Positions 1 to 64,000 are shown, counted from the first letter of the stretch. The stretch: 64,000 nt of DNA from a virus (IMGVR_UViG_3300009149_006183:28304-92303); one strand, 5' to 3'. Notes: generated from the sequence alone by a model not told the origin. Numbers and translations are program-made.

Positions 1-398
1 GAAAGGTAACTCCCCCAAGCCGTAGCTTTTCCAACCGAATTTTGCTTATACCAACAAATTTCGGTTCTGAATAGAAGACCTATTTCTGTCATTATATTAT
101 ACAAATGTGCATAAATACATCTGACATATTCTTTATCCTTGTCTACCTGCCTATTCGTCATGGCATCAATATTTATAGCGATTCTTCCGCCAGGAACTAA
201 TACTCTTTTACATTCTATAAAAATTGTTTTTAGCCACAATAAATAGTCATCGTACAACATGTCGTCTTCATGATTCCCATAGTTTATTTTTACATTATAG
301 GGGGGCGACGAGAAAATAAGATGAACAGAGTTATCGGTTATCTTTTTTAATCCAGACAGGACATCGTCACATATTATTTTATTGACTGTTTCTTCCAT
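1..398 (-). CDS. DNA methyltransferase, N4-C/N6-A beta class (partial, runs off window start)
   Basis: Not in ORF track. My translation from ATG at 398: MEETVNKIICDDVLSGLKKITDNSVHLIFSSPPYNV...ECKRVLVPGGRIAINID. SPPY catalytic motif IV with the typical downstream segment. Confidence 0.9.
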   Translation of the reverse strand, partial: MEETVNKIICDDVLSGLKKITDNSVHLIFSSPPYNVKINYGNHEDDMLYDDYLLWLKTIFIECKRVLVPGGRIAINIDAMTNRQVDKDKEYVRCIYAHLYNIMTEIGLLFRTEICWYKQNSVGKATAWGSYL

Positions 399-1012
399 TT
401 ATTATCTTCCCATTTTTTCTGTTTTAATCTAAAAGGCGGAATATGATATTCGTTTTCACCTAATATAAAATTATAAACCTCTATCAATTCGTTAATATTC
501 TCGGATGATATAAGAAAATCTATTTTCTGATAAACCTTATCAAGAAAGTCTAATTCGTTTTCCTCGTAGTCCACCTGTTCTAAATACATTAATCCTAAAG
601 ATGATATTTCTAATGAGATATCATCAAATATTTTTTTAGTCTCTTCTCTACCAGACTGATAATCTTTTTTAATACTATTTATTAAAAAAGGTAGTTCCTG
701 CTCTCCTGATACGTCTATACTCCCGCCCAACATCTCTAGAGCCTTTCTCCAGGAGATATTATTCAAATTAGCATATAGGGATACCACATCTCCACTTTTC
801 TTACATCCAAAACAATAATAGTTTTGATGAGACCCAGGCTTGTCATATACGGTAAATGATGGTTTAGTCTCTGTGTGCCCGGGCATCGGGCAAAGATATA
901 GCAACTTGTCTCTATAGGTTGATACGGGAATATGTCCAGCAGATTCTAAAAGATCAGTTATTAGATTGTTACTTTGGACCTGTTCTATAATTATTAAATT
1001 TTTATTATCCAT
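374..1012 (-). CDS. Primase-type CHC2 zinc-finger protein (no TOPRIM domain)
   Basis: CPMPGHTETKPSFTVY...NYYCFGCKKSGD matches the DnaG zinc-binding domain. ATG at 1012, overlapping the helicase stop, is preferred to the track start at 1075. Confidence 0.8.
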   Translation of the reverse strand: MDNKNLIIIEQVQSNNLITDLLESAGHIPVSTYRDKLLYLCPMPGHTETKPSFTVYDKPGSHQNYYCFGCKKSGDVVSLYANLNNISWRKALEMLGGSIDVSGEQELPFLINSIKKDYQSGREETKKIFDDISLEISSLGLMYLEQVDYEENELDFLDKVYQKIDFLISSENINELIEVYNFILGENEYHIPPFRLKQKKWEDNKWKKQSIK

Positions 1013-3833
1013 TATTACAGTTAGAAAGAAACTCATCAAAGTTATTTGAGGTCTCATCCTTTTTAATATGTTCATCGAAATTCAGGGCATCGCTATCATT
1101 TATTTTATTCATAATCTCTTCCTGGTTCTGAGTGTAAAAAGTAGTATTAATACTTTTAATTAAACTAATTTTTGGGTCTACTTCTAACATGGTTTTATTA
1201 GACCCGTTAGAAAATACGTTTTTGCCGTATCTAGATTTAATCTGTATAAATTCTATTCTTGTATTATCATTGGCCTGTTGAGGCTTCATCTGCGCATACA
1301 TAGCATCTGAATCAGCACTATATTGATGAGATCCATGAATATCTTCGGAATAAAAAACACCCTTAGAGCCTGACTTCCTGTATCTTTTTAATCCCTCTCT
1401 TCCTAGTTGAGCTCCAGAAACAACACAAAGCCCCTCTTCATGAATAGCCCCTGGTTTTCCCATCGTTCTTAGATATTTTAACATATCTCCAACTTCTAAA
1501 TCGTTTCTATCTCTACGGTGGGTTGTTTCGTCGGGAATTAAATTTGCGATATAGTCAACAACAACAAGATTAGGCTTGAACACGTCGATATTTCGCTCTA
1601 TTTCCCTGCGGATAGTAGACACTGGAATTTGCTCTGGAGCCTCCATAATATAAAAACTACAATGGTGCTCATTCTCGATTGATTTCACTTGGAACTCAAA
1701 ATCGCGAGCTTTATTTAACTGATCTACAGATAAGAATTTTGGATGTTGCAATTGCTCAAATGGTATTTGTGTTTCTCTAGACATAAATTTTTGATACATC
1801 TTCTCCCTTGGCATCTCTAACGGGACATATAATACATTTTTATGAGATAATTTCCATACATTAATAGCGACGTTTAGCATCATCGTAGAATTATGCGTAA
1901 CAATATTATTAGAAACAAAATTATGAGATCCAGCCATACAGACCTCATATGTCTGTTCTTTTCCAATATATTCTATGTTAGATATCTCATCCCAATAAAT
2001 ATCACTATTCGCTATATCTAATAATTCTTGATCATTATTTAGATATTGAGCAATACGAGACAAAACAGCCCTGCTTATAGAGCTATCCTTATTACCGCAA
2101 TGTCCTAAATCTTGTTTCCAATTATCATAAACCCCTCTTCTATAATATCTTCTACATCCAGTTTTAGACTTATTATATTCTTTAAACTTGCTATCTAATA
2201 ACTCCCAAATTTTTGATGGGATAACATCTCTATTAGTATTAGATTTTGAGCTTTTCTCTTTTATCCTATCTATATTGTCTAATAATAATTGCTGTTTTTT
2301 ACCGGTGAAACCAATTTGTTCGTAAAATGAATGTATTTGAGGACAATCCGTTATATTAACTCTCCACGTAAATCCCTTATCGATTTTAACAGAATCTTTT
2401 TTATAATATGATTTATACTTTTTTATAGACGCTATTATTCCAAATTTTAATAAAAGATCCCTAACATCTTTTGACAATTGTTCTGATGAAGTGTAATAAG
2501 AAATAACATATTTTTCTCTATTTCCACTCGCAGATATTTGTAGCCCTCCATCTACAGAATACATCATTCTCAATAAAGAAGATAAGGATTTTTTATTCCA
2601 CGAAAATACATCATTATGGATTCTTTTATCAACAGCCTTACACCCTATGTCAAATTTATTAATAAGATCTTGAGCTCCACGTATTCCATATTGTCCCTTA
2701 ATTCTAATACCATGTTTGTGTTTACAGACCATTTTCATGTTAATTTTATAACAAGAAGATTTCATAATTTTCACAATAGCGGGGTCCAGGTTCGTAGAAG
2801 TAATGTTTGTAAAAGTTCCACCCTCTGAAAGCAATCCGCCTAAAACGACAGGAATTCCTTCTTGCACAGAAATTTTACCGAATGGAGATTTTCTAGAAAT
2901 GGCTAGCGTATCTCCTTTCGTTAATGTAGATGTCGCTCTATATCCCTCCCAGGATAAATGTCTATGATCTTCTGTAGACTTTATTTCATGACCAAGACGC
3001 GTTGTAATTTTATAACAGTCTTTCTTTCCAGTATCTATAACATCTAAAATATTTACAAATTCTATTTTATGATTACAAGGATTAAATTGCATCAACTTAT
3101 CTTTTCGTCCTAACCGATTTCTCCTATATAATTCTTCAAGCGTGACCCTCGTTCCATCTTCTAAATTCTGCAAATTATTATAATGTCCGCACTTATAGCC
3201 TCCGACATCTCCACAAAATAAGATTAGAGAACCAGGAGCAAACCCCGTTCCCAATGTCTCATCTATTTCTTTAATATGGCATAGTATCGTATCATCTCCA
3301 CCCTTTTTATTTCTATTTTCTACTAGTTTATTATAGAATATCGGGGCGTAATCCGAAACAGATTCATAATATATTTTATTTTCACTCGAAGAATCTACTA
3401 CTATATCACCCAGATTAAGAGCTAATCTTTTGGCGGCAATCAGTCCGCCACTTATTTTCGTGTCTTTTTGATAATCTTCAATGCATTTTAAAGTATTTCT
3501 ATCTACAGATGCCTCAAAAATTTTATTCTTCAAGTCTGGATAATCATTGATATCGACATTTAACATATTAGATATATTAAATATATGCTCTTGAGCCTGT
3601 ATATCTAATTTGGCCTTAACATTCTTTTTAATAAAAGAGATAAAGGTCTTTCTGGTTAATAATACCCCGTCGTTAAACGATGCCGTAATCGCTCTGAGGA
3701 TGTAGTGATGTGCCTCATCGAAGTATTTAGTACTTAGCGGGCTAGTCAACCAGTCAGACACTAATTCCTTATTCTGTAAAAGAAGACTGATAAAGTCTTT
3801 CTCTATTTTAAGTTTTTCTTTATAGTCTATCAT
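1005..3833 (-). CDS. dnaB: Replicative DnaB-like helicase, intein-containing
   Basis: Walker A GDVGGYK/S after intein removal, VLYVPLEMP, Walker B VVVDYI, AQLGR, KSRYG arginine finger. Confidence 0.88.
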   Translation of the reverse strand: MIDYKEKLKIEKDFISLLLQNKELVSDWLTSPLSTKYFDEAHHYILRAITASFNDGVLLTRKTFISFIKKNVKAKLDIQAQEHIFNISNMLNVDINDYPDLKNKIFEASVDRNTLKCIEDYQKDTKISGGLIAAKRLALNLGDIVVDSSSENKIYYESVSDYAPIFYNKLVENRNKKGGDDTILCHIKEIDETLGTGFAPGSLILFCGDVGGYKCGHYNNLQNLEDGTRVTLEELYRRNRLGRKDKLMQFNPCNHKIEFVNILDVIDTGKKDCYKITTRLGHEIKSTEDHRHLSWEGYRATSTLTKGDTLAISRKSPFGKISVQEGIPVVLGGLLSEGGTFTNITSTNLDPAIVKIMKSSCYKINMKMVCKHKHGIRIKGQYGIRGAQDLINKFDIGCKAVDKRIHNDVFSWNKKSLSSLLRMMYSVDGGLQISASGNREKYVISYYTSSEQLSKDVRDLLLKFGIIASIKKYKSYYKKDSVKIDKGFTWRVNITDCPQIHSFYEQIGFTGKKQQLLLDNIDRIKEKSSKSNTNRDVIPSKIWELLDSKFKEYNKSKTGCRRYYRRGVYDNWKQDLGHCGNKDSSISRAVLSRIAQYLNNDQELLDIANSDIYWDEISNIEYIGKEQTYEVCMAGSHNFVSNNIVTHNSTMMLNVAINVWKLSHKNVLYVPLEMPREKMYQKFMSRETQIPFEQLQHPKFLSVDQLNKARDFEFQVKSIENEHHCSFYIMEAPEQIPVSTIRREIERNIDVFKPNLVVVDYIANLIPDETTHRRDRNDLEVGDMLKYLRTMGKPGAIHEEGLCVVSGAQLGREGLKRYRKSGSKGVFYSEDIHGSHQYSADSDAMYAQMKPQQANDNTRIEFIQIKSRYGKNVFSNGSNKTMLEVDPKISLIKSINTTFYTQNQEEIMNKINDSDALNFDEHIKKDETSNNFDEFLSNCNNG
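1890..3191 (-). mobile_element. Class 1 intein with in-frame LAGLIDADG endonuclease, in the DnaB P-loop
   Basis: Starts CGHYNN; block B STEDHRHL; LAGLIDADG-like VLGGLLSEGG and LLRMMYSVDGG; ends FVSNNIVTHN followed by S. 434 aa. Confidence 0.9.
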
Positions 3834-4630
3834 TTATTACTCGCCAAAGAAATTATAAAAGTTTTTGGATCTCTAATTATTTTAGTTATAGCGACTCCCA
3901 AAGCATCTTCTGAATTAAATTTAGTTATATCAAATCTAATGACTAAAATAGTGGGCAACCCGTCATTTAGTCTTTCTAAGAAAAAGGCGTCTAGAGCCTG
4001 TTTTCTCCAGCGCTGGTCAGTGTACGTTATGTCATCTACCACTAGCCAATCAGAAGAACATAATTCGGAAACGCTAACATCATCTTTTTTAAGAACTTTA
4101 TTTTCTAATATGGGATATTCTATCCAGTCATATGTTTGGCAAAAACTATCATCACCAGAAAGTCTACTTTTTATAGCTTCTTTCATTATTAATGATGCAA
4201 TAAGAGTTTTGCCTTTTGGGCTTTTACCTGACTTTTGATTCAACGATGAGTCATCGAAAATAACTACATTACTGCCAGTTAGACGCCTTTTAGATATACA
4301 AGAATGACTATCTAGAACCGTAGATGGTGTCTCTTGTATTTTTAAAATGTCAATACCTGTCCAACAGTAATCAACGACTTTTTTCTTAGCCTCAAGAGCC
4401 ACACCAGCATCAATAAGCAGATTATTATCGAGAGATAGACCGTCAAAATCATGAATAGTAAATTTATAGTATGGGTGGGGTATTACGCAACGCAGATATG
4501 CCTGAGTCTCTGCCGCGATCTTACAAGTACACTTGTCTCCCTTTGGACACTTTGAGATATCGTCAACATTACAATATTTTTTAGACATATATCTCTCTAG
4601 CTCTTGTTTAATATTAATTATATCTTTCAT
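3830..4630 (-). CDS. DnaC/IstB-like helicase loader ATPase
   Basis: N-terminal Cys cluster, KGKTLIAS Walker A-like, WLVVDDI Walker B, RLNDGLPTI; adjacent to dnaB. Confidence 0.65.
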   Translation of the reverse strand: MKDIINIKQELERYMSKKYCNVDDISKCPKGDKCTCKIAAETQAYLRCVIPHPYYKFTIHDFDGLSLDNNLLIDAGVALEAKKKVVDYCWTGIDILKIQETPSTVLDSHSCISKRRLTGSNVVIFDDSSLNQKSGKSPKGKTLIASLIMKEAIKSRLSGDDSFCQTYDWIEYPILENKVLKKDDVSVSELCSSDWLVVDDITYTDQRWRKQALDAFFLERLNDGLPTILVIRFDITKFNSEDALGVAITKIIRDPKTFIISLASNK

Positions 4631-4631
4631 T

Positions 4632-6299
4632 TTATATCTCTAATTGTTTAACATCATCATAGATAGTGGAACCAGCACACTGAGAAGGAGGTCTATTAGC
4701 CATAGTGCAACAATCTTTTGCCCACGACCGCATCTCGTCAATAACGTCACTTCGCATGACAGATAGGGGTTTAAAAGATTTTAATGCTGATAGAATATCG
4801 TTATCAACTATAGTCCTTTTAGATTCTGAAAAACCAACGAATAGAGCAGAAACGATAGCTTTTTCAATTTCTGCCCCACTATAGTTTTCGCTATTTAATG
4901 CGAGACAATCGATATCAAAATCGCCATCATTTCTTTTATACCTTTTTAACAGGGCTTTAAAGATAGCTTTTCTTTCATATAGGTGGGGAAGGTCAACAAA
5001 AAATATCTCATCAAATCTTCTCATAAATTCTGGAGGTAATTGCGTATAATCGTTAGCCGTGGCGAATACGAATACGGGTTTTTCTTTTTCTTCCATCCAA
5101 GTTAAAAACGTAGAGATAACTCTATTTGTAGTTCCCCCATCTGTTTGCCCGCTTGATTTTCCACCAGACAAACCTTTTTCTATTTCGTCCAGCCAAAGAA
5201 TACACGGGGATACAACCTCAGCCAGTTTAATCGAATCTCGCGATCTCTCTTCGCTTTCTCCCTGTAATGATCCGAATAGTCTACCGAAGTCTAATCTCAA
5301 AAGCGGCATCTGGTATAAGCTAGCGACAGCTTTAGCACATAAGCTTTTTCCTGTCCCACTGCAACCGATAGTTAATACTCCCTTTGGACATGGAATACCA
5401 TACTCTGCGGCTTCGGGATGGAATGCTAATAGCCGAAGTTTTAGCCAATCAACAAGATTATCAAGCCCACCGATATCATCCATAGAGACTTTAGGTTCTA
5501 AGAATTCTAATGTGCCTTTTTTCCTAATAATTTGTCGCTTCTCTTTAAGTATTGATGGAATAACAAACTTTTTATGTAGAACTAGAGATTTTGCATAAGC
5601 CATCTGAGCCTCTACTAGAGTTAAACCACTAACAGATTTAATAAGGGTGTTTTCATTTTTTGTTGTTTCTTTTTTTAGGTTAGGTAATTTACCTTGTTTC
5701 TCGACAGCTTTAACCATACTCCATAGCGCTTTTTTAATTTCTAAATCGTTTGGGTATGGAAAATCTACAACAGAAATACTATTTTCTAATGCTGGAGACG
5801 TTCTAAAAGATGGGCCAGTCATAATTATATGTGTCATAGAATTTATAGATGCGAATGTCTTTAATCTTCGTTCTATATCTGGAGTAACAACATCTGGGGC
5901 TATCCACCTATGAAAATCTAAAAGTATATAGATATTTCCAGATATTCCATTAGTCTTCATAAACTTCGCGTTTTGAATATCCTTCTCAGCCTCTCCTATT
6001 ATTTTAGTTAATATCTCTTCTGGGATAGTCAAGTCTGTTGTAGTCGCGGCGTCTTTTTGTCCAGAAAGCAAATCGATAGCTCCCAAATAGCAATCCCAAA
6101 CGTGCGTTCTGTATCCTCTAACCGCAGACAAATATTTAAAATAATCTTTAAGTCTTTTTTCCTCACTACATGTCAAGAAAATAAGAGGTGAGCGGCTTTT
6201 AAGTAGAGCCAGTATATCATTGTGAAAATCTTGAGTCGCCATCATCTCTAGATTCTGTTCGTAATTAGACACGCCTATCTTTTCTTCGTCTTGGGCCAT
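4632..6299 (-). CDS. AAA+ ATPase, Ycf46-like (degenerate N-terminal plus active C-terminal AAA domain)
   Basis: DIGGLDNL, GCSGTGKS, LWLDEIEKG, ATAN, RRFDEIFFVDLP, YSGAEIE. SD AGGAG upstream of the ATG at 6299. Confidence 0.9.
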   Translation of the reverse strand: MAQDEEKIGVSNYEQNLEMMATQDFHNDILALLKSRSPLIFLTCSEEKRLKDYFKYLSAVRGYRTHVWDCYLGAIDLLSGQKDAATTTDLTIPEEILTKIIGEAEKDIQNAKFMKTNGISGNIYILLDFHRWIAPDVVTPDIERRLKTFASINSMTHIIMTGPSFRTSPALENSISVVDFPYPNDLEIKKALWSMVKAVEKQGKLPNLKKETTKNENTLIKSVSGLTLVEAQMAYAKSLVLHKKFVIPSILKEKRQIIRKKGTLEFLEPKVSMDDIGGLDNLVDWLKLRLLAFHPEAAEYGIPCPKGVLTIGCSGTGKSLCAKAVASLYQMPLLRLDFGRLFGSLQGESEERSRDSIKLAEVVSPCILWLDEIEKGLSGGKSSGQTDGGTTNRVISTFLTWMEEKEKPVFVFATANDYTQLPPEFMRRFDEIFFVDLPHLYERKAIFKALLKRYKRNDGDFDIDCLALNSENYSGAEIEKAIVSALFVGFSESKRTIVDNDILSALKSFKPLSVMRSDVIDEMRSWAKDCCTMANRPPSQCAGSTIYDDVKQLEI

Positions 6300-6314
6300 C
6301 AAATAATCTCCTCT

Positions 6315-6818
6315 TTACGTCTTAGGGGTTAGTACTATACTAAACATCTTATCTCCGGGCTCTTCTTTTCCGAAATCCGCCTTGTCTGCGAAAGCGTTAG
6401 CATTCTCTCTAAATTTAATCTTTGCTTGAGCCTGATGGGGCATAGGGCAACCCTTTAGTTTTAAAGTATACTTCACCTTATATTTCTTATCTAGGAATTT
6501 GTGGACTAATCTATGCTTGGTCTCAAGATCGTGATCAGATATGCCGTGTCCAATTCTAACTTCCTTTATGATTACGACATTGTGAGAATTCTTTTTATCT
6601 TTTTTAGATTGATGATATTTATATTTTCCATAATCTATTATTTTACAAACTGGAAAAGTTTCGCTACCTACAGAGAATTGAACAAGATCTAGTCCCAAAT
6701 CCCTAGCCTGGCTAATTCCCTCATCTCTGCTGACAACACCCTTAAATTCTCCGTTCTCATCTATAAGCGTAATTCGTTTATTATAGATGTCATAATTCAA
6801 CTTCTTTTCATCGCTCAT
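6315..6818 (-). CDS. infC: Translation initiation factor IF-3
   Basis: ITLIDENGEFKGVV...GLDLVQ...PVCKIIDYGKYKY...IKEVRIG..ISDHDLETK...KVK: both IF3 N- and C-terminal signatures. Confidence 0.9.
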   Translation of the reverse strand: MSDEKKLNYDIYNKRITLIDENGEFKGVVSRDEGISQARDLGLDLVQFSVGSETFPVCKIIDYGKYKYHQSKKDKKNSHNVVIIKEVRIGHGISDHDLETKHRLVHKFLDKKYKVKYTLKLKGCPMPHQAQAKIKFRENANAFADKADFGKEEPGDKMFSIVLTPKT

Positions 6819-6832
6819 TCCCTATATTTCTC

Positions 6833-7603
6833 CTATATATCAATAATAATTGAATAGTCTTCTTTTAACTTTTTTATAATCATTTCTTTAGTGACTTTTC
6901 CCAGATTGTTGTTATATTTTTCAGTTTTTTCTTTTATCTTAGCGATACTCCCATTCTGAGTTGATGATGTAATAACCTGCGACACCTTCTCATATAATCT
7001 GGCTTCGCTTAATAAGTTTTTTTCCAATAAATAATTAATTGACAATATCAATCCGTAATTAAAAACTAAAGCCTCGAAACTTAAAGAATAAAACATATCT
7101 AAGTCTTTCTCTGAAACAGAATTATCTACATTTGTTGAGGGCGAGGTTGTCGCTGCTGGGGTGGAATTATCTTGATAATTATAAGCAGAACAAAACGCAC
7201 TTAGAGGCTTCTTATTTAACATAAAATGCAGCCAGAATTTTATGTTAAAATCTTTACAATAGAGCAGCCACTCTCTATAAAAATAATCAATATAAGCTTT
7301 TAATAATATATTATCGCAGAAGCCGTAAGAATCTCTAAGCTGAGTCTTTACCCTACTTAAATATGTTGTAACCCCAAGCAGGTTAAAGCTCCAAGGTTCT
7401 CCAACAGTCTCTGAATATTCTTTTTCCATATAAAATGAAAAATCTCTTTGACTCCATTCTGCTAAATCTCTAGACTGATAGCGTGAAACTTTTCTAGACT
7501 TGGGCCAATGCGAAAATGTATTTTCTTTCTTTTTTGCAGCACTATTTTTCGGGTTTTTAGCCCCATTAAGGTTATCTATTAAAATAGATTCTATATCAAA
7601 CAT
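6833..7603 (-). CDS. Hypothetical protein
   Basis: 256-aa ORF with SD AGGAG, in a tightly packed operon. Confidence 0.7.
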   Translation of the reverse strand: MFDIESILIDNLNGAKNPKNSAAKKKENTFSHWPKSRKVSRYQSRDLAEWSQRDFSFYMEKEYSETVGEPWSFNLLGVTTYLSRVKTQLRDSYGFCDNILLKAYIDYFYREWLLYCKDFNIKFWLHFMLNKKPLSAFCSAYNYQDNSTPAATTSPSTNVDNSVSEKDLDMFYSLSFEALVFNYGLILSINYLLEKNLLSEARLYEKVSQVITSSTQNGSIAKIKEKTEKYNNNLGKVTKEMIIKKLKEDYSIIIDI

Positions 7604-7619
7604 TTACTTCTCCTGGTGG

Positions 7620-8714
7620 TTAAGCCACTATAAGATATTCAACACTATCAGATTTTTTCCTATACTTATACTGGTGATTTACTGCATAAACTTCTCTTAT
7701 TTTCCTAACTTCAGAAATCACTTCTTTAATTTTGTCTATATTCGACCAGCTTGAATCATTGTAACTTATTGCCCAGACAGGGATATAAATTAACTCCGAA
7801 ATTAGCTGCCTAAAATTTTCTTCGTAATTACTTATATCAACAAATTTTTTGCAGTTTCCACTAAAAATATCTGTACTTTGTCGGATATACGACTCGCAGA
7901 AACCATACATCGCAGCGTAATCACTTTGTGCGGCCCCGTACGGAGGATCAATATAGGCGATATCTACGGCTGGCTTGTCGTTCTTTAATAATTCTATACA
8001 GTCTTTGTTATAAACCTCATGCCCACCAAGATCATTTTCTATATTTAAATTCTTCCACTCTATTTTATTAAAGTTAATTTGCTGCCCACGATTTCTATGA
8101 TGCTTAATGCGATGGTCTACCTTAGCCAAGATTTGCCCGTTATTTAATCTGCCGCCGATAAAGCACCTATCCATTATAAATAATTGTATATTAGCGAAAA
8201 CTAGAGCTCTTTTAGTCTTATCTAAAGCGGAATCGCTAGGGAATACCTTATAGATATTATAATATATCCTATCTAAATTATTTGCTTCTTCTTCTGTAAA
8301 CCTATCGATAAAATTATCTAAAACGAAATGATTATGGTTATCGAATCCTTCGTCATTTTTTATAAGAAACTCAGATTCGTCTGTAGATATTTTCACTATA
8401 TTGTTTTTGACAAAAGCTTCCGCATAAACAGAAGAAGATAAAAGAATATCATTAGATACAACCCTCTTCCCCAACAATTTCATCATCATAGAAACACAGG
8501 CACTACCACAAAATAAATCTAGAATTGAATCATATTCTATATTGTTCTTTTTTAAAACATTTATAATTTCTACAATCAAATCTCTTTTATTACCGATATA
8601 TGGGTTTTTAAAATTTTTAATTATATTTCTAAAATATAATATATTCGACTCTTTTGTATTGACACAAGATTGACTAACAAAATCTATTTCTTCTGGGCAA
8701 CTGAATTTTACCAT
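7620..8714 (-). CDS. DNA adenine methyltransferase (D12/Dam-like, alpha class)
   Basis: PYIGNK, LDLFCGSACVS (motif I), AYIDPPY (motif IV). Confidence 0.9.
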   Translation of the reverse strand: MVKFSCPEEIDFVSQSCVNTKESNILYFRNIIKNFKNPYIGNKRDLIVEIINVLKKNNIEYDSILDLFCGSACVSMMMKLLGKRVVSNDILLSSSVYAEAFVKNNIVKISTDESEFLIKNDEGFDNHNHFVLDNFIDRFTEEEANNLDRIYYNIYKVFPSDSALDKTKRALVFANIQLFIMDRCFIGGRLNNGQILAKVDHRIKHHRNRGQQINFNKIEWKNLNIENDLGGHEVYNKDCIELLKNDKPAVDIAYIDPPYGAAQSDYAAMYGFCESYIRQSTDIFSGNCKKFVDISNYEENFRQLISELIYIPVWAISYNDSSWSNIDKIKEVISEVRKIREVYAVNHQYKYRKKSDSVEYLIVA

Positions 8715-8717
8715 TAT

Positions 8718-11474
8718 TTATACCTTAATATCTTTAATATTAAATGCTGGTTCTGTCTGATATATCTTTTTTCTTTTTTTTCCGTGAGCGGAAAGATATT
8801 TACAACTATCTTGTATATCAACCACAGTGGCCGAGTCTTTTACCCTGCCAGATGGAGAGGTATAAGGTCTTAGAACTCTTCCCACTCTTTGCAAAGCACG
8901 AGTCTGACTTTTTCCCCCACCGGCAAGGATTAGAGTGTCAAGAGGTTTACAGTCAATTCCTTCATCGAAAATCGAGGTTGCGACAGTCACTCCTGCCCTA
9001 CCTTCTCTCATTTTTTGCAGGTGATCTTTTCTTTGTTTGCTAGAATGTTCGCCATGTAGAAAAACACTACCATCTATCAGTTTTTCAAGAATCTTTCCAT
9101 GACTAACATGCTGACATAAAATTAAAACGAGTCTTCCCTGCTCCTCAAAATTTTTAGCTATTTTAGCTATATATTGATTTCTTTGTAAATTTTCGACAAT
9201 GCCCGTTTTATAATATTCATGATATGAGAATAAATCTTCCTTTGGCATTCCGAGATCAAACGGCAACAGGTAAATATCTGGTCGAATCAAATATTTATTA
9301 GGATGTTCTATTAAATATGATGCTGTAATATTGCAAATTTGCCTACCAAAACAAGCATCAATCAAAATATCATCTCCCTTGTCTCTCCAGGGAGTAGCAC
9401 TTAGCCCCCATCGATAACGGGCGGAAATAGAGTTATCTGCTATTATTTGAGCCGTTTCTGATGCCCAATGCTGACAATTGTGAACCAGCATCCCATTTGC
9501 GAAAAAACAATGAGTTTTTTCTACCGAAATATCATAAACAGTATCTTCATTTATATTCTCAATGCTTTCTATCTCCATATATTTTATACTGCATAAATGA
9601 TGGGATATATTCTTCGACAAGGGGGCGTATTCTTTGAGTGGCTTTTTTTGACAAATATAAGATATAATACCTTCTTGCTTTTTGAATAGTGGTTTTTCCA
9701 TATTTATTAGAGAACCATTCAGAACACAATTTAACCTCTTCAAAAGAAAATCCTTCAGTATGAAGTCTAATTCCTGGGCCATGTGCCGACCCGTCATCTC
9801 CGATCCATAAAGCGAGTCCAATATGTCCGATATTATTAAGCCATTCTGTTGTAATTCTTTTCTTACCGATAGCATATGCGATCTGGCATGCTCTAAAAAG
9901 ATCTGGGAGGCAAGGAGTTCTAAAACAAATAGACATCTTTCCGAACCCTTTATTTTCTGCTTCATAATATTTTGGAAATAAATTTTTAAAAATATTTGCT
10001 TTGTACTTTGCCCATTCCTTTTGACATAATCCATGATTCCAACAAAATCTTGCGTTTTTACTCCTAACAGAAGGAAAAGTAATAAAAGAATCTCCCAAAA
10101 GAGTACCACAAATTGCTTGAAACTCAAACTGTGATAATTTAAAGTCATATAAAATATTTTTCTTGTCATGACCATAAATGTATTTTCTATAAGAAGATCC
10201 CCCTTTGTTCTTAATAAAAAGATCCAAGGAGTTATATCGTAAATTAACTTTTTTTCCACATCCGCATTTACATAAAGGCGCCGAGGCAACCATTTGTTCA
10301 AATTTTTCATTCCATTCTGATCTACTACGTTTTTTGATTTGATGGCCCAATACATATTTTGGATATCTACTAGGGCTTTTTGATCGCACATCGATTTTTG
10401 TTCCACATCCGCATTGACAAAGGACAAAATCTTGTCTTTTGTTTCTAAATTCCCTGCTTGGACCCATCCTCTTTTTGTCTTGATTAAATGATTTTTTGTG
10501 CATTTTATTGACTTCCCAGAACAAAGCCTTATCTTAATTAATTTTTTCTTACCTTTATTTACAAAATGAGTTATTTTGTTCCATACAGCACTAGCTCCAT
10601 TAAAACTAAGTATTTCCTCTCCAATAAATTTATTTAATTCTCTCATTTTTACATGACCAAAATTTTTAACAAAAACAAGAGCGTCTCCTGTTATGCACTC
10701 GTCAGCCATAAAACCTTTTGCCGACTGTATTAACAATAGAATATCGTTTTTTTTCTGCTCTATTACTTTTAATTCTTCTTTTGATACCTTTTCCTTATCT
10801 TCGTCATCGAATCTAATATATTTACCGCCCAATGATCGAACTGCCGTTTGGACAGTCATAACGTTTATATCTTTAATATCAAACTTTCCATTTCCAATTA
10901 TTCCAACCCCCAACGGCGAACCATTATATCTCAAAAATTTACCAAACTCTTGCTGTGTCTGCTGGAGTAAATCTATAGATGGAACATAAAAAACAAATGG
11001 AGATACACCGATCTCTTGGATTATGCCAGCAGCTATAGCAGTCTTGCCAGACCCTGTTGGGCACTTTATTAGCCCTCTTTGCATCTCAACAGACTTTTTT
11101 ATTACTTCAGTTTGGTAATCTCTAAACTCAAAATCTGCCGACATCTCTAATTCTATATTTTTACTTACGGCATCTCTTATATCAAATATCTCTAACTCGA
11201 TACCGTTAGATACTAAAAAGTCTCTGGCTTTATTAAAAAGTCCTGTGGGGAAATGAGTGCCTTTCTTTTTTATAGAACACTTACACGACCTTTCATTGAA
11301 GTGCAAAGTACTTTCTATCCCATCCCAATTTTTATTGCCATATTTTATTTTAAAAATGGCAGTTTCCGGACGATAACCAAGAAGCTTTCTTAGACCTTGA
11401 TATACGTCAGAGGGGAGCCGGTCAGCGATATAAGTTACAGTATTAGAAACGTATAGTTTTACTTTTTCACTCAT
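8718..11474 (-). CDS. SF2 DNA helicase (UvsW/XPB-like), intein-containing
   Basis: FRDYQ, CPTGSGKT, Walker B DE/CQH after intein removal, GLSATPWR, IFDEGID, QRVGRVLR. Confidence 0.9.
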   Translation of the reverse strand: MSEKVKLYVSNTVTYIADRLPSDVYQGLRKLLGYRPETAIFKIKYGNKNWDGIESTLHFNERSCKCSIKKKGTHFPTGLFNKARDFLVSNGIELEIFDIRDAVSKNIELEMSADFEFRDYQTEVIKKSVEMQRGLIKCPTGSGKTAIAAGIIQEIGVSPFVFYVPSIDLLQQTQQEFGKFLRYNGSPLGVGIIGNGKFDIKDINVMTVQTAVRSLGGKYIRFDDEDKEKVSKEELKVIEQKKNDILLLIQSAKGFMADECITGDALVFVKNFGHVKMRELNKFIGEEILSFNGASAVWNKITHFVNKGKKKLIKIRLCSGKSIKCTKNHLIKTKRGWVQAGNLETKDKILSFVNADVEQKSMCDQKALVDIQNMYWAIKSKNVVDQNGMKNLNKWLPRRLYVNADVEKKLIYDITPWIFLLRTKGDLLIENTFMVMTRKIFYMTLNYHSLSFKQFVVLFWEILLLLFLLLGVKTQDFVGIMDYVKRNGQSTKQIFLKIYFQNIMKQKIKGSERCLFVLELLASQIFLEHARSHMLSVRKELQQNGLIISDILDSLYGSEMTGRHMAQELDFILKDFLLKRLNCVLNGSLINMEKPLFKKQEGIISYICQKKPLKEYAPLSKNISHHLCSIKYMEIESIENINEDTVYDISVEKTHCFFANGMLVHNCQHWASETAQIIADNSISARYRWGLSATPWRDKGDDILIDACFGRQICNITASYLIEHPNKYLIRPDIYLLPFDLGMPKEDLFSYHEYYKTGIVENLQRNQYIAKIAKNFEEQGRLVLILCQHVSHGKILEKLIDGSVFLHGEHSSKQRKDHLQKMREGRAGVTVATSIFDEGIDCKPLDTLILAGGGKSQTRALQRVGRVLRPYTSPSGRVKDSATVVDIQDSCKYLSAHGKKRKKIYQTEPAFNIKDIKV
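9477..10697 (-). mobile_element. Intein in the helicase Walker B motif, lacking an in-frame endonuclease
   Basis: Starts CITGDALV; block B KCTKNHLI; block F/G VYDISVEKTHCFFANGMLVHN followed by C. 407 aa; the central ~280 aa have no recognisable motifs. Confidence 0.9.
9559..10524 (-). CDS. LAGLIDADG homing endonuclease nested out of frame inside the intein
   Basis: AICGTLLGDS and LALWIGDDGS motifs, IRLHTEGFS..EV, C-terminal MQYK, two N-terminal CxCGCG...GH repeats. ATG at 10503 is a plausible start. Confidence 0.85.
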   Translation of the reverse strand: MFWEVNKMHKKSFNQDKKRMGPSREFRNKRQDFVLCQCGCGTKIDVRSKSPSRYPKYVLGHQIKKRSRSEWNEKFEQMVASAPLCKCGCGKKVNLRYNSLDLFIKNKGGSSYRKYIYGHDKKNILYDFKLSQFEFQAICGTLLGDSFITFPSVRSKNARFCWNHGLCQKEWAKYKANIFKNLFPKYYEAENKGFGKMSICFRTPCLPDLFRACQIAYAIGKKRITTEWLNNIGHIGLALWIGDDGSAHGPGIRLHTEGFSFEEVKLCSEWFSNKYGKTTIQKARRYYILYLSKKATQRIRPLVEEYIPSFMQYKIYGDRKH

Positions 11475-11686
11475 TAGATACTATTTCGAGGGGGTTTTTT
11501 CATCTTTTTCTTTGTTTGTTGAGGAGTTTTCCATTTTTTTATAACATCTTTTGTGCTATCGGGGACAATAGAAGGATCATATAACGAGAAATCCTGCCCC
11601 TTATTATCTCTTTTTTTAAAATTGGGTTGATCGTCAACAGAGGGACCGGTGTCATTAAGATATGTCGCTGTTTTTATTACTTTCAT
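11474..11686 (-). CDS. Small hypothetical protein (MKVIKTA start)
   Basis: 70 aa; its stop overlaps the helicase start. Confidence 0.6.
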   Translation of the reverse strand: MKVIKTATYLNDTGPSVDDQPNFKKRDNKGQDFSLYDPSIVPDSTKDVIKKWKTPQQTKKKMKKPPRNSI

Positions 11687-11870
11687 TGTCTTCTGTCCAA
11701 TTACTTACCCGTTGCAGCATATATCCTAACTTTTGATATATCCCTAACATTTTATTTCTGGCAAAATGGGTGGAAGAATTATCTAATAAATTAATCGCAC
11801 CTTGAGTTTTTGCCATTGAATCTTTCAACTGTTTAACCATAAAATCTTTTTCATTTTCATATTTTTTCAT
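11655..11870 (-). CDS. Small hypothetical protein
   Basis: 71-aa helical-looking ORF in the operon. Confidence 0.55.
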   Translation of the reverse strand: MKKYENEKDFMVKQLKDSMAKTQGAINLLDNSSTHFARNKMLGIYQKLGYMLQRVSNWTEDNESNKNSDIS

Positions 11871-11899
11871 ATTTTTTCAGCTTTCCAGGCTCCGATTGG

Positions 11900-12901
11900 C
11901 TACCATATTCTATCTGAGCCCAAATTCTCTTCTATTAATTTAACATCTCCTGGCTGCACTTCTCCGGAAATAGTCCGCAACAGAGCCTCATAAGTCAGTC
12001 CCGCCCTTCCAGCCGCTTTTCTTGCTTTATCAATTTTGTCTTGCACTTCTTTATAATATGGAGCCATTTCTTTATAAGTTGACCAATCAGACCCTCTAAC
12101 AGGATCTAATAGTTTTTCTATTATCCCTAGAAACCACCAGGATGCCCCAGGACCGTTCATCTGTGCGGTTTTAAGAGTAGTAGACAAAACTTTCCACTCC
12201 TCGTCTAAATCCAATCCAGAGAATACCTTCAGCATAATAATAAAGTCTGATGCATCACTATCATTATCGAACGACAGTTTAGCTACACCGCTAATTTTAT
12301 CTATAATCTCTGTACCATCTATATATGAAATAACATCTTTCGCATTTAAACCGTGAAGCTTAAGTGCAGCACATAGTAAAGCCGATTGCTTAATAACCTC
12401 ATTCGAGATATCCGTATTTAATATCACAAAATCTTCTTTTTCATTCTCGGAATAACAGGAAACGTCTACCCAAGCAGTAGGCGTTAATATAACAGGGCAG
12501 TTTTTAACCTCAACCTCGAAAGCCGGACAAAGGATATCTTTCATAATAATCCAAGTAAGGGTCTGCTGGTATAGCCGCTGCACGACATTCTCATTCTCCT
12601 GGAATGAAGAAATTTTACGCAAATAATTAAAAATAGCATTTAATAAATTTAATCTATAAATCTCATTACAAAAAACGTCTTTAGAATAAATATTTTCAAA
12701 ATTTGTAATATATAAACTAATCATACGATACATCGCTAAAGATAAATTACTAGGATTTCCAATAAATAATTTACCATTGATAAAACCTATTTTATCTTCT
12801 TTATCAAATTTAATTTCTATATCTATAAATTCTACATTATGATATTTACAAATAGAGCGCAGAATAGATTCTACTATTTTATAATTACTAATGTTATACA
12901 T
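11900..12901 (-). CDS. Hypothetical protein
   Basis: 333-aa ORF coupled to the upstream gene. Confidence 0.7.
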   Translation of the reverse strand: MYNISNYKIVESILRSICKYHNVEFIDIEIKFDKEDKIGFINGKLFIGNPSNLSLAMYRMISLYITNFENIYSKDVFCNEIYRLNLLNAIFNYLRKISSFQENENVVQRLYQQTLTWIIMKDILCPAFEVEVKNCPVILTPTAWVDVSCYSENEKEDFVILNTDISNEVIKQSALLCAALKLHGLNAKDVISYIDGTEIIDKISGVAKLSFDNDSDASDFIIMLKVFSGLDLDEEWKVLSTTLKTAQMNGPGASWWFLGIIEKLLDPVRGSDWSTYKEMAPYYKEVQDKIDKARKAAGRAGLTYEALLRTISGEVQPGDVKLIEENLGSDRIW

Positions 12902-13389
12902 TAAACACCGTTTTTCCGATTGTTGAATTCTTTAACGCCATCCTGTTTATATTGCTCTACCGACGAGGAAGAAAATCCTAATTTAATTAAAAAATCCTCC
13001 CAATATTCACAACTATTTAACTCGTCTATCATCTCACCAAACTCACTATCCGATATTTTTGAGGCCACCGAGGTTTTCCTGTCTATCTTTTTCTTAGAAA
13101 TAACTCCTTCATCTATTTCCTCATCTATTCCTTCATCTATTCCTATTCCTTCTGTATATTCCTGGACCATGTCGCTAACAAAATCTTCAATTGTCATAAA
13201 GTCTAATTCTACTATAATCTTATGTTCGCAAGGACATAAAAAATCAAAGAAAAATACAGTTTTCTCTTTATATTTAGAGCTAACTCTAATTCCTATTCCC
13301 AAAATCCCGTTTTCATCCATAGTCTTTTGACATTGTGGACATCGATATTTATGCAAATCTTTTTTAAGCCACGTTGGAAGATCTATCAT
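12901..13389 (-). CDS. Zinc-ribbon-like hypothetical protein
   Basis: CPQC...CPC with an acidic linker. Confidence 0.65.
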   Translation of the reverse strand: MIDLPTWLKKDLHKYRCPQCQKTMDENGILGIGIRVSSKYKEKTVFFFDFLCPCEHKIIVELDFMTIEDFVSDMVQEYTEGIGIDEGIDEEIDEGVISKKKIDRKTSVASKISDSEFGEMIDELNSCEYWEDFLIKLGFSSSSVEQYKQDGVKEFNNRKNGV

Positions 13390-13439
13390 ATTTATAATCC
13401 TATTAAAAATTGAAAAACTGAATCTCTACTCAACACCAT

Positions 13440-14660
13440 TTACCTCTTCTCATCTAAATGTAGATTATAAGACCAGGTTATCCCTCTCTTATCGTGTATG
13501 CCAAATATTTTCTGTTCCGCTCTTGAACTCCTTTGTAAGTTTTTAAGTGAATAGATGTCCGAACCAACGAATGAACCATTAAACAAAAGTTTTCCGTGAT
13601 TTGTTGTTATCTCTGCTGCATTATGAAAGTGAGCAGCGAGAGTATAGTCTGGAATTTCCCCCAAAACTCCAATCATTTGCTGCTCATAAGTTTGAAGACC
13701 TTTTAGCGGAGTTCCGCCCCCGCGAACGTCCTCTCCATGAATTAATAAAAATTTATGATGTCTAATTTCCTCTAACATCCACCAGGTCTTAGGTACTACA
13801 AATTTTACTCTAGGATTATTAGAAAATCTAGACTCTAAGAATTTATAACATAAGAAATCCCAATTAACATATTCTTTTTCAAATCCTTTAGGAGCGCATC
13901 TTCCGTGATTCCCTGCAACACCATAAAATTTTATGTCATCAAAAATATCTAGCCAATAATAAATCATATCAGATATGGCATCATAACCCGCAATCATTTG
14001 GTCATAAATTGGCATGTTAATATATGTTGGGCTCCAATTCCCGACATTATTCATCCCAGCCACTATGTCACCAAGACAGAATATATGAAGGGTTGGAATC
14101 TTATATAAATGTGAATGCAGTTCAACTATATCTTCTGTTCCTCTTTTTAAAGTTTCGATACGCTTATAAAAGATATCTTGGTTATATTCGCTTATACCGC
14201 CAGTTTCTTCTAAAGAATGTTCATGACCAATATGGGTATCAGAGAATAAAAGCCCGACATCCTCATTTGAATGCTCATATTTTGTTATACTTCTAACTTT
14301 TGTTGCTTTACTTTTTATCTCTTTAGTTGGTAAACGTTCGATAGCCGAAACTATTCTGTCTGCTATTAAATCTGTTTTATACATGTCAGCTTTGAGTCGT
14401 CTATCGTTTAAATTCGACAGATGTTGTCCATAGCCCCTTTTTAAATCCTCTTTCATGCGGTGAGTATTTTTGTCGTAGAATTGAGTCTCTGTCCAGTTTG
14501 TAGCTCTATATTTTTTTTCACAGGAAGCAACACTTCTTTTTAGGTCTAAAGCTATTAGCCTATATGGAATATTTTCCAATCTTAATGCATATAATATTTC
14601 CATTTCTTTTTCCGTCCAAGCTTTTGTATTAAAATTACTATTGCTTGTTTTTTTATTCAT
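13440..14660 (-). CDS. Calcineurin-like metallophosphoesterase with N-terminal Myb/HTH-like domain
   Basis: WTEKE...IALDLKRSVASCEKKY; SDTHIG, LGDIV, GNHG, IHG, AHFH motifs. Confidence 0.85.
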   Translation of the reverse strand: MNKKTSNSNFNTKAWTEKEMEILYALRLENIPYRLIALDLKRSVASCEKKYRATNWTETQFYDKNTHRMKEDLKRGYGQHLSNLNDRRLKADMYKTDLIADRIVSAIERLPTKEIKSKATKVRSITKYEHSNEDVGLLFSDTHIGHEHSLEETGGISEYNQDIFYKRIETLKRGTEDIVELHSHLYKIPTLHIFCLGDIVAGMNNVGNWSPTYINMPIYDQMIAGYDAISDMIYYWLDIFDDIKFYGVAGNHGRCAPKGFEKEYVNWDFLCYKFLESRFSNNPRVKFVVPKTWWMLEEIRHHKFLLIHGEDVRGGGTPLKGLQTYEQQMIGVLGEIPDYTLAAHFHNAAEITTNHGKLLFNGSFVGSDIYSLKNLQRSSRAEQKIFGIHDKRGITWSYNLHLDEKR

Positions 14661-15777
14661 GATATTTATCCTTTTTTATTAAATCGTAATATCTACTTAC
14701 TATGTTATCAAAACAGAAGTCACTCTGTGCTTGTTTCTGCCCTTCTAAAATAAGTTTATTTCTATACTCACTATTCTCTAAAATTTTAATCAATGCCTCT
14801 GAGAAAGTGTTAAATATCTCTTTGTCATAAGTAAAATTGTTATCTATATCTAAATTTTTATTAGCGATAATAATACCGCCGGACAATTCTGAGGAATTTC
14901 CAACAGGTAACGAAACCCAAGGAGTTTGTGACGCCATAGATTCAATCAGAACTAATGGAGCCACTTCTTTCTGAGAGGGAAAGGCAAAAACATCTGCGGC
15001 TAAGAACGCAGAAACAACATCTTCTCTGTCTATATCTGTTAATAATTTAAAATCTATATTTTCGTTTTTAGCGATATTTATAAATCTATCTTTTAAAATT
15101 TTAGAAAAGGGAACATCCGTTTTTGCGCTTATAAAAATAGCGATAGAATTTTTAACTTTATTTTGTACCCTTTTAATAATTTGTGGTAAAAATTCCTGTC
15201 CCTTACCTGGAAAGAAATTAGAAACACACAGAATTATCTTTGCATTCTTGTCTACGTTATATTTACTTCTAAAATCAACTTTACAATTTCGGAATTCTGA
15301 AAAATCAACACCGTTTGGAATTACAGAGACAGGTATCTTGTAATGTTTGCACATTAAATAGTCTATGTATTTTTGAGAATGAACAACAACATTTATATCA
15401 TTTTTGTTTTGAATTAACTTTTGTAAGAGTCTACCGTCCTGTCTCATTGCATTCATACCAACTAAAGCTATTGTTTTTCCACATTTTATATTTTTAATAT
15501 TATTTAAAAAATATGACCAATGAAAAAACATATCGCTATAAATTAGAACATGGTCAGGTTTTTCTTGTATTAATTCTTTTAAAAATTTTTGAGGAGATGG
15601 ACTTAAATTTTTATATAAAACATTATTATATCTGATTGCGGGACCAACATGAGATTTGCTTATAATTGAACAATCACAATTAAATTGTTGGTACAAAGAT
15701 TCAGCAATTTGTTGAACAACTTTCTCACATCCCCCACAATGAGGCCATGAATGATTTACTAATATAAAAATTTTCAT
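14653..15777 (-). CDS. Glycosyltransferase, GT4 family (GT-B)
   Basis: GGCEK, VIPNGVD, KGQE, ADVFAFPSQKEVAPLVLIESMA. Confidence 0.9.
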   Translation of the reverse strand: MKIFILVNHSWPHCGGCEKVVQQIAESLYQQFNCDCSIISKSHVGPAIRYNNVLYKNLSPSPQKFLKELIQEKPDHVLIYSDMFFHWSYFLNNIKNIKCGKTIALVGMNAMRQDGRLLQKLIQNKNDINVVVHSQKYIDYLMCKHYKIPVSVIPNGVDFSEFRNCKVDFRSKYNVDKNAKIILCVSNFFPGKGQEFLPQIIKRVQNKVKNSIAIFISAKTDVPFSKILKDRFINIAKNENIDFKLLTDIDREDVVSAFLAADVFAFPSQKEVAPLVLIESMASQTPWVSLPVGNSSELSGGIIIANKNLDIDNNFTYDKEIFNTFSEALIKILENSEYRNKLILEGQKQAQSDFCFDNIVSRYYDLIKKDKYHE

Positions 15778-15786
15778 TATCAGTTA

Positions 15787-16590
15787 TTATTTAAACTCTG
15801 GTAAATATTTTTGCTTTAATATAGGTATGTCTTTTTTATTCCACTTGGTTTTAAATTTACTCCAACTACTTTGAAGAATGGCTTGCTTTTCCGTAATTCC
15901 GATATTCCCTAAGGTTTGATGAGCCATATGAATTATTTTTGCTTTAAAATTCCACCCGATTTTAAATCCGGCTTTATGAGCTCTAAAATTAAAGTCAGGA
16001 TCTTCGAAATAAGCTGGATTAAAAATTACATCAAACATACCTATTTCATCAACAACTTTTTGTTTAATTAACATTCCTCCACAACCAACATAACTAAAAT
16101 CTTGATTTAATTTATCGTTTTTTCTACAAGGCATAAATACGTCATTAAGTTTCCAAGCCTCTACACCAACTAAATCATAACCAGAATTTAAAACAGATAA
16201 ATGATGGTCTAACCAGCCTGGACAAACATACTGGTCATTATCTAAAAACATTATATGATTTGGTTTCCTATTCTCATCTTTAGAAGTATTATATCCTAAA
16301 TTTCTTCCTCCAATAACACCTAAATTCTCAGGGCATAAAACTAAAATTGAATTAAATTTATTTGTTTTATAAACATTGTCAAGAAGAAATTCTACTGTTC
16401 CATCTGTTGAACCGTTATCAATCCATACCAGACGAATGGATGTTTTTGGAAGATTTTCTGAGAAATGTTCTAAGAAGTTTTTAGAGACTTGAAGATGATT
16501 ATTAGATAAAACAATTATATCGACATTAATTTCTTTATGGTCTAAATCATTAAAGAATACTTTTGTTTTTGAAAATTTTTCTGTGTACAT
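15787..16590 (-). CDS. Glycosyltransferase, GT2 family (GT-A)
   Basis: IDNGSTDGT, NLGVIGGRNLG, FLDND, FEDPDF. Confidence 0.9.
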   Translation of the reverse strand: MYTEKFSKTKVFFNDLDHKEINVDIIVLSNNHLQVSKNFLEHFSENLPKTSIRLVWIDNGSTDGTVEFLLDNVYKTNKFNSILVLCPENLGVIGGRNLGYNTSKDENRKPNHIMFLDNDQYVCPGWLDHHLSVLNSGYDLVGVEAWKLNDVFMPCRKNDKLNQDFSYVGCGGMLIKQKVVDEIGMFDVIFNPAYFEDPDFNFRAHKAGFKIGWNFKAKIIHMAHQTLGNIGITEKQAILQSSWSKFKTKWNKKDIPILKQKYLPEFK

Positions 16591-16606
16591 AAGCTCGCTT
16601 CGCTCG

Positions 16607-16633
16607 CAAAAACCGTTCTTTTCAAGAACGGTT
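16607..16633 (-). terminator. Intrinsic terminator after the tail/adsorption gene block
   Basis: Perfect 10-bp stem AACCGTTCTT-3 nt-AAGAACGGTT followed by a T run on the minus strand. Confidence 0.6.
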
Positions 16634-16755
16634 AGTAGTTTTATTTTTAATTATCTTGTAACTTCTATAAATATATTTTTTAGTACTCTCAAGTACATAA
16701 GGATACAAAAATAAAATACACTTCTTCAAACAAAATTAGAAGTTTTGAAAATTTA

Positions 16756-19700
16756 TTATTCATCTTTTTTAAAAAGATATCCCCAACCATAGATTTTGAC
16801 AGTAGAATCTGTATTATAGTTTTTAATTTCATTGGCTATCTTTAAAAATTGTCTATTGGCAATATTAATCGTAAAATTACTGTATTTCTGCGTTTTAAAT
16901 AATATCTCTCCACGCCTGGGGTATGCAAAGTATTCACTATTGTTTACTATATCTCCGTCACTATTAAATAAAACAATAAATGCCCCATCAGCCCACGGCC
17001 CATTTGTAGTTTTATAAAGAAATTTGTCAACTCGAATTAAAGGCTCGAAGGATTGTCCTAAAAATTCTCCGTCTCTTTTAGGAATAATAAACTTGCCATT
17101 TTTATCTTGAGAAGGAACTCCGTAATTCCCAAAATCTAGCCAGTCAGCCGAAGTACTAGACAATGATATTCCAGATTTAATAAATTGACTATATATATCT
17201 GTTGAGTCTGTTTCTGTGCTAACAACTATTTCTTTTATTGGAGTCAACAAATCAATAGAATTAGTGAATATATAATCGATCTTCGGTTTTGTTATATCTA
17301 TAAAAAGCCCAGTGACTAAAGGATCTGGAAAAGATCCGCCATATTCATTATAAACTAAGCCTGATAATAATTCAAAATCGAATTTAATATATTTTCCATC
17401 TATTTCGCTCAAATTAACGGTTGCATTCGGTTCAATCCAGTTAGAATACTCTGTATAATTATACCGATCCTGACTAATTGCAAATCTCCACCTACCATCC
17501 GAGCTAGACGGTAGAGTAAAATACGCTGTCAAATTATTTATTCTATAAATATCTAAAAAGTCATAAATATACGTTGCAGAGCCATAGCCTAACGATCCAC
17601 GAACGCCACCAGATAATAGACCGATATAATCGTTGATAGAATCAGTGTCATTTAGCGTGAGACTCTGTCCTTTTGTTTTATTAGATATGAGATTATAATC
17701 TTTTATTATAGTCTGTTCGTATAATGATGGAGAAATATCATTGAATGATATATTTGAAATAATTACAGGAACATTTTCTGAACCTATTCCCAAAACCCTA
17801 TCTATGGCCCCATTAGTGGTTATTGTTGATGAATTAGGCTCGTCGTCACAAAATACCATAATCAATTTTTTGTCATCGTCGTATAATATATTTGATAAAT
17901 CAATAGTACTTTCCTCGATAGCCGATTGTAAAGGAGAGTTCCCTATAGGCTCTAAAGTCGAAAGAGTATCTATTATATCTATCGCTTCGTTGCCACCAAT
18001 CGGAATTGCGGTTAATGTCTCTATTTCTGAAATATATCCAGAACTGGATTTGCAATTTATATACGAAGCATTATTTTGATATAATTTGTTTGATAAAATA
18101 GAAATGATTTCGTCTTCACCGGTCATCTGTTTGATTGTAATATTATTACTAATATTCGATCCATCGATATCAAGATAAACAATTGGATTATCTATTGAGA
18201 CAAACCCAATAAAGTTCTTGCCAACATAATTACTATCTATAATAGTAACCTGTAAAACTATTTTATATTGAATATTATCTTCTGACTCGTTAAATAAAGC
18301 CGTATTCGTTACTAGATTTAAAACGTCTTCTGACCGGGCACGGACAAGGACATTTCCGCTACCATTTAATAATATTAACCGACCGTCATCCAACTCTACA
18401 TTATAACTGGCGAATTCAGTTGGTATTGTATATATAAGTTCTCCTGTAGCAGAAGCTGATTGTATAAACCCTTTGATACTAACCTCGATATCTCCTGTAA
18501 ATTCAGTTCCAGTCTCATCTTCAAGATTTATATGTATATTTATTCCCTGCTTATTGTTCAATAACAAAGTGCCTGTTGATATTTCAGAGTTTATTAGTAA
18601 GAAGCTTTCCGACTTGCCGCTTTTAATTCCACCGTAGATATATAAATAAGTAGTCCCAGCAACGCTAGCAACCGAACAAGCCGCCCCATTAAGTCCATAG
18701 ATTAAACCGTCTTGTTCGGTAGCATTAAACTCTGAAGAGGCGTAGTTTACAACATTAAAACTTCTTAAAAATTCGCTATCGATATTAGCTCCACCCATTA
18801 TATATAGATTTTTCATATAATTACACGCCGCCGACTTATAATTAGGAAACGGCATATTCAACCAATATTTATCAGATAGTTCTACAGTTTCTGTAGAGAT
18901 ATTATAATTAAAACTATCTTTCATTATTACTTCAGTTCCACTTATATCTGATGCTCCACCTAAAACGTAAATAGTACTATCCTTTACAAAAGAATAAGGG
19001 GAGAATCTTAAATAAAACGACAACTCGCTGTCTATAGTATCAGAATACGACCAAGAATTTCCGGCTATATTATATTTAAGAATTCTATCATTATAAATAT
19101 TAGTTCTACCATCAAAAGAGATGTCCCTTATGCCGCTTAATATATAAACATTTCCAGAAATGATTTCTGCGACACCATAAGCTATTCCATATTTAGCGTC
19201 AGATTCTACAATATCTATCTCGCTAATCGACGGCATATCTCTCAAAATTAACCAAGAGTCGTTAACTGTATCATATCTTTCTACTGATTGGCTTACCGAC
19301 AAAGCATTACTCTCGACATCGTATACTAATCCACCAAATATATAAATATAATTTCCTAAAACAATGGACTCTGCGGCAAATTTTTTAATGGGAGACGGCT
19401 CTTTTGTCGTCCATGTCTCAGTAGTCGGATTATACTCTTCTACCGAATCTTCTATTATATTGCTATTTAGTCCACCAATAACATATATCTTATTATTAAC
19501 TGTTTGCCCTACAAAAAAAGCTCTAGAAATGGTCATGTCATCCTTTGATTCCCAACCAGAACTTAAGCCGGTATCAATATCCATACGGTACGTTTCTTTT
19601 GAAAACATGTTTCCCTCATTACCTGCGGCAGTATCTTCGTCATCAAAAAAGAATTTAATTTTAAATACTTTGACAGTGTTTACTGCTTCGCCAAGATTAT

Positions 19701-22700
19701 AAGGAAATATCACATACAACTCTGACTTAAACGTCTCATTTGCGGGTATTGGATTTAAGACAATAGAAGCATAACTTCTTATATCTTCTGAATAGTCAGG
19801 TATAATATGATTTATGCAGTAAACTAGATTGTCTTCAACATTTAGCACCGGATCTCCAAAGTTAACGGTCTGACAGAATATAGGAGTTCCGGCTTCTACT
19901 GGGTATCCTCCACAAGAAACATCTATAATAATCTCGTTTTTAGAAATTCCATCGACAACTAGATTATCAACAGTAGCTCCATTTACTCTTTTGTCTATTA
20001 CTGTTATATGCAACGACTCGCGAGGAATAAGTATTGACGGGATAAGAGTATCACTGACACCTCCTCCACCCGTCAAGGATATAACTTTTCCGTCGAATAC
20101 AGTTGTTAGTGATCCTGATATTGTAATCTCATTAAGATATTCTATAATATTATTATCTGGCATGCACCCGCATATTGGCTCAACGGTTTGAGTTCCAACC
20201 GAATATTGATTATAGTTCTTAATTTCTCCTTCTGCTACCGGCCCAGGATTTTTGTACCATTGAGCGGCCATGATAATCATGTCTTTCACGGTTATCGCCC
20301 CGTCACCGTCCAGATCCCCCTCTGCCAACGTAGCTCCGTTTGTTCCATAATATGATATGAGTGTCGCAAAATCCGCCGAGTCTACGCTTCCATCTCCAGT
20401 TAGATCTCCTGATGCTCCGGAAATTCCCAAAGACTCTCCGAACACTTTGTTAATCCTAAAATATACGTTAGTAAACAGTGCATCTTCCAAGGCAACATAA
20501 GCATGACCGAATGATGATGACGCGTTGCTTGTATCTAATTCGGCCCGGCCGGTATACGGATCTATTATTTCGACAACATCTCCCCATAAAATTTCGACTG
20601 CTGGATCGCTTGCAGAAATATAAACCAATTGCCCAGGCTCTAACTCGTATATGGTTTTGCCGAGAGTTAGCATACAACCCCTAAAGCAATCAGAATATTT
20701 TGTAGTAGAGCTAGAAGCATCATGAGATATCGTCATTTTAGCGTAGTCAATACCATCAGAAAATACCTCTTGTTTTAAGTCGTCAAATTCCATTAAAAAG
20801 TGAGAAGAGGCAGATGATTGTCCGGTATCTAGTAATGGTTTATAGACTAAAGTAGAAGAAACCGTCTCTGAAACACCATTATATATAACAGAAGCGGTTA
20901 AAACATTTCTCTCAAATACCGGCTGCGAATTGTCATTATAGCTTAATGGTTGTATCGCAAATAGCGGCCCAATAAAGACATTATCAGCAACACCATTCGT
21001 TATATAAGAATACACGCCATCTGATTTAGAAACAGAATCTCGCGAAAAGATTGGACGACTAGTAGAGTTATCATCTTTTGCTAGAGTCCATTTAACCAGA
21101 GTATTATCATCCGGATAAGAAACTAAATCTAAGTCGTCTGGATTATCTGGATCTACAATATATACATTGGCAAATTGTTCTAGAGTATTAATTCCATCAG
21201 ATAATGGAACATTTGGAAGTAAATTTATTTTTAGGGTATTAGCGAACACAACAAAAAACTTTTTAATTATTTCAAGACTATTTACAGTTGCTTTAACATA
21301 TATTAAAATCTTTTGCGGAGTTTCTGGGGGCAAAATATCTATATCGCAATATCTCATAGCCGCAGCAGCTTCAGGCTCTCCAGACGAGTCTAGGGGGTCT
21401 AAATCTCTTACTAAGGTCGGTAATACTCCAGAACTAGCCCGTATTATATCATTTCTTGTTGAAGCAATAGGCTCGATATTTGACGATAAATCTTTATCTG
21501 CGTTATATATAGCAACTTCTATTTTATTTGGTCCCAAATATCTATTTCCACCAGAAGAAAACGAATTATAAGAGAATAAAGATCTTACTGTAAAGACCTC
21601 TGACGAGTTAATATATGCTCCATCATAGGTTTTAATTTCTTTAGTAGCATTGTTTAAAGCTTCAACTTCTTTTTGAAAAACAAGATTAATAAATTTATTT
21701 TTTAGGTTAGATAATTGCAAAGAAAAAGGATTAGAAAACCTTATTAAAAGCGGAATGGTCGTATATTCAAAAATATTTTCAGTATACGCCCCATTAGCAT
21801 CTATAGTACTATTAACGTCTTCTACATAAAATGTGGGAGTTATCGTTACATTTATCTTATCCAGGTTCCTTAGTAATTTTCCATTATCAGAAATAGATTT
21901 TATTCTCAAAGAAAATAACCCACTAGAATATCCAGACACAATATTAGACGTTACTATCCTAGATAACTCAGCATCGCTGACTGGAGTAAATGAAGTTTCC
22001 CCGTTAAAGATATCTTCAGCGTAATCGTCCGCTAAAACCTGTTGCACAGAAATATTTAATGATACCTTAATATCTTTATCCAGCACAGCTCCGAAATCGT
22101 TCACTATCTTAGAATAGATGACCATTTCCTCAGAGAATAGAGCATCAATAGTTCTATCTTTAATCGGATCATCCCACGATAAACTTATAGAATTGCTATC
22201 GAGTATTTCATAAGATAACCCTGTTACCATTTTTGTAGGGATGTCTTCATTGTTATTTCTAGAAGATGGTAAGCCAACAATGTTCTCTACAGGAGAGGTT
22301 CTTCTATACCTATCTATTGAGAATATAGAATAAAAATGTGTGATTTCATTAACCAATTCAGTATGCACATACTCTTCTAAAACACCTTCAAATATTTTTG
22401 TGCCAGTCTTCTTGCCGTCTTTTATGATAGGATAGGAATCATTAGAGTAATATATAGCACTTCGCCTGCTACCATCAAAAGAATTACCTGACCACTCTAA
22501 GTGTGTTTTGTTTTTTCCAGATGAAATTGACACACTATTTAAAGATAGCATTACATTATCAACACTTATATTCTGAAAAGCTTCAGCGGACATTCCAGGA
22601 ATATAAACCGGAAGATTTGGCGACTCAAAGATGTTGCTATAGACACCATCGCTATTAACAGAGAATATTCTAAAATTGTAAGTACTATCTACAATAAAAT

Positions 22701-24234
22701 CTTCTCTATACGAAAAATAAGTATCTCCGATGACTAGCGGTCTATTATATACAGATGTTCCATCTTGTTCATTAGAAGGTATTGTAAAATCATTTTTGAT
22801 AATCTGAATAGCATTTATATTAGAAATATCGGGGATAGTAAAATCTAAAATAACAATTCTATCTCCATTATCAGTATCGGTAACGATAGATTCTGAGGCA
22901 TAAGAACTAATATACGCTGGAGGTCTATACGCTTCGTGAACACTAATTTCCGTCATATACCCGTGAAAAAATGAAACATCATCACCGCCGATATATATAT
23001 TCATATCAGTAAGAGCAGAAAAAACAGAAGATGTAATTACACTATCTGTCTGATCGATTTCTCCGTTTATATACATTGATAGGCTTCCGGTCGCACCTAT
23101 AGAAACTGCAACATGAACCCACTCATCCGCCGCTATATTGCTAATCGAATCTGTAGTGGACCCATTTATATTAAACCTCAATTTATTATTATTTAAATAT
23201 AAGCCCCAATCTATATCTATTCCATTAGTCCTTGTAATTATTGGAATATTCGCCCCAGAAGTATCAAAAGCGTGTACCCATCCCATAACTGCAAATGGAC
23301 TGCTATATATTAACGAATTATACTCGTCGTCTGTTATTAGAAGATTGTCTACTCCATTAAATCTTAAACCAGATTCTCCAACTGGAACTTGATCTTTATT
23401 AAGCCAGTACGGGCTTGAACCTTCAATAGATAAGTCATTAAGAGTAGTAAAGTCGTAGGCAATATCTCCATCACCCTCGTCAAAATGCCAGACGGATAAT
23501 ACATTATCAACCACAACCGACGATCCCTTCAACACTCTATAACTAAAATTATTTATCGCCGGAGGAGCAGTAGAATCCTTTGGAAGTACCATCATTTGCG
23601 TAGGATCGCTAAAATTGCCATTTTCATCATAGGTATACACATTGTAATAATAAAGTGTTCCAGCGGTTAGAGAACTGTCTATTACTTTATTTGCAAGGCT
23701 GTCCAGAACTTCTTCTCCATCTGTCGGTCCGGTAGGAAAAGACCCAATTTTTCTAACGACTTTCACCCCATATATATTGTTAATTTGATCAGCATAGGCG
23801 TTATCCGTCTGTATAAAATTTACATTAAATAAGTCATTAATAGATAAAGCCCCAGTAAAAATAATTTTTACTCTTTGTCCCCCATATTTAACGATATTAT
23901 ATTCAACGTTACCAGGATAAGACTCGGAAATATTACTAATGAGACCTGTAATAATGTCAAATCTATTTTTATCGATATCGTTCCAAGACATACTTCCACT
24001 GTGATCTACGATGATATTTATCAATTTGTCTGTTAAGTCTAGAGAAATATCTTTTCCGCCAGATAAATTATTTACAAGTTTTGTCTCATTTAGATCAACA
24101 CCTGTAAATGTATTCTCGCTAATTGTCTCGCTAACAGGCGGATTGGTTTCGATATAGTTTCCGTACGCGTCTAGCGGATCGAAATCACTAAAGACTTTGA
24201 AAGCAAATTTTTTATTATAATCTAATGTCCACAT
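16756..24234 (-). CDS. Giant multidomain virion/adsorption protein (split VWA, LamG, FN3-like, dockerin-like, Kelch propeller)
   Basis: IVDHSGSM MIDAS; WHFDEG...WVHVAV...MYING...FHGYMTEI LamG; GDLTGDG/GDLDGDG pair; six Kelch blades (e.g. KIYVIGG, YIYIFGG, IYVLGG). Confidence 0.8.
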   Translation of the reverse strand: MWTLDYNKKFAFKVFSDFDPLDAYGNYIETNPPVSETISENTFTGVDLNETKLVNNLSGGKDISLDLTDKLINIIVDHSGSMSWNDIDKNRFDIITGLISNISESYPGNVEYNIVKYGGQRVKIIFTGALSINDLFNVNFIQTDNAYADQINNIYGVKVVRKIGSFPTGPTDGEEVLDSLANKVIDSSLTAGTLYYYNVYTYDENGNFSDPTQMMVLPKDSTAPPAINNFSYRVLKGSSVVVDNVLSVWHFDEGDGDIAYDFTTLNDLSIEGSSPYWLNKDQVPVGESGLRFNGVDNLLITDDEYNSLIYSSPFAVMGWVHAFDTSGANIPIITRTNGIDIDWGLYLNNNKLRFNINGSTTDSISNIAADEWVHVAVSIGATGSLSMYINGEIDQTDSVITSSVFSALTDMNIYIGGDDVSFFHGYMTEISVHEAYRPPAYISSYASESIVTDTDNGDRIVILDFTIPDISNINAIQIIKNDFTIPSNEQDGTSVYNRPLVIGDTYFSYREDFIVDSTYNFRIFSVNSDGVYSNIFESPNLPVYIPGMSAEAFQNISVDNVMLSLNSVSISSGKNKTHLEWSGNSFDGSRRSAIYYSNDSYPIIKDGKKTGTKIFEGVLEEYVHTELVNEITHFYSIFSIDRYRRTSPVENIVGLPSSRNNNEDIPTKMVTGLSYEILDSNSISLSWDDPIKDRTIDALFSEEMVIYSKIVNDFGAVLDKDIKVSLNISVQQVLADDYAEDIFNGETSFTPVSDAELSRIVTSNIVSGYSSGLFSLRIKSISDNGKLLRNLDKINVTITPTFYVEDVNSTIDANGAYTENIFEYTTIPLLIRFSNPFSLQLSNLKNKFINLVFQKEVEALNNATKEIKTYDGAYINSSEVFTVRSLFSYNSFSSGGNRYLGPNKIEVAIYNADKDLSSNIEPIASTRNDIIRASSGVLPTLVRDLDPLDSSGEPEAAAAMRYCDIDILPPETPQKILIYVKATVNSLEIIKKFFVVFANTLKINLLPNVPLSDGINTLEQFANVYIVDPDNPDDLDLVSYPDDNTLVKWTLAKDDNSTSRPIFSRDSVSKSDGVYSYITNGVADNVFIGPLFAIQPLSYNDNSQPVFERNVLTASVIYNGVSETVSSTLVYKPLLDTGQSSASSHFLMEFDDLKQEVFSDGIDYAKMTISHDASSSTTKYSDCFRGCMLTLGKTIYELEPGQLVYISASDPAVEILWGDVVEIIDPYTGRAELDTSNASSSFGHAYVALEDALFTNVYFRINKVFGESLGISGASGDLTGDGSVDSADFATLISYYGTNGATLAEGDLDGDGAITVKDMIIMAAQWYKNPGPVAEGEIKNYNQYSVGTQTVEPICGCMPDNNIIEYLNEITISGSLTTVFDGKVISLTGGGGVSDTLIPSILIPRESLHITVIDKRVNGATVDNLVVDGISKNEIIIDVSCGGYPVEAGTPIFCQTVNFGDPVLNVEDNLVYCINHIIPDYSEDIRSYASIVLNPIPANETFKSELYVIFPYNLGEAVNTVKVFKIKFFFDDEDTAAGNEGNMFSKETYRMDIDTGLSSGWESKDDMTISRAFFVGQTVNNKIYVIGGLNSNIIEDSVEEYNPTTETWTTKEPSPIKKFAAESIVLGNYIYIFGGLVYDVESNALSVSQSVERYDTVNDSWLILRDMPSISEIDIVESDAKYGIAYGVAEIISGNVYILSGIRDISFDGRTNIYNDRILKYNIAGNSWSYSDTIDSELSFYLRFSPYSFVKDSTIYVLGGASDISGTEVIMKDSFNYNISTETVELSDKYWLNMPFPNYKSAACNYMKNLYIMGGANIDSEFLRSFNVVNYASSEFNATEQDGLIYGLNGAACSVASVAGTTYLYIYGGIKSGKSESFLLINSEISTGTLLLNNKQGINIHINLEDETGTEFTGDIEVSIKGFIQSASATGELIYTIPTEFASYNVELDDGRLILLNGSGNVLVRARSEDVLNLVTNTALFNESEDNIQYKIVLQVTIIDSNYVGKNFIGFVSIDNPIVYLDIDGSNISNNITIKQMTGEDEIISILSNKLYQNNASYINCKSSSGYISEIETLTAIPIGGNEAIDIIDTLSTLEPIGNSPLQSAIEESTIDLSNILYDDDKKLIMVFCDDEPNSSTITTNGAIDRVLGIGSENVPVIISNISFNDISPSLYEQTIIKDYNLISNKTKGQSLTLNDTDSINDYIGLLSGGVRGSLGYGSATYIYDFLDIYRINNLTAYFTLPSSSDGRWRFAISQDRYNYTEYSNWIEPNATVNLSEIDGKYIKFDFELLSGLVYNEYGGSFPDPLVTGLFIDITKPKIDYIFTNSIDLLTPIKEIVVSTETDSTDIYSQFIKSGISLSSTSADWLDFGNYGVPSQDKNGKFIIPKRDGEFLGQSFEPLIRVDKFLYKTTNGPWADGAFIVLFNSDGDIVNNSEYFAYPRRGEILFKTQKYSNFTINIANRQFLKIANEIKNYNTDSTVKIYGWGYLFKKDE

Positions 24235-24237
24235 AAT

Positions 24238-26586
24238 TTACTCGTTATATACCGATGGTTCGAGAGAGTACTCATCTGCGTCTACTCTCTCCCAAGTTAT
24301 AAAGTTTTTATTATTAGATCCTGATACAGAAAAATATAGAGCATAAGAATCTAAGAAATCATTTGTTAAAGAAGAATCTATAAAATTCAAATCAAAATTA
24401 TACCACCCATCCTGCCGCAACTCACTAATAGATGTTTTAAAATCATGGATATATAGCGGCGTAGTCGGCTCAGAAGATCCATCGACTTCATACACTCCTA
24501 TATGTGCAGTTATAAAAGGAGATTCTGTTTGTGTTAAAGCTGAATTTCCCGCCGGGGCGGCGCTTGGATTAATAGCTATCTGATCAAGGACAATATCTTC
24601 CGTATATAATCTTATTCCTAGATCATAAATGTTTCCATTTGATAGAGATATTGATCCAAGGCTATGCCACTCCCAATCTAATCCTGCAAAAGTTATATTA
24701 TATACGGATTTAAGGGCGGAATTAATATTAACTTCTATATTACAAGAGCCGATTCCTCCTGGATCTTTTAAGCGAACGTATAAATCATTATTTCCTGTAT
24801 TTTTTATAGGATACTGGACTATACTAAAATCATCGGGGTCATCGGCTATCACGTAATTGATTATGCCATCAATATCGGAACCAACTGTTGTTATATTAAG
24901 ATCCTCGCCAACTCCACATGTAATTTGAGCATTCGTCGCAACCCCTCCGTTAACCCCAACCGGAACCACTCCAGTAGAACTATCGCCCGCTGATAACCAA
25001 GTATAACTTCCAGGGGCTAATGACGCCCCAATATACCAACCGACAACTCTAATTTTTTGTCCAGATGTCCCGCTTATAACAGCGAGACCCGTAGATCCTG
25101 CTGCAACATTTATGGCGACATCAAAAATACCGTTTTGGGCATCAACTAAAGAATAATTAAGAATTCCATCTATATCGGTCCCAACAGATGTTATATTCAG
25201 ATCTTCTCCAACCCCACATGTAATTTGAATATCTGTGGAGACAACTCCATTAATACCAATAGGAATTACCCCGGTTTTAACATCCGTACCAGATAGCCAC
25301 GTATAACTTCCAGACGCTATAGATGCTCCTAAATGCCAACCTGAAACCTGTATTCTCTTTCCTGGGACTCCATCTAGAACTTTAGTAGTACCAGCAGAAA
25401 CATTAATAATAGAATCTAAATCATTAACCGAGGATACTTCGTCTTCTAAGGTATAATTAATAACTCCATAGATACCAGAGCCAACGGTTGTTATATTTAA
25501 ATCTTCACCAACGCCACACGCTATTTTCATATTCGGCGTACCGCCACTGAAAACTCCGATAGGAATAGTTCCAGTCTTAGGGTTTGCGGCAGATAATAGA
25601 GTATAACTACCAACCGCAACCGTTGATGCAAAATTCCACCCAGTAACTCTGATAATCTTACCGGGAACGCCAGTCACCACAGTTAAGCCAGTAGATCCAG
25701 CCGGTGCAGAAATAATAGCATCTAGAGTATCGTCTTGAGCGTCAATGACCCTATAATTAATTAAACCATCTATATCAGAAACGACCGCTGTTAAATTAAG
25801 GTCTTCTGAAGATCCACATGTTATTTGCTTTAATGTTGAGCTTCCACCATTTGCTCCGACAGGAATAATCCCAGTCTTGGGAGTTATATTTGAAACCCAA
25901 GTATAACTTCCGGCCGTATTAGCCCCCGCATACCATCCTACAATTTGTATTATTTTTCCAGCAATGGCATCTAATACTTTTGTGGTTCCAGCGGAAACAT
26001 TAATAACGGCATCTAATATGTCATTAGTATCTACAGACGGGTCAATAATTTCATAATTAACTATTCCATCTATATCCGCCCCAACAGTTGTTATGTTGAG
26101 GTCATCCCCGGTGGCACAAGTAAATTGAACATCGGTATTGCCACCTCCATTTATTCCTACAGGAATTACTCCAGTTTTGGAAGTAACGCCCGATAGCCAG
26201 GTATAGCTCCCCGGAGCTAAAGATGCTGCGACATACCATCCCAAAACTCTAATTTTCTTTCCAGGAACGCCAGCAACAATGGTTGTCGTCCCAGCCGAAA
26301 CATTAACTGAAGCATTTAAAGCATTTGTAGAAAATGAAGGATAGGCATCTGACGGATAAATTAGATATCCAGATCCGCTATATCCTGCTTCAACATCTGT
26401 ATAAAAAATTCTTTTAGGGCTATCTGTTAAAACGGAGAAATTACCTGCATCTATAACCGTTTGAGAAGAAACATCGAAAAATGCTCTATTATTAAATAAA
26501 CTTGTCAGTAGATAAGTAGAAGTTTTTGTCGGAATAAACTCCCCGTTTACTGAAAATATTTGAGCAGCCTTTGTTGCATTTATCAT
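24238..26586 (-). CDS. Virion protein: CBM6/35-like domain with five ~100-aa tandem repeats
   Basis: Five repeats of type xxNVSAGTT...GKKIRVxGW...SYTWLS...TCGxGEDLNIT...DGIINY. Confidence 0.75.
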   Translation of the reverse strand: MINATKAAQIFSVNGEFIPTKTSTYLLTSLFNNRAFFDVSSQTVIDAGNFSVLTDSPKRIFYTDVEAGYSGSGYLIYPSDAYPSFSTNALNASVNVSAGTTTIVAGVPGKKIRVLGWYVAASLAPGSYTWLSGVTSKTGVIPVGINGGGNTDVQFTCATGDDLNITTVGADIDGIVNYEIIDPSVDTNDILDAVINVSAGTTKVLDAIAGKIIQIVGWYAGANTAGSYTWVSNITPKTGIIPVGANGGSSTLKQITCGSSEDLNLTAVVSDIDGLINYRVIDAQDDTLDAIISAPAGSTGLTVVTGVPGKIIRVTGWNFASTVAVGSYTLLSAANPKTGTIPIGVFSGGTPNMKIACGVGEDLNITTVGSGIYGVINYTLEDEVSSVNDLDSIINVSAGTTKVLDGVPGKRIQVSGWHLGASIASGSYTWLSGTDVKTGVIPIGINGVVSTDIQITCGVGEDLNITSVGTDIDGILNYSLVDAQNGIFDVAINVAAGSTGLAVISGTSGQKIRVVGWYIGASLAPGSYTWLSAGDSSTGVVPVGVNGGVATNAQITCGVGEDLNITTVGSDIDGIINYVIADDPDDFSIVQYPIKNTGNNDLYVRLKDPGGIGSCNIEVNINSALKSVYNITFAGLDWEWHSLGSISLSNGNIYDLGIRLYTEDIVLDQIAINPSAAPAGNSALTQTESPFITAHIGVYEVDGSSEPTTPLYIHDFKTSISELRQDGWYNFDLNFIDSSLTNDFLDSYALYFSVSGSNNKNFITWERVDADEYSLEPSVYNE
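24841..26323 (-). repeat. Five in-frame ~300-bp diverged tandem repeats
   Basis: Visible in the translation; copies 2-3 resemble copies 4-5 as a pair. Confidence 0.85.
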
Positions 26587-29500
26587 TATAATCCTATGCC
26601 TTTACTTATTCTTATCGGATCTATACTTCCTATCTTAACTGAATTATAGTTAAATGTCCATAAAATATCGTCTATAAATATCGCGAATTTAATAGCAGGG
26701 ACCTCTAGATCTACTTCCGTGAAAGTCGCTCCGTCGTTAGTTGTGTACGATTTTCCCTCAGAAGAAAAAGCAATAAAATCATCATTATGAGCAAGAACAA
26801 AGTTTATTTTCAGGGCAGAAGATAAACTTATATCATTTAAAATATCGACAAGAGATAATTGAGCATCCCCAGTAGTGAAAGTAGAATTACTATATCTCAA
26901 TCCGCTACTTGTCCCTATAGCAATTAGAGATAAGTATTTAGCGAAATTATTAACAAATACGTTGCCAAAATCTCCACCGGCAGACCAACTTAAAGTATTT
27001 ATACTAAAATATATTTTATTATCGTTTATAATGTAATAAATATAATCAATAATAAACATATCAGATATGGAGGTATAATCACTACTAATTAAACTCCAAT
27101 TTTCTAAATTATTATTTAATTTGTATAGCCCCGCCTCAGATGCTAATAAAATAATATCCCCATTCGCAAGTAAAGCTAAATTCTTATAACCCATATCCTT
27201 CATCGTCAATTGATTCCATGTTATCAAATCTTCTGACCAAAACACCTTATAGTCAGTTAAGATATATATCTTTCCATCATTAACTTGTATACTGATTATA
27301 TTTTCTATATTATTATAAGAAAATAAATCTATTTTATCTATTTCGAGGGTAGATGGGTCTAGAGTCCATAATCCCTGAGAATAAGACCCTAATAAAACTG
27401 TGCTATTAAAATAGCCAACACATGTTATATACTGTATCGTTTCTACTTCGTCGCTAGTTAATTCCTCGATATAATCTACTGTAGAATTAAAAGTATCATA
27501 TTCTGTTAGAAAAACTCTATCAGCCCCGACTAGACGGGATAGAGGGCGAGATCCATCGCTATTATTAATGTCGCCGATATTCTCTTGAACAAAAGAAATA
27601 GAACTAGCCAAATTGGACTGCTGTGTAAGAGCAAGCGATGCTGGAAGTCCAGAGTTTATATTCTCAAAAACAGAGTCTTCTAAATATCCGTGTCCATACT
27701 CGCCAAATGATATTAGGCTTGAGGAGATTGTGACGGTAGGGTTGTCATATTTACCTAACGAAGAATTAAAAACGAAAAGGCCATTACTGCCATCTATCAT
27801 TTCAAAATTTATATTTGTCGCCAAAACCTCTGGCAAGCTCGGGACCAAGGTGAATCCCCCATAAAACTCTGAAGACTGGTTTTCTAAAACGCGTAAGAAA
27901 CCGAAAATATAATAATTAGAACTATTTATTGTTATAGGACTATAAAACTTTACAGGAGCTATAAATTGTTTACATATTTGATCATAGTTATTCCAAATAT
28001 CTCGGACAACCTTGTCTTTTAAAGGCGTATCTTCTAAACTCAAACTAGCAATATTGCTATTAAAATCTTGTATATATTCGTTTGCTCTAGTTACATTCGC
28101 TATATACTCTGTCATTGTCGGAAAACTAACATCTCCCCAGGCCGATGTTACCTCTGATAGCATTATAGCGTCAATGACAGATGTTAATTCTCCATTAACT
28201 TTAATATTTATTGAGGCATCGTACTTTTCGTTTATCCATCCGCCATTCAGAGATTTAAATATTTTATATTGATTAGCAACACTGACAGTAGAAACATCGG
28301 AGACTCTATCGATAAAATAAACCGTATTATTGGGTAAGTCTAAAAAGACATTTATTGACATCTTTTGATTATTAACAAAAATAGTAGGAGCGAAAAACCC
28401 TTCCGATCCAGTTTCGTCATAGATGGCCCTATTAGAATTCTCGCTAGAGGCCATAAATAATTTACCATCAGTTCCAGAGAATATAGCATTGTTGATTATA
28501 TTTAAAGATGTAATATCATAATTTGATCCGTTTCCGTTAATCCCGACTAGTTTATTACTGAATGTTAAGATATCGTCAGTATATATATCTTCATCTGGTG
28601 TAGAGAAGAGTACACCAGCATTAGATAGTATAACAAGACGATCTACTCCATCATAGTTAAAAATTGCTATTTTATTGACGTAATCTGCATTTATATATGC
28701 AGATAGTTCGAACTCAACGCTAGATGTTTGAGTTCTATATATCCCACAATTGGAAACGGCAAAGATATAAGACGATTCTTCTATAAAATCATAAATTGGG
28801 CATTGAGCCAAAGTACTATCGATACTGGTCCAGCTTATGGCGTCTATAGAGGAGAATAATCCCAAATCTGTTGATAATATAAATTCGCTGGATGCAGAAT
28901 TAAAATATATTCCGTAGCAATTAGAAACGGCAGGAGAAACATAACTAATATTACTAGCAGATATAGTATCTATATCTAAACGATATATGCCACTATCGGT
29001 GGTCAAATATATGTTTATTCCATCATCACATGCCCCCCGAACGGCGTTGGTATTCTCAAGCCCAGAAATTTTAGCCCACGATTGCCCATCAGTGGAATAA
29101 TAAGCAGCATTATTACCTAGAGCTAAATAGCTAGACAGAGAGTTAGATTTGAATAATTTATGGACGACCCCATCTGGTGAATATATTAACGTCCAACTCG
29201 AACCGGTATCAGAACTTATAAATATACCTTTGCTGGTAGCTGCCAATAATTCGCTAGAATACGCCGTTGTATTAGTAATATCATAAAAAGTTAAACAGTT
29301 TCCAAAATTCTCGCCTGTCGTTTGAAAAGATGAGAAATTATATCCATCTTGCGTTATAAGAGGTATCTGCAATGGAATTAAAGACTCGTCTTTTCTATTG
29401 TCATGGGCTATGACTGGTAGCTGCTGTCTCAGGAGCTTGCCAGAATCGACCAGGGCAGCATATAATTCGTTTTGTAGCCGGTTCTCCTTAAAAACGCCAG

Positions 29501-32117
29501 ATGTCTCCTGTAGGCCGATACACTCTAGAGTTACATCTTGGCTATTAGTCTCAGACTCAAAAACTATTTTTTTATTAGTCGGGCTTACTTCATAGAAGAT
29601 GTTCGTGGCTACACTATCAACATAGGCCACAAACGATGTTCCTGAGAAGTCTTGAGTAGTCGTATAGGTTTTATTATCAGATGTTGTCCAATCAGATAAT
29701 ATAACATTTTCTATTAAATCTACTCTTTTATCAGAATAAGTATTTAATAGATGATGTTGTTTAGATAGAGCCTCCGACATAAAAGATTGTACTACGTCTG
29801 CTACATCTTTTATGTTTGTTGACAAATCCGTTATATCTAAAACCCCATCCTCGCAGGAAATTTTAGCTAATAAAATAGAATTATCCGGAGTCTCTGTAGA
29901 AGTACTTATTGTTATCTCTGCTTCATTTTTATATTTTCTAACCATATAAAAATATGTATATCCGTCAACGAGTAGGGAATCGGTATCTAAATACTCGAAT
30001 ACACCATAGCCAACACTTCCTATTTTTTCCCATGAATATTTATTATTGATAGATCTGTATATTTCCCACCCATCAAATGTATCAAGAGCGGCATCCCACG
30101 ATATTAATGTATTAAAATCTCCTATCTGATCTACTGTTAAAGCTGAAACCTCATCAAACCCATTGTCGTGTGGGGTTGCCATAATAAGTTCATAAGTTAT
30201 AAACCCATCATCGACGGGATTTAGAGACTCATTCTCATATATATCAACTGTAGTTATAAAATATATATATTTTATATCATTTATTACTGTATGATCAACA
30301 TACGAACTATTAGATTTGTCAATAGTATCTATTAAAGAAAAATCGCTAGAGCTATATGCGGAAGAGTTTTTATATATTGCTCTCCAAACTTTAAAATATT
30401 TAGAAGTATTTGGGATAGCGTCTTGCCATCCCAGAAAGACCTCTCTATCGCCATTCAGAGCAAACTGTAATTTTGGAATATCTGGTTTAATGGTAGGCTC
30501 CACACCAGTCGAGTATGTCTCATTTATTTCTTGGCTATATTGATTAGATACAGAGTCATAACATTTTATATATAACTTATATTCAGAATAGAAATCCAAA
30601 GGATTATCTATGATATAGGGCGTATCTGTTCCTATATTTTCATCTGTTGTTATATTCGCAACAATTAAAGTACTTAAATCTGTTTTTGTTACTGTAATTA
30701 TATTATACGAAAAGGCATTTATACTATTTTTCCAGGTAAATAACAAATCTTTATCATTTTTAAGTGTAATATTTATATTAGATGGTGATGCAGGAGAAAT
30801 ATAACGACTTGTTGTTATATCTTTTATTATGCCTGCATTTATATTTCCAAACTCATCAACAGCCTTAACCTGTATTATATAATATTTATCCGGCAAAATT
30901 TTTCTATACGCCCCATTAGATATGTAATTTTCTATATCTACAGAAAAAGAGCTAGAGGTCATATTATTAAAAACTTCTATCGGATCTGAGACGAAATTAG
31001 AGTTTTCTACGACATACACCATAAATTTAGTCGCCACAGGGAAATACGCAGAAATATTCCAAGACCACGACACTCTAAGATTAATGCCAGTAGGATTGTC
31101 AGAGCTTTGAGAATCTATAATTCCCAGATTATAAATCTCATTTGGCCCAGGATTAAGGATAAGGGAGGTAGTGATATACGATCCAGACGAAGCCACACCA
31201 TTATCGCTTATAGTGTATAGGTATACTTTATATATCCTGCCGACAATCAGTTCGCTTATTATTATATTATTATCCGCTGTTGTAAGACTATCAACAAAAT
31301 TTTCTGAAGACTGTTCCTCATCAAGATAATATATATTTATAAGATAATGGCTAATATTATTATTTTTAGGAGCAGTCCATGCTAGTTGGATAAAACTATC
31401 TCCTACAAATTTTATGATATTCTCTGGGTTTTCAGGAGCAGTCAAGTTTAATAATGTCGTGGAGGTTATAACCGCCGATGGAACGCTATTATTCCCACTA
31501 AGATCGTAAGCGATTACCCTATAATAATATATAGTGTTTTCTTCCAAATCTTCGTCTGTATGGCTGTGGCCTGTTGTCGTGTCTAAATCGCTATATATAA
31601 TTCCATCCGAGCTTCTTTGTATAATATATCCATCCATATCTTCTTCAGTATTAGTATTCCAAGACAAACTTATAGAATTATAGGTAGTGTCTGTTACTGC
31701 TAATCCAGTTGTAGCATCAGGAGCAATGGTGTCGCTTGCTGTTATACTTCCCAGAGAAAAACCGCTAAAAGGATAAGTGAAATCATCTTTTCTTGTCATA
31801 TAAATATACGAAGGAAACTCTGATATTGTTGAAAGATCTATTGTCCCAAAAGTTCTAGTGTATTTTCTGTTTATAAGGCCAGATCCCTCAATGGCTCGAA
31901 TGCCGGTTCCACTGCATGAGGCAACCGGATAGATAGATGGAGATCCAGATCCTTGATCGATAATAGTCCACCCATCGATAACCCCATCACCAATTAGATC
32001 GGATATAAATGCTAATTGGGTATCTATTATTCTAAAACGTCGCTGGTCGGCAAACGCAGAATAAGGCTCTCCATAAATGAATGCGGTTAAACCATAGTTT
32101 TTAGTTATTACTGACAT
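26586..32117 (-). CDS. Large tail fibre/spike-like protein (FN3 array plus beta-propellers)
   Basis: ISLSW...Y.I.RS...YYYRVIAYD.SGN.S FN3 repeats; S.D.G.SW BNR/propeller repeats. Confidence 0.75.
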   Translation of the reverse strand: MSVITKNYGLTAFIYGEPYSAFADQRRFRIIDTQLAFISDLIGDGVIDGWTIIDQGSGSPSIYPVASCSGTGIRAIEGSGLINRKYTRTFGTIDLSTISEFPSYIYMTRKDDFTYPFSGFSLGSITASDTIAPDATTGLAVTDTTYNSISLSWNTNTEEDMDGYIIQRSSDGIIYSDLDTTTGHSHTDEDLEENTIYYYRVIAYDLSGNNSVPSAVITSTTLLNLTAPENPENIIKFVGDSFIQLAWTAPKNNNISHYLINIYYLDEEQSSENFVDSLTTADNNIIISELIVGRIYKVYLYTISDNGVASSGSYITTSLILNPGPNEIYNLGIIDSQSSDNPTGINLRVSWSWNISAYFPVATKFMVYVVENSNFVSDPIEVFNNMTSSSFSVDIENYISNGAYRKILPDKYYIIQVKAVDEFGNINAGIIKDITTSRYISPASPSNINITLKNDKDLLFTWKNSINAFSYNIITVTKTDLSTLIVANITTDENIGTDTPYIIDNPLDFYSEYKLYIKCYDSVSNQYSQEINETYSTGVEPTIKPDIPKLQFALNGDREVFLGWQDAIPNTSKYFKVWRAIYKNSSAYSSSDFSLIDTIDKSNSSYVDHTVINDIKYIYFITTVDIYENESLNPVDDGFITYELIMATPHDNGFDEVSALTVDQIGDFNTLISWDAALDTFDGWEIYRSINNKYSWEKIGSVGYGVFEYLDTDSLLVDGYTYFYMVRKYKNEAEITISTSTETPDNSILLAKISCEDGVLDITDLSTNIKDVADVVQSFMSEALSKQHHLLNTYSDKRVDLIENVILSDWTTSDNKTYTTTQDFSGTSFVAYVDSVATNIFYEVSPTNKKIVFESETNSQDVTLECIGLQETSGVFKENRLQNELYAALVDSGKLLRQQLPVIAHDNRKDESLIPLQIPLITQDGYNFSSFQTTGENFGNCLTFYDITNTTAYSSELLAATSKGIFISSDTGSSWTLIYSPDGVVHKLFKSNSLSSYLALGNNAAYYSTDGQSWAKISGLENTNAVRGACDDGINIYLTTDSGIYRLDIDTISASNISYVSPAVSNCYGIYFNSASSEFILSTDLGLFSSIDAISWTSIDSTLAQCPIYDFIEESSYIFAVSNCGIYRTQTSSVEFELSAYINADYVNKIAIFNYDGVDRLVILSNAGVLFSTPDEDIYTDDILTFSNKLVGINGNGSNYDITSLNIINNAIFSGTDGKLFMASSENSNRAIYDETGSEGFFAPTIFVNNQKMSINVFLDLPNNTVYFIDRVSDVSTVSVANQYKIFKSLNGGWINEKYDASINIKVNGELTSVIDAIMLSEVTSAWGDVSFPTMTEYIANVTRANEYIQDFNSNIASLSLEDTPLKDKVVRDIWNNYDQICKQFIAPVKFYSPITINSSNYYIFGFLRVLENQSSEFYGGFTLVPSLPEVLATNINFEMIDGSNGLFVFNSSLGKYDNPTVTISSSLISFGEYGHGYLEDSVFENINSGLPASLALTQQSNLASSISFVQENIGDINNSDGSRPLSRLVGADRVFLTEYDTFNSTVDYIEELTSDEVETIQYITCVGYFNSTVLLGSYSQGLWTLDPSTLEIDKIDLFSYNNIENIISIQVNDGKIYILTDYKVFWSEDLITWNQLTMKDMGYKNLALLANGDIILLASEAGLYKLNNNLENWSLISSDYTSISDMFIIDYIYYIINDNKIYFSINTLSWSAGGDFGNVFVNNFAKYLSLIAIGTSSGLRYSNSTFTTGDAQLSLVDILNDISLSSALKINFVLAHNDDFIAFSSEGKSYTTNDGATFTEVDLEVPAIKFAIFIDDILWTFNYNSVKIGSIDPIRISKGIGL

Positions 32118-32128
32118 ATTTTATATCT

Positions 32129-33751
32129 TTATAAGTTGATGCGGACTTTACTGTTATTTACAAGACTAAATATTAGACCGAAATTTGATACTTGCGGCAA
32201 ACTACTGTAAGGGTCAGGGTTGCTTGTTCCCTGGGACGTAAAAAATGTATATCCAGAAGCTTCTGAACCCCAAGAACTGCCATCCCAGGCGTCTAAAATA
32301 AGATAATATACTTGATCAGGAACAAATAGGCTTAGGTCTGGGTAGTAAGATACTGTCTCAGATTCGTCAGCGGTAAATAAATACCCCTCTGGCGGAATAG
32401 AGATATCTGTGCCTAAAATCCATCCCTCTTGATTAGTTCGGCTATCTGCCTCATAAAACTTATTTACGAAACCCGCGTCAGTATACCACCTAGCCCTGAA
32501 ATGAAAATTAAGAGAACTCAAAGAATCATTAACAAAGATAAATTCTATAACATCTTCAAAATTAGTATCACTAGCTCCGATAGGCGAACTATATATAAAT
32601 TTGATTCCAACGCGCAAATCTGTTCCAATATAATCTATATCAGAAAGAGTTTCCTCATCTATCACTTGATAATCACTAAAATCTACAGAGCCTGTTGTGT
32701 TTATCCCGAATGTCACGCTTGAACCTTCAGGGACGAATTTATTACTAGTTAATATAGTGTTTTTTATTTCCGAAGTAAGTTCTATATTCTGTGTAAAGAA
32801 ATAGGTTGTTCCTCCACCAGAAGGTAGCCCAACAATCCTGTTGTCGGTGGTGTCGATAAAAGCTGTGCTATTTACGCTATCACTTAGACTATCAGGAGAA
32901 ATGCCTGGCATTATTATAAACTCATTACTAAAAAACTGGTCTATATTATTATAGGTATTTTTGAGGAAAATAGTGCTTTGTAATAGATTTACAGATGTAA
33001 CCTCTCCCATTAAATTCTTATAAACTATATTATTAGAGTCGTTAAAGTCTATGATAGCATCCGCCAAAGAATCTAATTCAGAGTGAGTCATTACTCCTTT
33101 TTCTGATAGGCTACTATGGGCAATAACAGGAGACCTATCTTGATCAAATCGACCAGTAGTTATCTTTAGGGCATCGAATCCCTCTATTCTGGCACTTGAT
33201 AATTCATTTTTTGTCTCCGACAGAAGATCTACTTTTGGAGGTGTTCCCCTATGTTTGTGAGAATCTATTAAATCTGTAGCTATTTGCTCAAAACTTATAT
33301 ATTCTCTAACAGTATTGTCGATAGATACTATACCATTAGTAGATGTTGTTATCTGTGCTATTAGAATAGAAGACGGAGGGCGTGAGGTGTCTAGGACAAA
33401 AACAACAGATCTTGTTACAGCAGTTGCTCCCGTAAGAGTAGCATAAACATTAAAAGTTTGCGAAGCGGTGATATTTTCGATTAAATATGTTATAGTTGTT
33501 TGAGCAGATATGTAATTTATTATCCCCTGCCCAATAGTAATTCCTATAGATATTCCGCCAGCCTCTGTAAAACCATTATCAAAAACCTCCCAGCCCGCGA
33601 CCATTCCGTTTTCAAAGACAGAATATAATCCATATAATTGATTGTCTATCGTTAGAAAACGGTCTATTTCTTTACTAACATTAATAGCATAGTCTAACCT
33701 ATCATGAAAATCAAAGTATGCTAAATTATACCAGGGCGTTTGTCCTGCCAT
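32129..33751 (-). CDS. Tail fibre/baseplate-associated protein, N-terminus paralogous to 26586-32117
   Basis: RFLTIDNQL...NGMVAGWEV aligns by eye with RFRIIDTQL...DGVIDGWTI. Confidence 0.65.
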   Translation of the reverse strand: MAGQTPWYNLAYFDFHDRLDYAINVSKEIDRFLTIDNQLYGLYSVFENGMVAGWEVFDNGFTEAGGISIGITIGQGIINYISAQTTITYLIENITASQTFNVYATLTGATAVTRSVVFVLDTSRPPSSILIAQITTSTNGIVSIDNTVREYISFEQIATDLIDSHKHRGTPPKVDLLSETKNELSSARIEGFDALKITTGRFDQDRSPVIAHSSLSEKGVMTHSELDSLADAIIDFNDSNNIVYKNLMGEVTSVNLLQSTIFLKNTYNNIDQFFSNEFIIMPGISPDSLSDSVNSTAFIDTTDNRIVGLPSGGGTTYFFTQNIELTSEIKNTILTSNKFVPEGSSVTFGINTTGSVDFSDYQVIDEETLSDIDYIGTDLRVGIKFIYSSPIGASDTNFEDVIEFIFVNDSLSSLNFHFRARWYTDAGFVNKFYEADSRTNQEGWILGTDISIPPEGYLFTADESETVSYYPDLSLFVPDQVYYLILDAWDGSSWGSEASGYTFFTSQGTSNPDPYSSLPQVSNFGLIFSLVNNSKVRINL

Positions 33752-33767
33752 TGTAAGTCCTCTCTAT

Positions 33768-33983
33768 TTACCCACTAACTATTGGAGAATTATAACTGCC
33801 AATAGTATAATCGGAATCTTCACGATTAGAATACCTTAAAAATTGCTGTGCTCCTAATGCCCTATAACCATTAATCGTTGTATTTTGGACATTGGCTATT
33901 TCATTATTTTTAGCCATATTGGCTGAGATCCTTCTTTCGACATAATCTCTCAATCTCTCTACAAAAACATCAAAATCTTCCAT
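33768..33983 (-). CDS. Small hypothetical tail-region protein
   Basis: 71 aa with SD AAGGA. Confidence 0.6.
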   Translation of the reverse strand: MEDFDVFVERLRDYVERRISANMAKNNEIANVQNTTINGYRALGAQQFLRYSNREDSDYTIGSYNSPIVSG

Positions 33984-34060
33984 AGTTATTTTCCTTAATT
34001 ATTAATATTGGTCTATTCTTCGCCAAAATCCTCTTCCGATCCATACCATTCGCCCTCAAC

Positions 34061-37000
34061 CTATTGCCACCATAAATTCTTTTTCGGATCGAAGTTGTTT
34101 GAAACACTAGTTACGATGAGTTTCTGACCATTAACAGATACTACATCAAAACATCTCATTGGCAACCCATAACTTGAAAACTTATATACTGTTGGGGCGT
34201 TAAAAAATTTACTTTTATAGTGTGTCGCTAGCTTCTCTAGAGTATTTAATGATCCAAATATACCATCTTGTTGCATAAACATTTTTTTATAGCCCAAGAA
34301 ACCAGGTGAATTTTTGTCATATAGTGACGGCCAATTAACATCGTCTAAGATGAATAGCTCCCTATCTGGTGTCGCTGTCATTAAGTGTATAATATTAAAG
34401 ATATCAACAACAGATCTTTCTCTCGTTATTGCATCGAATACCATCTGTCCCTCACCGGTATTGAGCGTTGTATACTCCCATAGTGGCTCGACTTCTGACT
34501 CGTCTGCCGAGCCATATAAGAATTTATCATATGGCAAGTTTTCGAAATGGAACATTCCATATGAATCAAAAAACATTGTTTTTCCGGCTTTTTTACATAT
34601 AGATTCAAGAGCCGACCAATAAGTAGTCCCATCTTGAAATTTAAAAAATGGATTCGTCAATCTGGCATATGAACTAGGAAGGACATATGCACTTGAAAAG
34701 CTTCCTCGACCATCGAGAGTTGTAGACTGAAAAAGTGGTCCATCATTAGCCGATTGTAAAGCACTAAGATATGCAGGGCCGTAGTCATTATCCTTTACTT
34801 TATCTTTAAAACCGAGCATCTTCAGTAATGTATAAGCCGCATTAATATCTCTCATACCATCAAAAAATGGAGAGTTGAAGATATACGATTCTTTTAATAT
34901 CTGGCTATAATCAACTACTTGGCATGTTAGCGTTCTTTCTCCCGCTTTTTCTTCTAAAACTCCCCCATAGCATATTCCAGTAAATAATTTATAGCCCTTA
35001 TTTATCTCTAATTGAGAGTAGTTGCATGTCACATAACCGCCCCAAATTTCGACATAAAAAGCTCTATTTCTTAAACTTTCTAATTGATCTACTATAGTGT
35101 TCTGAGTAGCCATACTTTTATTCATCAAAAATGTTAAAGTCGCAGCATGCGTCATAGAATGAAAATCTGATGAGCTGTAATTTTCGGTATATTTTAGTAC
35201 TAAATCAGTAACGTCTATTGGATCGCTAATTCCCCAGGCTTCTGCCTCAGGGTCAGGTTCTGCGACTAATCTTATTTGCGAGATAACTGGCGTCTTGCAA
35301 TTAGCCAATATCACTTGGCTCTGAGTTCCTTGATTCGCCGTATTATATGCATCGCTTAAAACGTCCTGTACAGCGTCTGGATTTGTAAATATATTATCAA
35401 AACCATTATCCTGCCCTATATAGTGAGACCCAGCCTGCAAAGACGCTCTCAAATCGAAGCTAAACATCTCGTTATTTTGGCGGTTTATTACAGAAAAAGC
35501 GTCAAGATCTATAACACAGTTTTGAGCAACCTTGTCAAGTCCAGGCTCGAAATTTATATATCCACTAGCAGTTTCTTTTAAATACTGTTTAGTAGTCGAG
35601 AAAAATGTTGTAGATAACTTTGTTTTTTCAGCAACGACTGTAGTGTCTGAGACTGTAAAAATAACCCCATTTCCGAAGTGAGTGTCTGAAGAATAAACAG
35701 CTTCCCGTTCCTCATTATCTATTATGCTGCCCTCAGAATCGGCAAGAGTACAATACGCCGTTTTGGTCCCCTTAAGAGGCAAAAAGAATTTATCGTTCTT
35801 AGATAAGTTGAGTTGAGCTTTTCCCATATAGGTTAACGGACTAAAACAAAAAGAAGACGAGATATTTCCCCCCCAGATAGACAATTTATGTCTTTTTGGC
35901 TCATTATAATCTATAATCCAAGGATCATCTGTGTTCCCATTGAAAGCTATGACCATCTTACCTAAATGATGACGGACTTGAATTGTCCACTTAGGCATAT
36001 TTATTAAATCTGCTCCTTTTATTCCCTTATATGACCCCAGGTTTTCAGATGACTGCTCAACTCCACCGGTAGCCGCTAAAGAACCAATACTATTAAGCTT
36101 TACAGCGGTTGGATATGCCTTTTGAGTTATGACAATAAAAAGCCCATCACCAGGCCCATTTCTTTGTAATTCTATAATATAATATGCTTGTGTATTAAAA
36201 TTAAAGAATTCCATAGTGTCTTCATCTTTTGTATAAATAACTTGCCCATCAATAACTTGTTCTGTGTATCCCACGATGGCGGCATTCGAAGGTTGACCAG
36301 TATAACTAGGATTTTGTTGTGGCCCTAAAGTCGCCCAATCTCCACCGGATTGTAATAAAGCTACATTGGCGTCTCTAAAAGCACTTGGATCTAAGACGTT
36401 TCCGCCCGTGGGACCAGGGCTGCTATCATATGAATAAACGGCATCCAATCCTACATAGTCAGTATCTATAAAAGGAATAGAATTGACATTGACCATATCC
36501 GTGGCAACTGCTATTTTTCTAAAAGAGATAAAAAAATCTTCGCCCTGATATAATAGAGCCTTTTTTTTGGCCCTCCAGTGTATTCCTTTAGATTCATCTA
36601 CATTGGCAGAAGCCTGAGACAAATAATTTACGTTAGAATCGCTAAGCTCGTCTGTATTCGCTAATCTAGATTTGTTTTGAGATATATTATTAACAGGATC
36701 GTTATGTCTAATATACGTCCAGCACGCTCTTTTATGAACATCTTCTGGGAATGTTTGTAATTTTGCATCTATCGGCCCTTGATTACTGGTATCAAATACA
36801 CTTTTTACAGCTTCAAAAGTTTGATCATATTTATAAGTTGGCTGTTGTTGTGTGGATGTTGGTTGCGGATAAGTAAGCTCTGTTCCTGCAACCTCCATAA
36901 AGTTAGATAAATAGCTATATCTCTCTTTTAAATATATCCCTGGTAGTCCTGGGACGGCGTTAAAATTGCGCCTATCATTTTCAGATAGACTTTTAAGCGT

Positions 37001-37222
37001 CTCATGATTTAGCACAATAGAATTATCGACTGTGAATTTGCGGTACATGGGGCAAAATCCATTAATAAGGCATTTTATAGCTACAGTTCCAGAATAGGCG
37101 TTAATCGCCCCGCCGGGAAAATTATTTTTATCAGAAGGTATGCTGGTAACATCATTTTGTACTTCTATCTGATTACTTTGTTGTGTAGGAATACTTGGTC
37201 CTGGAATAGTTCCCTCGGCCAT
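34061..37222 (-). CDS. Baseplate hub / tail-tip-like protein
   Basis: C-terminal hub-like pattern (LFTG...LTCQVVD...ALESICK...FFDSYG.FHF...FDVVSV...IVTSVS); two genes downstream of the tape measure. Confidence 0.55.
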   Translation of the reverse strand: MAEGTIPGPSIPTQQSNQIEVQNDVTSIPSDKNNFPGGAINAYSGTVAIKCLINGFCPMYRKFTVDNSIVLNHETLKSLSENDRRNFNAVPGLPGIYLKERYSYLSNFMEVAGTELTYPQPTSTQQQPTYKYDQTFEAVKSVFDTSNQGPIDAKLQTFPEDVHKRACWTYIRHNDPVNNISQNKSRLANTDELSDSNVNYLSQASANVDESKGIHWRAKKKALLYQGEDFFISFRKIAVATDMVNVNSIPFIDTDYVGLDAVYSYDSSPGPTGGNVLDPSAFRDANVALLQSGGDWATLGPQQNPSYTGQPSNAAIVGYTEQVIDGQVIYTKDEDTMEFFNFNTQAYYIIELQRNGPGDGLFIVITQKAYPTAVKLNSIGSLAATGGVEQSSENLGSYKGIKGADLINMPKWTIQVRHHLGKMVIAFNGNTDDPWIIDYNEPKRHKLSIWGGNISSSFCFSPLTYMGKAQLNLSKNDKFFLPLKGTKTAYCTLADSEGSIIDNEEREAVYSSDTHFGNGVIFTVSDTTVVAEKTKLSTTFFSTTKQYLKETASGYINFEPGLDKVAQNCVIDLDAFSVINRQNNEMFSFDLRASLQAGSHYIGQDNGFDNIFTNPDAVQDVLSDAYNTANQGTQSQVILANCKTPVISQIRLVAEPDPEAEAWGISDPIDVTDLVLKYTENYSSSDFHSMTHAATLTFLMNKSMATQNTIVDQLESLRNRAFYVEIWGGYVTCNYSQLEINKGYKLFTGICYGGVLEEKAGERTLTCQVVDYSQILKESYIFNSPFFDGMRDINAAYTLLKMLGFKDKVKDNDYGPAYLSALQSANDGPLFQSTTLDGRGSFSSAYVLPSSYARLTNPFFKFQDGTTYWSALESICKKAGKTMFFDSYGMFHFENLPYDKFLYGSADESEVEPLWEYTTLNTGEGQMVFDAITRERSVVDIFNIIHLMTATPDRELFILDDVNWPSLYDKNSPGFLGYKKMFMQQDGIFGSLNTLEKLATHYKSKFFNAPTVYKFSSYGLPMRCFDVVSVNGQKLIVTSVSNNFDPKKNLWWQ

Positions 37223-40200
37223 TATTTCTCTCCCTGGGTAAACGGTCTATAGTAGGCAGGATGCAAAGTTACATATAATAATTCTTCTTCCCACGTCCAA
37301 TAGAATATTTTTAAAAATCCTCGTTTCGTCGCATATCCATCTGGCTGAGCTTGGTCCATTACCGGTCGTTCGTCTTTGCCATTAAAATTAATATAAGAGA
37401 ATCCATCTGGTGACTCTCCTGCGATAGACACAGGCGGGTTTACTAACGCCTCAAGCGGACTAGGAGCAAATGCTTTAGTTATTAATTGTCGTTGAAATTC
37501 TGAATCCAACTGGTTATCTGCATCTCTACCATTATACCCTTCTATAGCCTTAAGCCAATTTCCTTCAATACATCGTATAAATAATGCACCATCTCTACAA
37601 TAAATAATACTAATACAGTCTACTAGTTCGTCATATATTCCCTGAATTCTAATATCTTTTTCCTCAATAACGCCCGCCGATGACATGTTAAAAAAGTTTA
37701 CATATTTTATAGTGTCTACCCAGCTATACCCTCCGTCATAAGAACTTTTTACTCCTAAGAACTTATCATATATTTCTGATCCGGGTTCTACATCGTCTGT
37801 TAAATGTAAGTAAAAAAGCCTTAAAACTCCGTGAGAGTCTAATATCCCAGAAATGGAGCTTTTATTATTAAACCAATTATTTATTATAGTATTTGGATCG
37901 TGTCCAAATCTAATTCTTACCCGGTTGCCCTCGCTTGTCGGACTATATGCCCAAGTTGGAAGAAAAAGTAGCGTATCGAACTTTCCATCAAGAAGAGTTA
38001 TCGGGGTCGATAGCATAGCTCTTCCTTTTGGTGTATAGTGCTCTATTCCCTCGTTTTTGGGGACTTCGGCGTAGGGAGAAACCCCTGTTGGTATTTTGTA
38101 AGCATCATTTTTGTCGAATAGTGACGGGTCTATATCCTTAACGCATAAAAATCCTTCTTGAAGAGATGTCCATCCAATGCTTAAAGTAAAGAATAATTTT
38201 AATAATCCAGTATTTTTATTATCATAAACAACCTGTGGATTTCTAGCTATTTCTCCAGGAGATAAAGCAAGAACATCTTTGAATTCATACCAAGTGACTC
38301 CGTCATCATAAGATACCGTGCATCCTATAGTTCCTGTTCCAACTTCCTCATTGATAGTCTCATAAAAGCAAAATAATCTACTTGTAGAGTCGTAGGCGAT
38401 AGAATGTATATAGTTATAAGACATAGGCTGGTATTCAACGAATTTGGAGCACGGTATTACATTCGCGGTCATTTCAAAAGATAATCCAGATAAAAGAATA
38501 TTTGGATCGTCATTTAATATAAAAACTCTTCCAATTTCACAATATCTAGAGTCAACAAAAGTATTTTTATTTGTAGGGTCACTACGATGAATTGTAGGTA
38601 TTTTATTTATGCTGTTAACTCTGCAACAGCTTCCCATAGCAAATAGGGCTACAGTATCTGTTGACCCAGAAATAGCCCACAAAAAGTTAGCATCTCTCAT
38701 AAAATCGAATGGAGGATCATAAATAGGAGTTATCCATACATTGTTCATCGCGTCATAATTAAAATTAAGAACTTTCTTTTCAAATAAACTGTCCTCTGTT
38801 TCGGCTCCGACATCCAACGCCCCTATTTCTGTTGTTATATGCCTACCAATGCTCCAGGCTAAATGTTCGTCATAAACTTGATCGCTTCTTAATTTAGGAT
38901 CACAATCAACACACCCATCAGTAAAACCCTCTTCTACACAAGGATCAAACGCTTTTCGTTGCCATTCTTCATCTTCAACGTAAATATCATATAATTCTTG
39001 TTGCCTTTCTGTAGATAGGGCATATCCGTCTGCCCAAGATGGATAAACTTGGTCTAATAATCTATGGAAGGAAACGGCAAAATACTGGTTCTCTGATGCA
39101 GCAACAGCAGCATAATGCCTATATGGGTTTTCTGCAACAGAAACATGTAGAAAAATAGTTATCCCTGATGACCCAGACGATGACTCAGAAGAGGATGAAC
39201 TGGAAAGGCCAAGCGAGCTAGACGAACTCTCGCTAGAGTCAAATATGCTAGAGCTAGAGCTAGAAATGCCGAAAGACGAACTAGAACTAGAAATTCCTAT
39301 AGAGCTAGAACTGGATACTCCTACTGACGAACTAGAACTAGAAATTCCTACAGAGCTAGAACTTGATACTCCTACTGACGAACTAGAACTAGAAATTTCA
39401 GACCCACTAGAAGAACTAGATACTCCTACAGAACTAGAACTAGATACTCCTACAGAACTAGATGAGGACTCTCCCAAAGACGAGCTAGAAGACGATAGGC
39501 CCACAGAACTAGAACTGGAAGAGCTTTCTAGACATTCTGTGCAGTTTATATACGAATCTCCAATCGTATATGTATCTTCATCTCCATTTTTATGAACCTT
39601 ATGGATAAAAGCACAGCAAATAGTATTAATCTTATATACTGCTCCCGGCCCCATACCTGGGGGGAACGGTGGGGAAGGTTCTATTACTAAAGCCCCAGCT
39701 CGCGGTTCGGCAGCTAACCAGGCATCCCATGTCTCAGTATCCCAAGACTCCCAACCGACAGGTAAGTATCCCCCCTCATAAAACTCGCATTGCAGGAAAT
39801 AATAAACTAATTCGTCACCGCTTGAGGAACTAGAAACTACTAGTGAGCTAGAAGAACTAGAAACTCCTCTAGAACTAGAGCTAGATACTCCTACAGATGA
39901 GCTAGAGCTTTCTAGCCCTAACGAACTTGAACTTGAGACTTCTAGAGAACTTGAAGAAGAAGAGTGAATGCTCTCAAAACAATCGTCGCAAGACTCTTCC
40001 CAGCCAAGTGCGGTATACTCATCTACATCTTTTACTCTGTTAACGTAAGCAACAAATTGATAGCAATACTGGTATCCACCAGGAAACGTAACTCTTGCAA
40101 CATCTAGAACGCCAGGGACAAAAGTTGAATCAAGTAATACGGCATGGTCTGCCGGTACGGACCCGCCAGTGAGCCATGTTTCCCATTCACTCGTTGTCCA

Positions 40201-41514
40201 AGTGAGATATCCAGCAGGCATATAGTCTGGAAAAGCTTGGCCTAGAGCAGATATATAACAAGAGCAACAAAGTGGAAGTAGCCTATCCCCACTAGAACTA
40301 GAACTGGAAGAACTTTCTAGACATCCTGTACAATTTATATACGAATCTCCAATTGTATATGTATCTTCATCACCATTTTTATGAACCTTATGGATAAAAG
40401 CACAACAAACGGTATCTATTTTGTATACGGCCCCTGGACCCATACCTGGAGGGAATGGGGGGTCTGGAGATATAACTAAGACTCCAGCTCGTGGTTCGGC
40501 AGCTAACCAAGCATCCCAGGTCGCAGTATCCCAGGACTCCCAACCGACAGGCAGATATCCATCCTCATAAAACTCGCATTGTAGGAAATAATAAACTAAT
40601 TCATCCCCGCTAGACGAGCTAGAGACTTCTAATGAACTTGAACTGGAATTTCCTAATGACGAACTAGAGCTTTCTTGCCATAACGAACTTGAACTTGAGA
40701 CTTCTAGCGAACTTGAACTTGATATCTCTAACGAGCTTGAAGAGCTTGAGACTATACTATCGAAACAATCGTCGCAAGTTTCTTCCCAACCAAGTGCCGT
40801 ATACTCGTCTACAGGTTTTACTCGATGGACATGTTGAGTATACTCATAACAATACTGATATCCGCCAGGGAATGTCACTCTTGCAACATCTAAAACGCCA
40901 GGGATAAAAGCCGAATCAAGCAGTACGGCTTCGTCGGCTGGAACAGACCCACCCGTGAGCCACGTTTCCCATTCACTCGTTGTCCAAGTAAGATACCCAG
41001 CAGGCATATAGTCTGGAAAAGCCTGGCCAAGGGCTTGTATATAACAAGAACAACATAATAGAAATAGTCTATCTCCACTCGAACTAGAATTACCTAACGA
41101 ACTAGATGAACTGGAATTGCCTAAAGAGCTAGAACTAGAAACTCCTAAAGAGCTAGAACTAGAAACTCCTAAAGAGCTAGAACAACTTGAGAAGCTATCA
41201 AAAAAAACACTAACAGATACAGTCCCAACCGCAGCATCTCTCGGAATCCCCCCGTCGCCTGGGTCCGGATCATAAGCCCCAGATGCTGTAGTATAGCTAG
41301 ATGCTTTTATCCAAAAAGGGTCGGTTCCGGACCAAGGATCAGAAGAAGTACCAACGGTTATTGCGTATGCCCCAGCCCAAGTAGAATCATACCAAATGGT
41401 GTATCCGGTGGCAGAGCTATAAAAAGCCCAATACCCATTGATATCAGCAATTTGCGCATAATCTCCGTTAATAGACGGAGAAGTAGCACCTGTAATTGTC
41501 GCAATTAAAGCCAT
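37222..41514 (-). CDS. Tail-associated protein with poly-Ser tracts, duplicated Cys-rich modules and C-terminal Asp-box propeller
   Basis: Several (Ser)n tracts; modules arranged A-B-A-B; SYDDGVTW and SYDGGYSW Asp-boxes. Confidence 0.7.
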   Translation of the reverse strand: MALIATITGATSPSINGDYAQIADINGYWAFYSSATGYTIWYDSTWAGAYAITVGTSSDPWSGTDPFWIKASSYTTASGAYDPDPGDGGIPRDAAVGTVSVSVFFDSFSSCSSSLGVSSSSSLGVSSSSSLGNSSSSSSLGNSSSSGDRLFLLCCSCYIQALGQAFPDYMPAGYLTWTTSEWETWLTGGSVPADEAVLLDSAFIPGVLDVARVTFPGGYQYCYEYTQHVHRVKPVDEYTALGWEETCDDCFDSIVSSSSSSLEISSSSSLEVSSSSSLWQESSSSSLGNSSSSSLEVSSSSSGDELVYYFLQCEFYEDGYLPVGWESWDTATWDAWLAAEPRAGVLVISPDPPFPPGMGPGAVYKIDTVCCAFIHKVHKNGDEDTYTIGDSYINCTGCLESSSSSSSSGDRLLPLCCSCYISALGQAFPDYMPAGYLTWTTSEWETWLTGGSVPADHAVLLDSTFVPGVLDVARVTFPGGYQYCYQFVAYVNRVKDVDEYTALGWEESCDDCFESIHSSSSSSLEVSSSSSLGLESSSSSVGVSSSSSRGVSSSSSSLVVSSSSSGDELVYYFLQCEFYEGGYLPVGWESWDTETWDAWLAAEPRAGALVIEPSPPFPPGMGPGAVYKINTICCAFIHKVHKNGDEDTYTIGDSYINCTECLESSSSSSSVGLSSSSSSLGESSSSSVGVSSSSSVGVSSSSSGSEISSSSSSVGVSSSSSVGISSSSSSVGVSSSSSIGISSSSSSFGISSSSSSIFDSSESSSSSLGLSSSSSSESSSGSSGITIFLHVSVAENPYRHYAAVAASENQYFAVSFHRLLDQVYPSWADGYALSTERQQELYDIYVEDEEWQRKAFDPCVEEGFTDGCVDCDPKLRSDQVYDEHLAWSIGRHITTEIGALDVGAETEDSLFEKKVLNFNYDAMNNVWITPIYDPPFDFMRDANFLWAISGSTDTVALFAMGSCCRVNSINKIPTIHRSDPTNKNTFVDSRYCEIGRVFILNDDPNILLSGLSFEMTANVIPCSKFVEYQPMSYNYIHSIAYDSTSRLFCFYETINEEVGTGTIGCTVSYDDGVTWYEFKDVLALSPGEIARNPQVVYDNKNTGLLKLFFTLSIGWTSLQEGFLCVKDIDPSLFDKNDAYKIPTGVSPYAEVPKNEGIEHYTPKGRAMLSTPITLLDGKFDTLLFLPTWAYSPTSEGNRVRIRFGHDPNTIINNWFNNKSSISGILDSHGVLRLFYLHLTDDVEPGSEIYDKFLGVKSSYDGGYSWVDTIKYVNFFNMSSAGVIEEKDIRIQGIYDELVDCISIIYCRDGALFIRCIEGNWLKAIEGYNGRDADNQLDSEFQRQLITKAFAPSPLEALVNPPVSIAGESPDGFSYINFNGKDERPVMDQAQPDGYATKRGFLKIFYWTWEEELLYVTLHPAYYRPFTQGEK
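39505..41076 (-). repeat. ~790-bp tandem duplication within the Ser-rich gene
   Basis: Module A starts at 41076 and 40290, module B at 40608 and 39819; translations are nearly identical. Confidence 0.9.
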
Positions 41515-41575
41515 ACAATATTTTCCAAATATACTAAAGAATCGGCTTTTTCAGCATCGTTCAACTAAGTATTCG

Positions 41576-44500
41576 CTAATCTTTCGCGGATTTAGCGTGC
41601 TGATTAAAAGCGTCACTTAATCTTTTGCCAATTGTATCGACAGCATCTTTGATATTTGTAAAAGAGAATGACCAGTTGAGATTCATTATATTAGCCTTAT
41701 TCGCGGTAGGTGCAGATCTTCCAGTCGAAAAAGATCCAGAACCGGAAGCTCTAGCTCTCGCCTGAACATCGGCGGGCAAGATTTGACTACCTCCTGTCCC
41801 AGTTCCCATCGTTGGGCTTATCACTGCCGATCCTGTGGGGCCAGAGCCTGTAAAGCCCAAAGCTGCCCCTCCTTTAGATCTTGCAGCCGCATTTCTTTTT
41901 CTTATATTAGCAAGAGCCTCTTCTGGTGTAGACCCAAGGTCTCCGGTGTCCAGCCCGTAAGCGACTTCTGAAGTTCTTTTATTATCTATAGACACCGTTC
42001 CTCCAGCTTCAGCCCTAAGTCGTTCTGGAGTCATAAATCCTATATTCTTCTCGCCAGCGCGTTGTACAGCACCAGAAGAAGCTGAACGTAGCATATCCAT
42101 TGCCGAAAGACCTTGTCTAAGATTTTCGTTGGAAGATATTGTCAGTTTAGTTATACGGCCTGAGCCAATTGTCATAGCTTGGATTGAGGAAACCCAACCG
42201 TCTCTTATGCTCTTTAGAGTATTGGCCTGCCCAAGCATTAAATTTTGGATATCCTTTTCAGCCTGTTTTCTTTTAAGTACATTTTGATCCTGCTCTCTTT
42301 GTTCCTTGTTCATCGAGTCTATTTGTTTGATTTCCTCTCTCTTCAATGCTATTTGTTCCTCTTGAGCAGCAGCAACGGCATATCTAGCGTCAACAGAAGC
42401 TCCTAGCCCGTTTACAAGGCTGTCCATCAGGGTAACTTCTATACTCGCCATCTCAGTCGAAACTTGAGCTAATTGTTGTTTAGTAGCATATTGGCTGATA
42501 TGTGCTTCATTAGCTGCTTGAATTTTTTGCGTAACTGATAATTCTTTTGCTAATGCTTGATTAACGAGATCTTCCTTTTGAGCGATTTTGTTTTTATTCT
42601 TAGGCTCTTTTTCTATGATGTCCGCTAAATCTGTTTCCGCCTGGACTCGCTCGTTTGTCGCATCTAATTGAGATCGTTTAAATCTGTTAATTGTTTCTTC
42701 GTATGCAGCTTGCTCTTTTCCACTATCGATATCACCAGTTATTTGTTGTTGCGTAATTAATGCAGAGAGAGCCGAGCTTCTACTTCCGGCTTCTGCTGCC
42801 GTGTACTCCGCGATGCCCTTCATTGTATTTAATTGCTTTAATTGGGTATCTGCTTTTTTAACATCAAGTTGCATCATCTGTCCCCTAAGTTCCGCGATCT
42901 GAGTCTCTGCCGCAAGAGCTTCAGGAGAATTTTTTCTTTCTTCATCTGTCATCTTGTTTAGAAATGCCTGTTTTTTTGTTATCAATGTCGCTAGACTCGA
43001 TCTTTCCTGATCGATCCCCAGTAGTTCTTTTTTAACATTCTCAGTAAACAGGGCTTGTTTTCCTTCAGAGAGTCCTGTCCTTAGAATACTTTGAGAGGTA
43101 CTATCTACTAACCCTCCTAATGCTGTTCTTTTTGCGACCATAGACGAGGTAAGAACTTCTTGCTCTTTAATTATTGCTAAAGCGTTAGCCTCTTTTGTAT
43201 CATCGCTAACTTTCTTGCGTCCTTCCGCTAGAGCTTTTTCCCTCGGAGTCGCGTCATTTGGATCTCTAATACCTTTTAATTTGGCCAGGTATTTATCTCT
43301 TCTGTCAAAAGCTGCGAAAGTAGCCGCACCAATCTTCCCAGCCTTTTCAAATTTCTTTCTATATTCTTCTTGTTGAGCTATTAATTTATCTAAGTTTGCG
43401 ATATCCTTAGCTTGCCCACCGGCCCCTTGTGCCGGACCATACATCTTTTTACTTTCTGATATTTGTGCGTCTTGGAAACCTTCTCTATTTCGAGCCTTGG
43501 CAAGTTCTTCTCTAGCTTTATAGAGTCCATAGCCTGCGGTCCCTACAGATTTGACAGCTCCAACCGCAGCCCCGCCTACGGTCCCCGCAGGCCCAATTAC
43601 TGAGCCCATAGCCGCATATTTCGCAACGTCGCCAGCCGCTCCTAGAGATCCAGATACTCCTTCGTTCCGTTTAGCCCATTTTGACTCAGAGGCAGCTCCG
43701 AGTCCAAAACCAGCAGCACCAAGTCCTAGACCTACGCCGAGCCCACGAGCCGCACCGGCCTTACCGCCACCCCAACTAAAAGGACTCATTCCACCGGCAG
43801 CTCCAGCGGCTCCGGCTGCTTGTCCGGCGGGAGTTTTATTAGTAACATATACATACATCGGGGTCCCGATATCCGAGCCCCTCTTCCCACCCATAATCCC
43901 AGAGAAAATACTCGATAGGCCACCTTTAAGGGAGGATATAGCTTTCGCGGCAGTAGTTACCCCAGCGAATAACGCCAATACTGGTGCTATTTTGCCTAAA
44001 AAGCTCGCGATACTTTTAATGCTCTTCTCATTCTCTTTGAGATATCCAGATAGATCTTTAACCCACGGTATAATCTGTTGCCCTATAACTATAGCGACAT
44101 CTTGCCATAGTCTTTCCATATCTGCTAGAGCTTCTTGGTATTCCTTCGCCTGTTTATTATTCTGTCCATTGAGAGCTAGATAATCGGCAGCTCCCTTATA
44201 CTGCGCCAATGATATTTTATTGGTTACAACAAGGAGTTGTAATTTGGTTTTAAGAAGCTCTTTGTCAGCCTCATCTACGTTTTCGATAGACTCTTGTAAT
44301 CCAGGATAAGCATTAGCTATACTTGATAAATTTTGGGCCATTTCTTGCATAGCCGCAGAGTTCGCTCCAACAGCCTTGCGTATATTCTTAAATAATTTTT
44401 CCGCGCCAACCAACGTGACATAAGGGAAACCTTTCTCGTATAGAGAGAAAAGTTTAATAGTGTCCATTCGTGTAATATTTAGTTCTTTTGACAGGCTAGA

Positions 44501-44833
44501 TAATGATTTTTCAACCTGTCCTATTTGATTTCCATACTTCGCAAATTGAACAGACAACTTTATTAGTTCTTTATTATAGCCAGCAAAAACATCTAAAGAT
44601 TTTTGCATGCCAATCGATGCACCAGCAACCGCCGCTATTGATTTAGCTATACTTGTAAAATTGCCAGCAGCGCTTTTAAGATTTTTCCAACCAGCACTTA
44701 CCTTGGCAGAAGCTTTCACAACCGAATCCAGGTCTTTGATCATGTTCTGGAATTGTTTATCAACTCCAGAAAAATCAGCTTCGCCTACGATACGAAGAGT
44801 GTGCTCATGAGTAATGGTTGTATTTTCTGCCAT
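41576..44833 (-). CDS. Tail tape measure protein
   Basis: 1085 aa, helical/coiled-coil with a Gly/Ala-rich hydrophobic middle; directly downstream of tail chaperones and tail tube. Confidence 0.8.
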   Translation of the reverse strand: MAENTTITHEHTLRIVGEADFSGVDKQFQNMIKDLDSVVKASAKVSAGWKNLKSAAGNFTSIAKSIAAVAGASIGMQKSLDVFAGYNKELIKLSVQFAKYGNQIGQVEKSLSSLSKELNITRMDTIKLFSLYEKGFPYVTLVGAEKLFKNIRKAVGANSAAMQEMAQNLSSIANAYPGLQESIENVDEADKELLKTKLQLLVVTNKISLAQYKGAADYLALNGQNNKQAKEYQEALADMERLWQDVAIVIGQQIIPWVKDLSGYLKENEKSIKSIASFLGKIAPVLALFAGVTTAAKAISSLKGGLSSIFSGIMGGKRGSDIGTPMYVYVTNKTPAGQAAGAAGAAGGMSPFSWGGGKAGAARGLGVGLGLGAAGFGLGAASESKWAKRNEGVSGSLGAAGDVAKYAAMGSVIGPAGTVGGAAVGAVKSVGTAGYGLYKAREELAKARNREGFQDAQISESKKMYGPAQGAGGQAKDIANLDKLIAQQEEYRKKFEKAGKIGAATFAAFDRRDKYLAKLKGIRDPNDATPREKALAEGRKKVSDDTKEANALAIIKEQEVLTSSMVAKRTALGGLVDSTSQSILRTGLSEGKQALFTENVKKELLGIDQERSSLATLITKKQAFLNKMTDEERKNSPEALAAETQIAELRGQMMQLDVKKADTQLKQLNTMKGIAEYTAAEAGSRSSALSALITQQQITGDIDSGKEQAAYEETINRFKRSQLDATNERVQAETDLADIIEKEPKNKNKIAQKEDLVNQALAKELSVTQKIQAANEAHISQYATKQQLAQVSTEMASIEVTLMDSLVNGLGASVDARYAVAAAQEEQIALKREEIKQIDSMNKEQREQDQNVLKRKQAEKDIQNLMLGQANTLKSIRDGWVSSIQAMTIGSGRITKLTISSNENLRQGLSAMDMLRSASSGAVQRAGEKNIGFMTPERLRAEAGGTVSIDNKRTSEVAYGLDTGDLGSTPEEALANIRKRNAAARSKGGAALGFTGSGPTGSAVISPTMGTGTGGSQILPADVQARARASGSGSFSTGRSAPTANKANIMNLNWSFSFTNIKDAVDTIGKRLSDAFNQHAKSAKD

Positions 44834-44911
44834 TTTGGGATTGACTCTTAAACTAAAAGGTTTATTCTATACATAAGAATTTATATAGCAAAATCCTTTA
44901 AATTAAAATCG

Positions 44912-45277
44912 TTACGATAAAACTTTTTCCAATTCTGCCACAACAAAATTAGCGACATCTGGATCTAATTTGTCGATGTTCTCTTTATTAACTTCATCAG
45001 GTAACGACCACTCCACTAATAATGTACAAAATCTTTCATATCTCATAAGCACGGGATTTACCTGAATTTCACCCTCATTGATAATTTTTAACGCAGCATC
45101 TAAGATTTTAACATTATCCGCATAAGATGCCCTTTTAAAAGACATTGTGTACTCTGTATCTGTCAAGGCGTCATCTGTTTTTGTTTTTTCCGATGAAATT
45201 ATTTGTTTTCCCTCACTGTCAAAACTAACATAAAATTTAATTTCTAATAACTTTGTTTGATCTACGAATAAGCTCAT
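44912..45277 (-). CDS. Second tail assembly chaperone-like protein
   Basis: RYERFCTLLVEWSL...VNKENIDKLDPDVA resembles YRDLRIRQCLIRWDL...VNDGAISMLPGDVV of 45484-45933. Confidence 0.6.
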   Translation of the reverse strand: MSLFVDQTKLLEIKFYVSFDSEGKQIISSEKTKTDDALTDTEYTMSFKRASYADNVKILDAALKIINEGEIQVNPVLMRYERFCTLLVEWSLPDEVNKENIDKLDPDVANFVVAELEKVLS

Positions 45278-45286
45278 ATTTTCTCC

Positions 45287-45475
45287 TTATATTTTTACTT
45301 GTGATTGCTCCATGCTTCTACTTATGTTCGCAAACATAGAAAAAGCATCGAAATCTTTCATATTTAATGAACGGATATATTCTAATGTCCAACCCGTTTT
45401 TTCAACTAAAATGTATTCTTGTATTTCTTTTGGCAATGGTAAGAGTCCTTGACCTCTGCGAAGGTAAGATACCAT
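45287..45475 (-). CDS. Tail assembly chaperone C-terminal (GT-like) segment, reached by -1 frameshift
   Basis: EYILVEKTGWTLEYIRSL motif; lies in the -1 frame relative to the upstream chaperone, and that frame is open through the slippery site. Confidence 0.7.
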   Translation of the reverse strand: MVSYLRRGQGLLPLPKEIQEYILVEKTGWTLEYIRSLNMKDFDAFSMFANISRSMEQSQVKI

Positions 45476-45483
45476 TGCCTCTC

Positions 45484-45933
45484 CTAGTTTTTTCGGGCTT
45501 CAGGTCGTAAAGTGACCGCCTCATCATATTTTGATAATAGAGATAAAACAACATCACCAGGTAACATACTAATTGCCCCATCATTTACTGGAATAGCTAC
45601 GTTCTGATCATCTATCAAATCCCATCTAATTAAACATTGCCGAATTCTTAAGTCTCTATATCTCCAAACGTTAATGTCTGGCATTTGTGTGGCTTCGTTG
45701 AAAAAGGCAGATTGCTCAGTGATTTTATTCTGCATTTCCCAATTTAAAACCTTCCAATACGTATTCAAACATTGTACATCTGTTTTCTTCTCCTTATCTT
45801 CTTTCGCTTCTTTTAGCTCTTTTTCTGCCTCTTCGTCTGGAATTACAATTATTTTAGTAAAACCGGCAGGCATTTTCTCTTCTTTATAATACAACTTCAC
45901 ATTGATTTCCTGAGGTGCTCCAAGTAGTGCCAT
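45484..45933 (-). CDS. Tail assembly chaperone (G-like)
   Basis: Between tail tube and tape measure; ends ...RKN* on a slippery heptamer. SD AAGGAG before the ATG at 45933. Confidence 0.75.
   Translation of the reverse strand: MALLGAPQEINVKLYYKEEKMPAGFTKIIVIPDEEAEKELKEAKEDKEKKTDVQCLNTYWKVLNWEMQNKITEQSAFFNEATQMPDINVWRYRDLRIRQCLIRWDLIDDQNVAIPVNDGAISMLPGDVVLSLLSKYDEAVTLRPEARKN
45487..45493 (-). other. Programmed -1 frameshift site A AAA AAC
   Basis: CGA AAA AAC TAG; the -1 frame continues KLGEAMVSYLRRG into 45287-45475. Confidence 0.75.
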
Positions 45934-46038
45934 GAAAAATCTCCTTATAAAAGATTGAATCCTCAATAGAATATCGAGAATATAGGTACAAAAACTTTAA
46001 ATGATAAAATAATGATAAAATAAGGTGGGAAGCGGCCC

Positions 46039-46067
46039 GGGGAGAAAAGAAGGACTCTTTTCTCCCC
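46039..46067. terminator. Strong hairpin after the tail tube gene
   Basis: 12-bp stem GGGGAGAAAAGA-AGGAC-TCTTTTCTCCCC. The T run lies on the plus side only, so the direction is uncertain. Confidence 0.55.
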
Positions 46068-46093
46068 TTTTAATTTTTTATATGTCTCTCAAC

Positions 46094-47041
46094 CTAACTA
46101 GATATAATGAAATCAGTATTATTGTATTGTGTCCCGTAAGCGATACCAGGAAGGGAACGATATGCTACAGTTGTTTCCAATAATTCATTTGTAATTGCAA
46201 TTTCTTCTATTTGATAAACGATACCAGGCAATTCGACCAAGAAGCTACCATTACAGCCGACACCGGCAGCTTGGGCTCCCTGACCTACAGTATAACCGAA
46301 TTGTAATGTGTTTGGCTCGGTACAGCGAGTTTGATTATCAATTGCATATTGAGCTAACTGGGCATTTCTGCCCATAATCTGCAATGAGCCAGTTATATCT
46401 CTCTTTGTTGGAGCTACATCTTGCGGGAATAACTGTCCATTTAATGTATAGAAACGCTGTGAGTTATTATTAACAGACGCGCTAAATGTTCTAACCTCAT
46501 TTGACTGCAAACCGACACCTGTGAATGAAACAATCGCATCGTTCCATGTAACAACTCTCGTATTTCTAAGAGCATAGAAATTGGCAACTTGCTGCTGTGT
46601 AGCAGTGATAAAACTATTACGAGCTCTACCTATGATACCTATATTGATAGTAACAACATCTGATTGAGCTACAGAGAATTCAAAAGTATCAACAATATTA
46701 TTTGTGTATGAATAAGCTCCGCTATCCGCATATTTGATATTAATAGCCGTAACTGGGTTTAACGAACCATCATTTCCTCGTTGTAGGCAATATCTCCAAA
46801 GAGCTGCGGTAACAGTACTTCCGTCTTCATATACGGCAGGGAAAGATATAGATCCTCCGACCTCGATAGGCCCGAGACGGTATGTAGTTCTATCTATCTT
46901 TCCATCAACAACATTCTCGCTATCGACAGCTTGTGTCGCCTTAATATCGGCAGAAGTCGCGCGTACGCGTTGTGTTCCGCCGGTCATTTCAAACTCGACA
47001 TATCCAATGAATCCTAATGCTTGACTAGCTAAATTTGGCAT
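46094..47041 (-). CDS. Major tail tube protein
   Basis: Beta-rich, with EVGGSISF, IVDTFEFSV, VRTFSASVNN, RDITGSLQI; upstream of chaperones and tape measure. Confidence 0.75.
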   Translation of the reverse strand: MPNLASQALGFIGYVEFEMTGGTQRVRATSADIKATQAVDSENVVDGKIDRTTYRLGPIEVGGSISFPAVYEDGSTVTAALWRYCLQRGNDGSLNPVTAINIKYADSGAYSYTNNIVDTFEFSVAQSDVVTINIGIIGRARNSFITATQQQVANFYALRNTRVVTWNDAIVSFTGVGLQSNEVRTFSASVNNNSQRFYTLNGQLFPQDVAPTKRDITGSLQIMGRNAQLAQYAIDNQTRCTEPNTLQFGYTVGQGAQAAGVGCNGSFLVELPGIVYQIEEIAITNELLETTVAYRSLPGIAYGTQYNNTDFIISS

Positions 47042-47068
47042 TATACTCTGCTCCCATAAATTCTTTTA

Positions 47069-47443
47069 TTAAACAACATAAGTGTCGCTGATCTCATACC
47101 CTGCATCTGAACTCAAAGACTGCCATGTTGCATCTATTTCTAAGCCAGGATTCGCAGCAAAATACTCGTTAATGTCGTCATATGACCCTCTTACGATAAC
47201 GTGAGCATTTAAAGCTCTAACGGCTCCAAGTAAGGAGTTTGGCGTTTCAAAAGCATTAGCTGACAACAAATATGAATCCCAATATGTACTTAGCAAGTCA
47301 ACCTCAGGTTGTAGTTCATTAAGTAGGACAACGTGATAAACAGCATCAAATAGGTCGCCGTTAACCAATAAAACCCTATCTCTTGCAGCAGAATAGTAAT
47401 CCGCTAAGATCTTATAATCAGCCGCTGCTATTAAATTTGCCAT
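47069..47443 (-). CDS. Hypothetical structural-region protein
   Basis: 124 aa with SD GGGAG. Confidence 0.65.
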   Translation of the reverse strand: MANLIAAADYKILADYYSAARDRVLLVNGDLFDAVYHVVLLNELQPEVDLLSTYWDSYLLSANAFETPNSLLGAVRALNAHVIVRGSYDDINEYFAANPGLEIDATWQSLSSDAGYEISDTYVV

Positions 47444-47516
47444 TTAAAATTCTCCCAAATATTTAATTCTAACTATTTAATCTATATAGATTTCTTAAGT
47501 AGTCAGTAAATTCCTT

Positions 47517-48704
47517 TTAAAAACTTTCGACTATTAAACTATTTTCTTTTTTAACAATATCGATGGCTTCCTCTATCTTTTTCAAGAAACTTTTTCTTTT
47601 TATCGTCTTAGCTACACTTGCAATAGTATTCTTCATTTTCAGGAACTCTCCTTCATTATGTTTTTTAATGTGAGAAATTTTTTTAATAATTTTTGACAAA
47701 TGTTGTGGAGATACAATATAATATTCTTCTTCCAACGACCCTATATAGGTATTCCCATCAACGAAAAACCGATAATTCTCAGGCAATAGGTCTACTATCT
47801 CTTTTAATGCCCCGACAGGAGCAACCACAGGTATGCATCCAGAGGCCATAGACTCAATTAGAGAAATTGCAGTTGCAGATCTGACCGAAACATCAATAAA
47901 AATATCAGAGTTGTTGTACAAATTGTTTAATTCTTCTTCTGTAGCTCCATCATTTAAACCAACAAAATTCTCTGGGAATTTAACGATATCGTTAACATCA
48001 TATCTATTCTTTAATAGATTAAGATCGTAATCTCCAGTATCATAGAGGTTTGTATGTAAATATAAATTAAAATCATTATTTAAGAATTGAGAACTGTTTA
48101 GTATTGAGCCGATTCCTGATGCTTGAGAATTTTTAGCGCAAGAAATTATATTTAATTTTTCATTATTCGGACTATTTTTATAGAAGAATATAGATTCGTC
48201 TATTCCTACATATGCAAAAGAATTCGCAACAGGGGATAACTCCGAAACCATTTTTTCAGATTTTTTAGTAGTATGGACTACATAATCTATATAATTAAAG
48301 ATATCGTTATAAGTATCTTTGATTGGCCCGGCATTCAGAGTGAAAACGTGAATCCATTTAAATTTTGTAGGGTTGAGCGTTTTAATCGCAAAAACGGCGT
48401 CTATTTCAATATAATCGCCGAGGGATATTACTAATTCAGGTTTAACTTTCTGGAAAATCTCATAAAGCTGGGGAGAAGCTAACTGCGGATTTTGACTAAT
48501 ATAGGGAAGTAGTTGACAAATTCTTTTCCCGTTTTTTTCATAAAAATAATGCCCCTGATCATCAGCGGAAAACCATTTTAAATCATGATCCCAAACAGCA
48601 GAATAAAGTGTATGTTTTTTATAGAAATTAAATATAATATCTGAATGGAGTCTGCCTAATTTTGTTAATAAATAGGGACTTGCACTTATTGTTAGTATTC
48701 TCAT
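47517..48704 (-). CDS. Glycosyltransferase, GT4-like, within the virion genes
   Basis: LNNLYNNSDIFIDVSVRSATAISLIESMASGCIPVV; the usual first Glu of E-x7-E appears to be replaced. Confidence 0.75.
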   Translation of the reverse strand: MRILTISASPYLLTKLGRLHSDIIFNFYKKHTLYSAVWDHDLKWFSADDQGHYFYEKNGKRICQLLPYISQNPQLASPQLYEIFQKVKPELVISLGDYIEIDAVFAIKTLNPTKFKWIHVFTLNAGPIKDTYNDIFNYIDYVVHTTKKSEKMVSELSPVANSFAYVGIDESIFFYKNSPNNEKLNIISCAKNSQASGIGSILNSSQFLNNDFNLYLHTNLYDTGDYDLNLLKNRYDVNDIVKFPENFVGLNDGATEEELNNLYNNSDIFIDVSVRSATAISLIESMASGCIPVVAPVGALKEIVDLLPENYRFFVDGNTYIGSLEEEYYIVSPQHLSKIIKKISHIKKHNEGEFLKMKNTIASVAKTIKRKSFLKKIEEAIDIVKKENSLIVESF

Positions 48705-48713
48705 ATTGTCCTT

Positions 48714-49631
48714 TTAGCTAAGGCTAACGTCGATAGGAGCCTCTAAATGAAGCTCTTCCTCGCTCGCTGTCCAACTTATTTTAGCTCCTTTTAAAAGAGT
48801 CCCTTTAAAAATGGTTCCATATTGTATATTCTCAGGCCATGAGTTATATATAAGACGGCGAACGCTTATTAGCTTAGCACTGTCATCAACATCATAATCA
48901 AAACATACAGGGGTTACTAATTTTACCGTTGTGGGGTCAATAACTTCTTCAATTCTAAATTCTTCTGCTTTATAGGCGTCTTCTAAAATAGCCCGGCCCA
49001 AGCCACCGTTACCCGGATCAAAAATTGATGAATCTGCAACTTTTAAGAAGATATCTCCAGAAACGGCATCCGATGTTAAAGCAGATGTTTCATATGGTCC
49101 GACTAATGGCATAATATTTTGCTTTAATCCTCGTTGAATAATGTCTGTTACCCGAAGAAGGAATCTATAAGCATCCTCTTGTACGCCAGATTTTACATAT
49201 ATATTTAATTCCAATTTATAAGTTTCTCTAGTACTATCTAGTGTCATCCATTCAGAATCTCTAGATGTGGCGTGTATAGTTATTGCCGGGAACATTGGAA
49301 TTGGATCTGGTTCTCCCAGATATATTCCCTGTATAAAATTACCATAAAAAGCTTTTGCTACAATCGCATTTTCTAATGTCGTCCAGTTATATGAGATAGC
49401 GGAAGTTAGTTGTATATGCGTTGTGTCTAATATCTCATCAATAATTAAATATGTTTCTGCTCCTTTACTTGTACTATAAATAGTTATCTCGTCGCCCTGC
49501 TTAAACCTTTTTGTATTGTTTACATTAAGGACCGCATCCCCAGGAACGGCGTCAGCTATCAACGGAGTAGTAGTCGCCGTCCACTGAGCAACAATTCTTC
49601 TAACACTATCTAAAATCTCTTCAGTTGCCAT
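48714..49631 (-). CDS. Tail terminator/neck-like protein with two inserted beta modules
   Basis: IYLGEP...FPAITI...YKLELNIYV core; position upstream of the tail tube. Confidence 0.55.
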   Translation of the reverse strand: MATEEILDSVRRIVAQWTATTTPLIADAVPGDAVLNVNNTKRFKQGDEITIYSTSKGAETYLIIDEILDTTHIQLTSAISYNWTTLENAIVAKAFYGNFIQGIYLGEPDPIPMFPAITIHATSRDSEWMTLDSTRETYKLELNIYVKSGVQEDAYRFLLRVTDIIQRGLKQNIMPLVGPYETSALTSDAVSGDIFLKVADSSIFDPGNGGLGRAILEDAYKAEEFRIEEVIDPTTVKLVTPVCFDYDVDDSAKLISVRRLIYNSWPENIQYGTIFKGTLLKGAKISWTASEEELHLEAPIDVSLS

Positions 49632-49926
49632 AAACAAAACCTTTACTCTTGTTCTTTAATATATCTCTTTCAACGCGTTCAATTTTTTCTTCGTCTTGTG
49701 CAGATATCTTATCGCCAGTTTTTCTTGCTTTTATATATTCAGCTTCGTCTATCGCTTCTTGTTTTGAATCACTAAATCGGGTTTCATCAATTGGAATATC
49801 AGTATTTGTTAATTCTCCGTCTTCAACTAGAGTTTCACCATCAATTGAGTCTAAAGACACAACAGATTCCATCATCTTTTTGATAAAATCCCCCAAACCG
49901 CTTTCTACCCTTACGCCATCAGTCAT
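49621..49926 (-). CDS. Hypothetical acidic protein
   Basis: 101-aa ORF in the operon. Confidence 0.6.
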   Translation of the reverse strand: MTDGVRVESGLGDFIKKMMESVVSLDSIDGETLVEDGELTNTDIPIDETRFSDSKQEAIDEAEYIKARKTGDKISAQDEEKIERVERDILKNKSKGFVYGN

Positions 49927-49928
49927 TT

Positions 49929-50654
49929 TTATACCTCATCTACGTTATTGTCGCTGATTTCTACATTTGGAAGTCCATATCTATCATCCAAATTAGAATT
50001 ATAAAATCTATTTCCTATTCTTTTTTGAGCATGAAGTATTGTTCGCCCATTAAGGATATTATTAAGATCTCCCCTTGCCAGTTTACGAAGCATTTTTCCA
50101 TATTCTGACTCATTCGGAGTTGATTCTGCCATAAAATATTTTTCATAAATATTTGCGGCAGCTTTTCTTGCAGAGACGAGGGGAATTGGATTTGGGTACG
50201 CAACTCTTATAATCCTTGTAACCACTGCGTCAAAATCATATTGAACTGGCAATTCTGTAGAGAAAATATTGCTATTTATATTATCAACAATTGTTTCTAT
50301 TACATGTCTCTCTTCATGTTCCCCATCAGTTAAAATAATATTATCGCCAGGATAAAAAGGACATCTATTTGTTGTTATTACATAGTCATTATATTCATCT
50401 ATATCTGAATATAGAACTGTCTCGAAATTAGAAAATTCGCATAATGGCGTGACATATAATTCACTTATAACAGAATCTATTTCGGAATCGGCCCACTGTA
50501 TATATTGTTCGATAATATTCTCTGGAATAAGATTAGAATCTAATGTATTGCCGATCTTTAATAAATCAACAGTTGTCCCTATACTTTCTGGAGTACTGCT
50601 CGTTAAAGTCTGAGATATAATTTTCTCAATTAAAGTTGTATTTGAATATCCCAC
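49929..50654 (-). CDS. Head-tail adaptor/neck protein (Mu gp36/DUF1320-like) with inserted module
   Basis: MGYS...YIQWADSEIDSVISELYVTPL...PIPLVSARKAA...LNNILNG; GTG start. Confidence 0.6.
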   Translation of the reverse strand: MGYSNTTLIEKIISQTLTSSTPESIGTTVDLLKIGNTLDSNLIPENIIEQYIQWADSEIDSVISELYVTPLCEFSNFETVLYSDIDEYNDYVITTNRCPFYPGDNIILTDGEHEERHVIETIVDNINSNIFSTELPVQYDFDAVVTRIIRVAYPNPIPLVSARKAAANIYEKYFMAESTPNESEYGKMLRKLARGDLNNILNGRTILHAQKRIGNRFYNSNLDDRYGLPNVEISDNNVDEV

Positions 50655-50657
50655 GTA

Positions 50658-51734
50658 TTATTCTCCTAGTATTGCTGACAACTCGTCTTCTGTAGCTTTT
50701 GCTATTTTTTTCTGTGTTATAATTGCCTGCGTTAAACATCCTTTAACAACAGAATTTCTAGGATCAGAAGAAACTCTTATATCTTTAATCTTAAACGGCA
50801 ATTTCAAACCTCTTACTACTTCTTCCACTTTTAACTGAAATCCTTTCGGCATACTTGTTCCCCCAGCGATGACGATATCTAATGGAGCATCAAATTCACT
50901 ATCTACCTCAACAAATTTCTTAGAAAAATGCTTAAAAACGTTTTCTATCATAACTCCATAATAAATATTTAATGCGTATAAAATATCATCATCTTCTGGT
51001 AAATTGGTAAAATCCAGTTCTCTTTCCTTTTTAGAGGTTACTTGAGCAAGCGGTACTCCTAGCTGCTCTGACACTTTTTGGTCAATCCAATCTCCACTTT
51101 TTTTCATAGACATACCTAAAATTTGTAATCCTTTATATGCTAAAACGCAATTTATTTTTCCTGCTCCGAAACTTATCCCAAATCCGCTATATGGAGCTTC
51201 TTTTCCATCACTCTCTACTACGGTTGGACGTTCTGCTAAAATAACAGCAAGCCCCTCTTCAATAATTTTTACATTCCATCCCAATCTCTTAAACATTCCT
51301 GTTAATCTTGCCTTATGAAAAGCGCTATCAACAGAACCATCAATAGAAGGGGAAGAGATACACGCACAGACAACCGATTTAGAGTCTGTAGGGCTACCCA
51401 GAGAGAGTTTAATCATTTCAGAGAGGACTAGCATCTTGCTAGGTTCATCTTTGTTTAAAACGCCATCCTGTAACGGACGACGAAGATCCACCTTGCCAGG
51501 AAACAACTTTGCTACTCGTAGAGAGTCTTCTCCTAAAACAAAATATTTCCCATCACCCTTAAGATATTGCCAAGAATTTTGCTTTAATACATCTTCAATA
51601 TCGTCAGTCTCTTCAATCTGGACAAACGCATTTCTTATTGTATTGAATTTTATCTCGTTTTGTTCTTTTTGCTCTGCTGTCTGAAAAAACATCGTTCCGA
51701 CATCGCAAGACACTGCTCTGCTCTTATCACTCAT
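50658..51734 (-). CDS. Actin-like ATPase (MreB/ParM/Alp superfamily)
   Basis: Phosphate-1 CDVGTM, connect-1 IIEEGLA, phosphate-2 ISFGAGKIN, adenosine IAGGTS, connect-2 PRNSVVKG. Confidence 0.85.
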   Translation of the reverse strand: MSDKSRAVSCDVGTMFFQTAEQKEQNEIKFNTIRNAFVQIEETDDIEDVLKQNSWQYLKGDGKYFVLGEDSLRVAKLFPGKVDLRRPLQDGVLNKDEPSKMLVLSEMIKLSLGSPTDSKSVVCACISSPSIDGSVDSAFHKARLTGMFKRLGWNVKIIEEGLAVILAERPTVVESDGKEAPYSGFGISFGAGKINCVLAYKGLQILGMSMKKSGDWIDQKVSEQLGVPLAQVTSKKERELDFTNLPEDDDILYALNIYYGVMIENVFKHFSKKFVEVDSEFDAPLDIVIAGGTSMPKGFQLKVEEVVRGLKLPFKIKDIRVSSDPRNSVVKGCLTQAIITQKKIAKATEDELSAILGE

Positions 51735-51813
51735 AATTTACTCCAATAGTTAAAAGATTATATTGTATATATCGGAAGATATCCGAATAAATTAAATAAA
51801 AATCATAGATATG

Positions 51814-52365
51814 CTATAGCATCTGACTAAGCTCATCAATGTTGTCTGATAGCTTAGAGTCTTTAATTTCTTCTTCGCTTGTTAATTTCGAACCCAATAT
51901 ATCTTTAGACATTGTATTTAAAGACCGCGAGTGAATATCGACTAATTGACTTTGCTCGATATCCTCCTCGGCGGAAGAATGTCCTACACTTTGGTTATTT
52001 CGAACGAGTTTTTGCATCATCTCTAGCATTTCTGATATCTGAGCATTATTCGTGTTTTGAGATGAATTTATTTTTTTATCAATTTCTTTTTCTAACAAAA
52101 TTTTAATATCTTTAAGTAGCCCGTCTTTATCAAAAGATTCTTTTATAAATATCTCTTTTTCTTTTTCTTTTATAATATTTTTAGAATCTTCTTGATGCAG
52201 TATTTTAATGGCCCCATGACGCTTTGCTCTTTGAAGATCTTTCGATTGTTCGGGCGGTATTTGAGTTTTTATTTTATGTAAGTCAATAGCTTGCCTAGCA
52301 CTTAGAGTCAACCCTAAATCGCCAATAACTATCTCTTTTCTACTTGCGTTGGCTATTAAAAACAT
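51814..52365 (-). CDS. Hypothetical protein
   Basis: 183 aa with a coiled-coil C-terminal half. Confidence 0.65.
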   Translation of the reverse strand: MFLIANASRKEIVIGDLGLTLSARQAIDLHKIKTQIPPEQSKDLQRAKRHGAIKILHQEDSKNIIKEKEKEIFIKESFDKDGLLKDIKILLEKEIDKKINSSQNTNNAQISEMLEMMQKLVRNNQSVGHSSAEEDIEQSQLVDIHSRSLNTMSKDILGSKLTSEEEIKDSKLSDNIDELSQML

Positions 52366-52539
52366 TTATTTCAATCTAATTCTGGGCAGCTTTTCTGGCC
52401 GCGCTTGAATAACTATTTTATTATCTTTTTTACATGATGGACAAACAAAGAAAATAGAACCATCATTAAAATTGATCTCCATAGTGGTCTTATCGTCTGA
52501 ATGGGCCAAACAGTGCTGACATACGCAATATATTTTCAT
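52366..52539 (-). CDS. Small zinc-ribbon protein (57 aa, not in ORF track)
   Basis: MKIYCVCQHC...FVCPSCKKDNKI...LPRIRLK; fills the gap between its neighbours exactly. Confidence 0.75.
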   Translation of the reverse strand: MKIYCVCQHCLAHSDDKTTMEINFNDGSIFFVCPSCKKDNKIVIQARPEKLPRIRLK

Positions 52540-52541
52540 TA

Positions 52542-55385
52542 TTATTTCATAATTAATCTAATTTTACTTAGATCATCTCTAATGACCTGTTGTATTGTTC
52601 TATCTACTTCTACTGGATTTTTTGATGCTCGTTTAATAATATCTCTTCTTATCTCTGTTAACTTAGAAATTTTTATTAGCATATTATTATATATCGCATT
52701 TGCTACCGGATATTTGTGCGAGGCTAATTTCTCCATAATTTCTTCAGGAATTGGCTTATAGCCAGCAATCATTTGAAGAATGTCTCTCGCCTCTAATGAC
52801 ACGCCGAAAAGAGCTTTAATTTTTCTATTTTCTCCTAATTTCGGGACAACGGGTTTTTCTCCTCGACCGAACTCACCCAACAATGAAGAGTGATACCCGA
52901 TAAACATTAAGTAATTCTGTCTGGCTCTTTCGAAATCCGCTATAGCTTTTCTTTTTTGCTCACCTGTAACCGAAGGGCTTGCAAGCTGTTTATTTAGTTT
53001 ATTTACTCCTTGGGCTACGGAGATTAAAGAATCTGCCGCCAAGTAGCTCCAAATAACCAACATACTCTCATCTAATTTTCTCGGCTGTTGACCCGGATTC
53101 TCAGATCGTTTAAAAAATTCATTTTCTAGCACATTTAAGGGAGATTGTCCAGAGGCTTTGGGTTTAGTCATTGTATTCGATTGCCTAGCCGTCATTTTTA
53201 TAAAATTAGGATCAGATAAGAATGACTGGAAAGCCTCTGTCTTAAAAACAGGATTCATCTCACTTACTCTTTGTCGTATCAAAGACGCGCTCTGCGGATT
53301 ATCAACATTTATATTCATCTCTTTGATTAGAGACTGTACTGCCATTTTCATTCTAAGAAGATTCATATAATTATTATAAAAACTTTGTTTTCCAACTATT
53401 CCACTAAATTGAGTGTCTATGTCAAATTCTCCAACCGTTCCATCAGCTAATTGCATTTTTACTCTACTCGGGGCCTTGTTCCAAACCACTTCTCCATCTT
53501 TATTATATACTCGATCTTTTGATGCCTGATATTTACCACTCTCATATTGGAACAGTTCTTTAGATTGTTGCTTAAATAATTCTAATTTAAGTCTAATTTT
53601 TTCTACCATTAAATAATCTTTAGGATCTGTAATACCGGCGGATAAGTTTTCCCAAACACTTTCCATAAAATCTTTCATCATTGTCGCACTAGTCCCGAAA
53701 GACGCTTGATTCTCTTTTAGGGAAAATTGTTTTGGCTTATCTCTATTAACTAAAGAACCCGGAGTCTCCTGCCCAAAATCGGAAACCTCTTGGATATTTC
53801 CACTATCATCCTCAGTCGCTGGAGCCTGTCTCTCTCTCAATTTGTCGCCAGACTTAGATCTCTCCCTCTCGCCCACTTCATAACGCGTGAGATACTGGGC
53901 TTCTTTATAGATCGGATCTAGCATGCGAGAATCCCGACTATTAATTAGTTTATTTAATTGGACAATTAGCGGTTTTGATAGATTGCTTTGTGCCAGCAAT
54001 GCGGCTTTCGTAACGTCATATATAACCTTTTGCTCCGGCCTAATTTGTTGCCTATCTCTAAGTGTTTCTACGAAAGCCTTTTCCATCTCTATCCATTCAG
54101 GATATAACTCTACTGGGACTAGATTTGGAGCATCAGTAAAGAACTTAAGCCTAAAATCGGTAGTTTTATTTGGATCAACAGAATCGGAACGCGGGTCATA
54201 CCTTTCTTTAATTGATAAGGCATTCATCAGATTCCTATAAAAAGCGCCGACAATTTCATCAGGGTGTACATCGATATGGTATCGAGCTTTTATATCTAAG
54301 GCCGTATATCTAAGATGTTTTTTGAAAAGTGGATTTTTAACCAGATTGTTTACGCCAAAAGTACTTAACATCTTGTCAGATTGCGGGGTAATCCTATATA
54401 TATTTTGAATAGCCATTGATTTTCCGCCTATTTCATAAGAAATAGGGAACTGCGAAAAATCTTCTTCAGTAAGTTCTTCTACTGTCTCTGGCAAGATTAT
54501 TGATCGGCCACGCTCTTCAGCACTAGCAGGGGTTTCTCCTTGCTCTTTATTTTCTTCTTCCTCTTGTATCTGGGGTGGTGTTTCCTCAAAATCTTCGTCT
54601 TCCGGTGTTTCTACCATCGTGTCTACTTTGCCTGGCTGAGTCATAACTGGTTCGTTTTTTAAAGCTTCGCCTTGCTTCTCTAACAATCCATCGATAATAT
54701 CAACTAGCAGAAGCATAGCATCTCTCTTAGTTTTCTGCCCAGACTGTATCTCTGCATTTATGCGACTGATTATCGGATTTAATTGATCTACTCCATTTTG
54801 GAGCAACCCCTTTCCGATAGCATACTGGCTTATCTCTTGAATATCTTTATCAGTAATAAGAGAGAGATTGTCAGTTACCTGTTGTGCCGTTTTTTTTGCG
54901 GAGGTTTGCCCAGCCATTGCCCCCATCGCTGGTGACATCTTTTTTGCTTCTGTTTCTTGAGTTATGAGTAATCCTTCTATATAGTCTTTAATTTCTTTTT
55001 TAGCGTCTTTTTTCGCCTTGAGCCCCATATTAACTTCTTTATTGATAGAATCCATCACGGCGGCTAAAAAGTTAACGTACTGCCCTCCAAGACCCTGTTC
55101 TATCGCATCTTTCTCCATAGCCTCGATTTCAAAATGAGAAAAACCCAGAACATCTTCTGATCCAAGTTGAACTGGCGTCTCGGTTTCGAGATCATACTCG
55201 TGAAAATCTTCGAAATCATCTACTTCGGTATCCATGTAGGGAGCATCGGACTCCTCGATTTCTCTTTGAGCAATTTTTTTAAGTACATCGGACATCGAGT
55301 TCATATCAAAATAATTATTTTTATTTGCCACGTTCTTGGCTCCTAATTTAGTCACAAAAAGATTACTTAAGAATGAGTTCATCAA
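52542..55385 (-). CDS. Large hypothetical protein, possibly an internal virion protein
   Basis: 947 aa with acidic/low-complexity linkers and several K-x-A motifs; start codon uncertain. Confidence 0.7.
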   Translation of the reverse strand: MMNSFLSNLFVTKLGAKNVANKNNYFDMNSMSDVLKKIAQREIEESDAPYMDTEVDDFEDFHEYDLETETPVQLGSEDVLGFSHFEIEAMEKDAIEQGLGGQYVNFLAAVMDSINKEVNMGLKAKKDAKKEIKDYIEGLLITQETEAKKMSPAMGAMAGQTSAKKTAQQVTDNLSLITDKDIQEISQYAIGKGLLQNGVDQLNPIISRINAEIQSGQKTKRDAMLLLVDIIDGLLEKQGEALKNEPVMTQPGKVDTMVETPEDEDFEETPPQIQEEEENKEQGETPASAEERGRSIILPETVEELTEEDFSQFPISYEIGGKSMAIQNIYRITPQSDKMLSTFGVNNLVKNPLFKKHLRYTALDIKARYHIDVHPDEIVGAFYRNLMNALSIKERYDPRSDSVDPNKTTDFRLKFFTDAPNLVPVELYPEWIEMEKAFVETLRDRQQIRPEQKVIYDVTKAALLAQSNLSKPLIVQLNKLINSRDSRMLDPIYKEAQYLTRYEVGERERSKSGDKLRERQAPATEDDSGNIQEVSDFGQETPGSLVNRDKPKQFSLKENQASFGTSATMMKDFMESVWENLSAGITDPKDYLMVEKIRLKLELFKQQSKELFQYESGKYQASKDRVYNKDGEVVWNKAPSRVKMQLADGTVGEFDIDTQFSGIVGKQSFYNNYMNLLRMKMAVQSLIKEMNINVDNPQSASLIRQRVSEMNPVFKTEAFQSFLSDPNFIKMTARQSNTMTKPKASGQSPLNVLENEFFKRSENPGQQPRKLDESMLVIWSYLAADSLISVAQGVNKLNKQLASPSVTGEQKRKAIADFERARQNYLMFIGYHSSLLGEFGRGEKPVVPKLGENRKIKALFGVSLEARDILQMIAGYKPIPEEIMEKLASHKYPVANAIYNNMLIKISKLTEIRRDIIKRASKNPVEVDRTIQQVIRDDLSKIRLIMK

Positions 55386-55413
55386 ATCTAGAATAAATCC
55401 TTTTGATAATCTG

Positions 55414-57120
55414 TTATTTTTTATTGTACCTAGCTTCTATTTCTCTAATAATTTGATGCCTAACAATACTTTTTTCTGTCAATTGACAAATGCCAACATT
55501 TGCTAAATCTGAAAATCTAGAAATGGCATCTTGTAAACCATTCTCTTCAGGAATATCAGATTGATGTAAGTCGCCAGTTACAATGATTTTAGATTCATTT
55601 TGAAGGCGAGTTAAGAACATTCTCATCTGTTTAGGAATCGTATTTTGAAACTCATCCCCAATCACAATTGCGTTTTTAAAATTTATTCCTCTCTGGAACG
55701 CCAGCGGGATTGTCATAATACTTTTTTCTCTCAAAAGTTTATTCAAGTGGTCTTCTGTTATAACTTCCAGCATAAAACTTATTATAGGAAACATGTATGG
55801 AGCTAATTTCTCATCCGCATCTCCCGGCAAAAACCCTAATTTCTCGCCATAAGCTTCTACCGCAGGACGAGTTATTATAATTTTATCATATCTCCCTTTA
55901 CTCCATTCACTTAAAGCCCACATAACCGCCAAAAAACTATTATGCGTAATAACACAATTGTTAGTTAAATATAAATTCTCTTTACTGTCCAAGCAAATAC
56001 ATTGAGCTAAAGTCTTTCTACTTTTTTCTATTTTTGAGATTACTCTTTTTACTTTATATTTTGTTCTTTCACGGGTTTTATCTTTTTTCCTTTGCAAATT
56101 AAACAACTCGCTAGGGTTATTATATCTAATAAAACATCTGTAAGCCTTTCGCCCTCTCTTTTTTTCTCCCTTGTAGGTATATGACGGGAACCTTTCTTTT
56201 ATTACACAGAGCCCCCCTAGCGACTCAACAACGTCTTTAACATCAAAAGCCAATTGGTGAGAAGTAGTTGTAAAACCAATCTGACCGCCCCTTTCCACAT
56301 AGCCATCAGAGTCAAATAATCCCCTTAAAATATTAACCCTGGCACTCCTGAGATTATATTTATAATTATTTGGAATAAATTTCTCATAAGAGTATTTTTT
56401 ATATAAACCATATTTTTCCAACTTATCATTATAATAGTTCCTCTCCATACTTTTATTCTTTCTACAAATAGAATAACCAAATTTATGATTTAATTTGTGA
56501 ATTTCATAATTTTCCTTAACGGTCATATACTGCAAAACCTCACTATCATTTGTATAAAATTGAGGAGCTGCACCTTTTAGCATTCCATCGCCAATTAAAA
56601 ATCCTAATAAATATGGATCTATATCAACTTCCTGTTCGCTAAAATGAACCTCTTCTGGTTGCCTTATTGAGAACTTTTTATAACCAGCAGGAGACTTGTA
56701 ATTGTCTATAATCCATTCTAAATCATAAACCTTTTCAGATTTCCACCACTTACAATTTATTTTCCATAAATGTTCTTTACAAGATTCAACACTATCTCCA
56801 TCAGAAAATGTAATTTTATAAATTTGTTTTTCGCCTTGGGGATAAACGGCCAAAACCTTTGCTGAAGAACCGTCTGGTGTGCAAACATCATCCCCGACCT
56901 TTATTTCTCTCATTTCTTTTGGCCCGTAAGGGGTATAAACCAAAGAATCTAATGGTTGTGCTTTGCCCGTTCCTGGGGGTCCATATACAAATGTTATACA
57001 ATTTTCACTAAATGATTTTAGAACCTCTTTTTGTTCATCTGTTTTTGCAGTGGGACTGCATTTGATATATCGTTTATTATTACAATTTGCATCAATACCG
57101 TTCCCATTGTTTTTAGACAA
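55414..57120 (-). CDS. phoH: PhoH-family ATPase, intein-containing
   Basis: GPPGTGK/S, IIITRPAVE, LGFLPGD, RGINF, DEFQN, LTRL, TGDLHQSD, IVRH. Confidence 0.92.
   Translation of the reverse strand: MSKNNGNGIDANCNNKRYIKCSPTAKTDEQKEVLKSFSENCITFVYGPPGTGKAQPLDSLVYTPYGPKEMREIKVGDDVCTPDGSSAKVLAVYPQGEKQIYKITFSDGDSVESCKEHLWKINCKWWKSEKVYDLEWIIDNYKSPAGYKKFSIRQPEEVHFSEQEVDIDPYLLGFLIGDGMLKGAAPQFYTNDSEVLQYMTVKENYEIHKLNHKFGYSICRKNKSMERNYYNDKLEKYGLYKKYSYEKFIPNNYKYNLRSARVNILRGLFDSDGYVERGGQIGFTTTSHQLAFDVKDVVESLGGLCVIKERFPSYTYKGEKKRGRKAYRCFIRYNNPSELFNLQRKKDKTRERTKYKVKRVISKIEKSRKTLAQCICLDSKENLYLTNNCVITHNSFLAVMWALSEWSKGRYDKIIITRPAVEAYGEKLGFLPGDADEKLAPYMFPIISFMLEVITEDHLNKLLREKSIMTIPLAFQRGINFKNAIVIGDEFQNTIPKQMRMFLTRLQNESKIIVTGDLHQSDIPEENGLQDAISRFSDLANVGICQLTEKSIVRHQIIREIEARYNKK
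55939..56961 (-). mobile_element. Class 3 intein (Ala1, WCT triad) with LAGLIDADG endonuclease, in the PhoH P-loop
   Basis: Starts AQPLDS; block B EHLW, block F AQCI, block G VITHN followed by S; YLLGFLIGDG and LRGLFDSDG. 341 aa. Confidence 0.88.
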
Positions 57121-57133
57121 ATTATATATTCTC

Positions 57134-57529
57134 CTATTTATGTTTTAAAAGCATGCGTGAATTATCAAGAGTCTCGACAGTAATACCCCCAAAAATATAA
57201 AAAGTGTGATAGCGATTGAAATCTTGAAATAAATCTTTTATAAAAGTCCATTTATTTTTGTCTATCGTATGGCTTTTGCCGCTAATGACTTTTGATCTTA
57301 TTGACAATAAATCTATATTATAATTTTTCGTTAAGTCATCGAGTATTTTATCAAGAGTATTCCGCATAAATAGGTCTTCCCAGCCGCCAGACTGGTATAG
57401 TCCTTGCAAGAATTTTTGTTGGTCATTAGATAGACTATTGAATATGACATCTCTTTGTTCTTTATTTAGGTTCTTAACAAAATGCCAATACTCTGTAAAA
57501 TCTTTAAAAACAATCTTTTCTGTTGACAT
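57134..57529 (-). CDS. Hypothetical protein
   Basis: 131-aa ORF in the operon. Confidence 0.65.
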   Translation of the reverse strand: MSTEKIVFKDFTEYWHFVKNLNKEQRDVIFNSLSNDQQKFLQGLYQSGGWEDLFMRNTLDKILDDLTKNYNIDLLSIRSKVISGKSHTIDKNKWTFIKDLFQDFNRYHTFYIFGGITVETLDNSRMLLKHK

Positions 57530-57531
57530 TA

Positions 57532-57870
57532 TTAACTCACTCCTTTGTCTGTGATTAAAGTTCCATGAGAAGCAAAAGCCGTGTCAACAACTCTTATTTC
57601 GCCATTAGATAAAATAAATGAGTTTTTTTTATCCAATGTATTACTTAACCATTTCCATACCATCAATTTCTGGATAAAAATCCCCTCTCCAGATAAAATT
57701 TCCATCTTTCTGGCCTTCGGCATTTGTTGAAGTAGAGGATGTTCTCCTTTAGTAATTAAATTACGCAAAAAAGGAGAAGGTATGAAGTATAACCTTACAT
57801 TATCTTTCATAATAAGTGCTTTAATTTTGGGCAAGTTCTGCTGTATCGTAGGATCTGATGGTGATAACAT
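57532..57870 (-). CDS. Hypothetical protein
   Basis: 112-aa ORF with SD. Confidence 0.65.
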   Translation of the reverse strand: MLSPSDPTIQQNLPKIKALIMKDNVRLYFIPSPFLRNLITKGEHPLLQQMPKARKMEILSGEGIFIQKLMVWKWLSNTLDKKNSFILSNGEIRVVDTAFASHGTLITDKGVS

Positions 57871-57932
57871 TTTTAATTCTCTTTCCTTATTCTAACTATC
57901 TTTTTTATCGGAAAGGTCCGTCATACTCTTAA

Positions 57933-64000: not shown

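What the first reader, a model, noticed from the sequence alone, without database searches (positions are those of the whole stretch)
9477..10697. Intein carrying its homing endonuclease in a different, fully overlapping reading frame
Seen: the helicase intein has intact splicing blocks A, B, F and G in the helicase frame. Its ~280-aa middle has no motifs and reads like a shadow translation (e.g. FVVLFWEILLLLFLLLGV). The same DNA in the -1 frame encodes a complete two-motif LAGLIDADG endonuclease (AICGTLLGDS, LALWIGDDGS) with two CxCGCG...GH repeats. Both frames stay stop-free for ~320 codons in AT-rich DNA. Known: intein endonucleases are normally in frame, and free-standing ones can sit between split-intein halves. 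Inference: this is a third architecture, in which the endonuclease is an independent overprinted gene and the intein splices its junk translation out of an essential helicase, decoupling endonuclease expression from the host protein. Translation could start at ATG 10503 (GGGAAG ~10 nt upstream) or by -1 slippage at A AAA AAT (10491-10497), which leads into the endonuclease frame.
Basis: partly seen in the sequence, partly recalled or inferred. Interest (0 to 1): 0.92.

Follow-up and report, generated by a model that had tools for sequence, protein, structure and literature searches.

The report
Helicase intein with overlapping out-of-frame endonuclease
A jumbo-phage helicase gene carries a self-splicing intein whose DNA-cutting homing enzyme is written in a second, overlapping reading frame of the same DNA; this is real and under selection, but it belongs to a rare layout first described in 1998 and found repeatedly by this scan.

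Summary
The minus-strand ORF 8718-11474 is an SF2 helicase interrupted at motif II (DE|CQH) by a 407-aa intein (9477-10697). A 314-codon LAGLIDADG gene (10503-9559) lies in the +2/-1 frame over the intein's middle.

- **Selection on both frames.** In the window and two diverged relatives the host frame has 0 stops where 12-15 are expected (P about 1e-8 to 1e-10 each). The third frame has 37-41, as expected.
- **Which frame codes for protein.** dN/dS is 0.17-0.26 in the endonuclease frame and 1.0-1.3 in the helicase frame.
- **The endonuclease looks intact.** It folds confidently (pLDDT 89.5) and matches I-SceI and I-WcaI.
- **The layout recurs.** It appears in at least 11 independent loci, with GC from 30 to 66%. 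These include Xanthomonas phage FoX3 and a cyanobacterial dnaX intein that is homologous in both parts.

The "third architecture" is therefore not new. It is the non-canonical DnaX-type intein of Gorbalenya 1998, reanalysed in 2025-26 Gogarten-lab preprints. Start at ATG 10503 is supported, because Met-His is invariant in close relatives. The proposed slippage site is not conserved.

Split versions with 10-13 host-frame stops occur in cultured Pectobacterium and E. coli phages. This scan has found the same class before on other DNA.

Verdict: a new member of a known, rare kind.

The parts
8718..11474 (-). SF2 (DExH) helicase gene, one continuous 918-codon ORF that includes the intein
   Evidence: ResIII E 5e-16, Helicase_C E 7e-12, Intein_splicing E 8e-18. 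Frame 0 has no internal stop.
10698..11474 (-). N-extein (259 aa), ending in the motif II residues D-E
   Evidence: junction GFMADE|CITGDALV.
9477..10697 (-). Intein, 407 aa in the helicase frame (Cys1 ... His-Asn, followed by +1 Cys)
   Evidence: It is homologous to the inteins of L004/L005 (41-44% over the whole length) and to a cyanobacterial dnaX intein over the N-splicing domain (37% over 100 aa, E 2e-17).
10422..10697 (-). N-terminal splicing domain (blocks A and B; about 92 aa)
   Evidence: 66-68% identical to L004/L005. The BLASTP alignment to the dnaX intein stops at residue 97, where the shadow region begins.
9559..10503 (-). Homing endonuclease gene in the +2/-1 frame (314 codons plus stop). 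It is I-SceI-like with two LAGLIDADG motifs, and its N-terminal extension holds two CxCGCG...GH repeats.
   Evidence: Pfam LAGLIDADG_2 E 3e-24. AF2 pLDDT 89.5, pTM 0.74. Foldseek hits I-WcaI 6x1j (E 9e-13) and I-SceI 1r7m (E 5e-12, TM 0.73). dN/dS 0.17-0.26.
10501..10503 (-). Likely endonuclease start codon ATG, formed by the last base of a Lys codon plus TG of the block-B Cys codon (AAA TGC ACA)
   Evidence: Same position in L004, L005, Pectobacterium phage Ymer and Escherichia phage AN_ECEAS. M1 and H2 are invariant in alignment A2. Many database relatives begin with MH.
10512..10517 (-). Shine-Dalgarno-like GGGAAG, 8 nt upstream of the ATG, encoded by the conserved Ser-Gly-Lys codons of the intein
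   Evidence: the equivalent is GGAGAGG in Ymer and AN_ECEAS. About half of this phage's long ORFs have GGAG/AGGA/GGGA-type sites upstream. Its conservation cannot be separated from conservation of the Gly-Lys/Glu residues.
10342..10419 (-). CxCGCG...GH repeat 1 of the endonuclease (residues 29-54)
   Evidence: C29, C31, G32, C33, G53 and H54 are invariant in A2.
10168..10272 (-). CxCGCG...GH repeat 2 of the endonuclease (residues 78-112)
   Evidence: C78, C80, G81, C82, G83, G111 and H112 are invariant or nearly so.
10087..10116 (-). LAGLIDADG motif 1 (A-I-C-G-T-L-L-G-D-S; catalytic Asp138)
   Evidence: G137 and D138 are invariant in 42 sequences.
9787..9816 (-). LAGLIDADG motif 2 (L-A-L-W-I-G-D-D-G-S; Asp236/237)
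   Evidence: D236, D237 and G238 are invariant in 42 sequences.
9585..10421 (-). Shadow zone: helicase-frame codons with no amino-acid constraint, kept only free of stops (about 280 aa linker between the splicing halves)
   Evidence: Host-frame dN/dS 1.0-1.3. Identity 33-36% (51% for L004-L005), equal to the third frame. 0 stops against 12-15 expected.
9477..9584 (-). C-terminal splicing domain (blocks F and G, ending VHN)
   Evidence: 61-69% identical to L004/L005/L024. The endonuclease stop codon (9559-9561) lies inside it.
8721..9476 (-). C-extein (252 aa), beginning C-Q-H-W and including motifs III-VI
   Evidence: 54-58% identical to the helicases of L011-L015, which lack this intein.
10491..10497 (-).
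   Evidence: Present in WIN and L004. It reads G AAA AAT in L005 and is absent in Ymer, AN_ECEAS and FoX3.

Best explanation
This is a bicistronic, overprinted intein of the DnaX type, sitting in the Walker-B/motif II site (DE|CQH) of a jumbo-phage SF2 helicase.

**How it most likely works.**
1. The helicase mRNA is translated straight through all 918 codons.
2. The N-terminal (about 92 aa) and C-terminal (about 36 aa) splicing halves of the intein fold together. The roughly 280-aa stretch between them is an unconstrained linker whose only requirement is to contain no stop codon.
3. The intein then splices itself out and restores DECQH.
4. The same DNA, read one base back, is a separate gene for an I-SceI-like two-motif LAGLIDADG endonuclease with two Cys-rich N-terminal repeats.
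5. That gene is most likely translated by internal initiation at ATG 10503. This codon is built from the block-B Lys-Cys codons, with an SD-like GGGAAG 8 nt upstream.
6. The endonuclease presumably cuts intein-less DE(C/V/I)QH alleles in co-infecting relatives and so drives homing of the whole unit.

**Shown here:** dual coding; selection for openness in the host frame; purifying selection and an intact fold in the endonuclease frame; homology to the dnaX element; recurrence in many phages; existence of intein-less alleles.

**Inferred:** cis-splicing, the start codon, cleavage activity and its target.
For: - **Anatomy.**
- **Stop avoidance.** 0 host-frame stops against 12.3-15.1 expected in the window, L004 and L005 (P 3e-8 to 1e-10). 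The third frame has 37-41 observed against 38-40 expected. The same holds in 11 loci with GC 0.30-0.66, P 2e-3 to 1e-9 each, always with the endonuclease in host frame +2 and always at hDE|C...HN|C(Q/H).
- **Selection.** Substitutions per endonuclease codon position run 3 > 1 > 2. dN/dS is 0.17-0.26 in the endonuclease frame, 1.0-1.28 in the host frame and 1.4-1.5 in the third frame.
- **Endonuclease integrity.** Pfam E 3e-24. The catalytic Asp residues are invariant in 42 sequences. AF2 pLDDT is 89.5, with only residues 1-21 disordered; those residues overlap block B. Best structural matches are I-WcaI and I-SceI.
- **Start codon.** The ATG is at the same block-B position in 5 of 6 loci, and M1/H2 are invariant.
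- **Homology to the known DnaX element.** In the Nodosilinea dnaX locus L016 the endonuclease is 33% identical over residues 1-312 (E 1e-50). It has the same +2 offset and the insertion is after Walker-B DE. The N-splicing domain is 37% identical (E 2e-17).
- **Mobility.** Intein-less alleles exist in L011-L015, including one that reads DECQH. A decayed, truncated endonuclease with the host frame still open occurs in L024.
- **Literature.** The same frame-dependent dN/dS pattern and the same I-WcaI match are reported for the dnaX +2 ORF.
Against:
- Splicing of a precursor with a 280-aa unconstrained and partly very hydrophobic linker is inferred only. The inference rests on selection for an open frame and on the presumed need for the helicase.
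- The SD-like site is weak (GGGAAG). Its conservation is confounded with conserved Gly-Lys/Glu codons.
- FoX3, L023, L028 and the dnaX copy lack the ATG at this position, so they must start elsewhere. One candidate is a second conserved Met over the Gly-Trp codons.
- The extein tree is too poorly resolved to prove horizontal transfer.
Confidence: 0.82

Rival explanations
1. Artefact. Two compensating indel errors in the assembly hide an ordinary intein with an in-frame endonuclease.
For: The contig is a metagenome-derived viral contig. Reads could not be inspected.
Against: If the endonuclease were really in frame, the helicase frame would have no reason to stay open for about 320 codons (P about 3e-8). 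The same two-frame layout, with the same offset, appears in L004/L006, L005, L021-L024, L028, L032, the dnaX locus L016 and cultured phage FoX3.
Confidence: 0.01
2. The endonuclease is not made by independent initiation. Instead a programmed -1 ribosomal frameshift at A AAA AAT (10491-10497) produces an N-extein / N-intein / endonuclease fusion.
For: The heptamer has X XXY YYZ form and leads into the endonuclease frame. It is present in the window and in L004. Database proteins P0039, P0040 and P0066 are natural in-frame fusions of N-extein, N-intein and endonuclease that end at or before the endonuclease's C-terminus (P0040 is truncated), so such a fusion could be tolerated.
Against: The heptamer is simply the Thr-Lys-Asn codons of block B in AT-rich DNA. 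It is degraded in L005 and absent in Ymer, AN_ECEAS and FoX3, whereas the ATG is conserved. I did not look for a downstream stimulatory structure. Residues 1-21 of the endonuclease are unstructured, as expected for a free N-terminus.
Confidence: 0.07
3. The element is functionally split. The helicase is made as two polypeptides joined by trans-splicing, as in the Pectobacterium and E. coli phage relatives, and the open helicase frame is incidental.
For: Relatives Ymer (L001) and AN_ECEAS (L007) have the same frame offset and the same ATG but carry 13 and 10 stops in the helicase frame. Their C-half has its own ATG. Engineered mini-versions of the DnaX splicing domain are reported to work in trans (PMC3443213).
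Against: In the window and 10 other loci the helicase frame has 0 stops where 5-15 are expected. Only a need for read-through explains that. Where the constraint is truly absent (Ymer, AN_ECEAS), stops accumulate to about the expected number.
Confidence: 0.03
4. The endonuclease gene is intact in sequence but no longer homes. It would be a domesticated or recently inactivated passenger, so the element is now inherited vertically only.
For: L024, from the same helicase family, shows the endonuclease can decay: a 191-codon remnant inside a 255-aa intein. The extein tree does not clearly show transfer. The homing-cycle model predicts such stages.
Against: dN/dS of 0.17-0.26 holds across 50-70% identical copies, and the catalytic residues are invariant. 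The splicing domains (66-68% identity) are more alike than the exteins (51-53%), and intein-less alleles are interleaved among relatives.
Confidence: 0.1

Closest known systems
Cyanobacterial DnaX intein with an out-of-frame (+2 ORF) LAGLIDADG homing endonuclease (Gorbalenya 1998, 'Non-canonical inteins'; Phillips, DeSimone and Gogarten, bioRxiv 10.64898/2026.09.14.751524)
   Same: - Same strand and same +2 frame offset.
- The endonuclease is homologous: 33% identity, E 1e-50, with two CxCGCG repeats.
- The N-splicing domain is homologous: 37% identity, E 2e-17.
- Insertion is directly after a Walker-B Asp-Glu with Cys at +1.
- The host frame is open but unconstrained, with the same dN/dS contrast.
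- Same best structural match, I-WcaI.

   Different: - The host protein is a phage SF2 DExH helicase, not the clamp-loader subunit.
- The genome is an AT-rich jumbo phage (GC 0.34).
- The start codon here lies over the block-B Cys codon. In the Nodosilinea copy that ATG is followed by a stop, so a downstream Met must be used.
Non-canonical actinobacteriophage inteins (Gosselin, Arsenault and Gogarten, bioRxiv 10.1101/2025.01.02.630785)
   Same: These are phage inteins whose endonuclease is encoded outside the intein reading frame. They sit in essential genes, and there is evidence that the unit still moves.
   Different: Those cases are antisense LAGLIDADG, antisense VSR-like, or frame-3 endonuclease VII-like. 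They occur in terminase, polymerase, capsid and thymidylate synthase genes. None of the four host protein types listed in the sections I read is a helicase, so no same-strand -1-frame LAGLIDADG in a helicase appears there.
Fractured genes: split inteins with a free-standing endonuclease gene between the halves (Dassa et al. 2009, PMC2677866)
   Same: A separately translated endonuclease gene lies between the N- and C-splicing halves and overlaps the downstream half. The window's relatives in Pectobacterium phages (Ymer, Amona, Koroua, Abuela, Sabo) and Escherichia phages AN_ECEAS and ES have exactly this layout.
   Different: In the window the host frame is continuous, with 0 stops, so the intein is cis-splicing. 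Dassa's endonucleases are GIY-YIG or Vsr-like, not LAGLIDADG, and their reported overlaps are 6-69 bp at the 3' end only.
ShiLan-type hidden HNH endonuclease insertions in phage methylases (Arsenault et al. 2025, PMC11855218)
   Same: An out-of-frame endonuclease lies inside an insertion that stays stop-free in the host frame.
   Different: No splicing domain is present there, so the insert remains in the protein. Here intact intein blocks A, B, F and G flank the overlap.

Membership tests
Class 1 intein (HINT splicing domain) | Block A with a nucleophilic Cys/Ser at position 1 | tested here: met
   The intein starts C-I-T-G-D directly after D-E.
Class 1 intein (HINT splicing domain) | Block B T-x-x-H | tested here: met
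   C-T-K-N-H-L-I-K-T, invariant in L004/L005.
Class 1 intein (HINT splicing domain) | Block G ending His-Asn, followed by a Cys/Ser/Thr +1 extein residue | tested here: met
   G-M-L-V-H-N|C-Q-H-W. Pfam Intein_splicing E 8e-18, above the curated cut-off.
Class 1 intein (HINT splicing domain) | HINT fold of the joined N and C halves | tested here: inconclusive
   The AF2 model of the intein frame has mean pLDDT 36.5, built from a 3-sequence alignment. Beta strands are predicted at both ends but confidence is low.
Class 1 intein (HINT splicing domain) | Protein splicing activity | not testable with these tools
   Inferred only, from selection for an open frame in a replication helicase.
LAGLIDADG_2 / I-SceI-like monomeric homing endonuclease | Two LAGLIDADG motifs, each ending in a catalytic acidic residue | tested here: met
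   G-T-L-L-G-D(138) and W-I-G-D(236)-D(237)-G. These residues are invariant in 42 relatives.
LAGLIDADG_2 / I-SceI-like monomeric homing endonuclease | Profile match above the curated threshold | tested here: met
   PF03161: 86.2 bits against a cut-off of 25, E 3e-24.
LAGLIDADG_2 / I-SceI-like monomeric homing endonuclease | Pseudo-dimeric alpha-beta-beta-alpha-beta-beta-alpha fold | tested here: met
   AF2 pLDDT 89.5. Foldseek hits 6x1j (E 9e-13) and 1r7m (E 5e-12, TM 0.73, rmsd 2.9).
LAGLIDADG_2 / I-SceI-like monomeric homing endonuclease | Site-specific cleavage of the intein-less allele | not testable with these tools
   Candidate targets exist: the DECQH allele in L014 and the DEVQH/DEIQH alleles in L011-L013 and L015.
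Non-canonical (DnaX-type) intein with an overlapping alternative-frame endonuclease | Endonuclease ORF on the same strand in another frame, between the splicing blocks, with the host frame uninterrupted | tested here: met
   The +2 frame is open for 324 codons and the host frame has 0 stops.
Non-canonical (DnaX-type) intein with an overlapping alternative-frame endonuclease | Purifying selection in the endonuclease frame and none at the amino-acid level in the host frame over the overlap | tested here: met
   dN/dS 0.17-0.26 against 1.0-1.28. Identity 50-71% against 33-51%, the latter equal to the third frame.
Non-canonical (DnaX-type) intein with an overlapping alternative-frame endonuclease | Sequence homology of both intein and endonuclease to the dnaX element | tested here: met
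   L016 (Nodosilinea dnaX): endonuclease E 1e-50, N-splicing domain E 2e-17.
Fractured gene / naturally split intein (Dassa 2009) | The host gene is broken into two separately translated ORFs (stops in the host frame between the intein halves) | tested here: not met
   0 stops in the window. Relatives Ymer and AN_ECEAS have 13 and 10.
Programmed -1 ribosomal frameshift | A slippery heptamer conserved among relatives that share the overlap | tested here: not met
   A AAA AAT occurs only in the window and L004. It is altered or absent in L005, Ymer, AN_ECEAS and FoX3.

The most novel reading that the evidence does not exclude
The helicase and DnaX overprinted inteins may form one old, widespread lineage. 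In this reading a mini-intein and a -1-frame LAGLIDADG gene travel as a fixed two-frame unit. The endonuclease borrows its start signals from the intein's own block-B codons. The unit hops between Walker-B 'DE|C' sites of unrelated P-loop NTPases.

The lineage would also be the direct source of other forms seen here:
- naturally split inteins (the fractured helicases of cultured Pectobacterium and E. coli phages);
- in-frame fusions of N-intein and endonuclease.

The overprinted state would then be a stable hub from which cis, split and in-frame inteins interconvert, and not a rare accident.
Probability: 0.35. Interest if true: 0.6.

Novelty: new member of a known kind. Interest (0 to 1): 0.4.

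Why it matters
**Annotation.** Gene callers will miss the endonuclease and will label the 918-aa ORF a plain helicase. FoX3 gp40 is annotated that way, and the split forms are annotated as 'hypothetical protein' plus 'DNA helicase'.

**Biology.** The case adds an AT-rich jumbo-phage helicase to a layout that the literature I read still describes as having few documented examples. Together with the relatives collected here, it shows three things:
- The layout is stable across GC 30-66%.
- It is shared with the dnaX intein.
- It is linked to naturally split helicases in cultured phages.

That gives intein evolution (the splicing-first, endonuclease-invasion model) a tractable set of cis, split and decayed states at a single insertion site.

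**Practical use.** A splicing domain that tolerates a roughly 280-aa unconstrained insert, and that has natural split relatives, may be useful for protein engineering.

It is not a new principle, and this scan has already reported the same class on other genomes.

Tried and rejected
The DNA context of the database homologues P0001-P0005 could not be examined.
No read mapping or expression check was possible, and read laying was not used.
- **blastn against the phage collection** found nothing for the whole gene.
- **The search for related loci with the 42-sequence alignment A1** failed for lack of a conserved stretch. I repeated it with the 10-sequence alignment A2.
- **AF2 of the intein in the helicase frame** gave pLDDT 36.5 overall from only 3 sequences. 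The low confidence of the middle is consistent with a shadow translation. However, the model is too poor to confirm the HINT fold, and the comparison with the endonuclease model (42 sequences) is not like-for-like.
- **Extein tree of 9 helicases**. The window's position has support of 0.49-0.67, so I do not claim demonstrated horizontal transfer. My first version of this tree picked the wrong ORFs for L011 and L013 and was discarded.
- **An easy chance origin in GC-rich DNA.** I considered this, but even at GC 0.59-0.66 the probability of an open host frame is only 2e-3 to 2e-7. The origin of the arrangement remains unexplained.
- **Pfam gave no family** for the host protein of the second group of overprinted inteins, L025.


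Full report
**What is there.** The window comes from a 92-kb IMG/VR viral contig estimated at 16% complete, so it is a fragment of a much larger (jumbo-size) phage genome. On the minus strand, ORF 8718-11474 encodes a 918-aa SF2 helicase (ResIII E 5e-16, Helicase_C E 7e-12). Pfam Intein_splicing covers residues 271-666 (E 8e-18). The intein (window 9477-10697, 407 aa) starts with C-I-T-G-D directly after the motif II residues D-E. It has block B C-T-K-N-H and ends G-M-L-V-H-N before C-Q-H-W. Read in the +2 (= -1) frame, the same DNA is open for 324 codons. From ATG 10503 to the stop at 9559-9561 it encodes a 314-aa protein that matches Pfam LAGLIDADG_2 at E 3e-24. Across the whole gene the helicase frame has no stop. 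The +2 frame has 64 stops, all outside codons 313-636. The +1 frame has 93.

**Is it more than chance or error?** I recoded the endonuclease protein with synonymous codons drawn from this phage's own usage. That predicts 12.3 stops in the helicase frame against none observed (P about 3e-8). The third frame has 37 observed against 37.7 expected. Three IMG/VR contigs carry the same helicase, the same 408-aa intein and the same out-of-frame gene: L004 and L006, which differ by 1 nt, and L005. Their endonucleases are 50% identical to the window's and about 71% identical to each other (L004-L005). Both frames are open in each, with P about 1e-10 each. Reads could not be inspected. An indel artefact would nevertheless leave the helicase frame full of stops, and it cannot recur in independent assemblies.

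**Which frame is the protein?** Between the three diverged copies, substitutions are most frequent at endonuclease codon position 3 and least frequent at position 2. Endonuclease position 3 corresponds to helicase-frame position 2. Amino-acid identity is 50-71% in the endonuclease frame. In the helicase frame it is 33-51%, the same as in the non-coding third frame. Nei-Gojobori dN/dS over 252 codons of pure overlap is 0.17-0.26 in the endonuclease frame, 1.0-1.28 in the helicase frame and 1.4-1.5 in the third frame. The middle of the intein is therefore a shadow translation constrained only to avoid stops.

**The endonuclease.** A whole-library HMMER search found 2830 relatives at E <= 1e-3 and 48 at E <= 1e-30. 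In a 42-sequence alignment, the acidic residues of both LAGLIDADG motifs (D138, D236, D237) are invariant, and the Cys/Gly residues of the second CxCGCG repeat are invariant or nearly so. The first repeat is invariant in the 10 closest sequences. AlphaFold2 gives mean pLDDT 89.5 and pTM 0.74. Only residues 1-21 are disordered, which is the stretch that overlaps intein block B. The best PDB matches are I-WcaI (6x1j, E 9e-13) and I-SceI (1r7m, E 5e-12, TM 0.73). A model of the intein in the helicase frame was poor throughout (pLDDT 36.5). It rested on three sequences and is not informative.

**Translation start.** The ATG at 10503 is made from the last base of a Lys codon plus TG of the block-B Cys codon (AAA TGC ACA). 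The same construction occurs in L004, L005, Pectobacterium phage Ymer and Escherichia phage AN_ECEAS. The Ser-Gly-Lys/Glu codons 7-8 nt upstream supply GGGAAG or GGAGAGG. Met1-His2 is invariant in the ten closest relatives, and many database homologues begin with MH. About half of this phage's long ORFs have comparable purine-rich sites upstream. FoX3, L023, L028 and the dnaX copy lack this ATG and must start elsewhere. A second conserved Met over the Gly-Trp codons is one candidate. The A AAA AAT heptamer is just the Thr-Lys-Asn codons of block B in AT-rich DNA and is not conserved. I rate frameshifting as unlikely.

**How common is the layout, and what is it related to?**
- *Xanthomonas phage FoX3.* gp40 is annotated simply as a putative DNA helicase. 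It has the same architecture at WDE|C...VHN|CHH, with 0 stops in the host frame and 15 in the third frame.
- *Further viral contigs.* A scan with the endonuclease alignment found L021, L022, L023, L028, L032 and L033, and L024 with a truncated endonuclease. In the ones with complete boundaries the intein sits at hDE|C...HN|C(Q/H), and in all of them the endonuclease is in host frame +2 and the host frame has no stop. GC ranges from 0.30 to 0.66 and per-locus P from 2e-3 to 1e-9.
- *A cyanobacterial dnaX gene (Nodosilinea MAG, L016).* It carries a homologous endonuclease (33% identity over residues 1-312, E 1e-50) in the same +2 offset. That gene lies inside an intein inserted after the Walker-B D-E. 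The N-splicing domain is 37% identical to the window's (E 2e-17), and the alignment ends exactly where the shadow zone begins.

**Prior description.** This is the element that the two preprints credit to Gorbalenya (1998) as a non-canonical intein. Phillips et al. re-analysed it (bioRxiv 10.64898/2026.09.14.751524) and report the same frame-dependent dN/dS pattern and the same I-WcaI match. Gosselin et al. (bioRxiv 10.1101/2025.01.02.630785) describe other out-of-frame and antisense endonucleases in actinophage inteins. The window holds a new member in a new host protein.

**Related states at the same site.**
- *Split forms.* In Pectobacterium phages (Ymer and four others) and Escherichia phages AN_ECEAS and ES, the endonuclease has the same frame offset and the same ATG. 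The helicase frame, however, carries 13 and 10 stops, about the unconstrained expectation. The C-half has its own ATG, and each half retains its part of the splicing domain. These are naturally split inteins of the 'fractured gene' type (Dassa 2009), but with a LAGLIDADG gene overlapping both halves. Dassa's cases used GIY-YIG or Vsr-like genes.
- *In-frame N-fusions.* Database proteins P0039 (helicase), P0040 and P0066 (DnaX) fuse N-extein, N-intein and endonuclease in one frame; P0039 and P0066 stop at the endonuclease's own stop, and P0040 is truncated.
- *Canonical in-frame inteins.* P0086 and L010 are ordinary in-frame inteins carrying related endonucleases.
- *Intein-less and decayed alleles.* Helicases 51-56% identical to the window's exteins lack the intein: DEVQH or DEIQH in L011-L013 and L015, and DECQH in L014. 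L024 shows endonuclease decay with the host frame still open.
- *Mobility.* The splicing domains (66-68% identity) are more alike than the exteins (51-53%). The extein tree is too weakly supported to prove transfer.

**Mechanism.** The helicase is translated through the whole element. The two splicing halves fold around an unconstrained linker of about 280 aa and excise it, restoring DECQH. Engineered mini-versions of the DnaX splicing domain are robust and even work in trans (PMC3443213). My recollection that the full-length Synechocystis DnaX intein splices in E. coli (Liu and Hu 1997) rests on memory only. The endonuclease is made separately from the internal ATG and presumably cleaves intein-less alleles. 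Cis-splicing, the start codon and cleavage are all inferred, not shown.

**Verdict.** The element is a new member of a known, rare kind. This scan has already reported both the cis-overprinted and the split helicase versions on other genomes. That agrees with what I found independently here.

Noticed in passing
L001 (Pectobacterium phage Ymer OP748252, locus 1827-4937); L007 (Escherichia phage AN_ECEAS PP944860, locus 1806-4940): In these cultured phages the helicase is truly split at DE|C. The N-half carries the N-intein and the C-half carries the C-intein, both in the same frame. A LAGLIDADG gene in the -1 frame overlaps both halves (166 and 71 nt in Ymer). The pieces are annotated as 'hypothetical protein', 'homing endonuclease' and 'DNA helicase'. 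In AN_ECEAS the endonuclease is not annotated at all.
   Followed up: partly
L002 (Xanthomonas phage FoX3 MT161383, locus 1908-4274 and 2339-3097): gp40 is annotated only as 'putative DNA helicase', but it contains the same intein with a hidden -1-frame LAGLIDADG ORF. The RefSeq copy NC_055837 labels the feature under the match 'head morphogenesis', which looks like a misannotation.
   Followed up: partly
L025/L026/L027, L029, L031 (IMG/VR contigs; e.g. L025 1744-5076 and 2495-3718): A second group of overprinted inteins sits in a different, unidentified phage protein of about 590 aa; in L025 the junctions read AAAK|CLAKG ... LTHN|C. The LAGLIDADG_2 gene lacks the CxCGCG repeats, has a long Lys/Arg-rich tail, and lies in the +1 frame, not +2. 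Both frames are open and the third frame has 12-19 stops within the endonuclease match (P about 1e-20 for L025).
   Followed up: partly
L005 1994-6067: The orthologous helicase in this relative carries a second, canonical intein with an in-frame LAGLIDADG domain, inserted in motif VI (GSGK|C...NHN|SQTRAL). L015 has yet another intein near the FDEGID motif. The helicase is therefore an intein hotspot.
   Followed up: no
P0066, P0039, P0040 (database proteins): These natural ORFs fuse N-extein (DnaX or helicase), N-intein and endonuclease in a single frame; P0066 and P0039 end at the endonuclease's stop, and P0040 is truncated. This suggests a third state, in which the endonuclease is fused in-frame to the N-half of a split intein.
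   Followed up: no
L024 (IMG/VR 3300033121_002354), helicase ORF 1581-3875: This is the same helicase family and insertion site as the window. The intein is only 255 aa, with a 191-codon remnant of the endonuclease frame. It is an intermediate on the way to a mini-intein, and the host frame is still stop-free.
   Followed up: partly
L008 (Bacteroides phage PhiCrAssBcn18 OQ221553, locus 1483-3716): A crAss-like phage DnaB-type replicative helicase is annotated in two pieces, with a related LAGLIDADG gene between them that has helix-turn-helix repeats in place of CxCGCG. I saw no intein blocks, so this may be an intron or a plain gene fracture.
   Followed up: no
window 7620-8714 (-): A DNA methyltransferase-like gene follows the helicase with a 3-nt gap. 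The same neighbour follows the intein-less helicases in L012 and L014, so the helicase-methylase pair is syntenic across these jumbo phages.
   Followed up: no
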